Source of the DNA: Heptranchias perlo | Lineage: Eukaryota | Length of the DNA: 64,000 nt | Reading direction: 5' to 3' | NCBI RefSeq assembly: GCF_035084215.1 | Contig: NC_090353.1 | Coordinates: 14,942,001 to 15,006,000, forward strand | Shown: piece after piece, positions 1-64,000 of the stretch | How the letters are laid out: the number at the start of each line of letters is the position of its first letter | Position numbering within the stretch: the stretch's first letter is position 1 | Notes under the pieces: model-generated | Told to the model about the DNA's origin: nothing | Databases searched by the model: none | What the model saw: the letters and a program-made list of their open reading frames with translations, nothing else | Translations under genes and position numbers: made by a program

Positions 1-1854
1 ATCAGTCAGAGCCTGTGGAACCGTACCCCAGGATCAGTCAGACTCTGTGGAACTGTACCCCAGGATCAGTCAGAGCCTGTGGAACCGTACCCCAGGATCA
101 GTCAGACTCTGTGGAACTGTACCCCAGGATCAGTCAGAGCCTGTGGAACTGTAACCCAAGATCGGTCAGAGTCTGTGGAACCGTACACCAGGATCAGTCA
201 GACTCTGTGGAACTGTACCCCAGGATCAGTCAGAGCCTGTGGAACCGTACCCCAGGATCAGTCAGACTCTGTGGAACTGTACCCCAGGATCAGTCAGAGC
301 CTGTGGAACCGTACCCCAGGATCAGTCAGACTCTGTGGAACTGTACCCCAGGATCAGTCAGAGCCTGTGGAACCGTACTCCAGGATCAGTCAGACTCAGT
401 GGAACTGTACCCCAGGATCAGTCAGAGACTGTGGAACCGTACCCCAGGATCAGTCAGACTCTGTGGAACCGTACTCCAGGATCAGTCAGAGTCTGTGGAA
501 CCGTACTCCAGGATCAGTCAGACTCTGTGGAACCGTACTCCAGGATCAGTCAGAGTCTGTGGAACCGTACCGCAGGATCAGTCAGAGTCTGTGGAACTGT
601 ACCCCAGGATCGGTCAGAGTCTGTGGAACCGTACTCCAGGATCAGTCAGACTCTGTGGAACTATACCCCAGGATCAGTCAGAGTCTGTGGAACCGTACCC
701 CAGGATCAGTCAGAGTCTGTGGAACTGTACCCCAGGATCAGTCAGAGTCTGTGGAACCGTACCCCAGGATCAGTCAGAGTCTGTGGAACCGTACCCCAGG
801 ATCAGTCAGCGTCTGTGGATCCATACCCCAGGATCAGTCAGAGTCTGTGGAACCGTACCCCAGGATCAGTCAGAGCCTGTGGAACTGTACCCCAGGATCA
901 GTCAGACTCTGTGGAACTGTACCCCAGGATCAGTCAGAGCCTGTGGAACTGTACCCCAGGATCAGTCAGAGCCTGTGGAACTGTACCCCAGGATCAGTCA
1001 GACTCTGTGGAACTGTACCCCAAGATCAGTCAGAGCCTGTGAAACTGTACTCCAGGATCAGTCAGAGTCTGTGGAACCGTACCCCAGGATCAGTCAGACT
1101 CTGTGGAACCGTACCCCAGGATCAGTCAGACTCTGTGGAACTGTACCCCAAGATCGGTCAGAGTCTGTGGAACCATACCCCAGGATCAGTCAGACTCTGT
1201 GGAACCGTACTCCAGGATCAGTCAGAGCCTGTGAAACCGTACTCCAGGATCAGTCAGAGTCTGTGGAACCGTACCCCAGGATCAGTCAGAGCCTGTGGAA
1301 CCGTACCCCAGGATCGGTCAGAGCCTGTGGAACCGTACCCCAGGATCGGTCAGAGCCTGTGGAACCGTACCCCAGGATCAGTCAGACTCTGTGGAACCGT
1401 ACCCCAGGATCAGTCAGCGTCTGTGGAACTGTACCCCAGGATCGGTCAGAGCCTGTGGAACCGTACCCCAGGATCGGTCAGAGTCTGTGGAACCGTACCC
1501 CAGGATCAGTCAGACTCTGTGGAACCGTACCCCAGGATCGGTCAGAGCCTGTGGAACCGTACCCCAGGATCGGTCAGAGTCTGTGGAACCGTACCCCAGG
1601 ATCGGTCAGAGTCTGTGGAACCGTACCCCAGGATCGGTCAGAGTCTGTGGAACTATACCCCAGGATCAGTCAGACTCTGTGGAACCGTACCCCAGGATCA
1701 GTCAGACTCTGTGGAACTGTACCCCAGGATCAGTCAGAGCCTGTGGAACCGTACCCCAGGATCAGTCAGACTCTGTGGAACTGTACCCCAGGATCAGTCA
1801 GAGCCTGTGGAACCGTACCCCAGGATCAGTCAGAGTCTGTGGAACCGTACACCA
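1..1854. repeat. 32-bp minisatellite, ~58 copies in window, truncated by window start; unit GGATCAGTCAGA(GC/GT/CT)CTGTGGAAC(C/T)GTACCCCA
   Basis: Directly visible tandem array with strict 32-nt period; the unit lacks + strand stops, giving periodic ORFs in all three frames. Confidence 0.98.
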
Positions 1855-1902
1855 ATTGTTTCTGTATAGAGTTTGAACCACTTGTGCCTGTACAGTGTTT
1901 GA

Positions 1903-1918
1903 CTGCCACCTGTTGACA
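1903..1918 (-). promoter_or_regulatory. Candidate CTCF site
   Basis: Minus strand TGTCAACAGGTGGCAG resembles the CTCF core CCASYAGRKGGCRS; motif match only. Confidence 0.3.
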
Positions 1919-2135
1919 TCTGTGAAAAATGCAGCAGGCCATTTCTTTGACTTGACAAGTATCTTTGTAACAAGGACATAATATATTAGCTGGACTGTAA
2001 CATATATTTGCTCTGCTCACATATTTTGAGACAGCTACTGCACAACAGTACGACCAATACAGGGCCTCATTCATGACTGAAGAAAAGGACTCCTTGTATT
2101 TTGCTCTCGTGCCAGTTTCCTTCCCTCCTCTCCTG

Positions 2136-2445
2136 AAGAACATAAGAAATAGGAGCAGGAGTAGGCCATACGGCCCCTCGAGCCTGCTCCGCCATTCAAT
2201 AAGATCATGGCTGATCTTCTACCTCAACTCCACTTTCCCGCCTTCTGGGGTAGAGAAGGGCCATATCCCTTGATTCCCCTGGAGCCCAAAAATCTATCTA
2301 TCTCAGCCTTGAATATATTCAATGCCTAAGCATCCACAGCCCTCTGGGGTAGAGAATTCCAAAGATTCACAAACCTCCGCGTGAAGAAATTCTTCCTCAT
2401 CTCAGTCTTAAATGGCCGAGCCCTTATCCTGAAACTATGGCCCCT
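2136..2445 (-). mobile_element. CR1-clade LINE 3' fragment
   Basis: ORF 2326..2583(-) ends RGHSFRIRARPFKTEMRKNFFTRRFVNLWNSLPQRAV (CR1 ORF2 C-terminus); 3' UTR ends in a ttcttatgttc tail. Confidence 0.9.
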
Positions 2446-2725
2446 AAGATGCTGACTCATGCTGGGACGTTTTTCCAGGAATGCAGGCTGTGCGGCGCAT
2501 CTCACTGAAATTCCCATTGTGCCTGCAAGCCAAGAATGTTGAATCATGGGGTGATCGGAGTGAAGTCTGATCCTATTGTCCACTTTCCAGCAGGGATCAC
2601 TAGATTGTGATCAGGAGCAGTAGTGTTGGGTAGTTATAATCCCTGTGCTGCCTTGGTTGAGATTGGCTAACTCAGCACTGACCAGAGGTGCAATCATGCA
2701 GTTTCCTAGTCTGTATGGCTCAGTA
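2440..2725 (-). mobile_element. SINE-X copy (unnamed tRNA-headed SINE)
   Basis: Shares blocks gctgactcatgctggg, cactttccagcaggg and gctaactcagcac with other copies in the window. Confidence 0.6.
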
Positions 2726-2734
2726 CTTCCCCGA

Positions 2735-4510
2735 GATAACAACCTGCATTTATATAGTGCCTTTAACATAGAAAACATCCTTGGGCTCTTCACAGAAGAC
2801 AAACGGATGCTGAGCAGCAATAAAAGAGTTAGGATAAATGACCAGGAGCATGGTCGAATAGGTTGGTTTTGAGGATGCTTTTGAAGTGGAGAGAGATGTA
2901 GCAGTGCAGTAGGTTTAAGCGAGAGTTTCAAAGAGTTAGGATGATGGCTGATGCCTCTGCCAGCGATGGTGCAGTGTAAGGAGGTGGGGTTCCTCAGGAG
3001 GATAAAACAGTAAGACCAAAGAGCACAGGCTGGGACAAGGGGATGAAGGATTTGAAGAGGGAATATGGTGAGTGATTTGTGCATGACGTCAAGGATTTTA
3101 AATTAATCACACCTGGAAACAGGGAGCTAATGGAAATCTATGAGGATGGGAGTAATGGGCAAGTGAGACTCAATGCAGGTCCAGACGCAGAGTTGGAGTT
3201 TGGTGAAGCTCGAGAGGCTGATGAGGATGCAACTGGTGAAGTCAAGTCTGGAGGTAACAAAAGTGTAGATAACAGTTTCAGCAGCAGTGAGGGTGAGATA
3301 AGGGCAGAGGCAGCCAACATTGCAATGGTAAGAGTATGCAGTGTTAATGATGGATGGGTTGTAGGGTTTGAGACATAGCTCAGGATTAAACAGGACACTG
3401 GGGTTTTGCAGCACCTGAGCAAACAGCTGGGATGGAGCATAGCAATGGGGGCATCGGAATTGAGTTTTTGCTGGAAGCTGAATAAGATAGCTACAGTCAT
3501 CGCTATGTTCAAATGGAGAACATTCACAACTTGACGTCAGACAGGGAACACAGAGATGGCTGTGAAATTGAGGGAAGTGGTGGAGAGGTAGTGTTGGGTG
3601 TCATCAGCATATGGTGAAGCGGACGGAAACTGACCAATTTTCAATACACAGGCATGAGCATAGGTATAAGGTCGTTAAGGAACAAGTAAATGAGGGAAAG
3701 GAGACCAAAGATGGCTGTGTGGGGTGGGAAGAGAAGCCGTTGCTGGATTTATGCTGGCTAAGTTGGGACAAGTGGGAGAGGAACCGCGTGAGGGTGGTCC
3801 TGTGGAATTGAACCATGAACAAGAGGCAATAGGGGAGGATCGGATGTGTCAAATGCCTTAGAGAGGTCAAGCAGGACAAGGAACAATAACACACCATGAT
3901 CGCAATCACATAGGATGTCATTGGTGATCTTGAGCAGCATAGTCGGTGAGCTGTGGGCAGGACAGACGCTGGACTAAAGATATTCAAACCGAATTGTGAG
4001 AGAAGTTGGGTACAATGACCTTAGAGAGGAAAACGAGGTTAGAGATGGGCCTGTAGTTAGAGAGAAGAGAGGGGTCAAGGATGGGGCTTTTTGAGGAGAG
4101 GACAGTTTTGATGGGGAGGAGAACAATGGCTGTGCAAAGGCAGCTATTAGCGATGTCAGCAAACACTGGGGCAAGGAATCTTACAACACCAGATTATAGT
4201 CCAACAGTTTTATTTGAAAACTAAAACTGTTGGACTATAACCTGGTGTTGTAAGATTCCTTACATTTGTCCACCCCAGTCCATCACCGGCATCTCCACAT
4301 CTTGGGGCAAGGAAAGATAGTTAAATGATCAGGAGTTGGGTGGGTAGGGGATCGAGAGAGCAGAAGCTGGGCCCACAAAAGAGATGAGACTAAAGAAGGT
4401 AACATGGGAGATGGGGGAGAAGTAAGAGAACAGAAGGAGTGAGGGAGGGGATGAGCACGTCAAGGATGAAGAAGGAGGAGGCAGCAGCTGAGGCAGCCAT
4501 GCAGATCGCA
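2735..4510 (-). mobile_element. Decayed L2-clade LINE (RT region and 3' end), interrupted by a PLE insertion
   Basis: Minus-strand peptides LSNYRPISNLVFLSKVI and LLKITNDILCDCDHGVLLFLVLLDLSKAFDT; 3' tail aaggcactatataaatgcagg shared with DeuSINE tails. Confidence 0.85.
4179..4302 (+). mobile_element. Penelope-like 3'-end mini insertion with fold-back (subfamily B); no hammerhead core
   Basis: TSD tggggcaaggaa at 4167-4178 and 4303-4314; inverted arms 4173-4212/4222-4261; ends in catcaccggcatctccacatc like the GIY-YIG copy at 11.3-12.1 kb. Confidence 0.88.
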
Positions 4511-5149
4511 AAAGAAACAAGTTTTTCCAGTGAGAGTTAATTGTTCTAAGTTCCTCTTGTGTGGCATTTTCATGGCGAGTTCAAACAGGAATAAGTAAAT
4601 TGGTGAAAGACGTCAGGCTTGAAATCCACAGCATTGCTTTTGTTCTGTGTCAGCCTGTTCTTGGTATGAAACCTTCACCAGGATTTTGCTGAACGACAGC
4701 TGGTCGGTTTAAAAATAACAAGCTTACTTCAAATGTCATCTGCTTTTACAAAAGATGTTTGCAAAGCATGGCCTTTTGAAAATAAACCCCGTAAGATGCA
4801 GCCAGAAGTCAGGTATGGCAAGATGAGAAAGAGGTCAGATTATCATTATATGGAATGGAATTATGGTTTGAAACAGAAGCTGCTTGTCCTGAGTAGGGTT
4901 TGATCTCTTCACTGTTGATTTACAGCTTGTGTTACTCAATTATATTTTGTTCAGTGCCACAATGTATTTGTGCCTTGTTCAAAGTCTGCCCTCAGGAATG
5001 GTGCACTCCAGATTGATTGGATGCAGGGCCTCGCCTGGAAGGATTTATGAACAGGACACGATTTTTGAAATCAATGCACTGTGGAACCTACCCACCTTCC
5101 TCAATCCCGTCTCTCTCCAGAAAATGAGCTGGTGGGGGGGTGGTGGGGT

Positions 5150-6315
5150 GGGGGGAGCGGATTATCAACTGTCTCTAACCTGAAAAACAGGCGAGCAACA
5201 GAGGAAAATCTGCTTGGCACCTTGCACTCCCATTTACCCGCCTGATTCAATTTTCAGACTGGCCTTTAAATGGGTGCTTGACCCTCCCGCCCAAAACAGG
5301 CGACAGGCTGTTTAACTATGTAAATCAGGATCCTAAGCCTGATTAGAAACATAGAAACATAGAAAATAGGAGCAGGAGTAGGCCATTCGGCCCTTCGAGC
5401 CTGCTCCGCCATTCAATATGATCATGGCTGATCCTCTATCTCAATACCAAATTCCCGCTCTCTCCCCATACCCCTTGATGCCTTCTGTGTTTAGAAATCT
5501 ATCTAGCTCCTTCTTAAATATATTCAGTGACTTGGCCTCCACAGCCTTCTGTGGTAGAGAATTCCACAGGTTCACCACCCTCTGAGTGAAGAAATTTCTC
5601 CTCATCTCAGTCCTAAATGTCCTGCCCCGTATCCTGAGACTGTGACCCCTCGTTCTGGATCCGCCCAGCCAGGGGAAACATCCTCCCTGCATCCAGTCTG
5701 TCTAGCCCTGTCAGAATTTTATATGTTTCAATGAGTTCCCCTCTCATTCTTCTAAACTCGAGTGAATACAGGCCGAGTCAACCCAATCTCTCCTCATACG
5801 ACAGTCCTGCCATCCCAGGAATCAGTCTGGTGAACCTTCGCTGCACTCCCTCTATGGCAAGTATATCCTTTCTTAGGATTGCAATTTTAATGTATAAATG
5901 GGTGGAGCATGCACCGTGCATTCTAGTCCCAGTTGTACTCGACGTTGAGCAGTCTAACCAGCAGTCCTTACAGGATCCTTGTAGGATTTTTTTTAAATAT
6001 TTGCATCAGGCCAGAAGGAGTATTCATGCTCCTCCAGGACCCTCATAAACCTTCCAGCCCACTGCCAGCCTGTTCTCTTCGCCACCACCACCACCGGCTC
6101 TACCTGCCAGCCAGCTCTGTGCAGAAACTGGGCAACCTTCTACTGACCCAATCCAGCGAGCAGCAACTGAGCGCCTAATTGGAGCCCACAGTTCACCAGT
6201 AAAATTCAAATGGGGCCTCCATCTTGAAAATGGTTCCGGCCTCCCGACTGTGGCCTTGAGCGAGTACACACCGACTTCATGCCTGTTTTGGGCCGCAGTA
6301 GAAAATGCCCCCCCT
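5150..6315. mobile_element. Probable non-autonomous DNA transposon (Harbinger-like ends), split by a CR1 insertion
   Basis: GC/CpG-richer segment; ends gggagcggattatcaac and gtagaaaatgcccccc form a degenerate inverted repeat. Confidence 0.4.
5345..5878 (-). mobile_element. CR1-clade LINE 3' fragment
   Basis: SRTRGHSLRIRGRTFRTEMRRNFFTQRVVNLWNSLPQKAVEA; (agaaacat)n tail on + strand. Confidence 0.93.
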
Positions 6316-7099
6316 CCCCTGTTGGCTATACTGTTCTTCCCTGGTGACTTATTCCAAACCCTAGTCCCCTTTGGGTGAAAGAGGTCTACCTGACATCCCT
6401 TCTCACTCCTCATTTTTGACTCTACCCCTGGTACCTGAATTCTTCAAGCGACAAACAACTTGTTGCTCGTGTTTCCCCTCTTCCAATTGGCTTTCTTGTG
6501 ATTGCCTTCATAAAAAATGAAAACAATTTGCTTAAGTCCAAGTTTAATGATTGGGGCTCGGGAATAGTCAGTGAGCCTGTAATGAGTCTGAAAAGCTGGC
6601 GATTAATTGGGATACAAGCCTCTCCCTCACAGAGCAATCAATCACAACAGCTGCAAACATGAGCTTATTACCACTGCCCAGTCACTAGGTTTATCTCCTT
6701 CAGGTGCTGCATCATCAGTCAAACCGGCCAATCAATTTCATAATTTGTGTAGGTCACCCTTCATTTAACTTATGAATCATCTCTCTGAATAGGAGTAGGT
6801 GTGTAATACCAGAATCCTTTTCACAGCAAAAGAGGAAGAAGGTCTATTTCTCTCTATAATTAATGATCTGCTAATGTCGACCACACATTCAATGGTGATG
6901 GATGCGAAAATTGTACCTGATCCTGTCCTCACTTGTGAGTTTATCAGCAACATAAGGGGTTTATTGTTCATCACAATCACGCCACCTTCCACATTACTTC
7001 ATGCATGAGGTCGTGTTTTGGTTCATAGGAAGTTTGGTGTTGTCCATGGAAATCTTGGGCACGGGATAAAGTATCCGGAGAGTGCCCGAATTGTGACGT

Positions 7100-7300
7100 C
7101 CCCGTTTGCTACTCACATGCACTTTCCGCCAGGTGTCAGTGGTCAGGAGTCAGAACGCTGGCTGATTTTTTGCTGATCCGGGCCCAGGGGCACTGAGGCC
7201 AATTGTAGGACCCCGACCACAGGCCTATCTGAGATCTGCTGACTTGACACAGATTGGGAATCAAACCTGTGTCCTGCCGAGTCTCTGGTGTATTTGCCCA
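7100..7300 (-). mobile_element. SINE-X copy
   Basis: ggggcactgaggccaattgtag, gagatctgctgacttgacacaga and B-box-like gggaatcaaacc. Confidence 0.6.
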
Positions 7301-7479
7301 TGGTGGTAGAGGTGGTGAAATTCCTCCCATCAATAATGTTAGTGAAACTGAGAAATCTCTTTCTTGACTCATGAATTTCTCAGTAACGTCATTGACAGAA
7401 AAAATTTCAATTCCACCCCCCTCTCCCCCACTCAATTTTCGGCTGAAATCGGTGGAACTTCAGTCGTGGTTTATAAGCC

Positions 7480-7665
7480 TGACGGCTTGACTCAACACCG
7501 CGGTAGTGCTGTTGTTTCTGAAGACTGTGGGTTATGGACCCCACCGCAGGACTTCAGTTCATAATCTAGACAGACACTCTGATGCAGTAACTGAGGGAGT
7601 GCTGCATTGTCGGAGGTACTGTCCTTTGGATGAGATGTTAAACCTACGACAGATCAAAGATCCAT
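7480..7665 (+). mobile_element. DeuSINE (SacSINE1-like) 5' fragment
   Basis: ctgagggagtgctgcattgtcggaggtactgtcctttggatgagatgttaaacc (Deu domain). Confidence 0.7.
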
Positions 7666-8009
7666 CTTGTTTCATTTCATAAGTGCACCCTGTTGGGTAG
7701 AATTAGTACTCCTGCCACAGGAGTGCGTTTGGGGACTTTAGACATCGAATTCCGTGCACCCCACATTCTTCTCCAGAAGCGCTAAAATCTATGCCCAGAT
7801 TCCCCATGTACACTCGTGTCACGCAAAGCCCTGCACCAGGAGTGCTTATTTGTAAAATCTACCTGTACATTTTTGATATCTTTTGTCTGTAACCACTTTT
7901 ACATGAATACTGCACTGACTGAGCACAGTTCTGGTCAGTTAGAATACACAGTTCTGAGGTAGACCATGACAAGCTATTTCACCTTGTCCAGTACAGTAGA
8001 ACCAGAAGA

Positions 8010-8410
8010 CGTAGCCTGCGGTTGAAGGGGATAAATAGAAGACTAATCTGCGGAAACAATATTTCAGTGAGCAGGTGGTCAATCTATGGATTGATTAGTA
8101 TGTGCAAATTAGACAGATTTATTTTAGAAAATAACATTTTGGGATATTGTATATGAGTAATTCGAGCCATGACGTGTGGTAAGTGTAGATGCTTAGGAGG
8201 AAAAAGGTGACTTTGGACCTTTGGTTCCCAAAGCTCTCCACCACTGGGGTTTTCCCCGTGTCATTTCTGGGTCTGTTGTAGACTAATTGATAGAGATCGA
8301 TTGCTATGATTAGTCAACGACTCCATTATCATTGTATCATGCAGCTACCAGGATGGTAGAAAGCGAACTAGATGGACCTTGGTCTTTTCTCGTCTATCAA
8401 TTCCCATGTT
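8010..8410 (+). mobile_element. Old CR1-like 3' fragment
   Basis: caggtggtcaatctatgga (VVNLW motif) followed by a UTR ending gatggaccttggtcttttctcg...catgttcc. Confidence 0.5.
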
Positions 8411-9794
8411 CCTGGTTCATAGTTTTGTGAACAGCGTATCATTGAGTCACTTTTCTTTCCTGTTTCATCAATTTCAATGTGAGGAAATATGTAGAAAGGG
8501 CCCAGACTGATAGAATGGACGTTTTATCACCGATAGTTCAGCAAATGAAAGAATACATAACGTTCGCCCAGGTGATAAAAATAATGAATGTGGATCATCA
8601 GGGCTCTGCTCTCTCCAGATTTACAGTCTATTTCATGTACCATTTTACCAATCTTCAAAGGGCCACCAGCTGTGATAGATGTCTCAACAGATGTGGAGTG
8701 GCTTTGATGATCAGACGTAGGTAAATGGAAGGCTGGAAACAGGCTTCAGAGGGCACTGCCCTATTAATGAATTGCTCTGTAGCCAGAAGCTGCCCATTCA
8801 GGATGTAAGTAAGGCATGTTTTTCCCAGTTCCTTTCTCGTTGTACTGCCACTTGAGCAGAGGCACTGAGTACACCGGGAATTTTTCTTTCTCACATAAGC
8901 CACTGAAGACACAAGTTGTTGAAAGTACTGAACAGAACTGCCAAGGGGTTCCTGACTTATTGTTTTGTGAGAGGCAGTCAGATTATATGAGGTACTGTAA
9001 TCTAGTGATAGCCACTACTTTCTGGTGTTTCTGCTTCATTTAATTTCCTAATAAGCCTATTCACAGTTTATAGCCTGAGATATTAGAATGTTATTTGTCC
9101 ACCTATTGAAAACAATTACAGAGTGTGCACTTGGCTGGTACTATAATCCAATGATTATACCAGTAATACAAGAAATTGACTGTTCACCCCAGGCACACCA
9201 CCTCCCAGATTACTCTGTGGATAAGGTCCTGATTCAGTTCATTGGAAGCGGGAGGTTGCCTGAGGAAATGGTCCTGTGCACTGGGTACGAGATAAAGTAT
9301 CAGGAGAGCACTCGGGTTCTAACTGTCCCGTCTTCCTGTTCAGGTGGATATTAGGGATTTCATTGCACTATTCAAGGGAGTTCTCCATTACTAGACTTTC
9401 CCTACGTAATCAACATCACTACACTCCAACAAATAAGTCTTTGTGTGAAGCATTGTTTCAGTGGCCCAATAAGGTGCTAAGTAAATGTAAGTGTTTTTTC
9501 TGTCACACAGATTTCCACAGGTTGTTCCAGTTAAGCTGATAAACCTTTTTATAATGGGCTCCTGCCCAACAGCAGCCCCCAGCCCACAGCACAGTGTAAT
9601 GAATGAGGTAAGTTAGATTCCACAGCCCAAATGACAATCCTGCATCAGCACAAAACTCAGATATGGTTACCATGGGCTCTGTGAGGTTTGCCTTTTTATC
9701 CTTCCGCGGTATGTGGAACCATACAGCCCAGGATGGACCCAGGATCAGTCACCATTCTGGGTTCAGTTAGCTGCTCTCAGCTATGGCTCTGATA

Positions 9795-10230
9795 GAAAGA
9801 AAGAACTTGCATTTATATAGCGCCTTTCACAACCTCAGGATGTCCCGAAGTGCTTTACAGCCAATAAAATGTAGTCACTGTTGTAATGTAGGAAACATGG
9901 CAGCCAATTTGCACACAGCAAGGTCCCACAAACAGCAATGTGATAATGACAAGATAATTGGTTTTAGTGATGTTGGTTGAAGGGTATATGTTGGCCAGGG
10001 AGAATTCCCCTGTTCGTCTTTGCATAGTGCTATGGGATCTTTTACAGCCACCTGTGGGGGGTAGATAGAGTCTTGTTTTAACATCTTATCCAAACCTCCA
10101 ACAATGTAGCACTCCCTCAGTACTATACTGGATTATCAGCCTGGATTTTGTGTACTGTGTGTGGGACTTGAACCCACAACCTTCATGACTCCAAGGTGAG
10201 AGTGCTACCAACTGAGCCAAGGCTGACACC
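9795..10230 (-). mobile_element. DeuSINE (SacSINE1-like), near full length, inserted in a SINE-X copy (9710-10480)
   Basis: Tail aagaacttgcatttatatagcgcc through to tRNA-head complement gggacttgaacccac...ctaccaactgagccaaggctgacac. Confidence 0.88.
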
Positions 10231-10927
10231 TTTGGGGGGGGGGGGTGGGGGCTATGGTTGACATCATTGTCCCTGGGTTAGAGAGGGGGCAATTCAGCCT
10301 GCTGCTGATCACTGGATGTGTGGGTGTCAGGTAAGGGCAGGACCAGGTTTGGTTGTGATCCCCATGTTCAAATAGCCTGCTGACACTCACTGTCAAAGCT
10401 CACACATGAAGAAGGTCAGGTACCTGCAGTCGCCCAGCACTAATTAAATCGAATCCCAGCAGGAGAAGAAAGGAGGAAATTAAAAGATAACTCAAAGCTA
10501 TTCATCTATATCTGTAGTAAGGTGCTGCCAGAACTCTGAGAGTATTATTTGTCCTGCAGTGACACTGTGCTTCCCAATCCACTAAATACGAAAACCAGCT
10601 GCTAGACTTAGGCTTGGGTTAGAATCAGATTACTCCACACATTTATAACCTTGAATCAAACCATATAAACCCCAAAATTGTGAGACTCCACTCCCAGCAC
10701 AGAGCTTCGACTGGAGCACAGACCACAGAATCAGGCAGAGGGCAGCACAGCCGATTCCTGGCATAATGGCCAGAAACCTGGGACAGCTGTGAATTGGGGA
10801 CACCGACCTCTGCACCCGATTTTCTAATTTGTCCTCCCGTTGAGCGAGACTCCACGTTGGGAGCAGGGTAAATTTGAAGTCAGTCCAGTGCAATGGAAAG
10901 CTGAGCTAGGTCACTTCTTGGAGTAGG

Positions 10928-10959
10928 GTGCCACCTGGTGGTCATAAGGCCACACTGCT
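10928..10959 (-). promoter_or_regulatory. Candidate CTCF site with upstream motif
   Basis: Minus strand AGCAGTGTGGCCTTA-TGACCACCAGGTGGCAC; core matches the CTCF consensus closely. Confidence 0.5.
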
Positions 10960-11009
10960 TGAATGGTTTACTTGCGGCAGTGAATTGCTCTTCATTTACT
11001 TTTCTTTCT

Positions 11010-11340
11010 CTCCAATATTATTCCCTCCTCTCCAGACAGTGGGACACAGTTTCACAGCCACTGGCTGCTCATTAGTAGTACACTTAAGCAGCACACTTTA
11101 CATATGAGCCCGGACAACTAGTTATTCAATTGTGAGGAGGGGACACTATAGCTAGCTAAGCCTAATCTTGTCCTCTCATGATGTCTACAAAGGTGCGCTT
11201 TCCAACTCGATGAGAATCAGGATAACAAGAGCCCTGGATCATTTTTCCTGCCCTAAACTCGGAGGTGAGCGACCTGAAATCAGCTAGCTCAGCACAGACT
11301 GAGACGTTCTGAAGCTGTATGGTCTCGTACCACACTGTAC
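11010..11340 (-). mobile_element. SINE-X copy whose head is interrupted by a PLE
   Basis: aatcagctagctcagcacagac...cacactgtac, resuming as tttaccaa at ~12107. Confidence 0.6.
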
Positions 11341-11358
11341 GATGACACCACCCACCAG

Positions 11359-11733
11359 GTGCATGGTTCATACTCCTGTGACTCGGCCAACGTTGTCTAC
11401 CTCATACGTTGCAGGAAAGGATGCCCCAGAGCATGGTACATTGGCGAGACCATGCAGACGCTGCGACAACGGATGAACGGACACCGCGCAACAATCGCCA
11501 AACAGGAGGGTTCCCTCCCAGTCGGGGAACACTTCAGCAGTCATGGACATTCATCCACCGACCTTCGGGTAAGCGTACTCCAAGGCGGCCTTCGAGACAC
11601 ACGACAACGCAAAATCGTCGAGCAGAAATTGATAGCCAAGTTCCGCACCCATGAGGACGGCCTCAACCGGGATCTTGGGTTCATGTCACGCTACACGTTA
11701 CCCCACCAGCGAACAAATGTTATCTGTTTTTAA
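11359..11733 (+). pseudogene. PLE GIY-YIG endonuclease domain, open but lacking the upstream RT
   Basis: VVY...YIGET, catalytic R, E and GLN motifs; no RT upstream. Confidence 0.9.
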
Positions 11734-11976
11734 TATAATGGGTCATTTGCTGGCTCTCTCTGCCTTCCGGATGTTTCTGCCTCTCTCTGTTTTTTTTCTC
11801 TGTTTTTTTTCCCTGTTTGTTTTTTTGTTGAATGTGTATTCAGGGGTTCTGCAGGTGACACCTCTCTGTCTGAACACGGTGATTGCCTTGGCAACGGGCA
11901 GTTGCAGGGGCAGTCTGTAAACACCATGTATTGTTCTATATGTATAAATGCGTAGGCTTCAAGGAGCTCCTGAAAC

Positions 11977-12017
11977 ATTTACCTGAGGAAGGAGGAAGTC
12001 TCCGAAAGCTTGTGAAT
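11977..12017 (+). ncRNA. Minimal type-I hammerhead ribozyme motif
   Basis: AUUUAC-CUGAGGA-A-GGAGG(AAG)UCUCC-GAAA-GCUU-GUGAAU: stem I, core, stem II, palindromic stem III. Confidence 0.8.
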
Positions 12018-12859
12018 TTAAAATAAAATTGCTGGACTATAACTTGGTGTTGTAAAATTGTTTACAATTGTCAACCCCAGTCCATCACCGGCATCTCCAC
12101 ATCATGTTTACCAATAAAGACATCGTGGCAGCAGTGCTCAGCCATGAATAAAGTGAAATGGAATTAAATTACCAAAGTGCTGTTGTAGAATTATATGGTT
12201 AAATGGTGCTCCCCAGCTCGGAGCCTCACCTGCTGGGAGCAAACCTCAGGAAATTGTGAGCAAAACCTTGGGCTGCATGAGTGGAGTTTCCAGATACACA
12301 CTCCCGGTGGGCGCGGCTCCGTGACGGGAACACGCCATTGAGAAATTTACCCTCGCGTTATTCCTAAACCATGAGCACTTCTCCTGGATCCATTTTCTGA
12401 CTCTGTCTCGTAATACTATTTAGGGCCGTGATAAAGGTTAAAGATTTGCTTAAGCGAGTTTAAGATTTTCAATTTGCTTTTTCAAATTAGCCTGTCTCCT
12501 TATTATGATTATCTTGCCATGTGCCTACCCTAACACATATATATAAAACTGAGGGAGATTACAGTTCGAAGAAAGAGAAGTTAATTTTTCCTATTTTTTA
12601 TGTGGCAGTGGACTGTTTTTTTGAAAAACCTGCCTTGGTGTTTGTTTTATTTCTCTGTGTGTTTCTCCCCCCACCCCCCAATTCCCAAAGGCCCTGACTC
12701 TCAATGGGAAATGGTTTCCAAAGACTTCCGGTACCTCACCCAAGGGGCCACTCCATAGTGAGTATAGAGGCAATTTGACTGTGAAGAGGCATCACAGCCG
12801 AGACGGATCCTGTCCCCACCAGATTTCCACACAGACACAATTCCCACTGGGACGACGGG

Positions 12860-13140
12860 ACAGACAAAATCTCTGAACGTGCTTTTGAAGTGCATTAACT
12901 ATTGTTATGTTGAAATACACAGCAGCCATTCTGCAGCAACAGCACCCCACAAACAGCAATCAGATGAATGGCCAGTTAATCTGATTTTGGTTCGTTGAAA
13001 GAGAAATGTTGGCCAGAACACCGGGAAAACTCCCTCCTCATCTTAAAGTAGAACAAGGGGATCCTTAATGTCCAAAGTAGCAGGCAGATGGGACCTTGGC
13101 TTCTAGTCTCATCCAAAGTGTCGGCCTAGGTTACACGTTG
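12860..13140 (-). mobile_element. DeuSINE fragment
   Basis: cttttgaagtg...cccacaaacagcaat...ggccagaacaccgggaaaactccc. Confidence 0.7.
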
Positions 13141-13284
13141 AAAGTGTGGGGTGATCTTAAGAGCAGGGATCAGGTTCGTACCCTTGATTCTTTGCGTGAT
13201 GTGGAGATGCCGGTGATGGACTGGGGTTGACAATTGTAAACAATTTTACAACACCAAGTTATAGTCCAGCAATTTTATTTTAAA

Positions 13285-13323
13285 TTCACAAGCTTTCGGA
13301 GGCTACCTCCTTCCTCAGGTGAA
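13285..13323 (-). ncRNA. Minimal type-I hammerhead motif, minus strand
   Basis: Exact reverse complement of 13329-13367. Confidence 0.8.
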
Positions 13324-13328
13324 CGATG

Positions 13329-13367
13329 TTCACCTGAGGAAGGAGGTAGCCTCCGAAAGCTTGTGAA
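13329..13367 (+). ncRNA. Minimal type-I hammerhead motif, plus strand
   Basis: UUCAC-CUGAGGA-A-GGAGG(UAG)CCUCC-GAAA-GCUU-GUGAA. Confidence 0.8.
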
Positions 13368-13697
13368 TTTAAAATAAAATTGCTGGACTATAACTTGGTG
13401 TTGTAAAATTGTTTACAATTGATTCTTTGCGTTTAGCTGATCTAAGCTGAAGCAGCATAAGAGTGCTACATTAACCTCAGTGCCCCTGAGTGCCCCTACT
13501 TCCAATTGTTAACCAGTGACCCCTGCTGGAAATTATGTGTGGACGTCAGGTGAATACAGGATTGAGCTTGGTTGCGATGCCTTTAACTGAATAGCCACAT
13601 CGCACTCACTGTGAAGCCTCATATATGGGGGATGGGCAGTTGCAGAAGGTACCAGAATGCAACTGCGCCCATGGAAAAGTCAACACCTTCAGGAGAG

Positions 13698-13832
13698 GAT
13701 GTGGAGATGCCGGTGATGGACTGGGGTTGACAATTGTAAACAATTTTACAACACCAAGTTATAGTCCAGCAATTTTATTTTAAATTCACAAGCTTTCGGA
13801 GGCTTCCTCCTTCGTCAGGTGAACAATGTGAA
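13698..13832 (-). mobile_element. PLE 3'-end mini insertion (subfamily A), not folded back
   Basis: Same tail and pLTR sequence; TSD aggagagga at 13691-13699 and 13833-13841. Confidence 0.9.
13785..13823 (-). ncRNA. Minimal type-I hammerhead motif, minus strand
   Basis: UUCAC-CUGACGA-A-GGAGG(AAG)CCUCC-GAAA-GCUU-GUGAA. Confidence 0.8.
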
Positions 13833-13979
13833 AGGAGAGGAGGGGCGGGGACATGAGAAAATTAGAGGGGGGGATCGCAGCTTCCTTTTTTTGGTCACCG
13901 CCCACCTTCGCTGGCTGGAGATGGTCTGTGTGAGACTGAGTGGAAAAACTGCAACCAGAAAAAGTGGCAGAAGAGCTGA

Positions 13980-14770
13980 GGGGGGAATTTTAACTCCCTC
14001 TGCCTGGTTTCCGTCAGGTGTTAAAATCAAGTGGCTATAATTGCTGCTCCATTCTTGGTGCCTCTGATGGTGTCCGTGGCTCCGATGAGCCTGTCTCACA
14101 GGAAGTGCAAACACCACCGTCCGGTCCATATTGGCCTCATTCAAATAGAACCAGCGAGCTGCCCGCCGCAAACGGGCATCCTGATACAGTTCGCTGGTTT
14201 CGAGGCCGGTACGATATTGGACCGCCCAGAGGCCACCCGGCTGGCAGTGGAAAAAGTCCTGGAGAGGGGTCGCTATCGCGGGGAGTGGGTGCCCAGAACG
14301 ACAGCAGCCCAGATTATTTTGGGGGGGCCCGGAGGAGCGCCCGGCCCCATAAAAATAATTTAAAACTTACCTTTATTGGCTCTCTTCGGCTGCACCATCA
14401 GTGAAACTGGTCGGAGAGGGCATGGCACAGACTCCGACTAGTTCTGACCTAAAATAGCAATCGGGGTCCTATTGGCGCTACTTTTCGTATTAAAGGGGCC
14501 TACTGTCTGAAATAGGCAGGCACTTCAGCCGCCCGCCGTCAGTGCAATAAGTCTTCCCACACCGTTTTGAGGCCGTTGCCACTTTGTTAATGCCGATTTA
14601 GGCCAAATGAAAACCGGCCTCAACCATCCTTATTCTTTGGACCCCCAACAGGCCCATTAGCGCCTGGGGAGATACTGCAAGTAAAAATGAGGCAAGCGGC
14701 ACTCAATAGGTCCTGGGTCTCCATTTGAGTCCAGCACTTGCGGGGTCTCACCGACCACATAAAATCTACA
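13980..14770. mobile_element. Possible non-autonomous DNA transposon (CpG-rich)
   Basis: Abrupt CpG-rich block starting gggggaattttaac; composition like 5150-6315; right TIR not convincingly seen. Confidence 0.3.
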
Positions 14771-15394
14771 TACACATTTCAAACCGAACTTTGAGGATTA
14801 ATTCAGTGAAAAACAATGGGGCTGTCCGAGCCGGGAAAGCAGCATCCTGTCCCAGCCGGGAACACAGCTGGACAAGACTTGTGTGTTCATTAGAGCTGCT
14901 GTTGTGATCAATGGAGGAGAAATAGCAAAACATGAGCTGACGCCCGCAGGCCTCTCGAACAATGAATGGTGAAATCAACCCTTTCGGGAGGGAGAGAAAC
15001 GCATCCTGTTTATTAATAAAGCCTTAATGCCCATGGGTGTGTTATGGAAACATTATTGTGAAACCTAAAGGAGAGGCCCAAAGCTGACAGAATCAAGACT
15101 GAAAAGAAGAGAGGCCAAGATCTGGAATTTTGAGTGGACAAAAGGAATGTGCTAGGCCTGGTTGGGGAGTAGATTGGTTACAAGGAGAGGTACAGACTGC
15201 GATGCTCAAATACTCCATGGGACATGGTGGTTCTGTTGGAGGCTCAGGGAGAGGGGAGCGGGTATCTGTGGAAGGCAGCAGGCCAGGGTTAAATAATGGA
15301 GATGTGAGGAAGGATGAATCCTCGGGTGTTTTGTTTGATTACCTTTGGAGTCGGGAAGTACTTAAATAGAACTTTCTCATAGGAGAGTAAGTGG

Positions 15395-15735
15395 GTGGGT
15401 AGAGTCCATGATAGAGTAGGTAGTACATGGGCTGTGGAAGGAGATTAAATGATTGGCTAGAGTCCATGATAGATATCCATGATAGTTCAAGAAGGCGGCT
15501 CACCACCGTCTTCTCAAGGGCAATTAGGGATGGGCAATAAATGCCGGCCTTGCCAGCAATGCCCACATCCCATGAATGAATAAAAAAAAATGATATAGTA
15601 GATAGTACATGGGCTATGGAAGGAGATTAAATGGGTGGATAGAGTCCATGATAGACTAGATAGTACATGGGCCATGGAAGGAGGTTAAATGGTGGGTGGA
15701 GTCCATGATATAGTACATGGGTTGTGGAAGATGAA
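15395..15735. repeat. Degenerate ~58-bp tandem repeat (about 4 units) interrupted by a LINE 3' tail at 15485-15590
   Basis: Recurring gagtccatgatag...tagtacatgggc(t/c)(g/a)tggaaggag(a/g)ttaaatg; the insert matches the 3' end of the element at 56735-57360 and ends in poly-A. Confidence 0.8.
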
Positions 15736-17154
15736 CCAAATGGACTTTCCTCGTTCCACACTTTGTTCTGTTCTAACTCTGAAGTCCCACATAGCCACAC
15801 ATAGTCAGGGAGGCTGAGAACCCTTCATTATTTTTCCATCATAATGTCCATTGTGTCTGGTCCTCTGACCACAGGAGTCAATCTGTCTCTGAGAAGTGCT
15901 ACGAGACCCCGGGTTTACACTGCCTTTCAGAGACTTGAACCCCAAGAACTAAAAAATGCAGAAAATCTCACCTCCAGACTGCAGCATACTTCTATCAACT
16001 CAAAAATCATGTAACCCAGACCTACTGATCAGGCACCACTTATTATGTGCTGTAGTAATGGAGGCAGTATTTACCCACACTCTTTAGCAAGAGTGAACTA
16101 ATCCTATAATCACTGCAAGTTCTGGATTGGTTTCATTCTTGCTGAGCACCATGGGTCAGCTCTGCCTCCATTAGTTTGAATTAATTCTTCTCTCAACTCA
16201 ATGCAGTGGTGGAAGTGAACCCTGGAGTGTAGGTTATTTAAGAGCCATAAAGACGTTCCAGAACTTGAGTGCAACTTAGAAAGTGCGCATGCGTGGCTGT
16301 TTGGTGAGGATATCATTTTTGTCGGCGTGTGATGCCCCCCATGGTCGAATGGCCTGCCTTTCTCTCTTAGCTCACGCATAAAGAATGGACACATGGGTGT
16401 GATACCAAAGGGCTGCCGTTTCCCAAGGTATTGCAGCATCTTCAGGAAAACAGCGGAGAAAAGGGAGAGGGACAAATAAATGGAGTGTAAACAATCCCAC
16501 ACATGAATCATTATGTTTACTTTGTGTGTGTGTGAATGAACTACAAAATTACAGCACATTATGTTTGAACACACGTACAATGCTTGAATAATCTCATTTT
16601 AATTACACTAAACCAATACAAGCCATCTGCCACAACAGTGCAAAGCAAGAATTCCAACCCTGGTTTAACAGCAGCCGCCAGAACTGACAAATAAGTCACA
16701 AGGCCGTTGCACAGAGGTGACTGTGTGTGACACAGCGCAGAGCCAGTTCCCTGGGCCATGACCTGACCTCGCACTGACACGCAGGAGTACAAGGTCTGTT
16801 TGCACCAACACCTCAAAGAAAACAAAGTAAGTAACATTTCTTACAATTAAGGAAAATCCTTACCATGAAGACAAGAATGATCAAAAATCCCGAAACATGG
16901 TCTGCATGATTGGCCTGTATGAATGAGTGACCTACATGTGTCTGTTAGAACAATATAATCAGCACTCATCTCAAAGGGTCACAGTCAGTGCATTTCTACA
17001 CATGAAGAACACCCTGATGTATTTGTTTAAAGGAATTACAATTTCTTTTCTTGCCAAGTTTCTTTCTTTCCTCCCCTTGCAGGGTACAATTCCAAGGGTG
17101 CCAGTTGCCCTCTGCCACTTGCCAATGTAGCTAACGTTCATGTGTGTGCATTCA

Positions 17155-17866
17155 AAAGGGGTGCAGGAACAGGGAGATCTGGGGGTGTATGTAGACTAGT
17201 CTTTGAAGGTGGCACGACAAGTTGAGAAGGCTGTTAAAAAGGCTTACAGGAGCCTAGGCTTTATAAATAGAGGCATAGCGTACAAAGCAAGAAAGTTATA
17301 CTAAACCTTTAGAAATCATTGGTTAGGCCCCAGCTGGAGTATTGTGTCCAATTCTGGGCACCACTCTTTAGGAAGGATGTCAAGACCCTGGAGAGGGTGC
17401 AGAGGAGATTTACTAGAATGGTACCAAGGATGCAGGACATCAGTTACATGGAGAGACTAGAGAAGCTGGGGCTGTTCTCCTTAGAGCAGAGAAGGTTAAG
17501 GGGAGATTTAATAAAGGTGTTCAAAATCATGAAGGGTTTTGATAGAATAAATAAGGAGGAACTGTTTCCATGGCAGAGGACACAGATTTAAGGTAATTGG
17601 CAAAAGAACCAGAGGCAACATGAGGGAAAAAAAATTACATCGTGAGTTGTTATGATCTGGAATGCACTGCCTGAAAGGGTGGTGGAAGCAGATTCAATAA
17701 TAACTTTTAAAAGGGAATTGGATAAATACTTGAAGGTGAAAAATTTGCAGGGCTATAAGGAAAGAGCGAAGGAGTGGGATTAATTAGATAGCTCTTTTAA
17801 AGAGCCGGCACAGGCACGATGGGCCGAATGGCCTCCTTCTGTGTTGTATTATTCTATGATTCTATG
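17155..17866 (+). mobile_element. CR1-clade LINE 3' fragment, within a SINE-X copy
   Basis: [33 protein letters not shown]...[19 protein letters not shown]; attctatg tail. Confidence 0.93.
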
Positions 17867-18384
17867 TTGGGGGGGTGGGTACTTCACAGCTGGGTGCAAT
17901 CTTGCCCTCACCTAATCGGGCTCACTGAATGGTGATCAGGAGAGGCAATTCTCCCTTCCCTAACCTGAGTGCTAAGTGCAGTTGTAGCACCAATTATCTT
18001 TTTTAATCCAATCATGGACCAGTCGTGCCTCTGAAACAGTAACTCTATTTAATCACAAAGTAGCAATATACAGTTTAGAATGCAGGAGAAATGCGCTTCT
18101 GGCTGAGCAAATAATGTTTTAAACACGTTGGCCCATCTAGCCCTCCTAACAGGAAGCTCAAGTGTCAGATCACGATCTCCCAACCTCCAACCCCAACCTG
18201 CACGTGCCCGTAATTCCTGCCAATTCTTATGCTTTCTTTCACTCACCAGGTGGGAAACGCTCGCTGATCCCACAGCAAGCCGTGCAGTGAAGAGGAAAAA
18301 AGAGAGCAAATAAAAAGGTCATGGAAAATGGGGATAAGAGGAGCGAAGGCGACATTAATGCCGTTCGGCAGTGCTGTCTGGGCC

Positions 18385-18750
18385 AAGTATGGTAGTATAG
18401 TGGTTATGGTACTGGACTAGTTACCCACAGGTTGTGGGTTCATAATCCCACAATGGCAAATTGTGACATTGAATTCAACAAATCTGGTAATTTGCGATCT
18501 CGTATCCGAACATATGACCATGAAACCCAACAAGTTCACTAATCCCCTTAGAAGTGAACCTACCACCACTACCTAGTCTGGCCTACATGTAACTCCAGTT
18601 CCACACTATGTGATTGACTCTTAATGCCTTCTCTGAAGTGGTCTTAGAAGCCTCTGAGTTGTACAAACATTTGCTACCAGTGGGTTAAGAAGGCCCACCT
18701 TCTCAGAGCAACTATGGATGGGCATTGCCCACAACCTGAGAATAAACAAA
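18385..18750 (+). mobile_element. tRNA-derived SINE sharing its 3' tail with the CR1-like family at 56.7-57.4 kb
   Basis: A box tggtagtatagtgg, B box gggttcataatccc; tail aagaaggcccaccttctcagagcaactatggatgggca. Confidence 0.7.
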
Positions 18751-20296
18751 AGATTCCTCAGGCTACAAATTAAAATCTCACCCCCAGGATTTACCCAATA
18801 TTGGCAGCGAGGGATGGAACAGGTAAGGATGGAAGGCGAAAATACCAGCCACCCACTAATGGTGGGTTCTCAAAATTAAGCTGCCTGTACAGAACATGCC
18901 TCTGATGGAAAGAGCACCATTAGAGAAGCACCAGGAGGGGATTCTGGTTGCTTGGTGCAGGTGTGACAAAGACAAACAGCTGCCAGCAGCAGTGGCCAGT
19001 AAGTTGGTTTCACCATCTTGGATCTGACTACAGGGAAGCCGAGCTCCCAGTCTGCCCATACAGGCCAATAATGTGGTTTCATCATTGGTGCCTTGTACAG
19101 ATCTTCCATCTCCAATAGGGAAGGGCAGATTGCCAAGAATGTGAACTTTGAACTGACCGCACATGAGTTTACAACCTCTAAGCAAGTGCGTCAATCTTGT
19201 GCCTGTGCAGTCGTTCCCTTGCTGCTGGATCCACCCATCAGGGGCAGACTTGGCAGTGGCAGAGCTGGTTTAGTTGAGCCTGTGGTGCTCAAATGCCACA
19301 AATGCAACTTTCCCATTCTGGGCGTGGGCCCAATCTCAAGGGAAGGTCCTGCGGTCCAGCCAAGTTACAATCACTGCACCTGCCTGTATGGGCCGGCTGA
19401 CAGCTTCCCCTAAAGTGTTTGCTGTGCCTCCAGAGGCAGTACTGTTCCCAACGGCAACATAAAGAGACAGAGGCGGCCACGTTTTCTGACCATCAGTGGG
19501 CTGAGGAACTCCAGCTGTATGGGACAGTAAAACAGTCTCGTCCCATAATGGGTTAGTGCCTTCAGAAGAGGGAAGGAAAAAAAGAGAGATGAAATGGGGG
19601 AGGAGGAGATTAAAATAAAACATGTTTTTTTTTCATTACAGAGAGAAATTGAGAAGAAATGAAAGAGAGAGAGACAGAGAGTCAATGACAGTCACCGCTG
19701 TTCCAGTTTATTATAATTTGAAGCTATTTGAAGAGGAAATGAAAAGACTAAAGCAGGTCAGTTAAAATGCATTGCGGTCCTATGCTGCAGGCTGGTATCC
19801 CCTCCTGCGAAAATTGACAAACAAATATAGCCGAGCAATCATCTATGTAATGGTCACAAAAAGCAATTGGTGACACTTCGAGAGAGACAAGAAACATTCA
19901 ACGATTGTCAGCAAAAAAACAAAAGAGTTTCTTTTAACAATTTCGATTTAAAATCAATTTCAGTTTTGTCAGGTCAATAAATGGAAAAGCGCAGGTGTTC
20001 AGGTTATAGGGTCTACGTTTGCCTCGCCATCTGTCAGCTGTAACTGTGTCAATTCCATGACCCATCAATGATTCACTGGATTTCCCCAATACTTCCTCCC
20101 ATTATATTCTGTTCCTGTTGGAAATGTATTTTATTTTCCCCGGGGTCTGTCCCCCTTCAATTGGTCCGATAGGGATTGGAGCCACACTGGTAAAGAAAAA
20201 TCGTAAAGCAGCACTGGATGGTCCCATGCCTCCATGTGATTGCCGCATTCCACCCCCGCCCCCCCACAACCCACAATATCAAAGCACCCAAACATT

Positions 20297-20467
20297 GATG
20301 TGGAGATGCCGGTGATGGACTGGGGTGGACAAATGTAAGGAGTCGCACAACACCAGGTTATAGTCCAACAGCTTTATTTGAAATCACAAGCTTTCGGAGC
20401 TCCGAAAGCTTGTGATTTCAAATAAAGCTGTTGGACTATAACCTGGTGTTGTGCGATTCCTTACATT
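20297..20467 (-). mobile_element. Palindromic PLE mini insertion (subfamily B), folded inside hammerhead stem II
   Basis: Arms 20332-20399/20400-20467 (1 mismatch), centre cggag|ctccg; TSD cacccaaacatt at 20285-20296 and 20468-20479. Confidence 0.92.
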
Positions 20468-20699
20468 CACCCAAACATTCGCTGTGTTTTCTCATGTTAC
20501 GATGCAGTAAGCCCCACCTCCCCCAGACTACTTGCTTTATATCACAGTTAAATTGTTCATTTCTTTTGCTCCCAATGCCTCATTGACATTTGCAGACTTT
20601 TCTTCTTTACAACAGCTTTGTAAACTGTAAACTATCACATTACTTATGAAAACCATATCCGCTACCTGTTTTGGTGTTTCGAATAAAGTGTTAGTCCAT

Positions 20700-20822
20700 G
20701 TAATTTCCTACATTACAACAGTGACTACACTTCAAAAGTACTTAATTGGCTGTAAAGCGCATTGGGACGTCCTGAGGTTGTGAAAGGCGCTATATAAATG
20801 CAGGTTTTTTCTTTCTTCTTTC
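20700..20822 (+). mobile_element. DeuSINE/L2 3' tail
   Basis: tttcctacattacaacagtgactacacttcaaaag...aaggcgctatataaatgcag. Confidence 0.8.
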
Positions 20823-20834
20823 TCAAAACTGATA

Positions 20835-21007
20835 GGGGATAATTTTGACTTTGGGCAATAGTGTAAAATGGGTGATATCAATTCAGCCGCCCGTTATGCA
20901 TCTCTCCTGATTTTCATTTCCATCGACTTCTGTGGAAGTTGAAGTATTGAATTGGCTGAATCAATATCACCTGTTTCACACTATCACCCAAAGTCAAAAT
21001 TACTCGC
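20835..21007. mobile_element. ~170-bp MITE with long imperfect TIRs
   Basis: taattttgactttgggcaatagtgtaaaatgggtgatat versus atatcacctgtttcacactatcacccaaagtcaaaatta. Confidence 0.8.
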
Positions 21008-21469
21008 ATAGGGTTTAACTCTTTAAAGTGCTGAAAGTCAAACTTTCCTACAGCCAGCCTTTAAATAAAGGCCTGTCACAAGGGAGTGCCCATCTGTCTG
21101 TCCTTGGCCTGGGGCCAGGACTGCAACTCCTGCCAATCATTCACTCAGAAGTCCAGTTGACTTTCCAGAACTGCTAGTTCCATTTAGCAGATGGAGAGAA
21201 TAGAGCCCATTTATGATGAATTCCTTCCTCATAAGAATTATTCCTGCAGTTGGGGATTGGGAGGGGAATTCAACCAGGAACTCACTGGTTGATAAACCCA
21301 GCACTCAACCATTGGATGCACCCTTTAGATTCAGGTCTGCAGCCCTTGACAATTCCATTGGGTTTGGTTCAGTATGACCCTAGCTTTATTTGAATATTAG
21401 TCAATGTCATGTGGCATTGCACATGGGGAGTCAAGACCAAGTACAGTAGTACGGTCCAGCAGGGTTAAA

Positions 21470-21830
21470 GGGCAGCAGGGTAAGTGAACCCAGATGGGGG
21501 CAGGCAAAAGGAAGGAGGTACGAGGCAGATGGGAGAGGGAGGGGCTGAGGGCGGGGAAGAGAAAAAGGGAGGGAGATAGGAGGATAAAGTGGGAAAATAA
21601 GGAAGTGTTGTAGGATGAAGGAATTGGCCAGGGGAGAGATTGAAGGGGTAGAAGAAGGAAAGGGAAGGGGATACTGGAAGAGGGGGAGGGGGTATTCAGG
21701 ATGGGAGATGCAGATAGGGCAATGGGAGGAGAGAAAAGGAGGTGGATGAGGGAAGAAGATGTGGATGGGACAACATGAATGGGGAGGGGGACAGAGATGG
21801 AAGCGGGAGGTAGTTGAAAACTGTCCACAT
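21470..21830 (-). mobile_element. Probable old L2 fragment (purine-rich on + strand)
   Basis: Strong strand asymmetry like the L2 at 2.7-4.5 kb; no diagnostic peptide. Confidence 0.35.
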
Positions 21831-22489
21831 ATCGATCAGCATTGCAACTGTCTCAATGTTACACAGGAATCAATTTCTCACAGTGGGAATCTTTTTAATA
21901 GTAGATCAGCTTCATTAAATTAAAGTTTATTCATTTTTACAGACTACTAAAAATAACAGTAGTACAAGTGGAGTTTACCTATTCTACGTATTTATTCTAT
22001 ATAAATAGTCTATATAATATATTAACAAGAATTGTAAGTTCCAATTACCCACCCTCCTTCCCAACAGTTGCCGGTAGGAAAAGAGATAAATAAAGAAATA
22101 ACAAAGAACCACTCCCCCAGAGCCTTCAGTGTTGCCCCTTTCCTTTTATCTCTTGAGTTGACTTTCCAGCTATTCTGAGAAAAGGCCAGCAGCAACATTG
22201 AGGTTTTCAAAACATCTCCCTAGATTTGATCAACCAGCTCCCATTTCGCCTTGATGGCAATTGAGCTCTCAGCTATGCGTGGGTACAGTCAGTAATGCTC
22301 AAGGGGATTTGGGAGCAGGATGGGATGATGGACAGGAAGTTAGCCAGACAGTATATATTGCCATATTTGCACGTTTCTGACTGGACTCCCTCTCTATGAA
22401 GCAATGTTTCGCTCCACTCCAATAAATAGATAGACAGAAATATAGATTGCAAAGCTGCCAGCTGTGTAATTAAGGAGCCAGAGAAAGAA

Positions 22490-22940
22490 CTTTCCTTTAT
22501 ATTGTGCTTTACCACATCTCTCAGAAATGTCCTGTAACACTTCACATACAATGAATCACTTGGAAGTGCAGTGACTAATGTTGTGTGAGTAAACACGGAA
22601 TTTTTCACATAGTCAAACTCCATATACAGCAATAGGTTAAATTACCACTTAATCTGTTTTTGGTGGTTGGTTGAGGGAGGAATGTTGGCCAGGAAATTGG
22701 GAGAACTCCCCTGCTTGTCTTTAAATAGTGGTATTGGATCTTTACTATTCACTTGAACTGGCAAACGGGTGTCTCAGCTAATGTTACAACCAAAGAGCAG
22801 CACCTCCGGCAGAGCAGCACTCCCTCAGTAATGCACTGGACTCTCAGTCTAGATTATGTGCTTAAATTCTGGTGTGGGCCTTGAACACACAACCTTCTGA
22901 CTCAGGTGAGGGTGCCCCCAACTGAGTCCACCTGACACAG
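22490..22940 (-). mobile_element. DeuSINE copy
   Basis: agcagcacctccggcagagcagcactccctcagta...ccttgaacacacaaccttctgactcag. Confidence 0.8.
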
Positions 22941-23064
22941 AGCCCAACTCTAAGATCAAACAGTGTTAACACACGAACAGAATTGAGATCTGCGTGAGCA
23001 TGTACAACAACTGAATTAGGACAGCATGTAACAAGTGCAGTGTTAAGATAATATCATGTCTAAA

Positions 23065-23483
23065 GGAAGAAAGAATTTACATTTATATAGCGCCTTTCAC
23101 AACCACAGGCCATTGCAAAGTGCTTCACTGCCAATGAAGTACTTTTGAAGTGTTGTCACTGTTATAATGTAAGGAAATGCAATAGACAGTTTGTGCACAG
23201 CTAGGTCCCACAAATCGCAATGAGGTAAATGGCCAGATAATCTGTTTTATGTGATGTTGTTTGAGGGATAAGTATTGGCCAGGAAACCAGGAGAACCTCC
23301 CTTCGCCTCTTCAAATGGTGTCAGACAGGGCCTCAGTTTAACATCTCATCCGAAAGGCGGCACCTTCGATAGTGCAGCACTCCTTTAGTACTGCACTGAA
23401 AGGTCAGCCTAGATTATGTGCTCAAGTCTCTGAACTTTTGACTCAGAGGTGAGAATGCTACCACTAAGCCAAAGCTGACACCC
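23065..23483 (-). mobile_element. DeuSINE copy
   Basis: catttatatagcgcctttcacaacc...tctcatccgaaaggcggcacc...ctaccactaagccaaagctgacac. Confidence 0.88.
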
Positions 23484-24097
23484 AAGGGGAAAGGTCTAAG
23501 GAGAGAACATTTAGCAACCAAAACACCAGTACAGTCACAGGCATGCGAAAATAAATGAAAACCAGACTGACAATGTCAGAATGATTATATCATTCGAATA
23601 ATTTCCAGAGTAATAATAATAACAGATAAAACCTATTTTATTTCTGGCTGTTGTGAGGAATGGCAAAAGATAAAACATTTTGAATGAAATTAAATCCATC
23701 AACCAGTTTCACTGCACACTTTGCACTGCTGTGAACTGGTTTTGACTTTCATTGCAGCCAAGCTAGCAGAAGTACAAGATCTGGCCTTGGGGACAAAACG
23801 ACGAGGGATGGGCGCGCCCGAATTTCGAGGCCAACCACTTTGAGAAAAAAAGAGAAAGGGAAAGAGAGACGGAAAGTGAGGGAAAAAGCCCTTGCATTTA
23901 TATAGTGGCTTTTTATGTCCTCAGGACATCCCAAAGTGCTTCTCATCCAATGAGTTACTTTTGCATTGTAGTCACTGTACTTATGTAGGCAAACACCACA
24001 GCCAATTTGCGCACAAATAGTAAATGAGACAAATTAATGTGCTTTTGATGATATTGGGTGAGGGAGGAATGTTGACCAGTACACCGGCAAAACTCTC

Positions 24098-24225
24098 ACA
24101 AAAAACTGCAAATGTTAGAAATCTGAAACAAGAACTGAAAATGCCAGAAATACAAAACAGGTCAGTCAGCATCTGTGGAGAGAAAAGACAGGTTAACCTA
24201 TCAGGTGTAATACCCTTCCTCAGGA
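24098..24225 (-). mobile_element. Old PLE 3'-end fragment (second family) with degenerate hammerhead
   Basis: Matches the 26140-26191/27194-27233 end; minus strand cctgaggaagggtattacacctgataggttaac has GAAA mutated. Confidence 0.55.
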
Positions 24226-24249
24226 TCTATATTTCTCTCCACCAGGAAA

Positions 24250-25520
24250 AGACACAGCACCGAAAAAACCCTAATGAAACTCACAAATGATGTCCTCTGT
24301 TACTGTGGTGCCTTATTCCTTCTTGTCCTCCTCGACCTATCTGCAGGAGTCGACACAATCGACCATGTTAGCCTTCTCCAATGCCTCTCCTCTATTGCCT
24401 AGCTCTGTGGGACTGCCTTCACTTGATTCCACCCTTATCTGTCCAAACATAACCAGAGCATCTCCATCAATGACTTCTCTTCCCACCCCTGCAATGTTAT
24501 CTACAGGAATTCATGATCGGTCCCCTCCTCTTCCTTATTTATTTACTGCCCCTCGGCAACATCACCCACAGACAGGGAGTCAGCTTCCACACTTACACCT
24601 ATGACACCCAGCTCTACATCTCCACCAACTCTCTCAACACCTCTACCACCTCTGTGCTGTCAAATTGCTTTGTGTGACATCCAGTCTTGGATGAATCTTA
24701 ACTTCCGCGAGCTAAACTTTGGAAAGCCTGAAGCCATTGTCTTCAGGCCCCACCACAAACTTCACTCCCCTGCTCCTCACCCCAACCTATCTCTGAAATC
24801 GTTTTTAGCCCCGTTATTTCTCTGTTCCTCTGACTCTGGCCTCTTGTGCATCCCTCTCCCTTCACCCCATCATTATCGGCCATGCCTTCAGCATTCTATT
24901 ATCTGGAATTCCCTCCCTAAACCCCACCACCTCTCTCTCTTTTAAAAACAACCTCAAAATCCATCTCTTCAACCAGGTTTCCAGACACCCTCCTAATCTC
25001 TCCTTTCCTGCCTAAACTCTGGAGTTTAGAAGAATGAGAGGTAATCCCATTGAAACATATAAGATTCTGAGAGGGTTTGACAGCGTAGATGCTGAGAAGC
25101 TGTTTCCCCTCACTGGAGAGTCTAGAACTAGGGGACATAGTCTCAGGATAAGGGGTCGGCCATTTAGGACTGAGCTGAGGAGGAATTTCTTCCCTCAGAG
25201 GGATGTGAATCTTTGGAATTGTCCACCACAGAAGGCTGTGGATGCTCAGTTGTTGAGTATATTCAAGGCTGAGATCAATAGATTTTTGGACTCTAAGGGA
25301 ATTAAGGGACATGGGGATCAGGCGGGAAAGTGGAGTTGAGGTCAAAGATCAGCTATGATCTTATTGAATGGCGGAGCAGGCCCGAGGAGCCGTATGACCT
25401 ACTCCTGCTCCTATTTCTTATGTTCTTATGTTCTCAGGGTATGTTTTCTGTATGCCTATCTGTGAAGCACCTTGGGGCATTTTTTTTTACTTTAAAGGCA
25501 CTATAAATGCAAGTTGTAGT
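24250..25520 (+). mobile_element. Decayed L2 LINE with nested CR1
   Basis: ctcctcgacctatctgcagg (LLDLSA), tatgacacccagctctac (DTQLY), DIQSWMNLNF, IWNSLP; tail aaggcactataaatgcaag. Confidence 0.8.
25015..25432 (+). mobile_element. CR1 3' fragment
   Basis: MRGNPIETYKILRGFD...SRTRGHSLRIRGRPFRTELRRNFF; (ttcttatg)n tail. Confidence 0.92.
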
Positions 25521-25578
25521 TGCTTTTCTTAGAATAGCACCATGGGACCTTTTACATCCATCTGAGTTGGCAAACAGG

Positions 25579-27233
25579 ACAAGGCAATTTACTTGTACTT
25601 CTTCCAACTTGGCATACTGTATTCGCTGCTCACGATGCGGTCTCCTCTACATGTGGGAGACCAAACGCAGATTGGGTGATTGCTTTGCTGAACACTTCCA
25701 TTCAGTCCGCAAGCGTGACCCTGAGCTTTTGGTTGTTAGCATCCTACTCCCACTCTGACCTCTCTGCCCTCGGCCTCCTACACTGTTCCAGTGACGCTCA
25801 ATGCAAGCTCGGGGAACAGCAGCTCATCTTTCGATTAGGCACTTTACAACCTTCTGGCCTCAACATTGAGTTCATCAACTTTAGATCATAACCACCGCTC
25901 CCATTTTCTCGGACAGCTGATGCTGGTAATGGTTACATTTATTCCTCCTCTGGACCCATCTTTTCATCTCTTTATTGTCCCATTATCACCCCCACTTGCC
26001 TTGGACCATCATCCCTTTTGTCATTTAATCACTCCTGCCTTCCCCCCTATCACAGACCTTCCCTTTTGTCTTTCCTTCCCCTCTCCCCCTTTTCTCTGGC
26101 CCTGTACTTGCTCATAAACGGTTAAATCTCTAAATTCTTCCAGACCTGAAACGTTAACTCTGTTTCTCTCTCCACCAAAGTTGCCTGACCTAGAACCATG
26201 GAACCATAGAAAAGATACAGCACAGAAGGGGGCCATTTAGCCCATCGTGTCCACACCGGCTCGAAGAGCAACCAGGTGCCCATTCTAATCCCACCTTCCA
26301 GCATCCGGTCCGTAGCCCTGCAGCTTACAGCACTTTAGATGCAGGTCCAGGTACTTTTTAAAAGAGTTGAGGGCCCCTGCCTCTACCACCAATTCGGGCA
26401 GTGTTCCCTCTAATCCTTCCGCCAATCAGCTTAAATCTATGCCCTCTAGTTCTTGAACTCTCCGCTAGGGGAAACAGGTACTTCCTGTTTACTCTATCTC
26501 GGCCCCTCATAATTTTGTACACCTCAATCAAGTCTCCCCTCAGCCTCCTCTGCTCTGAGGAAAACAACCCCAGCCTATCCAATCTCTCCTCGTAGCTGCA
26601 ATTTTTAAGCCCTGGCAAAATTCTTGTAATTCTTCTCTGCACTCTCTCCAGAGCAATTACGTCCTTCCTGTAATGTGGTGACCAGAACTGCGCACAATAC
26701 TCCAGCTGTGGCCTTACCAGCGTTTTGTATAGTTCCATCATTACATCCCTGCTTTTGTATTCTCTACTTCGGCTAATAACGGAGACCATTCCGTATGCCT
26801 TCTTCACAATCTTATCTACCTGTACTGCCACCTTCAGGGACCTGTACACATGCACTCCAAGGTCTCTCACTTCCTCTACCCCTCTCAATATATTCCCGTT
26901 TACTGCGTATTCCCTTTTACTGTTTGCCCTCCCTAAGTGCATTACCTCACACTTCTCCGGGTTGAATTCCATTTGCCACTTTTCCGCCCACTCCACCAAC
27001 CCGTTGATATCTTCTTGGTGTCTACAGCTATCCTCTTCACTATCAACTACACAGCCAATTTTTGTGTCGTCTGCAAATTTGCCAATCATGCCCCCTACAT
27101 TCAAGCCCAAATCATTAATATATACCACAAACAGCAAGGGACCCAACACTGAGCCCTGTGGCACACCACTGAAAACGGATTTCCATTCGCAAAGACCTGC
27201 TGAATGTTTCCAGCATTTTCTGTTTTTATATCA
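25579..27233 (+). mobile_element. Decayed PLE (second family), GIY-YIG to 3' end, with nested CR1
   Basis: FTCTSSNLAYCIRCSRCGLLYMWETKRRLGDCFAEH; EQQLIFRLGTLQPSGLNIEF; probable TSD ggcaaa(c/t)agg at 25569-25578 and 27234-27243. Confidence 0.85.
26192..27193 (-). mobile_element. CR1 LINE, RT C-terminal half plus 3' UTR
   Basis: ORF 26358..27164(-): PQGSVLGPLLFVVYINDL...KFADDTK...WQMEFNPEKC...LVRPQLEYC; flanked by duplicated gacct. Confidence 0.96.
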
Positions 27234-28019
27234 GGCAAATAGGCTCTTGGTTTAACATCACATTGAAAGGACAGCACCTCCAACAATGCAACATTTCCCA
27301 GAATTGTCACCGTACATTATGTGCTCGAGTGCTGGAACTGCACTTGGACTCACAAACTTGTAACTCAGAGGCGAGAGTGCTACAAACCGAGCCAAGCTAA
27401 CAAATGTCACAAGAGCTCTGTAGTAACTGTGTAGTTTTCCTGGAGGATTTGCTACTAACGGGAATCGGCACAATTAGCAAATCACTTCCAACAAAAATGA
27501 TGCTGTGATATAAACAGGTGTGAAAGTAGGTAGGCCCCCAAACAGTATAATTGCATTCGAGGCTGTTTTCAGCAGGTTTGAAGGTTCCAAGGCACTGTGG
27601 AGATTATCAAAGAGCAGGAAAAAAAGTGTTCAGTATTTTTAATATAATCATGCATATGCATACCACGGGGGAGGGGGAGGGGACCTGATAATTCATATAT
27701 ATTTCTAAAGTATGGGAAGTTTCATTGTTCCTGCATTTTTTACTTGGTGTGTTTGCGTTTCTGTGTAAATAAATACACCGGAATCTGATGGAAAAATATG
27801 TGGGAAACAGGAAAGATCTGATCATGGTTTAGGAAGAAAAGGGCATTAGAAAGCAGGAAAGCAGCATTCATTCAGAAATTGCAAGCACCGGCGAAGCCTA
27901 AATGCCTAGCCAGCCGTCTGGGTTTAGTGGCTGCATACGGGAATAAAGGCCTTGAGATGGGAAAGGGGTGGAGAAAGGAAACGGACAGAAACAAAAATAA
28001 ACTGGGAACATTGAAACTT

Positions 28020-28418
28020 GGCCTCTTCATTCAGCTGCCTGTTTAGTGCCCGCCCCTGCCCGATGCTGATTGCTCCCTGGCAGCCACAGTTCGCATTTAC
28101 ATTGGTCACATTGAATGTCAATCAACCCTCCTCCCACTGCCGTGTGTACATGACAGTTCCTCTCAAATTTGAAACTTTTTTTTTCCCCCGGAGTCAAGTT
28201 TCAAACTCGGCTAACAAGAGGGCTTAGTTTCCTTCTACCACCGGCCTTCGGCTGTTTATTTGGCGAATGATTCACCCTCTAAAACCCGTAGCCAGCTGCT
28301 TATTTACTGCCTTTTAAACCCGATCAGAGGAAGCGGAAAGTTTTTTTTCCTGTTTAAAAAAGTTGTGAGGAGTTCGCTGGATCAAAGTTCGCGGCCATTC
28401 GCGGCTTAAGGAAAACAG
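28020..28418 (+). promoter_or_regulatory. Candidate promoter and non-coding first exon of the TNFAIP8-family gene (donor CAG|GTAAAA at 28418/28419)
   Basis: Repeat-free, locally CpG-enriched; GC box cccgcccc ~28049; ETS-like ggaagcggaa ~28329; no ATG in frame with the 63877 exon. Confidence 0.45.
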
Positions 28419-29054
28419 GTAAAAAAAAATGCATCGAGTAATTTTAGCGGAACAGACAGGCAAAGAACAAAGAGACGAAATAAGTAAAATGAATGAAAAA
28501 AGGTGTTAAGTTTAAATTTAGAAGAATTACAATTATAGAGGAATGGGTGCCTCAAATTTGTAGTCAAAAAGTTTTAGTTATTGAAAGTAACCCGCATTAG
28601 GACCCTTTAAGTTTTATATGAACCGACACAGGTTTGGGGTTATGTGGAGGAGTTTGTCTGGTATCCTTTCACTGCCCAGTTAGAAAGACTTATTTTATTA
28701 AAGCCCCAGAGCGGATGTCCCCGCCTGACGTGTCTTTGATTTCTATTTATTATTTTTAAGCTCTGTATTTCCAGAGGATTTTTACTGACGCGTTTTCCAC
28801 TCCAAGAATTGCACCTTTCTCGACAAACTTGTATTGGAGAAAGAACAAACTAACCTATGTTTTTTTAAAAAAACTGTTAGTGAGGCTTGGAATTAATAGA
28901 ACAAGTCGGAGAGAATGATTTTCTATTGTAATTTTATAAAAAGAACTATACTGGCCCCAGGGTGAAATTTGTTTTCTAGGAATGTTGCCAATTATAGTTT
29001 TAATTTTAATGACAATTTCATCCCATTGAAACATATCAAGCTAATGTGACATGT

Positions 29055-29160
29055 AACACAGCCAATGACAAGCGCGGTAGGCGATGAAGCGCCCAATTGC
29101 ACCAATCAGAAGAGCACGGAGGCGGGGTAGCGAGTGGAGTCGTTTCCATGGTAACGAGTA
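29055..29160 (+). promoter_or_regulatory. Promoter motif cluster: 3 CCAAT boxes, GC box, RFX X-box
   Basis: CCAAT at 29062, 29093 and 29102; GGCGGG at 29121; GTTTCCATGGTAAC at 29142-29155. Confidence 0.65.
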
Positions 29161-30169
29161 ACAAACTTATCAGCGTGTATGTTTCACCTGGGCGACCCCT
29201 CCTCGGGTTCAGGTGGCTCGTATTTTCTAACTATTACTGCACTGGGTATCACTGCACTTACTGGGTGTTAAATGTTGCAGCATTCATCTCCTTAATGGGG
29301 AGGGTATTTTTTTTTAAAAGTACGCTAAAGTGAGACATCAGTAGGTTTATGAATGTTTCAGCCAATGTGAAGTTTTAATGTATTCTCCTCAATAGATCAG
29401 TGGGTAAATGCACCGTCCGGTATGGTATTCAGCCTAACAGAAGAAAGTCCCTGTTTAGATTCCCAGTCTGTGCTGATCTGAATCAGGGTAGGGAATTACA
29501 TGGAAAGATCATTGAAACTGACAGTAGACACGACTTCAAGAGAAGGGAGAGAATTTACATCTAGGGATCTGATATAGTGTTAAGATCGAACAAGAAAGTT
29601 GTTCAGCCAAAGTCTCTTCCTGGTTCTATAATGTGCATTCCATATAAAATAAAGTTTATCCATTATTGCTCTTTACTGTTTTAACAGATTAACTAAGTTT
29701 GCTATTAACAAATTGTTGTCTTGGACTGACTCTTGTGGTTTTGACAACCAAAGAAACTAATTTCTTTGACAAAATTGATTTCACATTTTTGACAGCTGGT
29801 TACATTTTCACTGGCGCAATCCAATTTTCAGGTCAGATTGACACATACTGTGTTTGCATTGGACTTTGCACTGAATTTGTCATTTCCCAACTTTGCCCAG
29901 AAGATACTGCCCTGCTGTGAATGCAGTTTCCCCTCCTGTTCACCTGTTGATGAGAGAGTCTGACACTTGCTGGATGAAAGTCTGGGTCCATAATGAATGA
30001 GACGGTCACTGTTTGCTCTTTGAAGCACTCCCTTGTGACTCTCACTCTGTGGCACAAATGACTCAACACTGAGCGTTCCCAGAATGTGGGGGTGGAGGTT
30101 GCAAAGAACCTCCAAATATTTACATGTCTTTCCCATCATCCCGATCTGGAAAGATCCATCCATTGTCTT

Positions 30170-30530
30170 CAGTTTGTTTTCCTCTCCTCATCCGAAGGTG
30201 TAGGCCCTTGCTAGGGCACGGTTCCACAAGTGCCATCCAACCTAATCAGTCAATTTTCATGTGTGTGAATGTGGGTACAGGAAGAGCATTGCAGCCGAGC
30301 ACCATCTTGTCTTTAATTAATGTCCACATGCATGCACTTTTGGAGCAGAAGCAGAAGCTGGTTTTTCCTCTTTTTTTTTTTCCCTAGCCCTAGCACAGAA
30401 GCTGACGGTGATTGTCCAACTGCAGCCCTGGCCATAATCAGCTAACTCAGCTGGGGATCAAACCTGGGATTCCTCTTCACTTGTGTGTCTCAGCACCATG
30501 CCAGCAAATGCATTTACCCAATGAGCCATG
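30170..30530 (-). mobile_element. SINE-X copy, near full length
   Basis: Head (minus) tggctcattgggtaaatgca...cccaggtttgatcccc; body matches other copies. Confidence 0.65.
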
Positions 30531-30540
30531 CGAGCCACTG

Positions 30541-30798
30541 CTTTGATTTTCTTAATTTCCCCCCAGGTCTATTTTTGCATCGCTGGGTTTAGCCTTTGTA
30601 GGCCATGCCAAACAATCTTGAGTTTATTAAGGCTTCTTCTGGAAAGAAGCCAACTTCTGTCTTTGTCAAAACTGGCTTTAGATTGCTTCGCTCTACTGTA
30701 CCCAACAGATTGGATTGTTTCCAATGAAGGAAAGTATTTAGGGTCCTGTTAGCTATCAGCAAGAAACTAGTTATCCTAATTTACATCTGGAAATTTCC
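30541..30798 (+). repeat. Copy 1 of a ~260-bp diverged direct duplication (copy 2 at 40567-40828)
   Basis: Shared tttttgcatcg(c/t)tgg(g/t)tttagcctttgtaggccatgccaaacaat and gtcctgttagc(t/c)atcagcaagaaacta. Confidence 0.85.
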
Positions 30799-30799
30799 C

Positions 30800-31200
30800 C
30801 TATTTTCTCCCCTCCAGTCCTGAAGACACCTATTTTTACTGGGGTACGATTCAGTGGATGCCCTTTAGGATCTCTCCCCACAGACACCGACTCTTGCTGG
30901 GATACGATTCAGTGGGTGCCCTCTAGGTTATTTGACTGTAGGGGTAGGACTTCACAGCTGAGCCCTTTCCCATCTTTGCCCAATGTCCACTTTCCAGCAG
31001 GATCACTGGATAGGGATTAGAAGCAGGAACCTTTGTGATTTTCCTTTCCTTAGCTCAGGGGCATGGAGGCCAATTGTTGAGCCTCAACTGCTGTCCCAGC
31101 TGCAATCAGCTAACTCAACACTAGCCAGGAATCAAACCTGGGATGTCCTGGTCTTTGTGGCCCAGCATTGCCCTGGGAAGTATATTTAACCAGTGAACCA
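30800..31200 (-). mobile_element. SINE-X copy with an internal duplication of its 3' segment
   Basis: ctggg(g/a)tacgattcagtgg(a/g)tgccct occurs twice, at ~30839 and ~30897. Confidence 0.65.
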
Positions 31201-31724
31201 TTTGGACAAAAGTGGAAGTGCTTGCTACATTTTGAAGTGATTAATAGGGTCTTGTAAAACAATTTTTCTTAAATTTCCCTTATTTGGCAAATGTTGGGCG
31301 TTTATCTACCGTAAAATTGTAATGTATTCATCACATCACCAGCACGGACCCACGTGCCTTAACACACCAACTGATGTGTCCAGTAATTTATCTCAAATGA
31401 CTGCTTACTCTACTTGGAAGATCCTATGATCAGATCAGTTCTATCTGGTTTGTCGTTCCGGGAAGATGCATTGAGATATTTTTAAGGTTTAGAATGGAAA
31501 CAGTTTCTATTTAAGGTTACAGTGAACACCGAAGGCTGTGAATGTACGGAACTCAATGGTCTTTTTGTTCCTAGCATTTCTCTTCGCAGAAATAACTGGT
31601 TACATTATTAACTTTGATACAATCACTTGGCTTGGATCTAAAATTGTAAATAAAAACACTGCGCAAAGGGAGCTTTTTTGTAACTTTCAGCAATCCCCTT
31701 ACAACCCCACTGTAGTCAAGAGGT

Positions 31725-31870
31725 CTCCCGCCCCCCCCCCCACCTTCGCCGTGTCCTTGTCTTCCCTCCCCCCCCCCCCCCCCCCCGCCCGCCGTGTCCT
31801 TGGCTTCCCCCCCCCCCCTCGCCGTGTCCTTGTCTTCCCCCCCCCCCCCCCCCCCCCCTCTCCTCTCCCA
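31725..31870. repeat. Poly-C tracts alternating with three copies of gccgtgtccttg(t/g)cttccc
   Basis: Directly visible; the G-rich minus strand has quadruplex potential. Confidence 0.85.
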
Positions 31871-32454
31871 TATCAATCTCTGGTCTAAGGCCTTTAGTTT
31901 AACAAAAATAAGTTGCATTTATTTAGCTCTCTTCTCATTGGAATGACACCGCGGAAGCTTTACTGATCAGATAAGTGGAAATAGGCACCAAATAGCGAAG
32001 AGGAGAACTGTGGAGTGGATTAAAAGGGACGGAGCCAAAAATTCAGTTGAAGCAAAAAGAACTCAGTCAGCTTTTGAAAGCTGGGATAACGGAGGGATGG
32101 CAGAGAGATATTGGGAGGAAGTTCCAGGGAGCAAGGGTCTGCTGGCTGAACGAGCTGCCTCCAGTGGTGGAGTGAAGAGGATGGAGACAAAGAATACAGC
32201 AGTGTCGGAGAGGTCAAGGGTTATGAGCAGGGGCATAGGGCTGAAACAGGTCATTGAGGGAGGGTGGAGCAAGGCTGTGGCAGTGCTTAAAAGGTGAGCG
32301 TAAGGATGGTATAATTTATACCGAAATAGGGTACTTTCAGTTTTGTATTCGTATCGCGGAACTGATTCACACGCACTCCAATTGAATAGTGTTGAAATAG
32401 CTAAGAATGAAGCTGAAAGCAGAGACAAGCCACAAGGCTGATCCCTCCTGCCAA

Positions 32455-32850
32455 AGGTCTAAGCTATGAGGAAAGGCTGGAGGAACTTGGGCTTTTCAGC
32501 CTAGAAAAGAGACACCTCAGGTGATCTTAGAGGTATATAAGATAATAAATGGTACTGAATAGGTTCATCTGGAAAAGTATTTAAAATTAAATTGTGAGTA
32601 GGACACGACACAGGCTCAAGCTCCTAGCACAAGGTAAATTTCGGACTGATATCAGCAAATTCTTCATACAAAGAGTGATTAATGCACGGAATGGAGTTTC
32701 AGGTAGAGGAGTGGAGGTGAAAACCCTAGAATTGTTTACGAACATAGGAACAGGAGTAGTCCATTCAGCCCCTCGAGCCTGATGCTAAAATAGGGGCATG
32801 AGGATCTTTCTGGATGGGTGAACCATGTTGGCCGAATGGCTTTCCTCCTC
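32455..32850 (+). mobile_element. Old CR1 3' fragment
   Basis: agctatgaggaaaggctgga (SYEERL), FFIQRVINA, ggccgaatggc 3' UTR motif. Confidence 0.75.
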
Positions 32851-33679
32851 TCTAATTATCTTGTGATTCCACGATGTGTCCCCGCTCCTGGTGTTCTGGG
32901 TTTACTCCCATTTACACTACAAGGCCAGGTCACAACCCCAGCAGCAACACTCAAATAACTGCATGGAAGCAACTGTTCAAAAGTTGTGATTGGCACACTG
33001 GGGTAGGTCTGTGCGAGCCAGCAATGTAAAAATAGCTATGCTGGCCACACATAAATGAAGGCCTATAATGCTCATTTATACTTGACGGAGTCAGCTCTTT
33101 GCATCAGACAAATATCTCGTTAAGGTGAGTCTCCACGATGCTTTTACGTTATTGGTTCAAGAGAGTGAAAGTATACTAAAAGAGAAAGAAAAACTTTGCA
33201 TTTATATAGCGCTTTTCATGACCTCAGGACATCCCAAAGTGCTTTACAGCCAATGAAGTACTTTTAGAAGTGTAGTCACTGTACTAACCTTCCACCACCA
33301 TTTATTTTACTACCCTGTGCCACTTTCCATACAGTGTCATTTGGGAAAATGCAGAGACTTGTTTTCTGTACAGTGACCAGGTTACAGATCTGAATGAACC
33401 GTAGTATTTTCATTGAGCAGCACTGATGCTATTGGCATTGTAACTATACTGCCCTGCACATTTAGTGCACCAGAAACAGTCAGTTAACGAGACTTATGAA
33501 AAAGTGGGTCTCCACGGCTGCTGGTACAAGATAGGGACTGGGTTATATTTCCAAGTGCTGAATTGCCATTGGCTTCGATTTAGTAACGTGAAAGTACATC
33601 ATACCAGCAAAGGCACTACTGTCACTAAAGTTATATCTCCAGAGTCAGTAGCACTGTAGTAAAATGCTGTTATCTTTAA

Positions 33680-34070
33680 GAGATTTAAGGGGTGATTTGA
33701 TAGAGGTGTTTCAAATAATGAAGGGTTGGGACAGAGTAGGTAGAAACGGTCTGTTTCCAGTGATTGAGGGGTCTAGAATGAGGGACATAGATATAAAATT
33801 AAATGCAAGAGATTTAGGTTAGAGAACAGGAGAAATGTTTTTACACAGAGGGTTGTGAGGCTGTGGAATGCAGCAATGGAGTTAATGATTGAAGCAGACA
33901 CCATGTCATCATTTTAAAAATAGGTTCAATGGGCAGTTGAAGGAAAAGGGAACAAAGTGATATGGGAACAAGACAGGCACATAGGTTTACTGCTCATGTG
34001 AATGATTAACACCAACACAGACTGGTTGGGCCATAAGGCCTACTTCCATGCTGCAGTTTCTCTGTAATTT
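33680..34070 (+). mobile_element. Old CR1 3' fragment
   Basis: ggggtgatttgatagaggtgtt (GDLIEV); tttacacagagggttgtgaggctgtggaatgc (FTQRVVRLWNA). Confidence 0.8.
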
Positions 34071-34436
34071 GATGTAAAGAAGACCTTGACTCACTCAGTC
34101 TGATTCCAGACTCTAGTGTTGACATTTGCAAGTAGACACCATGGGGGTTAAATTGGTTAACCCCCGAAAATGGGCGCGGGGATCGCGGTGCGCGATTAAC
34201 TCGCACCGGTTGTCAAGATGCAGGCGGAACGTAACATTTGTGTTGTTTGCTAATCTGCATGATTGCTGCGTGCAGCCTGCACTACCTGCACTGTGTGGAT
34301 GCACGCACCAGCAGGAGGCCCTGATATCGGGAGCGGCTAACACTACTTCAAGGCAGCCTGCACTTCTTAAAGGGGAGGTGCTCTGTGGCTGCAGGAAGTG
34401 GTGTGAAGTGATTTGTGGGCTGGAAGATATTGAGGA

Positions 34437-36313
34437 ATGGCTGTGCCTGCGAGAGAGCGTGCACCAAGATTCTCAGAAGGTGCACTGGAGGCCTTGGTGG
34501 AAGAGGTGGACAGATGGAAGGGCATCCTATATCCGCAGGGGGACAGGAGGCCCTCCAGACACATGCTGAAGAGGCAGTAGGAGGCTCTGGCGATGAGGTC
34601 AATGCCAGGAACATCACTCCATGCACATGGATGCAGTGCAGGAAGAAGTTCAATGATTTGACACGAGTGGTCAAGGTGAGCACATTCAACTGTCAAGTGG
34701 CATCTTCTACCAACTGCACCACTAGCCTCATCCACTGCTCCGCGCACTACATCCCCCATCACCCACCTACCAACAAACTCTTTCAGTCAGTACGCAACCC
34801 TGCGAATCAGATGCTACACTCGCCCTCACACATTACCACTCTTACAAGCCGCACACCCACAATTCACAGGTCACACACGCTGGCAGCTATTCAACCACGA
34901 CAGCCACATCTCCCAAACATCTTGCAGGACTCTCACGGACACACTTCCCTCTTTCTTGCAGGAGAAGATGGCGTATAACAGGAGGCAGCAGGAAAGACCT
35001 GGGGGAGAACAGGCCTGCCTACACGTCCTCACCCCCGTGGAGGACACCGTGCTGGCGATCATTGGGCGTTCTTTCACTGCGGCCGTGACCATTGGTGGTG
35101 CTGGAGGGATCGATGATAAGGGTCTCTGCATACCTAATCCTCCTTCTCGCTTCCCACTTCTCCCGCAGCCCACAACCTTCGTTGACTCACATGCTGCAGA
35201 TGGTGTGAACACGCACTTCTTACTTTCTCCTCTCCTCTCCCCTCACCACAACCCAACCCGTGTCCCTTTGTCATTTCAGATACCCAAGAACTGGAACCTT
35301 CCCAGTCAGAGGAAGAAGACAGTGATGATGCAGACACACAGTCACTCGATCTTACACTCGCAGCCACCAGCTCAGAGACTGACACTGCTTGTAGTTTAGA
35401 GACTGGGATAGACGAGGGATCTGCACATGGTGCGACACTGGGAATATGTGCGCAGGAGCCGGGGCAGGGGAGAACGGATACCGCAGGTGCCAGCTCGCCA
35501 GAGGACAAGGTCGTACACCAGTTCTGCTGCCGAGGAGTCAGATGATGACTTTGATGGGCCAGGCTACAGAAGAAGGCTGATGGGTGTATACAACCAAATG
35601 CTTGGTGCACTGGAAAGCCTGCGCACAATGTCAAGGGGCACGGAGGAGTCCAGCTCCAACTTGGCACAGGGCTTTGCACAGAGTTTGGAGCCCATCCTTT
35701 CCCACATGGAACGGGTGGCCACCTCCATCAGCGCAGCTGTGGAACCCACTATGATGCAACGCCTGATGACTGATGTCTCCGCTTCCAATGCAGCACAAAC
35801 AGCTGCCATCAAAGGTCTGCATGCTTCATTTGGAGCTCATACTGCTGGTTTGGAAGCTCAGACTGCTGCTAGTGTGGCTTAGGATACCATTGTGAAACGG
35901 GGCTTCCAGGGCGTCAAAGCACTGCAGCAATCTGTTCTCCAGCTGATCACCAGGAGTGCTGAGGCGCCGCCCGGGGAGATGGCGTTATGGGAGATGAACC
36001 TGCTGTCCTCTCTCAAGATAACAGCATTCCTGCTCCCAGCCCTGCCACTCTGCCAGTGATCTTGCCATTGCCTGTCAGCCAGCCAGGCCAGACTGCTGCA
36101 GCCCAGGCCAAGATGGTGCAGCCTGCAGCTGGGCCCTCCCGGCCCAGAGCTGCTCAAGGTCGTCCTCCAAGGCCATCTGCACTCTCCTCCATTGAAGGTC
36201 AGCAGCCTTCCACCTCCCATGCTCCAGCCATTGGGGATGCACCTCGTAGGAGCACTAGGATAGGTAAAGGCACACGAACAACAGGCACTAAGGGAATGCA
36301 CAAGGGTGAATAG
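34437..36313 (+). pseudogene. Harbinger Myb/SANT-like DNA-binding protein; ~3 exons (34437-34675, 34962-~35121, ~35280-36313), disrupted
   Basis: MAVPARERAPRFSEGALEALVEEV...WMQCRKKFNDLTRVVK|gtgag ... ttgcag|EKMAYNRRQQERPGG..LTPVE; in-frame stop and frameshifts. Confidence 0.8.
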
Positions 36314-36479
36314 TCTCCTTTTGTTTGCTTTATTGCATATGTTAATTGATAAATTTGGATTCATATTTGGTGTTGGCTTTCGTTTCTGCGATGAGCTGAG
36401 GGCGGACGCAATGTGTCATGTGGGAGCGGAAAGGTAAGGAGTGTGGGACTGTTGGTGAATGGGGAGGTGTCCTTGAGGT

Positions 36480-37594
36480 TACTGGTATCTCTCATTCATA
36501 ATCTGATCACGCAGAGCCCTGGCAGACAGGGCTTGTCTACCTTGTTACCTCCCTGCTGCACTTCCTCTGCCTCTGTCTCCACCTCTTCCTCTGGTTTAGG
36601 TTCTTACCTGATAGGCGGTGGCAAGGGTTGTTCCCTCATAATGGCCAGGTTGTGCAGCATGCAGCATACAACAACAAATCTTGATATCCACTCAGCTGAG
36701 TACTGCAGGGCTCCTCCAGAGCGGTCCAGGCAGCGGAAGCGTTGTTTGAGGACGCCGATGGTACGCTCGATGATGTTCCATGTGGCAGCATAACTCTCAT
36801 TGTACGCCTGTGGTGCACGTGTGTGTACGTTGCTGACCAGAGTCATGAGACACTTCATGAGGGGATAACCCTTGTTGCCCAGTAGCCAGCCTTTGACTTG
36901 CCATGCTGGTTGAAATATAGGTGGCACGTTGGACTGCCGCAGAATGGAGTTATGACTGCTGCCATGATGGCAGGCATTGACCAGCATGATGCGCTGCCTG
37001 TGCACACCAGCTGCACATTGAGGGAGTGGAATCCCTTTCTGTTCGTGAATGTGGCCAAGTTCTGATGTGGAGCTCGCATAGCCATATGCATATAGTCAAT
37101 GGTACCCTGCACCACGGGGAAGCCTGCAATGCGAGCAAACCCTCGTGCTCCTGCTGCTTGACTCCGTGAAAAGGGAAGGTAATGAATCTGTTTTGGAGTG
37201 TTAGTGACCTCCCGTATGCAGCAGTGCACTGCAAACTCCGAGATTTTGCTTATATCGGCAGCAGTAGCCTGAAAGGAACCAGAGCCGTGAAAGTTAAGCG
37301 CCACAGTTACCTTGACAGCCACAGGCAATGCTGTCCTTGCCCTGCTTTGTGGCTGCAGCAGTTGACAAATCTCCGTCACGACCTCTTTGGTGAACCGCAG
37401 CCGTCGGATGCACTGGTGAAGTTGAGGTAAGAGAATTGGTCCCTGAAGGCCCTCTTTGGACATGGCCTCCTGCTGAGTGCCCTGTGCCTCCTCCTCCTTC
37501 CCCCTCTTCTGGCAGCTTGTCCTGCTCTACGTGGCCTCTCTGCATGCTCCCAGTCATGTTCAATTCCCAGAGGAAGCCGTAGCTGGCCACCCAT
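36480..37594 (-). pseudogene. Harbinger (HARBI1-like) DDE transposase, frameshifted
   Basis: RLRFTKEVV, AGFPVVQGTIDYMH, NRKGFHSLNVQLVC, WLLGNKGYPL (catalytic D replaced by N), IERTIGVLKQRFRCLD, CCMLHN spread over three frames. Confidence 0.93.
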
Positions 37595-38461
37595 GGTCAG
37601 CACACTATTTTAAATGCCATTAACAGTACTGCAAGACCAGCCAGACCACTCTCTATATAATATTGCAACTTTCTCCAAGTATAGGAAACTTCCACAAGCA
37701 CCTACAATTGTACTAGCAGCCAGAATAATTAATCCAGCTACTAATATGTTAATCCTGCATGATCCCTTTAAATAGCGCTGGTGGGGGGGGGGGTCCTTCA
37801 TGCCCTTTAACTCCTCTTCAGCTGAGCGAGGTTAGGACAGTGCGTTGGCTGGAGCAGGGAGTTCGGAAATGGCACCGGCTGCTTCAAATCAGCGTTGCAC
37901 ACTGATCTACATCATAATCTCCCTACTTTACATGCTGCCGGCGATCGTTAGGTGCGCGCACCCAACCACCTTTACCAAGATGGCATCCCACGCCGGAAGT
38001 GTGCGCGCGCATTGCGGAACCCATTTTCAGGGCTTAGGAGTCCACGTAGCACCTACACAACAGACGCTACACGGCCCAATTTAACCCCCCTATATATTTT
38101 ATCATGTCATTGAAACTAAAATGAATAAAAACACTAGTAAATTGTCCATGGTGTTGCCCACAGTCTGTTGAGGAATGTACTTTTTTTTTATATTTGCAAG
38201 ATAGCAATGGATCTAGGAAACCCAAGAAACTTGCTCCACATTGTAACAGTTGATATAACAAAATTAAATGGTAAATGATGACAGAAACGTGTGATAACAA
38301 GAAGTAAAGTTGTAGACGGGAAGTGTGTGCCTTGCGCACCATTCTTAATATATAGATACATGTATGTTTTTACTACAAATCCCAAAAGGCTTTATTTGGC
38401 TATTTTTTTAAATTTCCATTTTCCAGTAGCGTGTTAGGTTTTGTTGTGATTACTGTGGAAA

Positions 38462-38557
38462 GAATGTGAGGATTGCTGAATGTGAGGATTGCTGAATGTG
38501 AGGATTGCTGAATGTGAGGATTGCTGAATGTGAGGATTGCTGAATGTGAGGATTGCT
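38462..38557. repeat. Perfect 16-bp tandem repeat x6 (gaatgtgaggattgct)
   Basis: Directly visible. Confidence 0.97.
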
Positions 38558-38839
38558 GTCACTAGTGTGCTGAACAACGTTGCATCTAAACCTGGCTTTG
38601 GTTCGACCAATTTTCAGCTCATGTTTGAGTTTAAGGTGGCTGGTCTCGCGTTCATCCAGAAACCTGGTAATTGGACCAGTTGATATTTGCAAAGAATTAT
38701 TAACCATTATAAATCTTGTAAAGCAGAATCCAAAGGGGAATTCTTCACTTTAAGTGCCTGTAGATGAACATTGATATTCTGGGGCACTCTTAATGTAAAT
38801 GCAAGCTAGAGGGTTTTTATTCTTTTCATTTCCAACTAC

Positions 38840-39190
38840 CTTACTCTCCCGCCCCCCACTTTATGATGGCACTGACTCAAGCTGAGATATGGATGCATGA
38901 GTGCTAGCTGCTCTCTGCTACCTTGCCTAAACGACCATGAGTGTCAGCAAGCTATTTGGGGTTAGGAGGAGGCATCACAGTGAGCCCAGCTCTGTACTCC
39001 ACACACATGCACTTTGCAACAGGGGCAATTGGATAGTGAGCAGGAGCAGGAAACTTGGCTAAATTTCACCCCTCTCCCAGAACTCTTGAGCACTAAGCAT
39101 GCCCACCCCAGCTGGGGACAGCTACTTCAACACAGACAAGGGATCGAGCATAATCTTTACAGGCAGTGCACGTACTTACTGGACCATTAG
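38840..39190 (-). mobile_element. SINE-X copy
   Basis: ggcactgactcaagctg...catgcactttgcaacagggg...caacacagacaagggatcgagc. Confidence 0.6.
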
Positions 39191-40065
39191 GCAGCTACTT
39201 ACTTGACCGGGTACACTTCAGTCTAAATGCTAAAAATCCCAGGAACACTTACTTACATGTTGAGAGTTCAAATAGGTCCACTGTAGTGTGCCAGCTGGAT
39301 CAGCATCAAACAGCCTCGTTATGGCCCTGGTAATTGCTCCACTGTGGGTGGACAGACCAATACAAATCACCAGTGTGCTATCTTTCTTTCTTTTCTTTTT
39401 GTTTAATGTTCCCAATTCGGGCTGAACTTCAGTTTAATCGGAACTTTTCCCTGTTGCCTTGCGCTATATCAAATTTGATCCCGTGTGGCTAATTGTGTTT
39501 TGACTGTTCAAGGCATGCTGGCACAGGCCAAGAAGGAAGAGGCTTTGTAATTCTTGAGCTTTCAGAGGCATTCAAATTGCTCTGGTGCTGTGTAATGTTT
39601 GAAGATAATTGCACTACTTTGTAAAAGAATTCATGGCAGGAAACTGCAGACGGTTGAATCAACATGGGATGCCCTCGCCTGAAAGTGATGACTCTTAATG
39701 GGGTACAGTTCTTTAGGCACCAGTAACACCCTTAAATGGCCGTTCTTCATGGGTAAGCCTCAACAGCGAGTGCTGGGAGGCTGTTCTACAGCATTGTTAC
39801 AATCGCAATCATGCCCTCTACCAAGATTCACACTTGCCCACTTTCCAGCAAAAGTCACTGAATAGTAATCAGGAGTAGAAGCCCTGTCTGATTTCCTCAC
39901 ACCTCCCCAGCCCAGAGGGAGCAGAGTCCTGACTTGAGATTGACTAACTCAGCACAGACGGGCAATCTTATACAGCTCAGTTTCACATTGGACTGTTACT
40001 TTGCCAGTTGACAATTGTAAACAATTTTACAACACCAAGTTATAGTCCAGCAATTTTATTTTAAA

Positions 40066-40104
40066 TTCACAAGCTTTCGGAGGCTACCTCCTTCCTCAGG
40101 TGAA
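40066..40104 (-). ncRNA. Minimal type-I hammerhead motif, minus strand
   Basis: Exact reverse complement of 40120-40158. Confidence 0.8.
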
Positions 40105-40119
40105 CGATGTGGCACATCG

Positions 40120-40158
40120 TTCACCTGAGGAAGGAGGTAGCCTCCGAAAGCTTGTGAA
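40120..40158 (+). ncRNA. Minimal type-I hammerhead motif, plus strand
   Basis: Identical to 13329-13367. Confidence 0.8.
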
Positions 40159-40566
40159 TTTAAAATAAAATTGCTGGACTATAACTTGGTGTTGTAAAAT
40201 TGTTTACAATTGTCAACCCCAGTCCATCACCGGCATCTCCACATCATGTTTGCCAGTTGAGGCAGCAGAATAGTTATCCTGATGGTTTCTGAGTGAGATT
40301 ACCAAGTTAGAGCTGAACTAGTGGCAATTTAGTGTGGGGGCTCACAGCTACTAGTGATTGGGTTGAGAATGGTCACAGTCATTGGATTGACCCACAGGCC
40401 CAGAGGTTAGAGGGCATTGTTCTAAGACACTGTCCTATTGGTCTACTTGCTAAGGACTGTGATTATCTACTTGAAAACGTGTTTTGGCAGAAAAAAATGT
40501 TCCCGTGTTCTCTCCAGTACTCTCCTCCTGAAGATGCTGTTACTCACTCAGTCATGCTGCAAGGTG

Positions 40567-40828
40567 CTTTGATTTCCTCCCATGTCTGTTTTTGCATCGT
40601 TGGTTTTAGCCTTTGTAGGCCATGCCAAACAATTTAAGATATTTAAGACTTTTTCTGAGAGGAAGCAAACATTCTGCCTTTGTGCAAAATATGCTTTGGA
40701 CTGACTCCTTCTCTTCTGTACTTGACATCTTGGATTATTTTTAATGAAGCAAAATATTTAGGGAAGATTTCAATGTGTCCTGTTAGCCATCAGCAAGAAA
40801 CTATTCATCCTGATTAACTATGAGAATT
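40567..40828 (+). repeat. Copy 2 of the ~260-bp diverged direct duplication
   Basis: Colinear with 30541-30798, with small indels. Confidence 0.85.
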
Positions 40829-41220
40829 GTTTGACAATTTTGGGTGTTTCACTCCTCCCCTTTCATACAAATGTTGGGTTACACGGAGCCACAGACACTG
40901 AGCACCCTGTGGTACCCTGTCCAAGTGGCCATTTGTCATGTGTGACCCTAGATAATGAGTTTCAGCAGCCTAATTGACTGCTGGGGAATGTCAGAGCCAA
41001 GCACAATCCCGGCCATGACCTGCTCTTTCCAGCGGGCTTCAGTGACTAGAGATTGGGAGCAGGACTACTGGCTGATTTGTTTATTCCCCTCCCCAGCCAG
41101 AGGCACTGCTGATTGTAGCTCCCCCACTGCTGCCCCTGGCTGGAATCACAATCAACTCGGCACAGACCAGGAATGAAACCTGAGAATGTCTGGTCTCTAT
41201 GGCATAGTGCTACCCTCATG

Positions 41221-41280
41221 GAAGGAAGGAAGGAAGGAAGGAAGGAAGGAAGGAAGGAAGGAAGGAAGGAAGGAAGGAAG
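41221..41280. repeat. (GAAG)15 microsatellite
   Basis: Directly visible. Confidence 0.98.
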
Positions 41281-42639
41281 GGTTACTCACAGACTATTGA
41301 GGGAGCCAAGAGTTTCATGACTTCTGATCAGATCAAATGTACCACACGTCTTGGATCCGAGCTCAGAATTTAAATGAGGAAACTAAAGTATTATCATTTA
41401 ATAATGCATAGGTTGTAATCAAGTAGCATCATTTATTATTAATATCACCTCGTTCTAGTTTGGCTCCACCAGTTTTGTTGCATTTTAAAGAGATCTTGCT
41501 GTACTATACTTTTTACAATACATTGTTACCATATTATGCATTCCTAAATTTCCATGACTGCATCGCTATGTTCATATTTCTTATTTGAAATGTAGTCACT
41601 ATTGTACATTTGAAAGCCGAACACATTCCTTATTGATACTGTTGAACTATCTGAGCTTTTTTTTAATGATTTATGGCAAGACCATTGTGTTGTTGCATCA
41701 ATAATTCATTAAAAGGTTGTCAACGCCAAGCTTGATTTTAAGTGGATGAAATAGTAGAGAAACAATGGCCCATACTCCACAAAGGCCATATCTCATCATT
41801 CAAATGTGCGTCATAATGGAGCCGGTTGGGATTTGAGATACTCACCATATGAAACTACCTGGGATGCCGTGGGGTCCGTGAAGGGTCCCCAGGAGGCTTG
41901 CAAAGTCATCAGATTTCTTTAAATGTTGACAAAAATCTGTGTTTTCCTTTTGATAGCTAACACAGTCTTTGGGAAGTTAGATCAGAGTGTGTGAGTATTT
42001 ATAGGATGTTTCTGGTGGTGTGTCAAACAGCGAAAGACGTCTTCCTGGCAGCGAGTCATTTAGTTTGTAGCTGGCTGTGCAAGGCCTGTACTTGGGAAAC
42101 CCAGCAGGAGCAACGTGGATTTTTGCAATGTTAAAAGTATCACAAGTATGTTACACAACATGAATATGTGTTGGGATTAATGCCATTATGTCTCTAGCAT
42201 ATTGGTACTAAATAACTCAACGATTGACGCTGACTCCAATTTGAATATTCTGTTAGGACATAGATGTTCCAGTCATAACTACTTGTAGTTATTTACCTTT
42301 TATAGCTGGCACTTAAAACAAAAAGAACTGAACAATTAATTGACACCATTGTTATCAAGTTCAATGTTCAATACTTTGCTGCTGCCAAATGGGTCAAAAG
42401 GGATTGCCTCCTTGTGGCTTTGTTGGCAAATTGCACTTTTTGTGCAGTGTGAGCCGCATCCATCAGGTTCTCAGAGTTGGCTGACCAAGTGAGGGTAGGG
42501 GAGTCTACAGCTGGCTTCAGCGGAGTAGGGGTAGGGGATTGTACAGCTGGTCTCAGAGCTACCAGCATGGCTGAGAAGAGGGAAGAAAACACTGGGGTTG
42601 GGAGCGGGGGGTGCTGGAAGGAACCCCACCATTCAGACC

Positions 42640-42950
42640 AGGATGTTTTTGTGTTCCATCCATGGTCTGCAATGTTGGCTCATCTCAGCTAGGGCAGTGA
42701 GGAGGATACGACATTTGGCTTCAGCAACCCTGTGCTAGGGGGAGGGGAGTGAATTCCCGTGACCTCTGCTTGAAAGTCTGTAAGCACATTAGGACAGGAT
42801 CAGAGTCGGCTGGGATAACCATGCTGACACTCTCTCTGTCTAGTCTCTGGCATTAGGAGTGACTGCTTGGATGAGGCGACAGGAGCACTGCCAGTGCCCA
42901 TGGATCCATTCCCATTCATGAGCCTGTACCTGTGTGAAAGGAGGGGGGAA
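42640..42950 (+). mobile_element. SINE-X copy
   Basis: catctcagctaggg...ggacaggatcagagtcggctg...cttggatgagg...gtgcccatgga. Confidence 0.55.
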
Positions 42951-43394
42951 AGTTGAGAATTTTTATTTTAAAAAGAGATAACAGAAACAAAGAAAGTTGA
43001 ATATAGAATCGTATTGATGCATGAATACACTCATCAGTCGTAAACTGCTTATACTGGGTCCAGGAGCTGCACTTGCCGAATCCAGCAGGTTTACATTGGG
43101 GTTGCCGCCTTCTGCAGGAGACCCATGAAGCAGAAACAGGAAATACTAACATTCCTCTACTCCCAGTGTAATCAACTTTAGTTCTTTGAGGCAAGCTTTA
43201 CCTAAGGGCTGATTTACAGTGTGTTGCAGCCTGAGTTCGAGGGAGAGGAAAGGTTACAGAATTTGCTACAAAAGCTCTGATTGCTGTGATTATCTGGGAA
43301 CGTTTGCTTGTTTAGTTCTTATGGAGTTGAAATTTTGAAGAATTCTGCGATTCTCTTTCTCATGCTCCTTTTTTGTACATTATGAAGCAACTTT

Positions 43395-43820
43395 AGGTGT
43401 CAGCCATGGCTCAGTGGTAACAATCTTGCCTCTGTGTCAGAAAGTTATGGGTTCAAGTCCCACTCCAGAGACTTGAGCACATAATCTAGGCTGACACTCC
43501 AGTGCAGTACTGAGGGAGTGCTGCACCGTCAGAGGTACCGTCTTTCAGATGGGATGTTAAACCGAGGCCCCCTCTGCCTTCTCGGGTGGACGTAATAGAC
43601 CCCATGACACTATTTCAAAGAAGAGCAGGGGAATTCTCCCTGCTGTCCTGGCCAATATTTATCCCTCAACCAGCATCACTTCTTAAAAAAAAAAAAAAAT
43701 TACCTGGTCATTATCTCATTGAGGTTTGTGGAACCTTGCTGTGTGCAAATTGGCTGTCGCATTTCCTACATTATAATGCTTTGGAACGTCCTAAGGTCAT
43801 GGAAGGCACTATATAAATTC
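43395..43820 (+). mobile_element. DeuSINE (SacSINE1-like), near full length
   Basis: A box tggctcagtggtaa, B box gggttcaagtccc, Deu domain gaggtaccgtctttcagatgggatgttaaaccgagg, tail aaggcactatataaat. Confidence 0.9.
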
Positions 43821-43879
43821 TTAACTTATGGCTACCTGGAGCTACAGCTGTACATATTTTGATGAAAGGTAAGAAGGGT

Positions 43880-44690
43880 GACATGGCAGATGAAATTTAA
43901 TGCACAGAAGTGTGAAGTGATTAATTTTGGTAGAAAGAATGAGGAGAGGCAATATAAACTAAATGGTACAATTTTAAAGGGAACAGAGACCTGGGAGTGT
44001 ACATACAAAAATCTTTGAAGATGGCAGGACAAGTTGAGAAGGCTGTTTAAAAAGGCATACGGGATCTTTTGCTTTATAAGTAGAGGCATAGAGGACAAAA
44101 GCAAGGAAGTTATGCTGGACTTCTTTCAAACACTGGTTAGGCACAGCTGGAGTAATATGTCCAATTCTGTGCACCTCACTTTAGGAAAGATGTCAAGGCC
44201 TTAGAGAGGGTGCAGAGGAGATTTATTAGAATAGTACCAGGGATGAAAGACTTCAGTTATGTGGAGAGACTAGAGCAACTGGGGTTGTTCTTAGAGCAGA
44301 GAAGGTTAAGGGGAGATTTAATAGAGGTGTTCAAAATCATGAAGGGTTTTGATGCAGTAAATAAGGAGAAATTGTTTCCAGTGGCAGAAGGGTCGGTAAG
44401 CAGAGGACAAAGATTTAAGGTAATTGGCAAAACAACTAGAGGTTACATGAGGAAAACATTTTTTTACACAGCGAGTTATTATGGTCTGGAATGCACTGCC
44501 TGAAAGTGTGGTGGAAGCAGATTCATAATAACTTTCAAAAGGGAATTTGATAAATACTTGAAGTGGAAAAATTTGCAGGGCTATGGGGAAAGAGTAGGGG
44601 CGTGGGACTAATTGGATAACTCTTTCAAACAGGCACAGGCATGATGGGCCAAATAGCCTTGTGTGCTGTATCATTCTATGATTCTACACA
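43880..44690 (+). mobile_element. CR1 3' fragment (same subfamily as 17155-17866)
   Basis: tggcagatgaaatttaat (WQMKFN); QRRFIRIVPGMKDFSYVERL...[16 protein letters not shown]. Confidence 0.92.
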
Positions 44691-45264
44691 ATGATAGGGG
44701 ATGCAAAGTAATGTTCTCAGGTATACTTGTATGTTTTTTGGAAAGGAAAGAAGTTCATCAAGAAAATTAAGGATTCTATCAAGTGGATGGTATGAAAGCA
44801 ACAGTGGCATCTTTCATCAATAACTGGACCATTTTCAGAACAAAAAGAACTGGTTAAAAGGGACCAGCTGCACCTAAACTAAGTAAGAAAAAAGAGACCT
44901 GGGAAGGACATTGAGGCAGCAATGGCAAATCAGGTGGTGGTAGGACAGGGAGGAAACAGATTCCCAGCCGAGACGATCATAAGAAAGAAGGTAGTCAACA
45001 GATGGAGACAGATGCACAGAGAGACCGACAGTTGAGGCAAACAGTATGGATGCATTTAAGGGAAAGCTAGATAAATGCATGAGGGAGTAAGGAATCGAAG
45101 GATATGCTGATCGGGTGAGAGGAGGCTCACGTGGAGTATAAACCAGACCAGTTGAGCCAAATGGCCTGTTTCTGTGCTGTAAATTCTGTGTAATTCTATA
45201 AGCTGGAGAACAGGAATAAACAGACACTTTGGGATTTGAAAAGAGGTAAATCTGTAATAGATGT

Positions 45265-45615
45265 AAAGAGAAAGAAAACATTGCATTTATATAGCGCCTT
45301 TCAAGATACCAGGGTATCCCAAAGCGTTTACAGCCAATGAAATACTTTTGAAGTGTAGTCACTGTTGTAATGTAGGAAATGCAGCATTTAATTTTCACAC
45401 AGCAAGGTCCCACAAACAACAATGAAATAAATAACCAGATTTTTTTTTTAGTGATGTTGGTTGAGAGATAAATATTGGGCAGGACACTGGGAGAACTCCC
45501 CTGTTCTTCGAAAAGTGCTGTGGGATATTTTACATCCACCTGAGGGCAGACGGGGCCTCTGTTTAATGTCTCATCCAAAAGACGGCAGCTCCGACAGTGC
45601 AGTACTCTCTCAGTA
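45265..45615 (-). mobile_element. DeuSINE copy
   Basis: ttgcatttatatagcgcc...tctcatccaaaagacggcagctccgacagtgcag. Confidence 0.85.
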
Positions 45616-45988
45616 TCAGGATTTACCACTGCAGGTCACCCTAGCTCCTGACTGTAACTCCAGCAGACAGGGACACAAAGTCAGATAGGAAGCCATTCTG
45701 CCAGCTCCCTATCAGCCCGTCACTTCCAAGATTTTCTGCAGGAAGTGACGGGAAACATAGAATATGAGCTGGCATATTCAAAACATACGCAAATGTCATA
45801 TAACTTGTATCCTGTATTTTGCACCATTGCAATGCTGGGTACTAGAAGTGTTTGTGTGTTCCTGGCATTCAGGGTTACTATTAGGGGAGGGAGGGAGGAT
45901 TTAAAATTTAACAGGCTACCTTACTTGACGCAGTTGATCGCAGGGCAATTGATTGCATTGTCCTATCTGAGGTTATTTTTAAAATTAT

Positions 45989-46721
45989 TGCCTGGAATTT
46001 GCTCTGAGTGGCGAACGAACGATGAACGCCACTCATTAGATTTAAACTTGCCCACAAACGATCCACGGGCTTTAGTGCGGAAACTTCCTCTAATGGTGAG
46101 CTGCAAAAAACACAGCGTCTTCTCCCGGGCATCTCTGAGCTGTGTAAGCGGGGAAAGGATCCTTCTGTCCCCTCAACCAATCAGATTGAAGTATCCTTGA
46201 CCAGCCGCGAAGCGTCGGAACCAGGAAGTGAAAGCTACAATAGTTAATTCAATGTAAAATCAGTTAGAGAAAGCGAAATAAAGGGTAAGAAATATTGAAC
46301 TAAAAGACAGATAAAAAAGACAGAAACAAAAAGTAAAAAAAATAAAAATTATTTTTGTTTTAAATTTCCAACAATTAAAATCGGAAGGGATTTTTAAAAA
46401 GTTAATTTTCACTGCCAGTGAGGTTGTTTGGCAGTCATTAAAACTTACCACACCATTAAAAGTTAATTTAGACCTAAAACACCCAGTCGATTACTTTGTT
46501 TCCAGCTGGGCAGTGCAGCAACTTTGCGTTGGTCCATTCATTTCACCGCGAGATCTCCTTCCCACACAGCTTTCAAACGAGCAGGGCATCTGGTAGAGCA
46601 ACTTCTGGATTTGCGCGTTTGACTGCGTACGCACGCTCACCGGAAGTTGCTCTTCCATTTGCCCTTAAAAAACGGTGAGCGCTCTTTGGCTCTCCGTTAT
46701 TTTTGGAGCAAATTCTGAGCC
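45989..46721. mobile_element. ~730-bp non-autonomous DNA transposon with short TIRs (probably Harbinger-type)
   Basis: tgcctggaatttgctc / gagcaaattctgagcc; CpG-rich subterminal regions. Confidence 0.6.
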
Positions 46722-48339
46722 ATTATATATATCTTCCCCTCAGCCCCAGACAGGAAAGGGCCACAATACACTTCAGCAAGTGTCCCAGGCCTGGCACAGC
46801 CCATTTGGCCTGTTGTTTTTTTAAATCAGTGTTTACCTGGGAGGCTTGTCTTCAGTGATGGGTCTTCTAGCAGTCTGTTCATTAGATTTCCTGGTGTGCT
46901 TTATTTTGATTTTTCCCCTTGTTTCTTTCACTAGTCTGTTTTCCCTCCCCCCTTCCAATTTTATCTATTCTTCCCCCTTCCCCCTCTCCTGAAAGCGTTG
47001 ACTCATGCTGGGATACTATTCCACAGCCATCATCTCCCTCCATACCTCCACTTCTGGTCATTCTTTATGCATGAACATAGACAGTTCATGCAAAAAGAAT
47101 GCACAACTAATTAATGTCTTCATCGGAATGCTTTCCTGCGGGTAGTGATCAGGAATGGGTATTGTGACTGCTTCCCACCCCCCTACCTCTCCTTCTGCCC
47201 CTCCCTAGCTCAATTTGTCCTATTTCCACCTTGAGTTTATGTTTCTTAGTCACTGGTTTTCTAGTCTGAAGTTTGTGGATCTGGAGGTTTGGAAAAGGCT
47301 ATTCTTAATTCTGTTGCCTCATTGAGGATAAATCCTAAATCAGAACACCGAGATCTGTTAGTATCAACAACTTCAAACTAATGAGGACAAGGGTTTTAAG
47401 CTCTATATGCAGCATCAGAGGCTCCATGTTATGCATCTAAGAGGCCCATGAACATTAAATGCTTGGGTGCCCTTGGTCTAAGGGTAAGCGTGCATCGGAG
47501 TGTTGCTCATAGTCAGAATCTGTTTAAGTCTCTCGAGCTCTTGTCCTCTGTAGGGCTGCATCTTTAAGTTGTACCTTTTGAATCTCCACCACTCACACAG
47601 GTTAATTCCTACATGTTCCATACTGATAAAGAATTGTAAAAATTGAATTTGCTCTTAATCCATTTAGGGGGTAAACCACACTTGACTGTATCCTCTGGGG
47701 GGCGCAGTAGGAATAAAACTGCTTGATACAGCAATCGCTGACACCTGTTCACTGGTACCAGCCATAGTTACCATTCAAGTTTCAATCTTACTCATTGACA
47801 CGTGTTGGGAAGAAGTAGGGTGAGGGGGGGGGGGGGGCAATGAATTGTTCATCTGTCCTGAGTTTGGAAATGGGAGCGCTAACCACAGTCTATTGCTTCC
47901 ATTTAAGATGTCCCCAAGAGTAGAACTTCACTGTGTCAGAGGAAAAATCCTGCACAACATTCTTGCTCCAAGTGCTGCCTTCAAACAGCTTTAAAAGCCA
48001 AGTCAAGAAATGCCTCAGAGATACAGATACCGATGTAACTTTCTCCCTTTGTAACATGTCATTGGTGATATTCATATAGAAGTTGTAACTGTGATGTAAC
48101 CGCTGCCTTAGAATGAAAGAGTGCCATTGTAAATAATTGCCATGTCTGGTCTCTACTCCCAACAGGGGTCACTTATGATCCAACACCCCTTCACCTGTGG
48201 ACTTGGACAGAGTCTGGGTCTTTGATCATAGCCTGCTGGGCTTGGGCTTGGGATATTGCTAGAGTTGGATATATTCAACAACTCAGCATCCACTGGGGTA
48301 GAAAATTCTGACTTTTACAGAGTAGACCCAAATAAAAGA

Positions 48340-48545
48340 AATCTGAAAGAAAAACAGGTAATGCTGGAGATATACAGCTAATCCATCAGCGTCTGTAAAG
48401 AGAAAACTCATGTTAACATTTTGGGTGTGACCCTTTGTCCATTCGTCCGTTCTGAGGAAGATTCTACCTCCAAATCTGTAAGCTCCTTTTGTACAAATTC
48501 TGACAGACCTGCTGGGTATTTGCATCATTTTCTCTTTTTGTTTTA
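48340..48545. mobile_element. Old fold-back PLE 3'-end insertion (second family), degenerate palindrome
   Basis: aatgctggagatatacagc...cagcgtctgt versus ctgacagacctgctgggtatttgcatcattttc; central ttctgaggaag remnant. Confidence 0.55.
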
Positions 48546-48943
48546 ATGTACAAAACGCATCAGTCCAGAAGAAAGCAGAAATTCTAACGTGTAGTTTGTC
48601 AGTGCGCCTGTCTGCGTGCTTATTACATTTTTTTTTCAGTCCTCCCCTTCAGCAAGTGGTGATCTTATCAAAGAGGGAAGAATGTTTTGCAGCTGTCTGT
48701 CTGGGCCTGAAAGGGTGTCTGTCGTCTGCCAAGGGGCAGGGCAGGGCGAGCCTGGACTGACGGCTTCCAACAAAGATAGTTTTCTGATCACTTCTCATTA
48801 GTGTCTTGACTGGAACACACTCTGGATTCCAGTGCGATCCAGCCTCTTGGGCACTTGGTGCTTTTCGTGTTGACTGTGGCTGCCCCATTTTGTTGTGATT
48901 TACCCAGACAAGTTCTTCACTTCAGTACTGATCAATACCAGCC

Positions 48944-48971
48944 ATGGAGTTGGAACATGAGGTGAAGGAAG
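48944..48971 (+). CDS. TNFAIP8L1: Probable 5' coding exon of the TNFAIP8-family gene (MELEHEVKE + phase-1 G)
   Basis: Kozak gccATGg; donor AAG|GTAAGG; joins 63877 in frame (G+AG=E, T, M, D, V, F); resembles the human TNFAIP8 N-terminus MHSEAEESKE as recalled. Confidence 0.65.
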
Positions 48972-49324
48972 GTAAGGTGCGGACTGGGGGAAAGCTGCCT
49001 GTCGAAACAAGCCAGCTCTCCATAAAGACACAGTGTACTTAGTTTGTTTCTGTTCAGCCAAATAGTGACCTGTGTGTACCTGGACTGACTTTAAAAAAAA
49101 GTAATTAACAAATCAGATTACTGCAACAAAAATATGAAATGCTGTACATCTGGAAGGCGTGAAGCAGTGAAGGTGAATTTGAACAAAGCTCAGTCGCTTT
49201 TTAAAAACTTGGTATAGAAAATTCTGGGAAAAAAGTACATATTTTTTCTCTACATGCTTTTCAAAATAAAAGGGAGATTACCACTGGAGAACAGTAGGTT
49301 TTGCATACTTTGTGTTGTGTTATC

Positions 49325-49410
49325 TGGGTGAGGTACTGGAGGTTTGATGGTACCCATGGAACCCGTACCCCAGCAAGAGTCAGTGCCTTCAGGAGAGGAG
49401 AGAAAACTGG
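49325..49410 (+). mobile_element. SINE-X 3' fragment
   Basis: tgaggtactggagg...cccatggaacccgtaccccagcaagagtcagtgccttcaggagagg. Confidence 0.65.
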
Positions 49411-51349
49411 GGGGCATAGGTCATAAACAGCATTCCATTGCTTTGCAACAAAGTTTTAAATTCAAAACTGAAGGAGTAATGTGACGAGATAATCTGTCTA
49501 CAAGTTGGATCTTGATGAGGCACTACAGAAATAATCGTTTTGAAGTGTGGAATAAGGATTTTTTTCTAAAAGTCTTCCCGTCCTGTAGAACTTCATAGCT
49601 CGTGTCGGCGAAATAATGTGAGGAGAATATAAACCGAGAGCCAGGAACCCTCGGGCCCTATTATTCTGCAGGTACCAGTTTGAATCTGGTGCCTGCTCGC
49701 AGCAATGCAGAACTGAGTTATACTGCCAGCTGTATACTGCCCTCCAGTCAGAGGAAACGGAGCTCTTGTTACATTTGCTTACTCGTATACCCATAGGTTG
49801 CTCACTGCAACCTATATGTCCACTAAATTTAGCTGTCAAGTGTCACGTTTCAAGATTTTTGATCCTTTTTTTGGTTCTCATAGAAAGGATTTGGGAATGA
49901 GTTATGTTTAAATATTTTTGTTTTAAAAGAAGTTGATTTTGCACATGTTTAAATAGCCAAGGGCTGTAGTCACTTTGATACAGGGTAATGAAGATGTGTA
50001 TTAAAACCATAAGAGCTAGTTTGTGGAATGTCGCAGCCCACAGTCTATTTCAAACTGAGACGGTGAGTGTCATTGGTCAGTCCCAGGCCCACTAAATCAA
50101 GTTAATTTTGAGAATAGCAAGAGATATTTTCTTTAAACCCACACCCCAAGGAGGAAGGAGAAGTAGCCAGTTTTATTGATTGACCTTCTGGTGAATTCCC
50201 TGAATAAGGAAGGAATCAAAGAAACTGCACTCCCACTGGCTGGGAACACAGAGACAAAAGGGAGACTAGGACAGTCAGTTACCCAGTTGGGAGGAAGCCA
50301 TGCCAAGCATGGGGAAACTTATTGATCTCAAACCTAGAAGGCTGACCAGGAAAAGTTAAATGAGCCCACTAACTGGGATAGTGTGGCCTGTTTTATAATA
50401 TTTCTTGTCCTCAAGGAGGGTTCGGTACTTGAATCAAGGAAAGATTTGATTACATTTGTTACTCTGTACATTAACTTGCTGTCTGTACAATAAAGCAGCT
50501 TAGCAAGAACCCGTGTGATAGCCAGGATATCCAGTTCAGATCATGTGTGATTTTTGTTTCACCCGAGTTATGCTATTGTATAATTCGATATTAGGCATTA
50601 CGGACACACTCCTGTATGTAAGATGCTCAGGCTGCTTAAGGGAGTGACCAGCTCTGCTGCACCTGAGGGAATATCTACGGCAGCCCCGAAACTTGTAACA
50701 TCATCAAACAGCCAATGGGACAGTCTACTCTCTCTCTACAAACAATAAACAGATTCACAATGAAGTTTAAAAGAGTTCCCGAGTTTTCTACTGGAAGTAT
50801 TTAAACTTTATTTTCCACTGGCTGTGTTTATACTGCAGTGCATGTGCAGATGAAATGATGCGAGACAATCTCCTTGAGCTGATTTCAAGTTCGAGCAACT
50901 TAAGTTATATCACACAATTTATCTCGATGCAATGCTGAAACCAATTTTCAATTATGTAAGTCGCATGCTGTATGTTCCACCTAAATTTACAAGTTCTAAA
51001 TCTTCATGGGCCAAATGTGTGTTTATGTACCTCTAGTTTACTGCTAACACAAAAAGTAATAATCACAAGACATTTTAATATTTATCACCTCCGAATATAT
51101 TAATTTAAAAACCAATCCCACGCGTTGGCTTGTGTTTACAGCACATCACATTTAATGGAGGCAAATTCGTTTTAAATTGACTCAATGCAACATGCTAATG
51201 CCTCTTGACTGCAAATTACAGTAAGTTAGTAGGACTCTTAACGCGAACCTGCCCAGATCTATGGCTTGCAGTCGAGATGTAGTTCTATGTTTTTCTCAGC
51301 CTCATGGTCTGTGTAGCTGTGGGATGTTGCTAGAGCTGGAATTGACAGG

Positions 51350-51780
51350 ATAGGTGCAGATGAGGGAGGCCATTGGTCCATATTAGTGGACCCATCCAGA
51401 ATTTTCAAAAACATATTCTTGCCCCACCTCTTCACGTCATCTAACTGTTCTTGAATGAGTCTAAGATTTTTGTCTCCACTTTACACTAAAACCATTCCGA
51501 GATTAACCCAATCCGTCATTTAATATCTTGTACATTTCTATACGGTACTCTCAGTCGTGACCCATCAAGACTAAATAGCACCAATTACCCCACTCTTTCC
51601 TCATAACTCAATGCTTTGAGGCAAGGGATCAGTCTCATGGTTCTTCTCTGCACTGTCTCCTGGGCTTGAATGTCGTGGTGACCATAATTGAACACAGTAC
51701 TCAAGGCGCTGTCTGACCAGGGCATTGTACAATTTTAGCATGACTTCTAGGCATTTATACACAATTGACCTGGCAATATA
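51350..51780 (-). mobile_element. Old CR1 fragment
   Basis: gtgaccataattgaacacagtactcaagg = reverse of LEYCVQ.WS. Confidence 0.65.
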
Positions 51781-52189
51781 ATTAATTATTCAGTGAGCAG
51801 TCTCTGAGCTCGAGAAACCTGTGTTTCTAACATGGCTTTGGACTGTATTCCAAATGGGTATCAGATATAATTCAATTCCAGAGGGTCCTTCTCCTTACCG
51901 GGGGGTGGAGTTGCACCAAAAGGAGTTGATTCTCCTTCAGTAAGAGCACTGAGCTTCGAATAAAACTCGCTCTGTCGTACCTCGGCCTCGGAACATAAGA
52001 AGACGTAGGCCTGGTAACAATCATGTGATCCACCTGCCTGGCCCCAAAGTTCAAAAAACACCACATGGCATGTCATCTATCTAGCTCCTTTTTTGAATTT
52101 GCAGTTCATTCCCACTGTTTCACTGAGCAGTCTATTCCAAGCATTCAATACCCTACTTCCCACACCGACCATCCTGTGGCCTTTCTGAA

Positions 52190-52573
52190 TGGGGTTGCCA
52201 ACCCTCCTGGATTGCCCTGTAGTTTCCGGGAGTTAAAGATTAATCTCCTGGTCACTGCTTCCAGCAACTCTGGACAAATCATAGAGGTGTTTTTTTTTTA
52301 AATGGTTTTTTTCACGTTTACTTTGAACACTTACATTTATTAGTTATAAAAATATTGGAGATGGGGGGGAAAAATGCTATTTAACAGTTAAGAATCATCC
52401 AATTGGGTAATAAAGAGTCTGTTCACTTTCCAATTGGCGTGGGAAGGCGAGGTGCCATGAGGATGGGCGTGTCTGGTGGCCAATGGCGGGAGCGGAGGGG
52501 TGAGGTGGTTGGAGGTGGGAGGGTCATGTGTCAATACCTCCAGGAATACGTTCAACCAGAGTTGGCAACCCTG
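52190..52573. mobile_element. hAT-like MITE with (C/T)AGGGTTGCCAAC TIRs
   Basis: ggggttgccaacc ... gttggcaaccctg; same family as 61033-61293 in opposite orientation. Confidence 0.75.
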
Positions 52574-53729
52574 GGTTGCCAGGTAGTAGCAGTTCGTACT
52601 GTGGGCTCAGCTCCATACCAACTCGATTAAGAGTACCCCAGATTTATATCTGAACTCTTACAGTCAGTAGATAAAGATTTGTATCCCATTAGTCTACATT
52701 GAACTTGGGTCCTGGGGAGGAATGAACTCTGTCTAATGTCCTGCACCATCCAATCCCTCCCTCTGTCTGTCTTAAATCTGTTTGAATCTCATGAATACTC
52801 TATAAACAGAGATAAGGTTCTCTTCTCACGAAAATAAACTTGGACAAAGCTGGTCTGAGGGGCTACAAATCTTGTCCTGCAAAGTGTAGGTGCAGCATTG
52901 TTTAACTCGAAGGAATGTTCAAAAAAAATGTTTAATTTAAATTTGATTTCTTCAAAGTAAACATTGGTTCTAATTGAATGTTTGTAGAAGTGGTGATGTT
53001 TATACTGGACACCTGTTTTGTGTTTTGAGTTCAGTGTTCTAGTGCATGTCTGAATGATGCTATCCTGTTCTGGGGCCCAATAACCATTATTAACTCTTAA
53101 GTGTAGAATTAAGTGTAAAAATTGAGATTCCCTTTTTTTAATCCCTATTTGTTCTGTGGACATGATTCAGTATTAGGTGAGGGGACCGACGCTCTGAATT
53201 TGCCTCATGTACATCATGGCGCAAATTCACCAAAGGCAACATTGAAGCAACCGAGCATGCAGTCTTGTGGTTGCTTAAAAAATGGTTTTGCAGCTTTGGT
53301 TTTCTGGCCAGAGACTTTCCCTCCTTACAGCAGAGGATCTGTTAAGACCAATAATGTAGAAACTGTATCACCAGCCTGTATGCAGTCACTCCCAGCAGGC
53401 AGTGGCACCTAGCACGGTCAAAGGCATGTTTGTGTTTGCCTCCAGAGGCCTTTTGGAAACGCCTCTCACAGGGTAGTGCCTCTTGTGTTTCCTCAGTTAA
53501 GGACACTTTAACTTGTTAAGAGTTCGTCGGTAGTCGGAGCAAATTAATCCTACCAATGACCACTCTTAAAGTAAGTGACTTGACCCCCCGTTTATCCAAC
53601 ACAGCTCAGCCCCAGATCTTTCCTTGATCTCATGACTTGCCATCAGATCTCCATTTAGAAGTATAAGTGCAGAACTGGATTCCTTCACTTTTAGCAATAG
53701 GCGGAATTACCTGTCCTTGAAAGGAAGTG

Positions 53730-56195
53730 GTTGAAAGGGGACCTAATAGAAGTATATAAGATAGTTAATGGTATATCCAGACCACCACTTTAAGTTTAAA
53801 CCGTGACAACGGGTTCAAAATGGTGGAAGGTAAATTTGAGATTGATGTCAGGGAGTTCGCCACACAGAGTGATCAACAGATGGAATGGACTTCTGGATGG
53901 GGGAGTGGAGGTGAAAAGTCTGGAATAGTCTAAAATAGTTGGATACTGTGATTGGTGGGGAGGAGGATAAACTAGAGTATTTTTTAATGTGGTCTGTGAG
54001 GATGAGCCGAATGGTCCTCCTTATCCCGATCCAACTTGTGAAAGGAAATCACGAGCATCTGACTTCCAACCGGTTTTGTTAGGCGTAGTAGCAGGAGCAG
54101 GTTAATATAAATAGGGACAGCAGTACATGAAAATTGTGAACACCTCTCCCCAGGAATGCTTAGCATGGTTACAATAGTGCCTTTATAGTACAGCAATGCC
54201 TCTGGAGCAAGAATAGAAATATAATCTAAATTTATAATAGAAATGGCACATCAGAAAATCACCCTTTTCAATCTGCTGTAATGGAATCGCTGAAGCTTAT
54301 TCTTGCCGTAAGTGGTTGATGAATAACAAGGTGTTAAATTGCATTCAGTGAACAATGGATGGGTTAGTAATATTTGCAGTGATGTCTGTTGTGTGTGAAT
54401 TGCAGAGATAGAAATGCAAAAGTAAAATACTTGAAGGGAAAAAATTTACAGGGCTATGGGGAAAGAGCAGGGGAATGAGACTAATTGGATAGCTCTTTCA
54501 AAGAGCTGACATAGGAACAATGGGCCGAATGGCGGCCTTCTGTGCTGTACCTACTATGATACTATGAAAATCAAAGAAGGTTATGATTATTATAAAGTTA
54601 GTGGATTAAGCTTCCATAGAAATTGATGGCAGGCCGGGGTTTTTTTTGTAGGCGTTTGTATGTTTCATCAGGTTTGGAAGACTAGTATCTACCCCAGGCT
54701 CCCAGTACTACTCTCCCTCTTCCCCCACTGCCCTCCCATTTACTTTTGCACATGGCAGTCAAAACTAACCAGAATAGTAGAGCACAAGTGTGCAGAGGTT
54801 ATCCTGAGATTTTTACAATGCTCTGACAGACCTCACTTGGAATACTGTGTGCAATTCTGGACACCCATGCATTGGAGAGGGTGAAAAGAGAAGCAACAAG
54901 TCTGATCCCAAGTGTGAGGGGGATGAACTACGAGGAAAGAATAGAGAAGCTTGCGTTCTACAGTCAAAAGAGAAGAAAGTTTAAGAGGGGAATGGGGGGA
55001 CACCTCATCGAGGACCTACAACAACTTCCATTTATACAGCACCGTTGTAAACAAAAAATTGCCAGGTGCCTCACAGATAGGTGTAAAGAAAATAGACATG
55101 AAGCCAGGAAGGGAGAGATTAGGAGGGGTGACTGATAGCTTGGCTAAAGTTTGTGGATGATGAGAGGCCAGCAAGAAGAGCATTCGAGCAGTTGAATCTA
55201 GATTGGGTGTTTGGGGAATGAGCTTCAGAGGGCTTTTTTTCTTGTTCCTGTTTTTGTTATGCAGCCTTCGGACAAAAAAAACAAAGGTGGGAATGTAATT
55301 GTGGGTACTGAAAGGTCACATATTAGCCAAAAGTCCTTTGAGACTATATAAAGTAAGTACTCTGATGGGAGACTTGGACAGGTAGTTACATGGACCAATG
55401 GTCATCTGCCCAAAATATTACTATGTTACTATGAGACTGGTGCCTCAATTGGTATGACTACCCTCCCTAAGTATTTGGTAGATTCCAACTGTTACACCTG
55501 CTTACTCTGATCAGACACAATTACTCACTAGTTATTTATGGTGCATTACTAATAGTTTCCTTCCTTAGGGTTCCATCGTTTTGGCAGGCGCTACCTACTG
55601 GTTTAGTTGGTCACTGCATCTTGTCCATAGGAAACTGGAAGTTGGTAGTGTCTGTGCAATTGAAAATGTTGCTTTGGCTATGCATTGGTGAACATGGCAA
55701 CCAAGGTTTTAGGCTTTGTGGCAACTCTGGCTGTTTCGTCAAAATCTCAGCCTAGAGTCCTGGTCTTTCTAGAATGTTCTCTTAATGGTATTCTTGTCCT
55801 CGAGGGTTACAGAGGTGAGCAACCAAGATGGTCCCAGGAATCTAAATTCTGAGGAAAGGCTAAGGAAGTTTAAGAGGCTTGCCCTCTTTGGAAAAACAAA
55901 AACTTTTGAGGTGATCTGATTGAAATTTTAAAGATTATGAAGGGAATCAACCAAATTGACCTGAACAAATTGTTGACTGTGGTGAAAGGTTCAAATCCTA
56001 GGGGATGCAGATTAGAAGTTTGAGAAGTTAGGATTAAGAAGGGAAGTTGGGCAGAATTTGTTCATCTAAGAGGATTGATTTGTGGGAGGACATCAATATG
56101 ATAACATAAATGGGTTCAAGAGAGATGTGATTGAGGGATATGATATTGTTCTAAAAGGGATGAGCTTGTTAATTTTTCTGTTTCCAAAGTTCCTC
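53730..56195 (+). mobile_element. Cluster of old CR1 3' fragments (53730-54030, 54420-54565, 54770-55010, 55790-56195)
   Basis: [27 protein letters not shown] motifs; gggccgaatgg UTR motif. Confidence 0.7.
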
Positions 56196-56559
56196 TGTTC
56201 TTTTGGCTTTACATGTTATTTGCATGGTTCTAAAGCATTGTACTCTGCCAAACGTAGACCACCCACAGCTCCAGCAGTTTCCTTTATTTTCAACAGGGAT
56301 CTGCAACGCTTTGGGCAGTACGAGGCACTAGTAAGTTTTGGAACACTCTCTGTTTTCAAAAGGGCTGCACAGAAATTTTTAAACTATGAAGTAAACACCA
56401 AAAGTTTTTTTTTAAATAAAGTCTTTTTTAAACCATTTACTTCTGTGCCTTGTGATGTGGAGAAATCAATAATTAGGGAATGGAATTCATTTTTTTAACC
56501 ATAAAAACATTGGAATTCAAACCATAACCCCTCCCCATCTCTATTCTGGTTGGTTTTGA

Positions 56560-57620
56560 GCTAATATTCGTACAGCACCTTTCATATAAAAATATCACAA
56601 AGTGCTTCACACAATGAATTACTTTGGGAATTGCACTAACTTATTACATAGGTGAATGTAGTAGCCATTTTGCACCAGCAAGGCCACACAATGAGCTACG
56701 AGATGAATGACCAATTAACCTATTGGTTTTTTTTTATTCGTTCATGGGATGTGGGTGTCGCTGGCAAGGCCTGCATTTATTGCCCATCCCTAATTGCCCT
56801 TGAGAAGATGGTTGTGAGCCACCTTCTTGAACTGCAGCAGTCCGTGTGGTGAAGGTGCTCCCACAGTGCTGTTAGGTAGGGAGTTCCAGGATTTTGACCC
56901 AGCGACGATGAAGGAACGGCGATATATTTCCAAGTCGGGATGGTGTATGACTTGGAGGGGAACGTGCAGGTGGTGTTGTTCCCATGTGCCTGCTGCTCTT
57001 GTCCTTCTAGGTGGTAGAGGTCGTGGGTTTGGGAATTGCTGTCGAAGAAGCCTTGGCAAGTTGCTGCAGTGCATCCTGTGGATGGTACACACTGCAGCCA
57101 TGGTGCGCTGGTGGTGAAGGGAGTGAATGTTTAGGGTGGTGGATGGGGTACCATCAAGCGGGCTGCTTTATCCTGGATGGTGTTGAGCTTCTTGAGTGTT
57201 GTTGGAGCTGCACTCATCTAGGCAAGTGGAGAGTATTCCATCACACTCCTGACTTATGCCTTGTAGATGGTGGAAAGGCTTTGGGGAGTCAGGAGATGAG
57301 TCACTCGCCGCAGAATACCCAGCCTCTGACCTGCTCTTTTAGCCACAGTATTTATGTGGCAGAGGAATGTTGGCTAGGGCACCAGGAGAACTTCCTGCTC
57401 TACTTCGGATAGTGCCTTGGGATCTTTAATGTCCACCTGATCAGGCAGACTGGGCCCTTGTTTAATGTCCCATCTGAAGGACGGCACTTCCAACATTGTA
57501 GCACTTCCTCAGTACTGCACTGGCGTGTCAAGCCTGGACTACGTTCTCAGACTCTGGTGTTCAAATCCATGACCAGTTGACCCCGGAGGTGACGGTGCTC
57601 CCAGCTGAGCCAAGCTGAAA
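56560..57620 (-). mobile_element. DeuSINE split by a LINE insertion
   Basis: Pieces 56560-56730 and 57360-57620 are colinear with the DeuSINE consensus seen elsewhere. Confidence 0.7.
56735..57360 (-). mobile_element. 3' fragment of a second CR1-like LINE family
   Basis: RRSFIVAGSKSWNSLPNSTVG...LLQFKKVAHNHLLKGN; poly-A tail; tail shared with 15485-15590 and the SINE at 18.4 kb. Confidence 0.8.
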
Positions 57621-59714
57621 TAAGCCAACCCAAAGTTAGAGAGGGTGGCCTAAGTAGAGAAAACAAAGTTTTTAATTTTCAGTGAAAATGGCTGATGTAT
57701 TGCAGCTAGTAAAAGATTAACACAGCATGTCGCTTCCTGTTATCTGAATACCTGTTGTTTCAAATTAGAATTTGGCATTCCACACATACGTAGATGCAGA
57801 TTGTTGCCTTGGCATTCCCAGCACCAACATGTAGATGCAGTAGGTTAGTACAAATTACTGTTTACATTTAACTGCCCGAAATCTCTCGCTGCTGTTGAAT
57901 TGACATTGTTCCAGTTGGATGCTTGTTTTACAGATCATTTACTCTGCAACTTTAGTGTCAGTGTGAAGTAGTTTTGACACTAAATTTGTATAGTGTAAAT
58001 CAGATGTCAAAGATGGAGCTGATTCCAAAGAGAAGTGGAATGAGATTTCCTCCTCCAGGGTATCTTGCTTTGGCGTCAGGTCAGGCCTTGGCTCTGGATT
58101 CAGGCTGCATTCACGCTACAACTGTTGTGTTGGTGTGTGGCCACTTCAGGTGTAGCACAAAGCAGCCTTGGAAGCGACAAATATAAGTGATTTTAAAGAT
58201 ACAAAACCGAGTTTAACAATAACCTTTGCGCCAGTATTGATGGGATTGTCTTTAGTAGTGCTCTGTCGAAATGAGATCTTAATCTTCATGTACATCCATA
58301 ATGGTCACAGCATGTCTTCAAACTATTTTCACAAACGGTCAAAAATAAACTTGCATTCAGACTTCCCACACAGGAAAGGGCACATAGCTATTTGTAGCTT
58401 AAAGAAGATGGGACCCAGACTGTATAACCGGAGACCCATCAGGGAATGACAGTCACACTTGATTAGTGCTTAACTTTGGAATGCGACCTAAAAAAAACTG
58501 GGAGACAGGGATTATATTTAAAGTTGCCTCCCCTTAATGTAGGGATTGAACTCATCTGATGTCGAAAGCACAGAAGAACATCCATGGGAATGAGGTGGCT
58601 TTTTGCTTGTCTCGGGCAGCAGTGACCTATTGGAGCAGCTAGATTTCAAATCTTAGGTTGGTTGCCTTTCTGTTGGTATTTTTTATTCCCTGTTTAGCAA
58701 TCTCCATGCAGTAAGATCGATGCCCCGCACTGCAGAGACATGGGTCGGAAGGGAAGAAGAGGGGGAAGTGTTGTCTGTCAAACAGAAGACTAGGATTGAG
58801 TAGTGGAGATGTAGCTCTTCCAACGCACAGTAGTTAAGGGACCCGCCTGGTGTGCTACTAAGTAATATAGACCAGAAGGTTTCCCCCCCCACTCCCCTGG
58901 TCAGCACTGAACTAGCTAATCTTAGCTGGGGCAGTAGTTATGATATCACAGTTGGCCTCAGTACCCTGGCCAGGGAAAGAGGCACATCGGAACATTAAGA
59001 ACACAAGGTCATTCAGCCCCTCGAGCCTGCTCTGCCATTCAATTAGATCTGCATCTCAACTCTATTTACCTTCCGGGGAGGAGGAAAATGGGAGATGGTT
59101 GATTATTCTGGAGTTTTCCTTGATTACTTTGGGGATGAAGGAGAATTTATATATACCTGACGTAGACTTCATGATGGGTAGGTGGGACATGATGGGTGGT
59201 TGGGCTGAAAGCCTTTTTCCTCATTTCATAGACATCCCTGGAGATCGGTCTGTTGGCTTTATCCTAGCCCATGCTGATGAGCTGGAAGTCCAGGTGTCTC
59301 ACCACCTGGAACTTGACATTGGATAAATGGCAGTTCCTACTCAACAAGAATCAATGATGTAAAATTACCCGCACAATCCACAAAAGAAAAGATTTGAAAT
59401 TTCCAAAGCCTTATATGGGATGGGGGGGGCGGGAGTGCAAAGATAAAGAGGGAGGGACTTTCTTCTGTGGAAGCACCCAGTATGTTTGAAGTGTGGCCAT
59501 TCTCAACCATAGATCAGATGTCACAACTTCAAATTTCCACTGTGTGATTTTCGTGGGAAAAATCTAACAGCCAGTGATTCCGAGCAATCCAGAAACGACT
59601 GGAATTTTCTCCCACTCATGCTTGATGGTGTTGTAAGATATTCTCAGAGTTGCCTCTTCCTCACCCCCTCACCCACCCGCCATTTCCCAATGACATCTTC
59701 AAAAACACAAAATA

Positions 59715-60310
59715 GGGATCGGCCACGCAAAGCCTTTAGTCTGATCCACCAATTTGTTAGTATGACAGCTCTTTATCTTTTTAATCCCAATTTCCTGTCT
59801 TTTCTCCATACCTCTTAATACCCTTACTTCCCAGGTCAGTATCTCTCGCCCTTTTAAACAGTGCAGTTGATTTTGATACATATTCTCTAATCCTTTGCGT
59901 GAAGATGTTTTTTCCTGGAATTGCCTTGAACCAGCTTAATTCGAATTTTAAGATCATTTCTCCCTGTTCTAGATTCTCCTGCTGGAGGGGGAGTTGCTCT
60001 CCGTCTCCCCTGTCAATCCCCTTCGTTATTTTAAACACCTTGATCAAATTGCCCCTTAACATCCTCATCTCCCAGGAATATTGTTACATCATAACTCTAT
60101 CCTTTAATCCCAGGGATCATCCTGGTGAACTGTCCTGGACTCTCCTAAGACCAGAAGTCCTAAACTGAACGCAGTAGTCCACATGAGGTCTAGCCAGCGC
60201 CCTGCAAGGGTTCATCCTCACTCTTTTACATTCTAAACCTAGAGCGACAAAGCCCAGAATCCCATTAGCCTTTTTGACTACTTTTTGCATCTGTGCCCTA
60301 GAATTTAGTG
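59715..60310 (-). mobile_element. Old CR1 3' fragment
   Basis: MLRGNLIKVFKITKGIDR...FTQRI. Confidence 0.75.
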
Positions 60311-60929
60311 AATTACTAATAGAAAGTGCTGCAAATACCCAGCAGGTCAGACATTAGTATCTGTAAAAAGAAAAGACAAGTTATTGTTTCAGGACTCAAG
60401 GATAAGAAAGCATTTTAGTGAGGTTTGAAAAAAAGGAGAGGAGGTAGAGAGAACAGTCGCACCATGGAGTGGGGATTGATGGATGAATGACCTGCAAATT
60501 ACTTAATAAAAACTGTTAGATGATCTCCTCAGTGAGGCAATGGAAAGATATTAAAAGAACAGAAGGAAATGCAAATAGTTATGAGCGAGAGGCCCACAAA
60601 CCAAAAGGAGAGAAAATGGGGGAAATTGGAGAGGAGGGGAAAAGAGCTGTAAATGCAGGCAGCTATGGGGAGACTGAGGGCGTTGGGATTATTTTAGGAT
60701 TGTTCTAGCAAAGAACAGGCAGAGACAGGGTGGGCAAAATGGGCTCCTTCTGCGCTGTAAACATCTATGGTTCTATGGAAATGAAAACTGAAAACACTGG
60801 CAAAATATAGTGGGTGAGCCAAGTAATGGGATTCAGGGCTCCAGGTACTTAATGACGTATCTATGCAGACTTTAAATCCCTTTGCTCATTCCGCAACCCC
60901 CACCCCCCGCCCCCCATCTTGCCATGGAG

Positions 60930-61530
60930 ACCTCTCAGTTGATAAATGCACTGCCCAGTGTGGAACTGGGCTAATGTTCAGTCAGCTGATCTCAGCCAGG
61001 GTGACAGTGGGGCGTTGTAATTGGCCGTAATGTAGGGTTGCCAACTCTGGTTGGACGTATTCCTGGAGATTTCATCACATGACCTCCCATCTCCAACAGT
61101 CAAACAACCTTTTTCTCATCTACAATATTTTTATAACTAATAAATGGAAGCGCCCCAAGAATTTTTTTAAAAAACACATCATTTTTTTTAACGCCCTACG
61201 ATTTTTCTCCCCGAGTTGCTCGCAACAGTGTTCAGGAGATTAATATTAAATTCCTGGAGACTCCAGGACAATCCTGGACAGTTGGCAACCCTTTCACAAT
61301 GTCTCCTGGGCTAGAGAGGGGGAAAACCGCTGCAGTTTTCACTCCCACTGCTGGAGAATTAATGTTGACAGATTTAGACTCGGTTGTGATGCCTTCCACC
61401 ACCCACCCATGGTCAAGTGGCCTGCCAACACTCGTTGTCTCAGTTCGCACATGGCATCTCGACCATGGTGGAGGGCAGTTGGTGCCCATGAAACTGTAAA
61501 CCAACAAGCGTCACTGTCAGGAAGGTAGAG
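60930..61530 (+). mobile_element. SINE-X copy with nested MITE
   Basis: Head tctcagttgataaatgcactg; cagctgatctcagcc; gtgcccatgaaactgtaaaccaacaagcgtca. Confidence 0.65.
61033..61293. mobile_element. hAT-like MITE
   Basis: tagggttgccaac / gttggcaaccctt; possible decayed 8-bp TSD ccgtaatg / tcacaatg. Confidence 0.75.
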
Positions 61531-61874
61531 AAAGCAGTCCGCGATGTAAAACATTCCGCCAACTTGTGCCCCGTGGCTTTGCGAAGTAACGTGTTGGATT
61601 GGCAATCAGTTGTGACCCAGTGCCACCTTGGGTTACATTTTCAGATTTGTGGTTCGGAAGACTAGGGAGACATTCCAGTACAGCCCTCCCATTTGAACTG
61701 CAATAATTGTTATGTAGGCAAATACAGCAGCCAATTTGTGCCCAACATAACCCCACAAAGGGCAGTGAGGTGAATGACCAGATCAGCTGGGTTTTTTTGG
61801 TAGTGTTGGTTGAGGGAAGAATGTTGCCAGGATGTTAGGAGAATGCCCTGCTGTTCTTTGAATGAAAGAGAGAA

Positions 61875-62325
61875 AAGAAAGAAAGAACTTGCATTTATAT
61901 AGCGCCTTTCACAACCTCAGGATGTCCCGAAGCGCTTTACAGCCAATTAAGTACTTTTGAAGTGTGGTCACTGTTGTAATGTAGAAAACGCGGAAGCCAA
62001 TTTGCACACAGCAAGGTCCCACAAACAGCAATGTGATAATCACCAGATAATCTATTTTTGTGATGTTGGTTGAGGGATAAATATTGGTTGAGAGTTAAAT
62101 ATTGGCCAGGACACCGGGGGAACTCCCCTGCTCTTCTTCAAAATAGTGCCATGGGATTGTTTACGTTCATCTGAGGGGGCAGACGCACTCCCTCAGTACT
62201 GCACTCCCTCAGTACTACACTGGAGTGTAAGCCTAGTTTTAGTGCTCAAGTCTCTGGAGTGGGACTTAAACACGCAACCTTCTGACTCGGACCAGAGTTC
62301 TACCGCTGAGCCGTGGCTGACTCCT
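61875..62325 (-). mobile_element. DeuSINE copy (another fragment lies at 61700-61865)
   Basis: aagaacttgcatttatatagcgcc ... ggagtgggacttaaacacgcaaccttctgactc. Confidence 0.88.
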
Positions 62326-63399
62326 TTGATGAAGGCTTATAATGGAAATGTTAACTTGCCTTTTCTTATACAGACCTGCTGTGTGTTTCCAGCATTTGCA
62401 GGGTTTTTATCTGAACATGCACACTTTCTGGCAAGAGTTACTGAATAGCGATCAGAAGCAGGAACCTAGGCTGATTTCCCCTGCCCCCTCTTCCCTGACT
62501 CGGGCACTAGGGCCAGCTGTAGTGCCCCACTGGTATACCAGCTGAGATCAGCTAATTCGGCATCCAACGGGATGGAACCTTGGGCGTTCTGTGCCACCCA
62601 GTGGGCCATGGGGACAGCTGGTATCAGGTTAACTTTGCTACCAGCAGGACAGGGAGAAGCCATCCCTTGCAGTGGTGCACTGCACTGTTACGGGACAGCA
62701 GTGAATCCAGGTCTGAGATCTACGCCTCAGTCTGTGCTGAGCCTGTCGATCTCTGTTGGAGCACCAGTATTGCTGAAATATAAGTACGATGTAAGTTTAG
62801 CAGCGTCTTCCCATGAAAACACACTGGGGTGGAGTTTCCTCTGTTGTGCCTTGCATGTGGTGTTTGCAACATACCAAAGTCATACCTTTACTGGCTGGCT
62901 TGCCAGGACAGGCCCGTTGCTGCTGTGAAGCACACAGTTTCCCAATCTCAGACTACTAACTCTGTGTAACAAGTAACAGCGTTCCTCGCCAATGCACAGC
63001 AATACCAAACCTTGTGCCCAGTGACCTCAGGTCACTGTCCAATCTAACCACTCCTCCCTCGCTCCCTGGCTGCCAGTACCATGTAGGGCTCGCTTAAGGG
63101 GGGGGCCTCAAAAATCTATGAAGTATCTTTGGCCCGTACTGTGCACCATCTGTAAAGCATATTTAAGAACTGACAGAAACATTTTTAACAATTCTGGCAC
63201 CGAATCACTCGTTTTATAATCAGGCTTTTGCACCGCCTGTATCAGCTCCACTATTAAGGTTTTTTTTTTATGTCTGATTATTATTGGAACGTTCTAACAC
63301 AGAACATCAGAACTTATTAATATTGACCTGCAGTGGTTAATTTAAAAGTTTAACAAGTTGGCTTTGATTCTCCCGCCTCCCCCCGACCCCCCTCCCTCA

Positions 63400-63790
63400 C
63401 CCTGGTTCGGTTGGTGAATGCACCAACCCAGTATGGAGAATGAACTGAGCTCTAATGTGGAGCCCTGGTCTATCAATCTCAGTCAGACCAGCAACTCAAG
63501 ACAGTGCAATTGGCCTCAGTTCCTCCTGGGCTACAAAGTGGTGGAATCAGGCAAAGGAAATGGACCAAGGTTCTTACTGGTGCATCTGCCACTGGGTAAG
63601 GACACGATCCAGCTCAACTATGGTGCTTTATGTGGTTGAATAGGCTGACAACAGTCACTGTCCAAGCTCACACATGCAGAATGGCCACTTGAGTGAGGTT
63701 CAAGAAGGTGGCTGCATCCATGGAACCATAACCCAGCACAACTTTGCATTTTCTGGAGACATGGGGAGCAAAGTGGAGGGGGTGGGGCAG
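63400..63790 (+). mobile_element. SINE-X copy just upstream of the main exon
   Basis: caattggcctcag; gctcacacatgcagaatggccacttgagtgagg; ccatggaaccataacccagca. Confidence 0.65.
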
Positions 63791-63876
63791 TGGGGGTGGA
63801 GAGAACTATTCCATTAAACATCTCAGATGGGACTTGGTGGTGGTGTTCTCTAATATGGAGTTGTTTCGTTTTTCAG

Positions 63877-64000
63877 AGACAATGGATGTCTTCAACACCA
63901 AAAACCTGGCCTTGCAGGCACAGAAGAAACTTCTGGGCAAGATGGCGTCCAAAAGCATGGCCAATATCTTCATTGATGACACAAGCAGTGAGGTGTTGGA
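63877..64000 (+). CDS. TNFAIP8L1: TNFAIP8 (TIPE) family protein, main exon, truncated by window end; best match TNFAIP8-like 1
   Basis: Acceptor gtttcgtttttcag|; ATG at 63882 gives [39 protein letters not shown]. Family assignment is clear; L1 is favoured by MD-x-F-x-TK, LQAQKKL, KMA and [10 protein letters not shown]. Confidence 0.88.

What the first reader, a model, noticed from the sequence alone, without database searches (positions are those of the whole stretch)
13198..13432. Palindromic Penelope-derived mini-elements carrying a hammerhead ribozyme on each strand
Seen: this insertion and the one at 40012-40248 are TSD-flanked, ~220-240 bp, with perfect 94-bp and 105-bp inverted arms. 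Each arm contains UUCAC-CUGAGGA-A-GGAGG(UAG)CCUCC-GAAA-GCUU-GUGAA or its complement, so either transcript polarity encodes a hammerhead. The two loci are identical over the shared arm. Established: PLEs carry minimal type-I hammerheads in their pLTRs and often show inverted 5' truncation. Inference: the product is a tiny ambisense, rod-forming, ribozyme-bearing unit. Its full-length RNA would lock the ribozyme in duplex, while a transcript starting near the loop would release it. It could be a by-product of PLE insertion or a non-autonomous family (retrozyme-like). The different loops (GAT versus GATGTGGCACATC) favour independent formation at each insertion.
Basis: partly seen in the sequence, partly recalled or inferred. 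Interest (0 to 1): 0.8.

Follow-up and report, generated by a model that had tools for sequence, protein, structure and literature searches.

The report
Back-to-back Penelope retroelement leader copies
The two hairpin-shaped insertions are real, but they are two of a great many stubs left by a Penelope-like jumping gene whose mirror-image centre differs from copy to copy, and their ends suggest that each likely forms when both cut DNA ends copy the same short RNA leader and the two copies are joined back to back.

Summary
Both palindromes, their TSDs and a minimal hammerhead motif on each strand are confirmed (locus 2's loop is 1 nt, not 13). They are not a self-propagating ribozyme unit. The arm is the pLTR of a Penelope-like element (901-aa RT/GIY-YIG frame in this genome); the same head-to-head design runs from 0.2 to 6 kb. 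Among 33 sampled mini-palindromes there are 32 different junctions. Locus 1's junction occurs 99 times, but with the tail on either arm (35:34) and on three haplotypes, so it recurs de novo. Arm 5' ends stop sharply at an initiator-like A 29 nt after a TATA motif; in a sister subfamily the edge follows the TATA, not the hammerhead. No scored locus has two tails (0 of 103), zero-loop junctions are common, and the arms usually share one haplotype. Best reading: both target nicks prime reverse transcription at the two known start sites on one RNA, run off its 5' end and are joined head to head. Fold-back remains a rival. The architecture is published, and this scan noted similar stubs in other genomes; I found the mechanism in none of my searches. 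No usable RNA data.

The parts
13184..13197 (+). Locus 1 left TSD (14 bp)
13198..13230 (-). Locus 1 PLE 'tail' (33 nt; the end of the pLTR up to the ORF start codon), present on this arm only
13231..13324 (-). Locus 1 left arm (tail-bearing; reaches reference q2979)
13285..13323 (-). Minimal type-I hammerhead motif, minus strand
13325..13327 (.). 3-nt centre; junction explained by a 2-nt microhomology; 99 exact copies of the junction in the genome
13328..13421 (+). Locus 1 right arm (tail-less; q2984-3077)
13329..13367 (+). Minimal type-I hammerhead motif, plus strand; predicted scissile bond between 13362 and 13363 (inferred from hammerhead numbering, would need a dimer)
   Evidence: PMC4209133
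13419..13432 (+). Locus 1 right TSD; its first 3 nt also match the element
40000..40011 (+). Locus 2 left TSD (12 bp); its last 5 nt also match the arm
40007..40111 (-). Locus 2 left arm (tail-less), with the hammerhead motif at 40066-40104 (-)
40112..40112 (.). 1-nt centre; this junction has 6 exact copies in the genome, this one included
40113..40217 (+). Locus 2 right arm (tail-bearing), with the hammerhead motif at 40120-40158 (+)
40218..40248 (+). Locus 2 tail, ending in the ORF start codon
40249..40260 (+). Locus 2 right TSD
13698..13833 (-). Single-arm copy of the same family (variant hammerhead); begins 2 nt inside the putative transcription start
11341..12108 (+). Longer 5'-truncated copy of the family with the C-terminal endonuclease-region frame and pLTR
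20291..20465 (.). Palindrome of a sister subfamily whose junction lies inside hammerhead stem II, so no complete motif remains
4171..4304 (.). Palindrome of a sister subfamily joined downstream of the hammerhead, with no motif

Best explanation
These are dead-end insertion products of an endonuclease-bearing Penelope-like retroelement, with junctions that differ from copy to copy, and each likely forms when both cut ends of the target prime reverse transcription on the element's short 5' leader and the two copies are joined head to head. Shown: the arm is the element's pLTR; palindromes of all sizes exist; junctions recur independently; arms stop at a sharp 5' edge; no scored locus has two tails. 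Inferred: (1) the enzyme, predicted in print to be a dimer, makes a staggered cut of about 12 nt. (2) One 3' end primes at the tail end and the other about 35 nt further in, the two start sites reported in vitro, usually on one RNA, with the trailing copy displacing the leading one. (3) Priming at the transcript's upstream pLTR gives run-off cDNAs of about 100-140 nt that end at the transcription start; priming at the downstream pLTR gives the long forms. (4) The two cDNA 3' ends are joined by 0-3 nt microhomology or untemplated bases, and gap filling gives the palindrome. The two hammerheads are passengers, and a read-through RNA would lock them in duplex. Odds: made anew at insertion about 0.95; edge = transcription start about 0.75; two primed cDNAs rather than fold-back about 0.6.
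For: Partner: a 901-aa frame with RVT_1 (E 3e-10) and a weak GIY-YIG match (E 3e-4, below the curated cut-off); its pLTR is 99% identical to the arms. De novo: 32 junctions in 33 loci; the GAT junction has the tail on one arm in 35 and on the other in 34 of 83 loci held (14 unclear), on 3 haplotypes. 5' edge: 71 of 116 arms start at q2973-2985 and only 4 in the 42 nt upstream; q2973 is an initiator-like A 29 nt after a TATA motif; 605 copies have a non-templated base before it. In a sister subfamily the A lies 6-7 nt instead of 17 nt before the hammerhead core, TATA stays 30 nt upstream, and 21 of 22 short arms start at +1 to +8. Two cDNAs: polarity B cannot be copied from the tail-bearing cDNA; in 20 of 43 long pairs the tail-less arm holds >50 nt that the tail arm lacks; zero-loop junctions at self-complementary dinucleotides number 62 and 38, close to about 50 per polarity for the 3-nt-loop junction; microhomology is equal at both ends (mean 1.63 nt each, n=89). 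One RNA: 0 of 103 scored loci have two tails, about 22 expected if the ends chose independently; arms differ in 3 of 81 against about 30 expected. In vitro, a relative cleaves and extends both strands and starts at two sites that bracket the tail (PMC11167929).
Against: No RNA or biochemical data: the transcription start is inferred from motifs and copy ends only. Haplotype concordance and the excess of pairs whose arms end within 50 nt of each other (10 of 39 against 2.3 expected) fit fold-back equally well. Zero- and 1-nt loops could also arise by fold-back after untemplated additions. The tail-less arm is longer in 20 pairs against 10, which is not significant (p=0.10). A few pairs differ at several shared sites (L061, L065, L098, L290), which needs two RNAs, template switching or gene conversion and is not strictly 'one RNA'. 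A cap-derived G is only suggestive: 46 of the first 100 hits (hand count), but 0 of 7 apparent single-arm copies. PMC11167929 saw no strand difference in start-site use. Samples are the first hits on the largest contigs; 16 of 119 loci could not be scored.
Confidence: 0.55

Rival explanations
1. Fold-back (self-priming): one cDNA, or an antisense RNA, snaps back and is copied into the second arm; the endonuclease then trims one tail as the hairpin intermediate is resolved. This is the interpretation in print.
For: Proposed in PMC3846280 (self-priming on an antisense template) and, for the tail, EN-mediated resolution in PMC8557442. Arms are haplotype-concordant (2.8% discordance at recurrent sites within loci against 21% between loci). 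Arms often end close together. The tail-less end sits at an AT-rich palindromic hexamer that resembles the cleavage preference in PMC11167929.
Against: Fold-back of a tail-primed cDNA allows only polarity A, but 34 of 69 are B, and the tail-less arm is the longer one in 20 of 30 unequal long pairs. Saving the model needs a free two-tailed hairpin, yet 0 of 103 loci keep two tails, and both ends show equal microhomology to the target. There are 100 zero-loop junctions at two sites. An antisense template does not explain a stop at the sense initiator.
Confidence: 0.3
2. A non-autonomous, self-propagating palindromic ribozyme element (ambisense, retrozyme- or viroid-like) mobilised in trans by the PLE enzyme.
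For: The same junction recurs 99, 62, 38 and 6 times. The RNA would form a rod with a hammerhead motif on each strand. Non-autonomous PLE derivatives exist (bioRxiv 10.64898/2026.07.22.740005; PMC8557442).
Against: It would need separate masters for each junction, polarity and haplotype (at least 6 for the GAT junction alone); 32 junctions in 33 loci. The commonest junction tested is only a few per cent of the estimated copies. Sister copies in the window lose the ribozyme at the junction. There is a size continuum up to 6 kb. The promoter motif lies outside the mini-element. No clean head-to-tail array among 326 loci held.
Confidence: 0.04
3. The sharp 5' edge is a reverse-transcriptase stall or an RNA end set by the hammerhead fold (stem I edge), not a transcription start.
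For: The edge lies next to the hammerhead in both subfamilies, within about 1 nt of stem I in the sister one. An earlier AI note (e1-9807999, unchecked) read a similar edge in another genome this way.
Against: In this subfamily the edge is 11 nt upstream of stem I and about 45 nt upstream of the predicted cleavage site; between subfamilies it keeps its distance to TATA (29 and 30 nt) and not to the core (17 against 6-7 nt). The bases before the edge are not AG, so a splice acceptor as in Drosophila Penelope is unlikely (sequence).
Confidence: 0.1

Closest known systems
EN+ Penelope-like element insertion unit: pLTR, adjacent inverted 5'-truncated copy and one-sided 30-40 bp tail (PMC3846280; PMC8557442; passages read)
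   Same: Head-to-head inverted pLTR, tail on one side only, TSD, palindrome at the junction, TATA and initiator-like motifs in the pLTR.
   Different: Here the unit is reduced to two leader copies (about 230 bp). Those passages explain it by self-priming and EN resolution; the copy data here favour two primed cDNAs and run-off at the initiator.
Poseidon PLE of Anolis, in vitro (PMC11167929; main text read)
   Same: RT with C-terminal GIY-YIG, minimal hammerhead in the pLTR, two RT start sites bracketing the tail, both strands cleaved and extended, dimer predicted.
   Different: Its ORF starts inside the hammerhead and RT starts 111-118 nt into the ORF; here the tail ends at the start codon. 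The passages I read do not link two-strand priming to the inverted structure. Clade assignment of this element was not tested by a tree.
Minimal type-I hammerheads of metazoan PLEs (PMC4209133; results and discussion read)
   Same: Extra nucleotide before helix II, palindromic 2-nt helix III, G10.1-C11.1 pair; paired motifs 100-700 bp apart on opposite strands were already noted in Schistosoma.
   Different: The paired motifs here are 5-15 nt apart. Activity is untested; a published monomer of this type was inactive.
Non-LTR retrozymes (bioRxiv 10.64898/2026.07.22.740005; first part and passages read)
   Same: PLE-derived, non-coding, type-I hammerhead.
   Different: Retrozymes are head-to-tail tandem units with same-strand hammerheads; these are head-to-head with one motif per strand.
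L1 twin priming (recalled, not read here)
   Same: Both target strands prime on one RNA and give an inversion joined by microhomology.
   Different: In L1 the two cDNAs cover different RNA segments; here they would cover the same segment, giving a perfect palindrome.

Membership tests
EN+ Penelope-like element | Single ORF with RT and C-terminal GIY-YIG endonuclease in an autonomous partner | tested here: met
   901-aa frame in L061: RVT_1 E 3e-10; GIY-YIG E 3e-4, 21.4 bits, just below the 22.6 cut-off
EN+ Penelope-like element | pLTR carrying a minimal hammerhead, overlapping the ORF start in tandem copies | tested here: met
   window arms 99% identical to the partner's pLTR
EN+ Penelope-like element | Inverted 5'-truncated copy and a one-sided 30-40 bp tail, flanked by a TSD | tested here: met
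   95 of 103 scored loci have one tail, 8 none, 0 two; TSD mode 12 bp
Penelope/Poseidon clade | RT phylogeny; no zinc-finger linker | not tested
   No tree was built and no reference proteins were fetched
Minimal type-I hammerhead ribozyme | Conserved core, helices I and II, palindromic helix III | tested here: met
   Rfam models did not detect it
Minimal type-I hammerhead ribozyme | Self-cleavage, as a dimer or with protein help | not testable with these tools
   No raw reads available
Non-LTR retrozyme | Head-to-tail tandem units, each with a hammerhead | tested here: not met
   Both window loci are head-to-head; among 326 loci held, 9 same-strand neighbours with irregular junctions and no clean array
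Non-LTR retrozyme | Circular or unit-length RNA | not testable with these tools
   Only contig runs whose RNA status is a guess
Self-propagating palindromic (MITE-like or SINE-like) family | Copies descend from one master with a fixed junction and polarity | tested here: not met
   32 junctions in 33 loci; polarity 35:34 on 3 haplotypes

The most novel reading that the evidence does not exclude
Penelope-like elements integrate by two-ended target-primed reverse transcription. A dimer primes both target strands at two fixed sites about 35 nt apart on one RNA, and the two overlapping cDNAs are fused head to head. This one mechanism would explain the inverted pLTR, the one-sided tail and the mini-palindromes, which would be fused run-off ('strong-stop'-like) copies of the capped leader that mark each family's transcription start.
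Probability: 0.45. Interest if true: 0.7.

Novelty: new member of a known kind. Interest (0 to 1): 0.42.

Why it matters
As elements, these are ordinary debris of a known retroelement class. Their value is as a large natural record of how PLEs insert. PMC8557442 calls the origin of the tandem/inverted structures undefined, and PMC11167929 leaves the steps after priming unvalidated. The copy statistics here (both polarities, never two tails, zero-loop joints, an edge that follows the TATA motif) give predictions that the existing in vitro system can test directly. They also warn that paired opposite-strand hammerheads and long perfect hairpins in such genomes need not be ambisense replicons or miRNA genes.

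Tried and rejected
DNA search of the genome with the arm found nothing because common words are skipped; exact patterns were used instead. Rfam gave no hammerhead hit, only sub-threshold miRNA matches on two sister palindromes. Sequencing runs: no RNA holder listed; four contig-only runs of one sample, RNA status a guess, cover the element but cannot show starts, strand or cleavage; one contig there had a 126-nt head-to-tail joint, not followed up. A cap-derived extra G was tested and is inconclusive. A splice acceptor as the 5' edge was rejected: no AG before it. A leading/trailing asymmetry in long pairs was tested and is not significant (20:10, p=0.10). Rows left out: 16 of 99 GAT loci were not fetched; 23 of 38 and 47 of 62 zero-loop loci were not fetched; 13 of 56 long loci were dropped as single-armed, complex or unmatched (listed); ten duplicate windows. 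The empty-site test on reads, protein trees and structure or dimer predictions were not run. Look-up of earlier findings by sequence returned nothing.

Full report
Observation. Both insertions are as described. Locus 1 has perfect 94-bp arms around a 3-nt centre and a 14-bp TSD; locus 2 has perfect 105-bp arms around a 1-nt centre and a 12-bp TSD. They are identical over 133 nt and oppositely oriented. Each has a 30-35 nt extension on one arm only. A minimal hammerhead descriptor of my own finds 6 motifs in the window, four of them in these loci, and none in 30 Markov controls; Rfam does not detect them. The single arm folds helices I and II; the whole element folds as a rod that hides both motifs. 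The window holds four more relatives: two single-arm copies and two sister-subfamily palindromes whose junctions remove the motif.

Source element. The 42-nt hammerhead core occurs 5,750 times exactly in this 3.25-Gb genome, a one-base variant 7,540 times, and a sister-subfamily motif 5,258 times. I fetched all loci of the first 100 hits. Opposite-strand pairs are always head to head and range from 2 bp to 5.4 kb apart. L061 holds a 901-aa open frame with RT and a weak GIY-YIG match; the window arms are its pLTR at 99% identity, and the tail ends at the ORF start codon. Coordinates q refer to this natural copy: core at q2985, tail end q3110. The sample held 33 mini-palindromes with two motifs, which extrapolates to roughly 1,500-2,000 for this subfamily. 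The taxon was not established here.

Not a propagating unit. The 33 loci have 32 different junctions. Locus 1's junction occurs 99 times and locus 2's 6 times. Of 83 GAT loci held, the tail is on one arm in 35 and on the other in 34, on both in none, and 14 are unclear; the junction sits on three hammerhead haplotypes; TSDs peak at 12 bp; tail-less ends cluster at q3072-3077 (46 of 69) and each abuts its own TSD. One master cannot give this. The junction recurs because a 2-nt microhomology is available there.

Why they are this size. Of 116 arms in the sample, 71 begin at q2973-2985 (34 at q2973-2975), 4 in the 42 nt upstream, 31 run far upstream and 10 begin further in. q2973 is the A of an initiator-like motif with a TATA motif starting 29 nt before it (motif consensus recalled). 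605 copies have a non-templated base directly before this A. In a sister subfamily the spacer to the hammerhead core is 10 nt shorter, TATA is 30 nt before the equivalent A, and 21 of 22 short arms start at +1 to +8, one at -3; 4 further arms are long (a few rows are rough calls at rearranged junctions). The edge therefore follows the promoter motifs, not the ribozyme. TATA and initiator-like motifs in a pLTR were noted in rotifer PLEs (PMC3846280), whereas Drosophila Penelope has a TATA-less internal promoter (PMC2377424, passages). I infer that the arms are run-off cDNAs from the RT start in the transcript's upstream pLTR to the RNA 5' end. An extra G, as a cap would give, is enriched (46 G, 42 A, 12 T in the first 100, counted by hand), but it is mostly also explained by the opposite arm and is absent from 7 apparent single-arm copies, so it is not relied on.

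How the second arm is made. Fold-back of a tail-primed cDNA requires the tail arm to contain the other arm. Polarity B breaks this, as do 20 of 43 long pairs in which the tail-less arm reaches more than 50 nt further upstream; the tail arm is longer in 10 and 13 are within 50 nt. Junctions with no loop at self-complementary dinucleotides number 62 and 38; two cDNA ends can anneal there with no added bases, while a single strand cannot. Overlap between TSD and element averages 1.63 nt at both ends (n=89; about 0.4 expected by chance, and my best-match search may inflate it). Of 119 loci from four junction classes, 103 could be scored: 95 have one tail, 8 none and 0 two, against about 22 expected for independent ends. 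Arms share a haplotype in 78 of 81 GAT loci (about 30 discordant expected), and long pairs differ at 2.8% of recurrent sites against 21% between loci, with 0.6% private differences. The simplest single scheme is two primers at two fixed sites on one RNA. It matches the in vitro results for the Anolis element: both strands cut and extended, two start sites bracketing the tail, a predicted dimer, and hammerhead cleavage not needed for insertion (PMC11167929). Against it: concordance and the excess of near-equal ends (10 of 39, permutation mean 2.3) fit fold-back as well; short loops could come from untemplated additions; several pairs differ at two or more shared sites; that paper saw no strand preference for start sites; no RNA evidence exists.

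What is known. The inverted pLTR with an optional one-sided tail and junction palindromes is described in PMC3846280, which proposes self-priming on an antisense template, and in PMC8557442, which attributes the tail to endonuclease resolution (passages seen for both). Minimal hammerheads and opposite-strand pairs are in PMC4209133 (results and discussion seen). Retrozymes are head-to-tail (bioRxiv 10.64898/2026.07.22.740005, first part and passages seen). Searches for two-ended priming or run-off at the transcription start in PLEs listed no such paper; the library lacks most subscription journals, I did not read the older PLE reviews, and I opened no supplements (those of PMC11167929 may bear on start-site use). 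Four unchecked notes of this scan describe similar stubs in other genomes, three of them as made anew or ordinary; I read them after forming and testing my reading.

Verdict. Real, young, abundant and of a known kind; not an ambisense ribozyme replicon. The added value is a testable account of PLE insertion. Interest 0.42.

Noticed in passing
window 1-1854: 32-bp satellite array, 58 copies, 91% matches; it runs off the window's start.
   Followed up: no
window about 34400-37530: Open frames on both strands that look like a PIF/Harbinger-type transposon (nuclease-like on minus, Myb/SANT-like on plus); label from recall of the translations, not searched.
   Followed up: no
window 26358-27230 (-) and many target sites in fetched loci: Fragments that look like CR1-type LINE reverse transcriptase (recalled label); many PLE stubs sit inside them.
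   Followed up: no
L015, L019, L027, L028, L190: Extra same-strand short units next to a palindrome, again starting a few bases inside the putative transcription start; L019 also has repeated pieces that begin at the predicted hammerhead cleavage site. They may record template jumps or cleaved RNA.
   Followed up: partly
G000:C34:28163661-28163772: Two zero-loop junctions 82 nt apart, suggesting a multi-arm array.
   Followed up: no
L069 and L070 (G000:C1:15.59 and 15.60 Mb): The same tail-less palindrome with the same flanks 12 kb apart, probably a local segmental duplication.
   Followed up: no
L061:945-1070 in run X1: One contig has a 126-nt head-to-tail joint of the leader unit, which a shared 7-nt repeat at both ends of the leader could produce; tandem DNA or circular RNA cannot be told apart.
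   Followed up: no
junctions in L082, L084, L088, L089, L102: Untemplated A/T runs at the arm 5' ends, as if RT stutters on the U run at the RNA start.
   Followed up: partly
first 100 hits: The variant subfamily has few close pairs and many long pairs or single matches compared with the window's subfamily; age or exact-match loss may explain it.
   Followed up: partly
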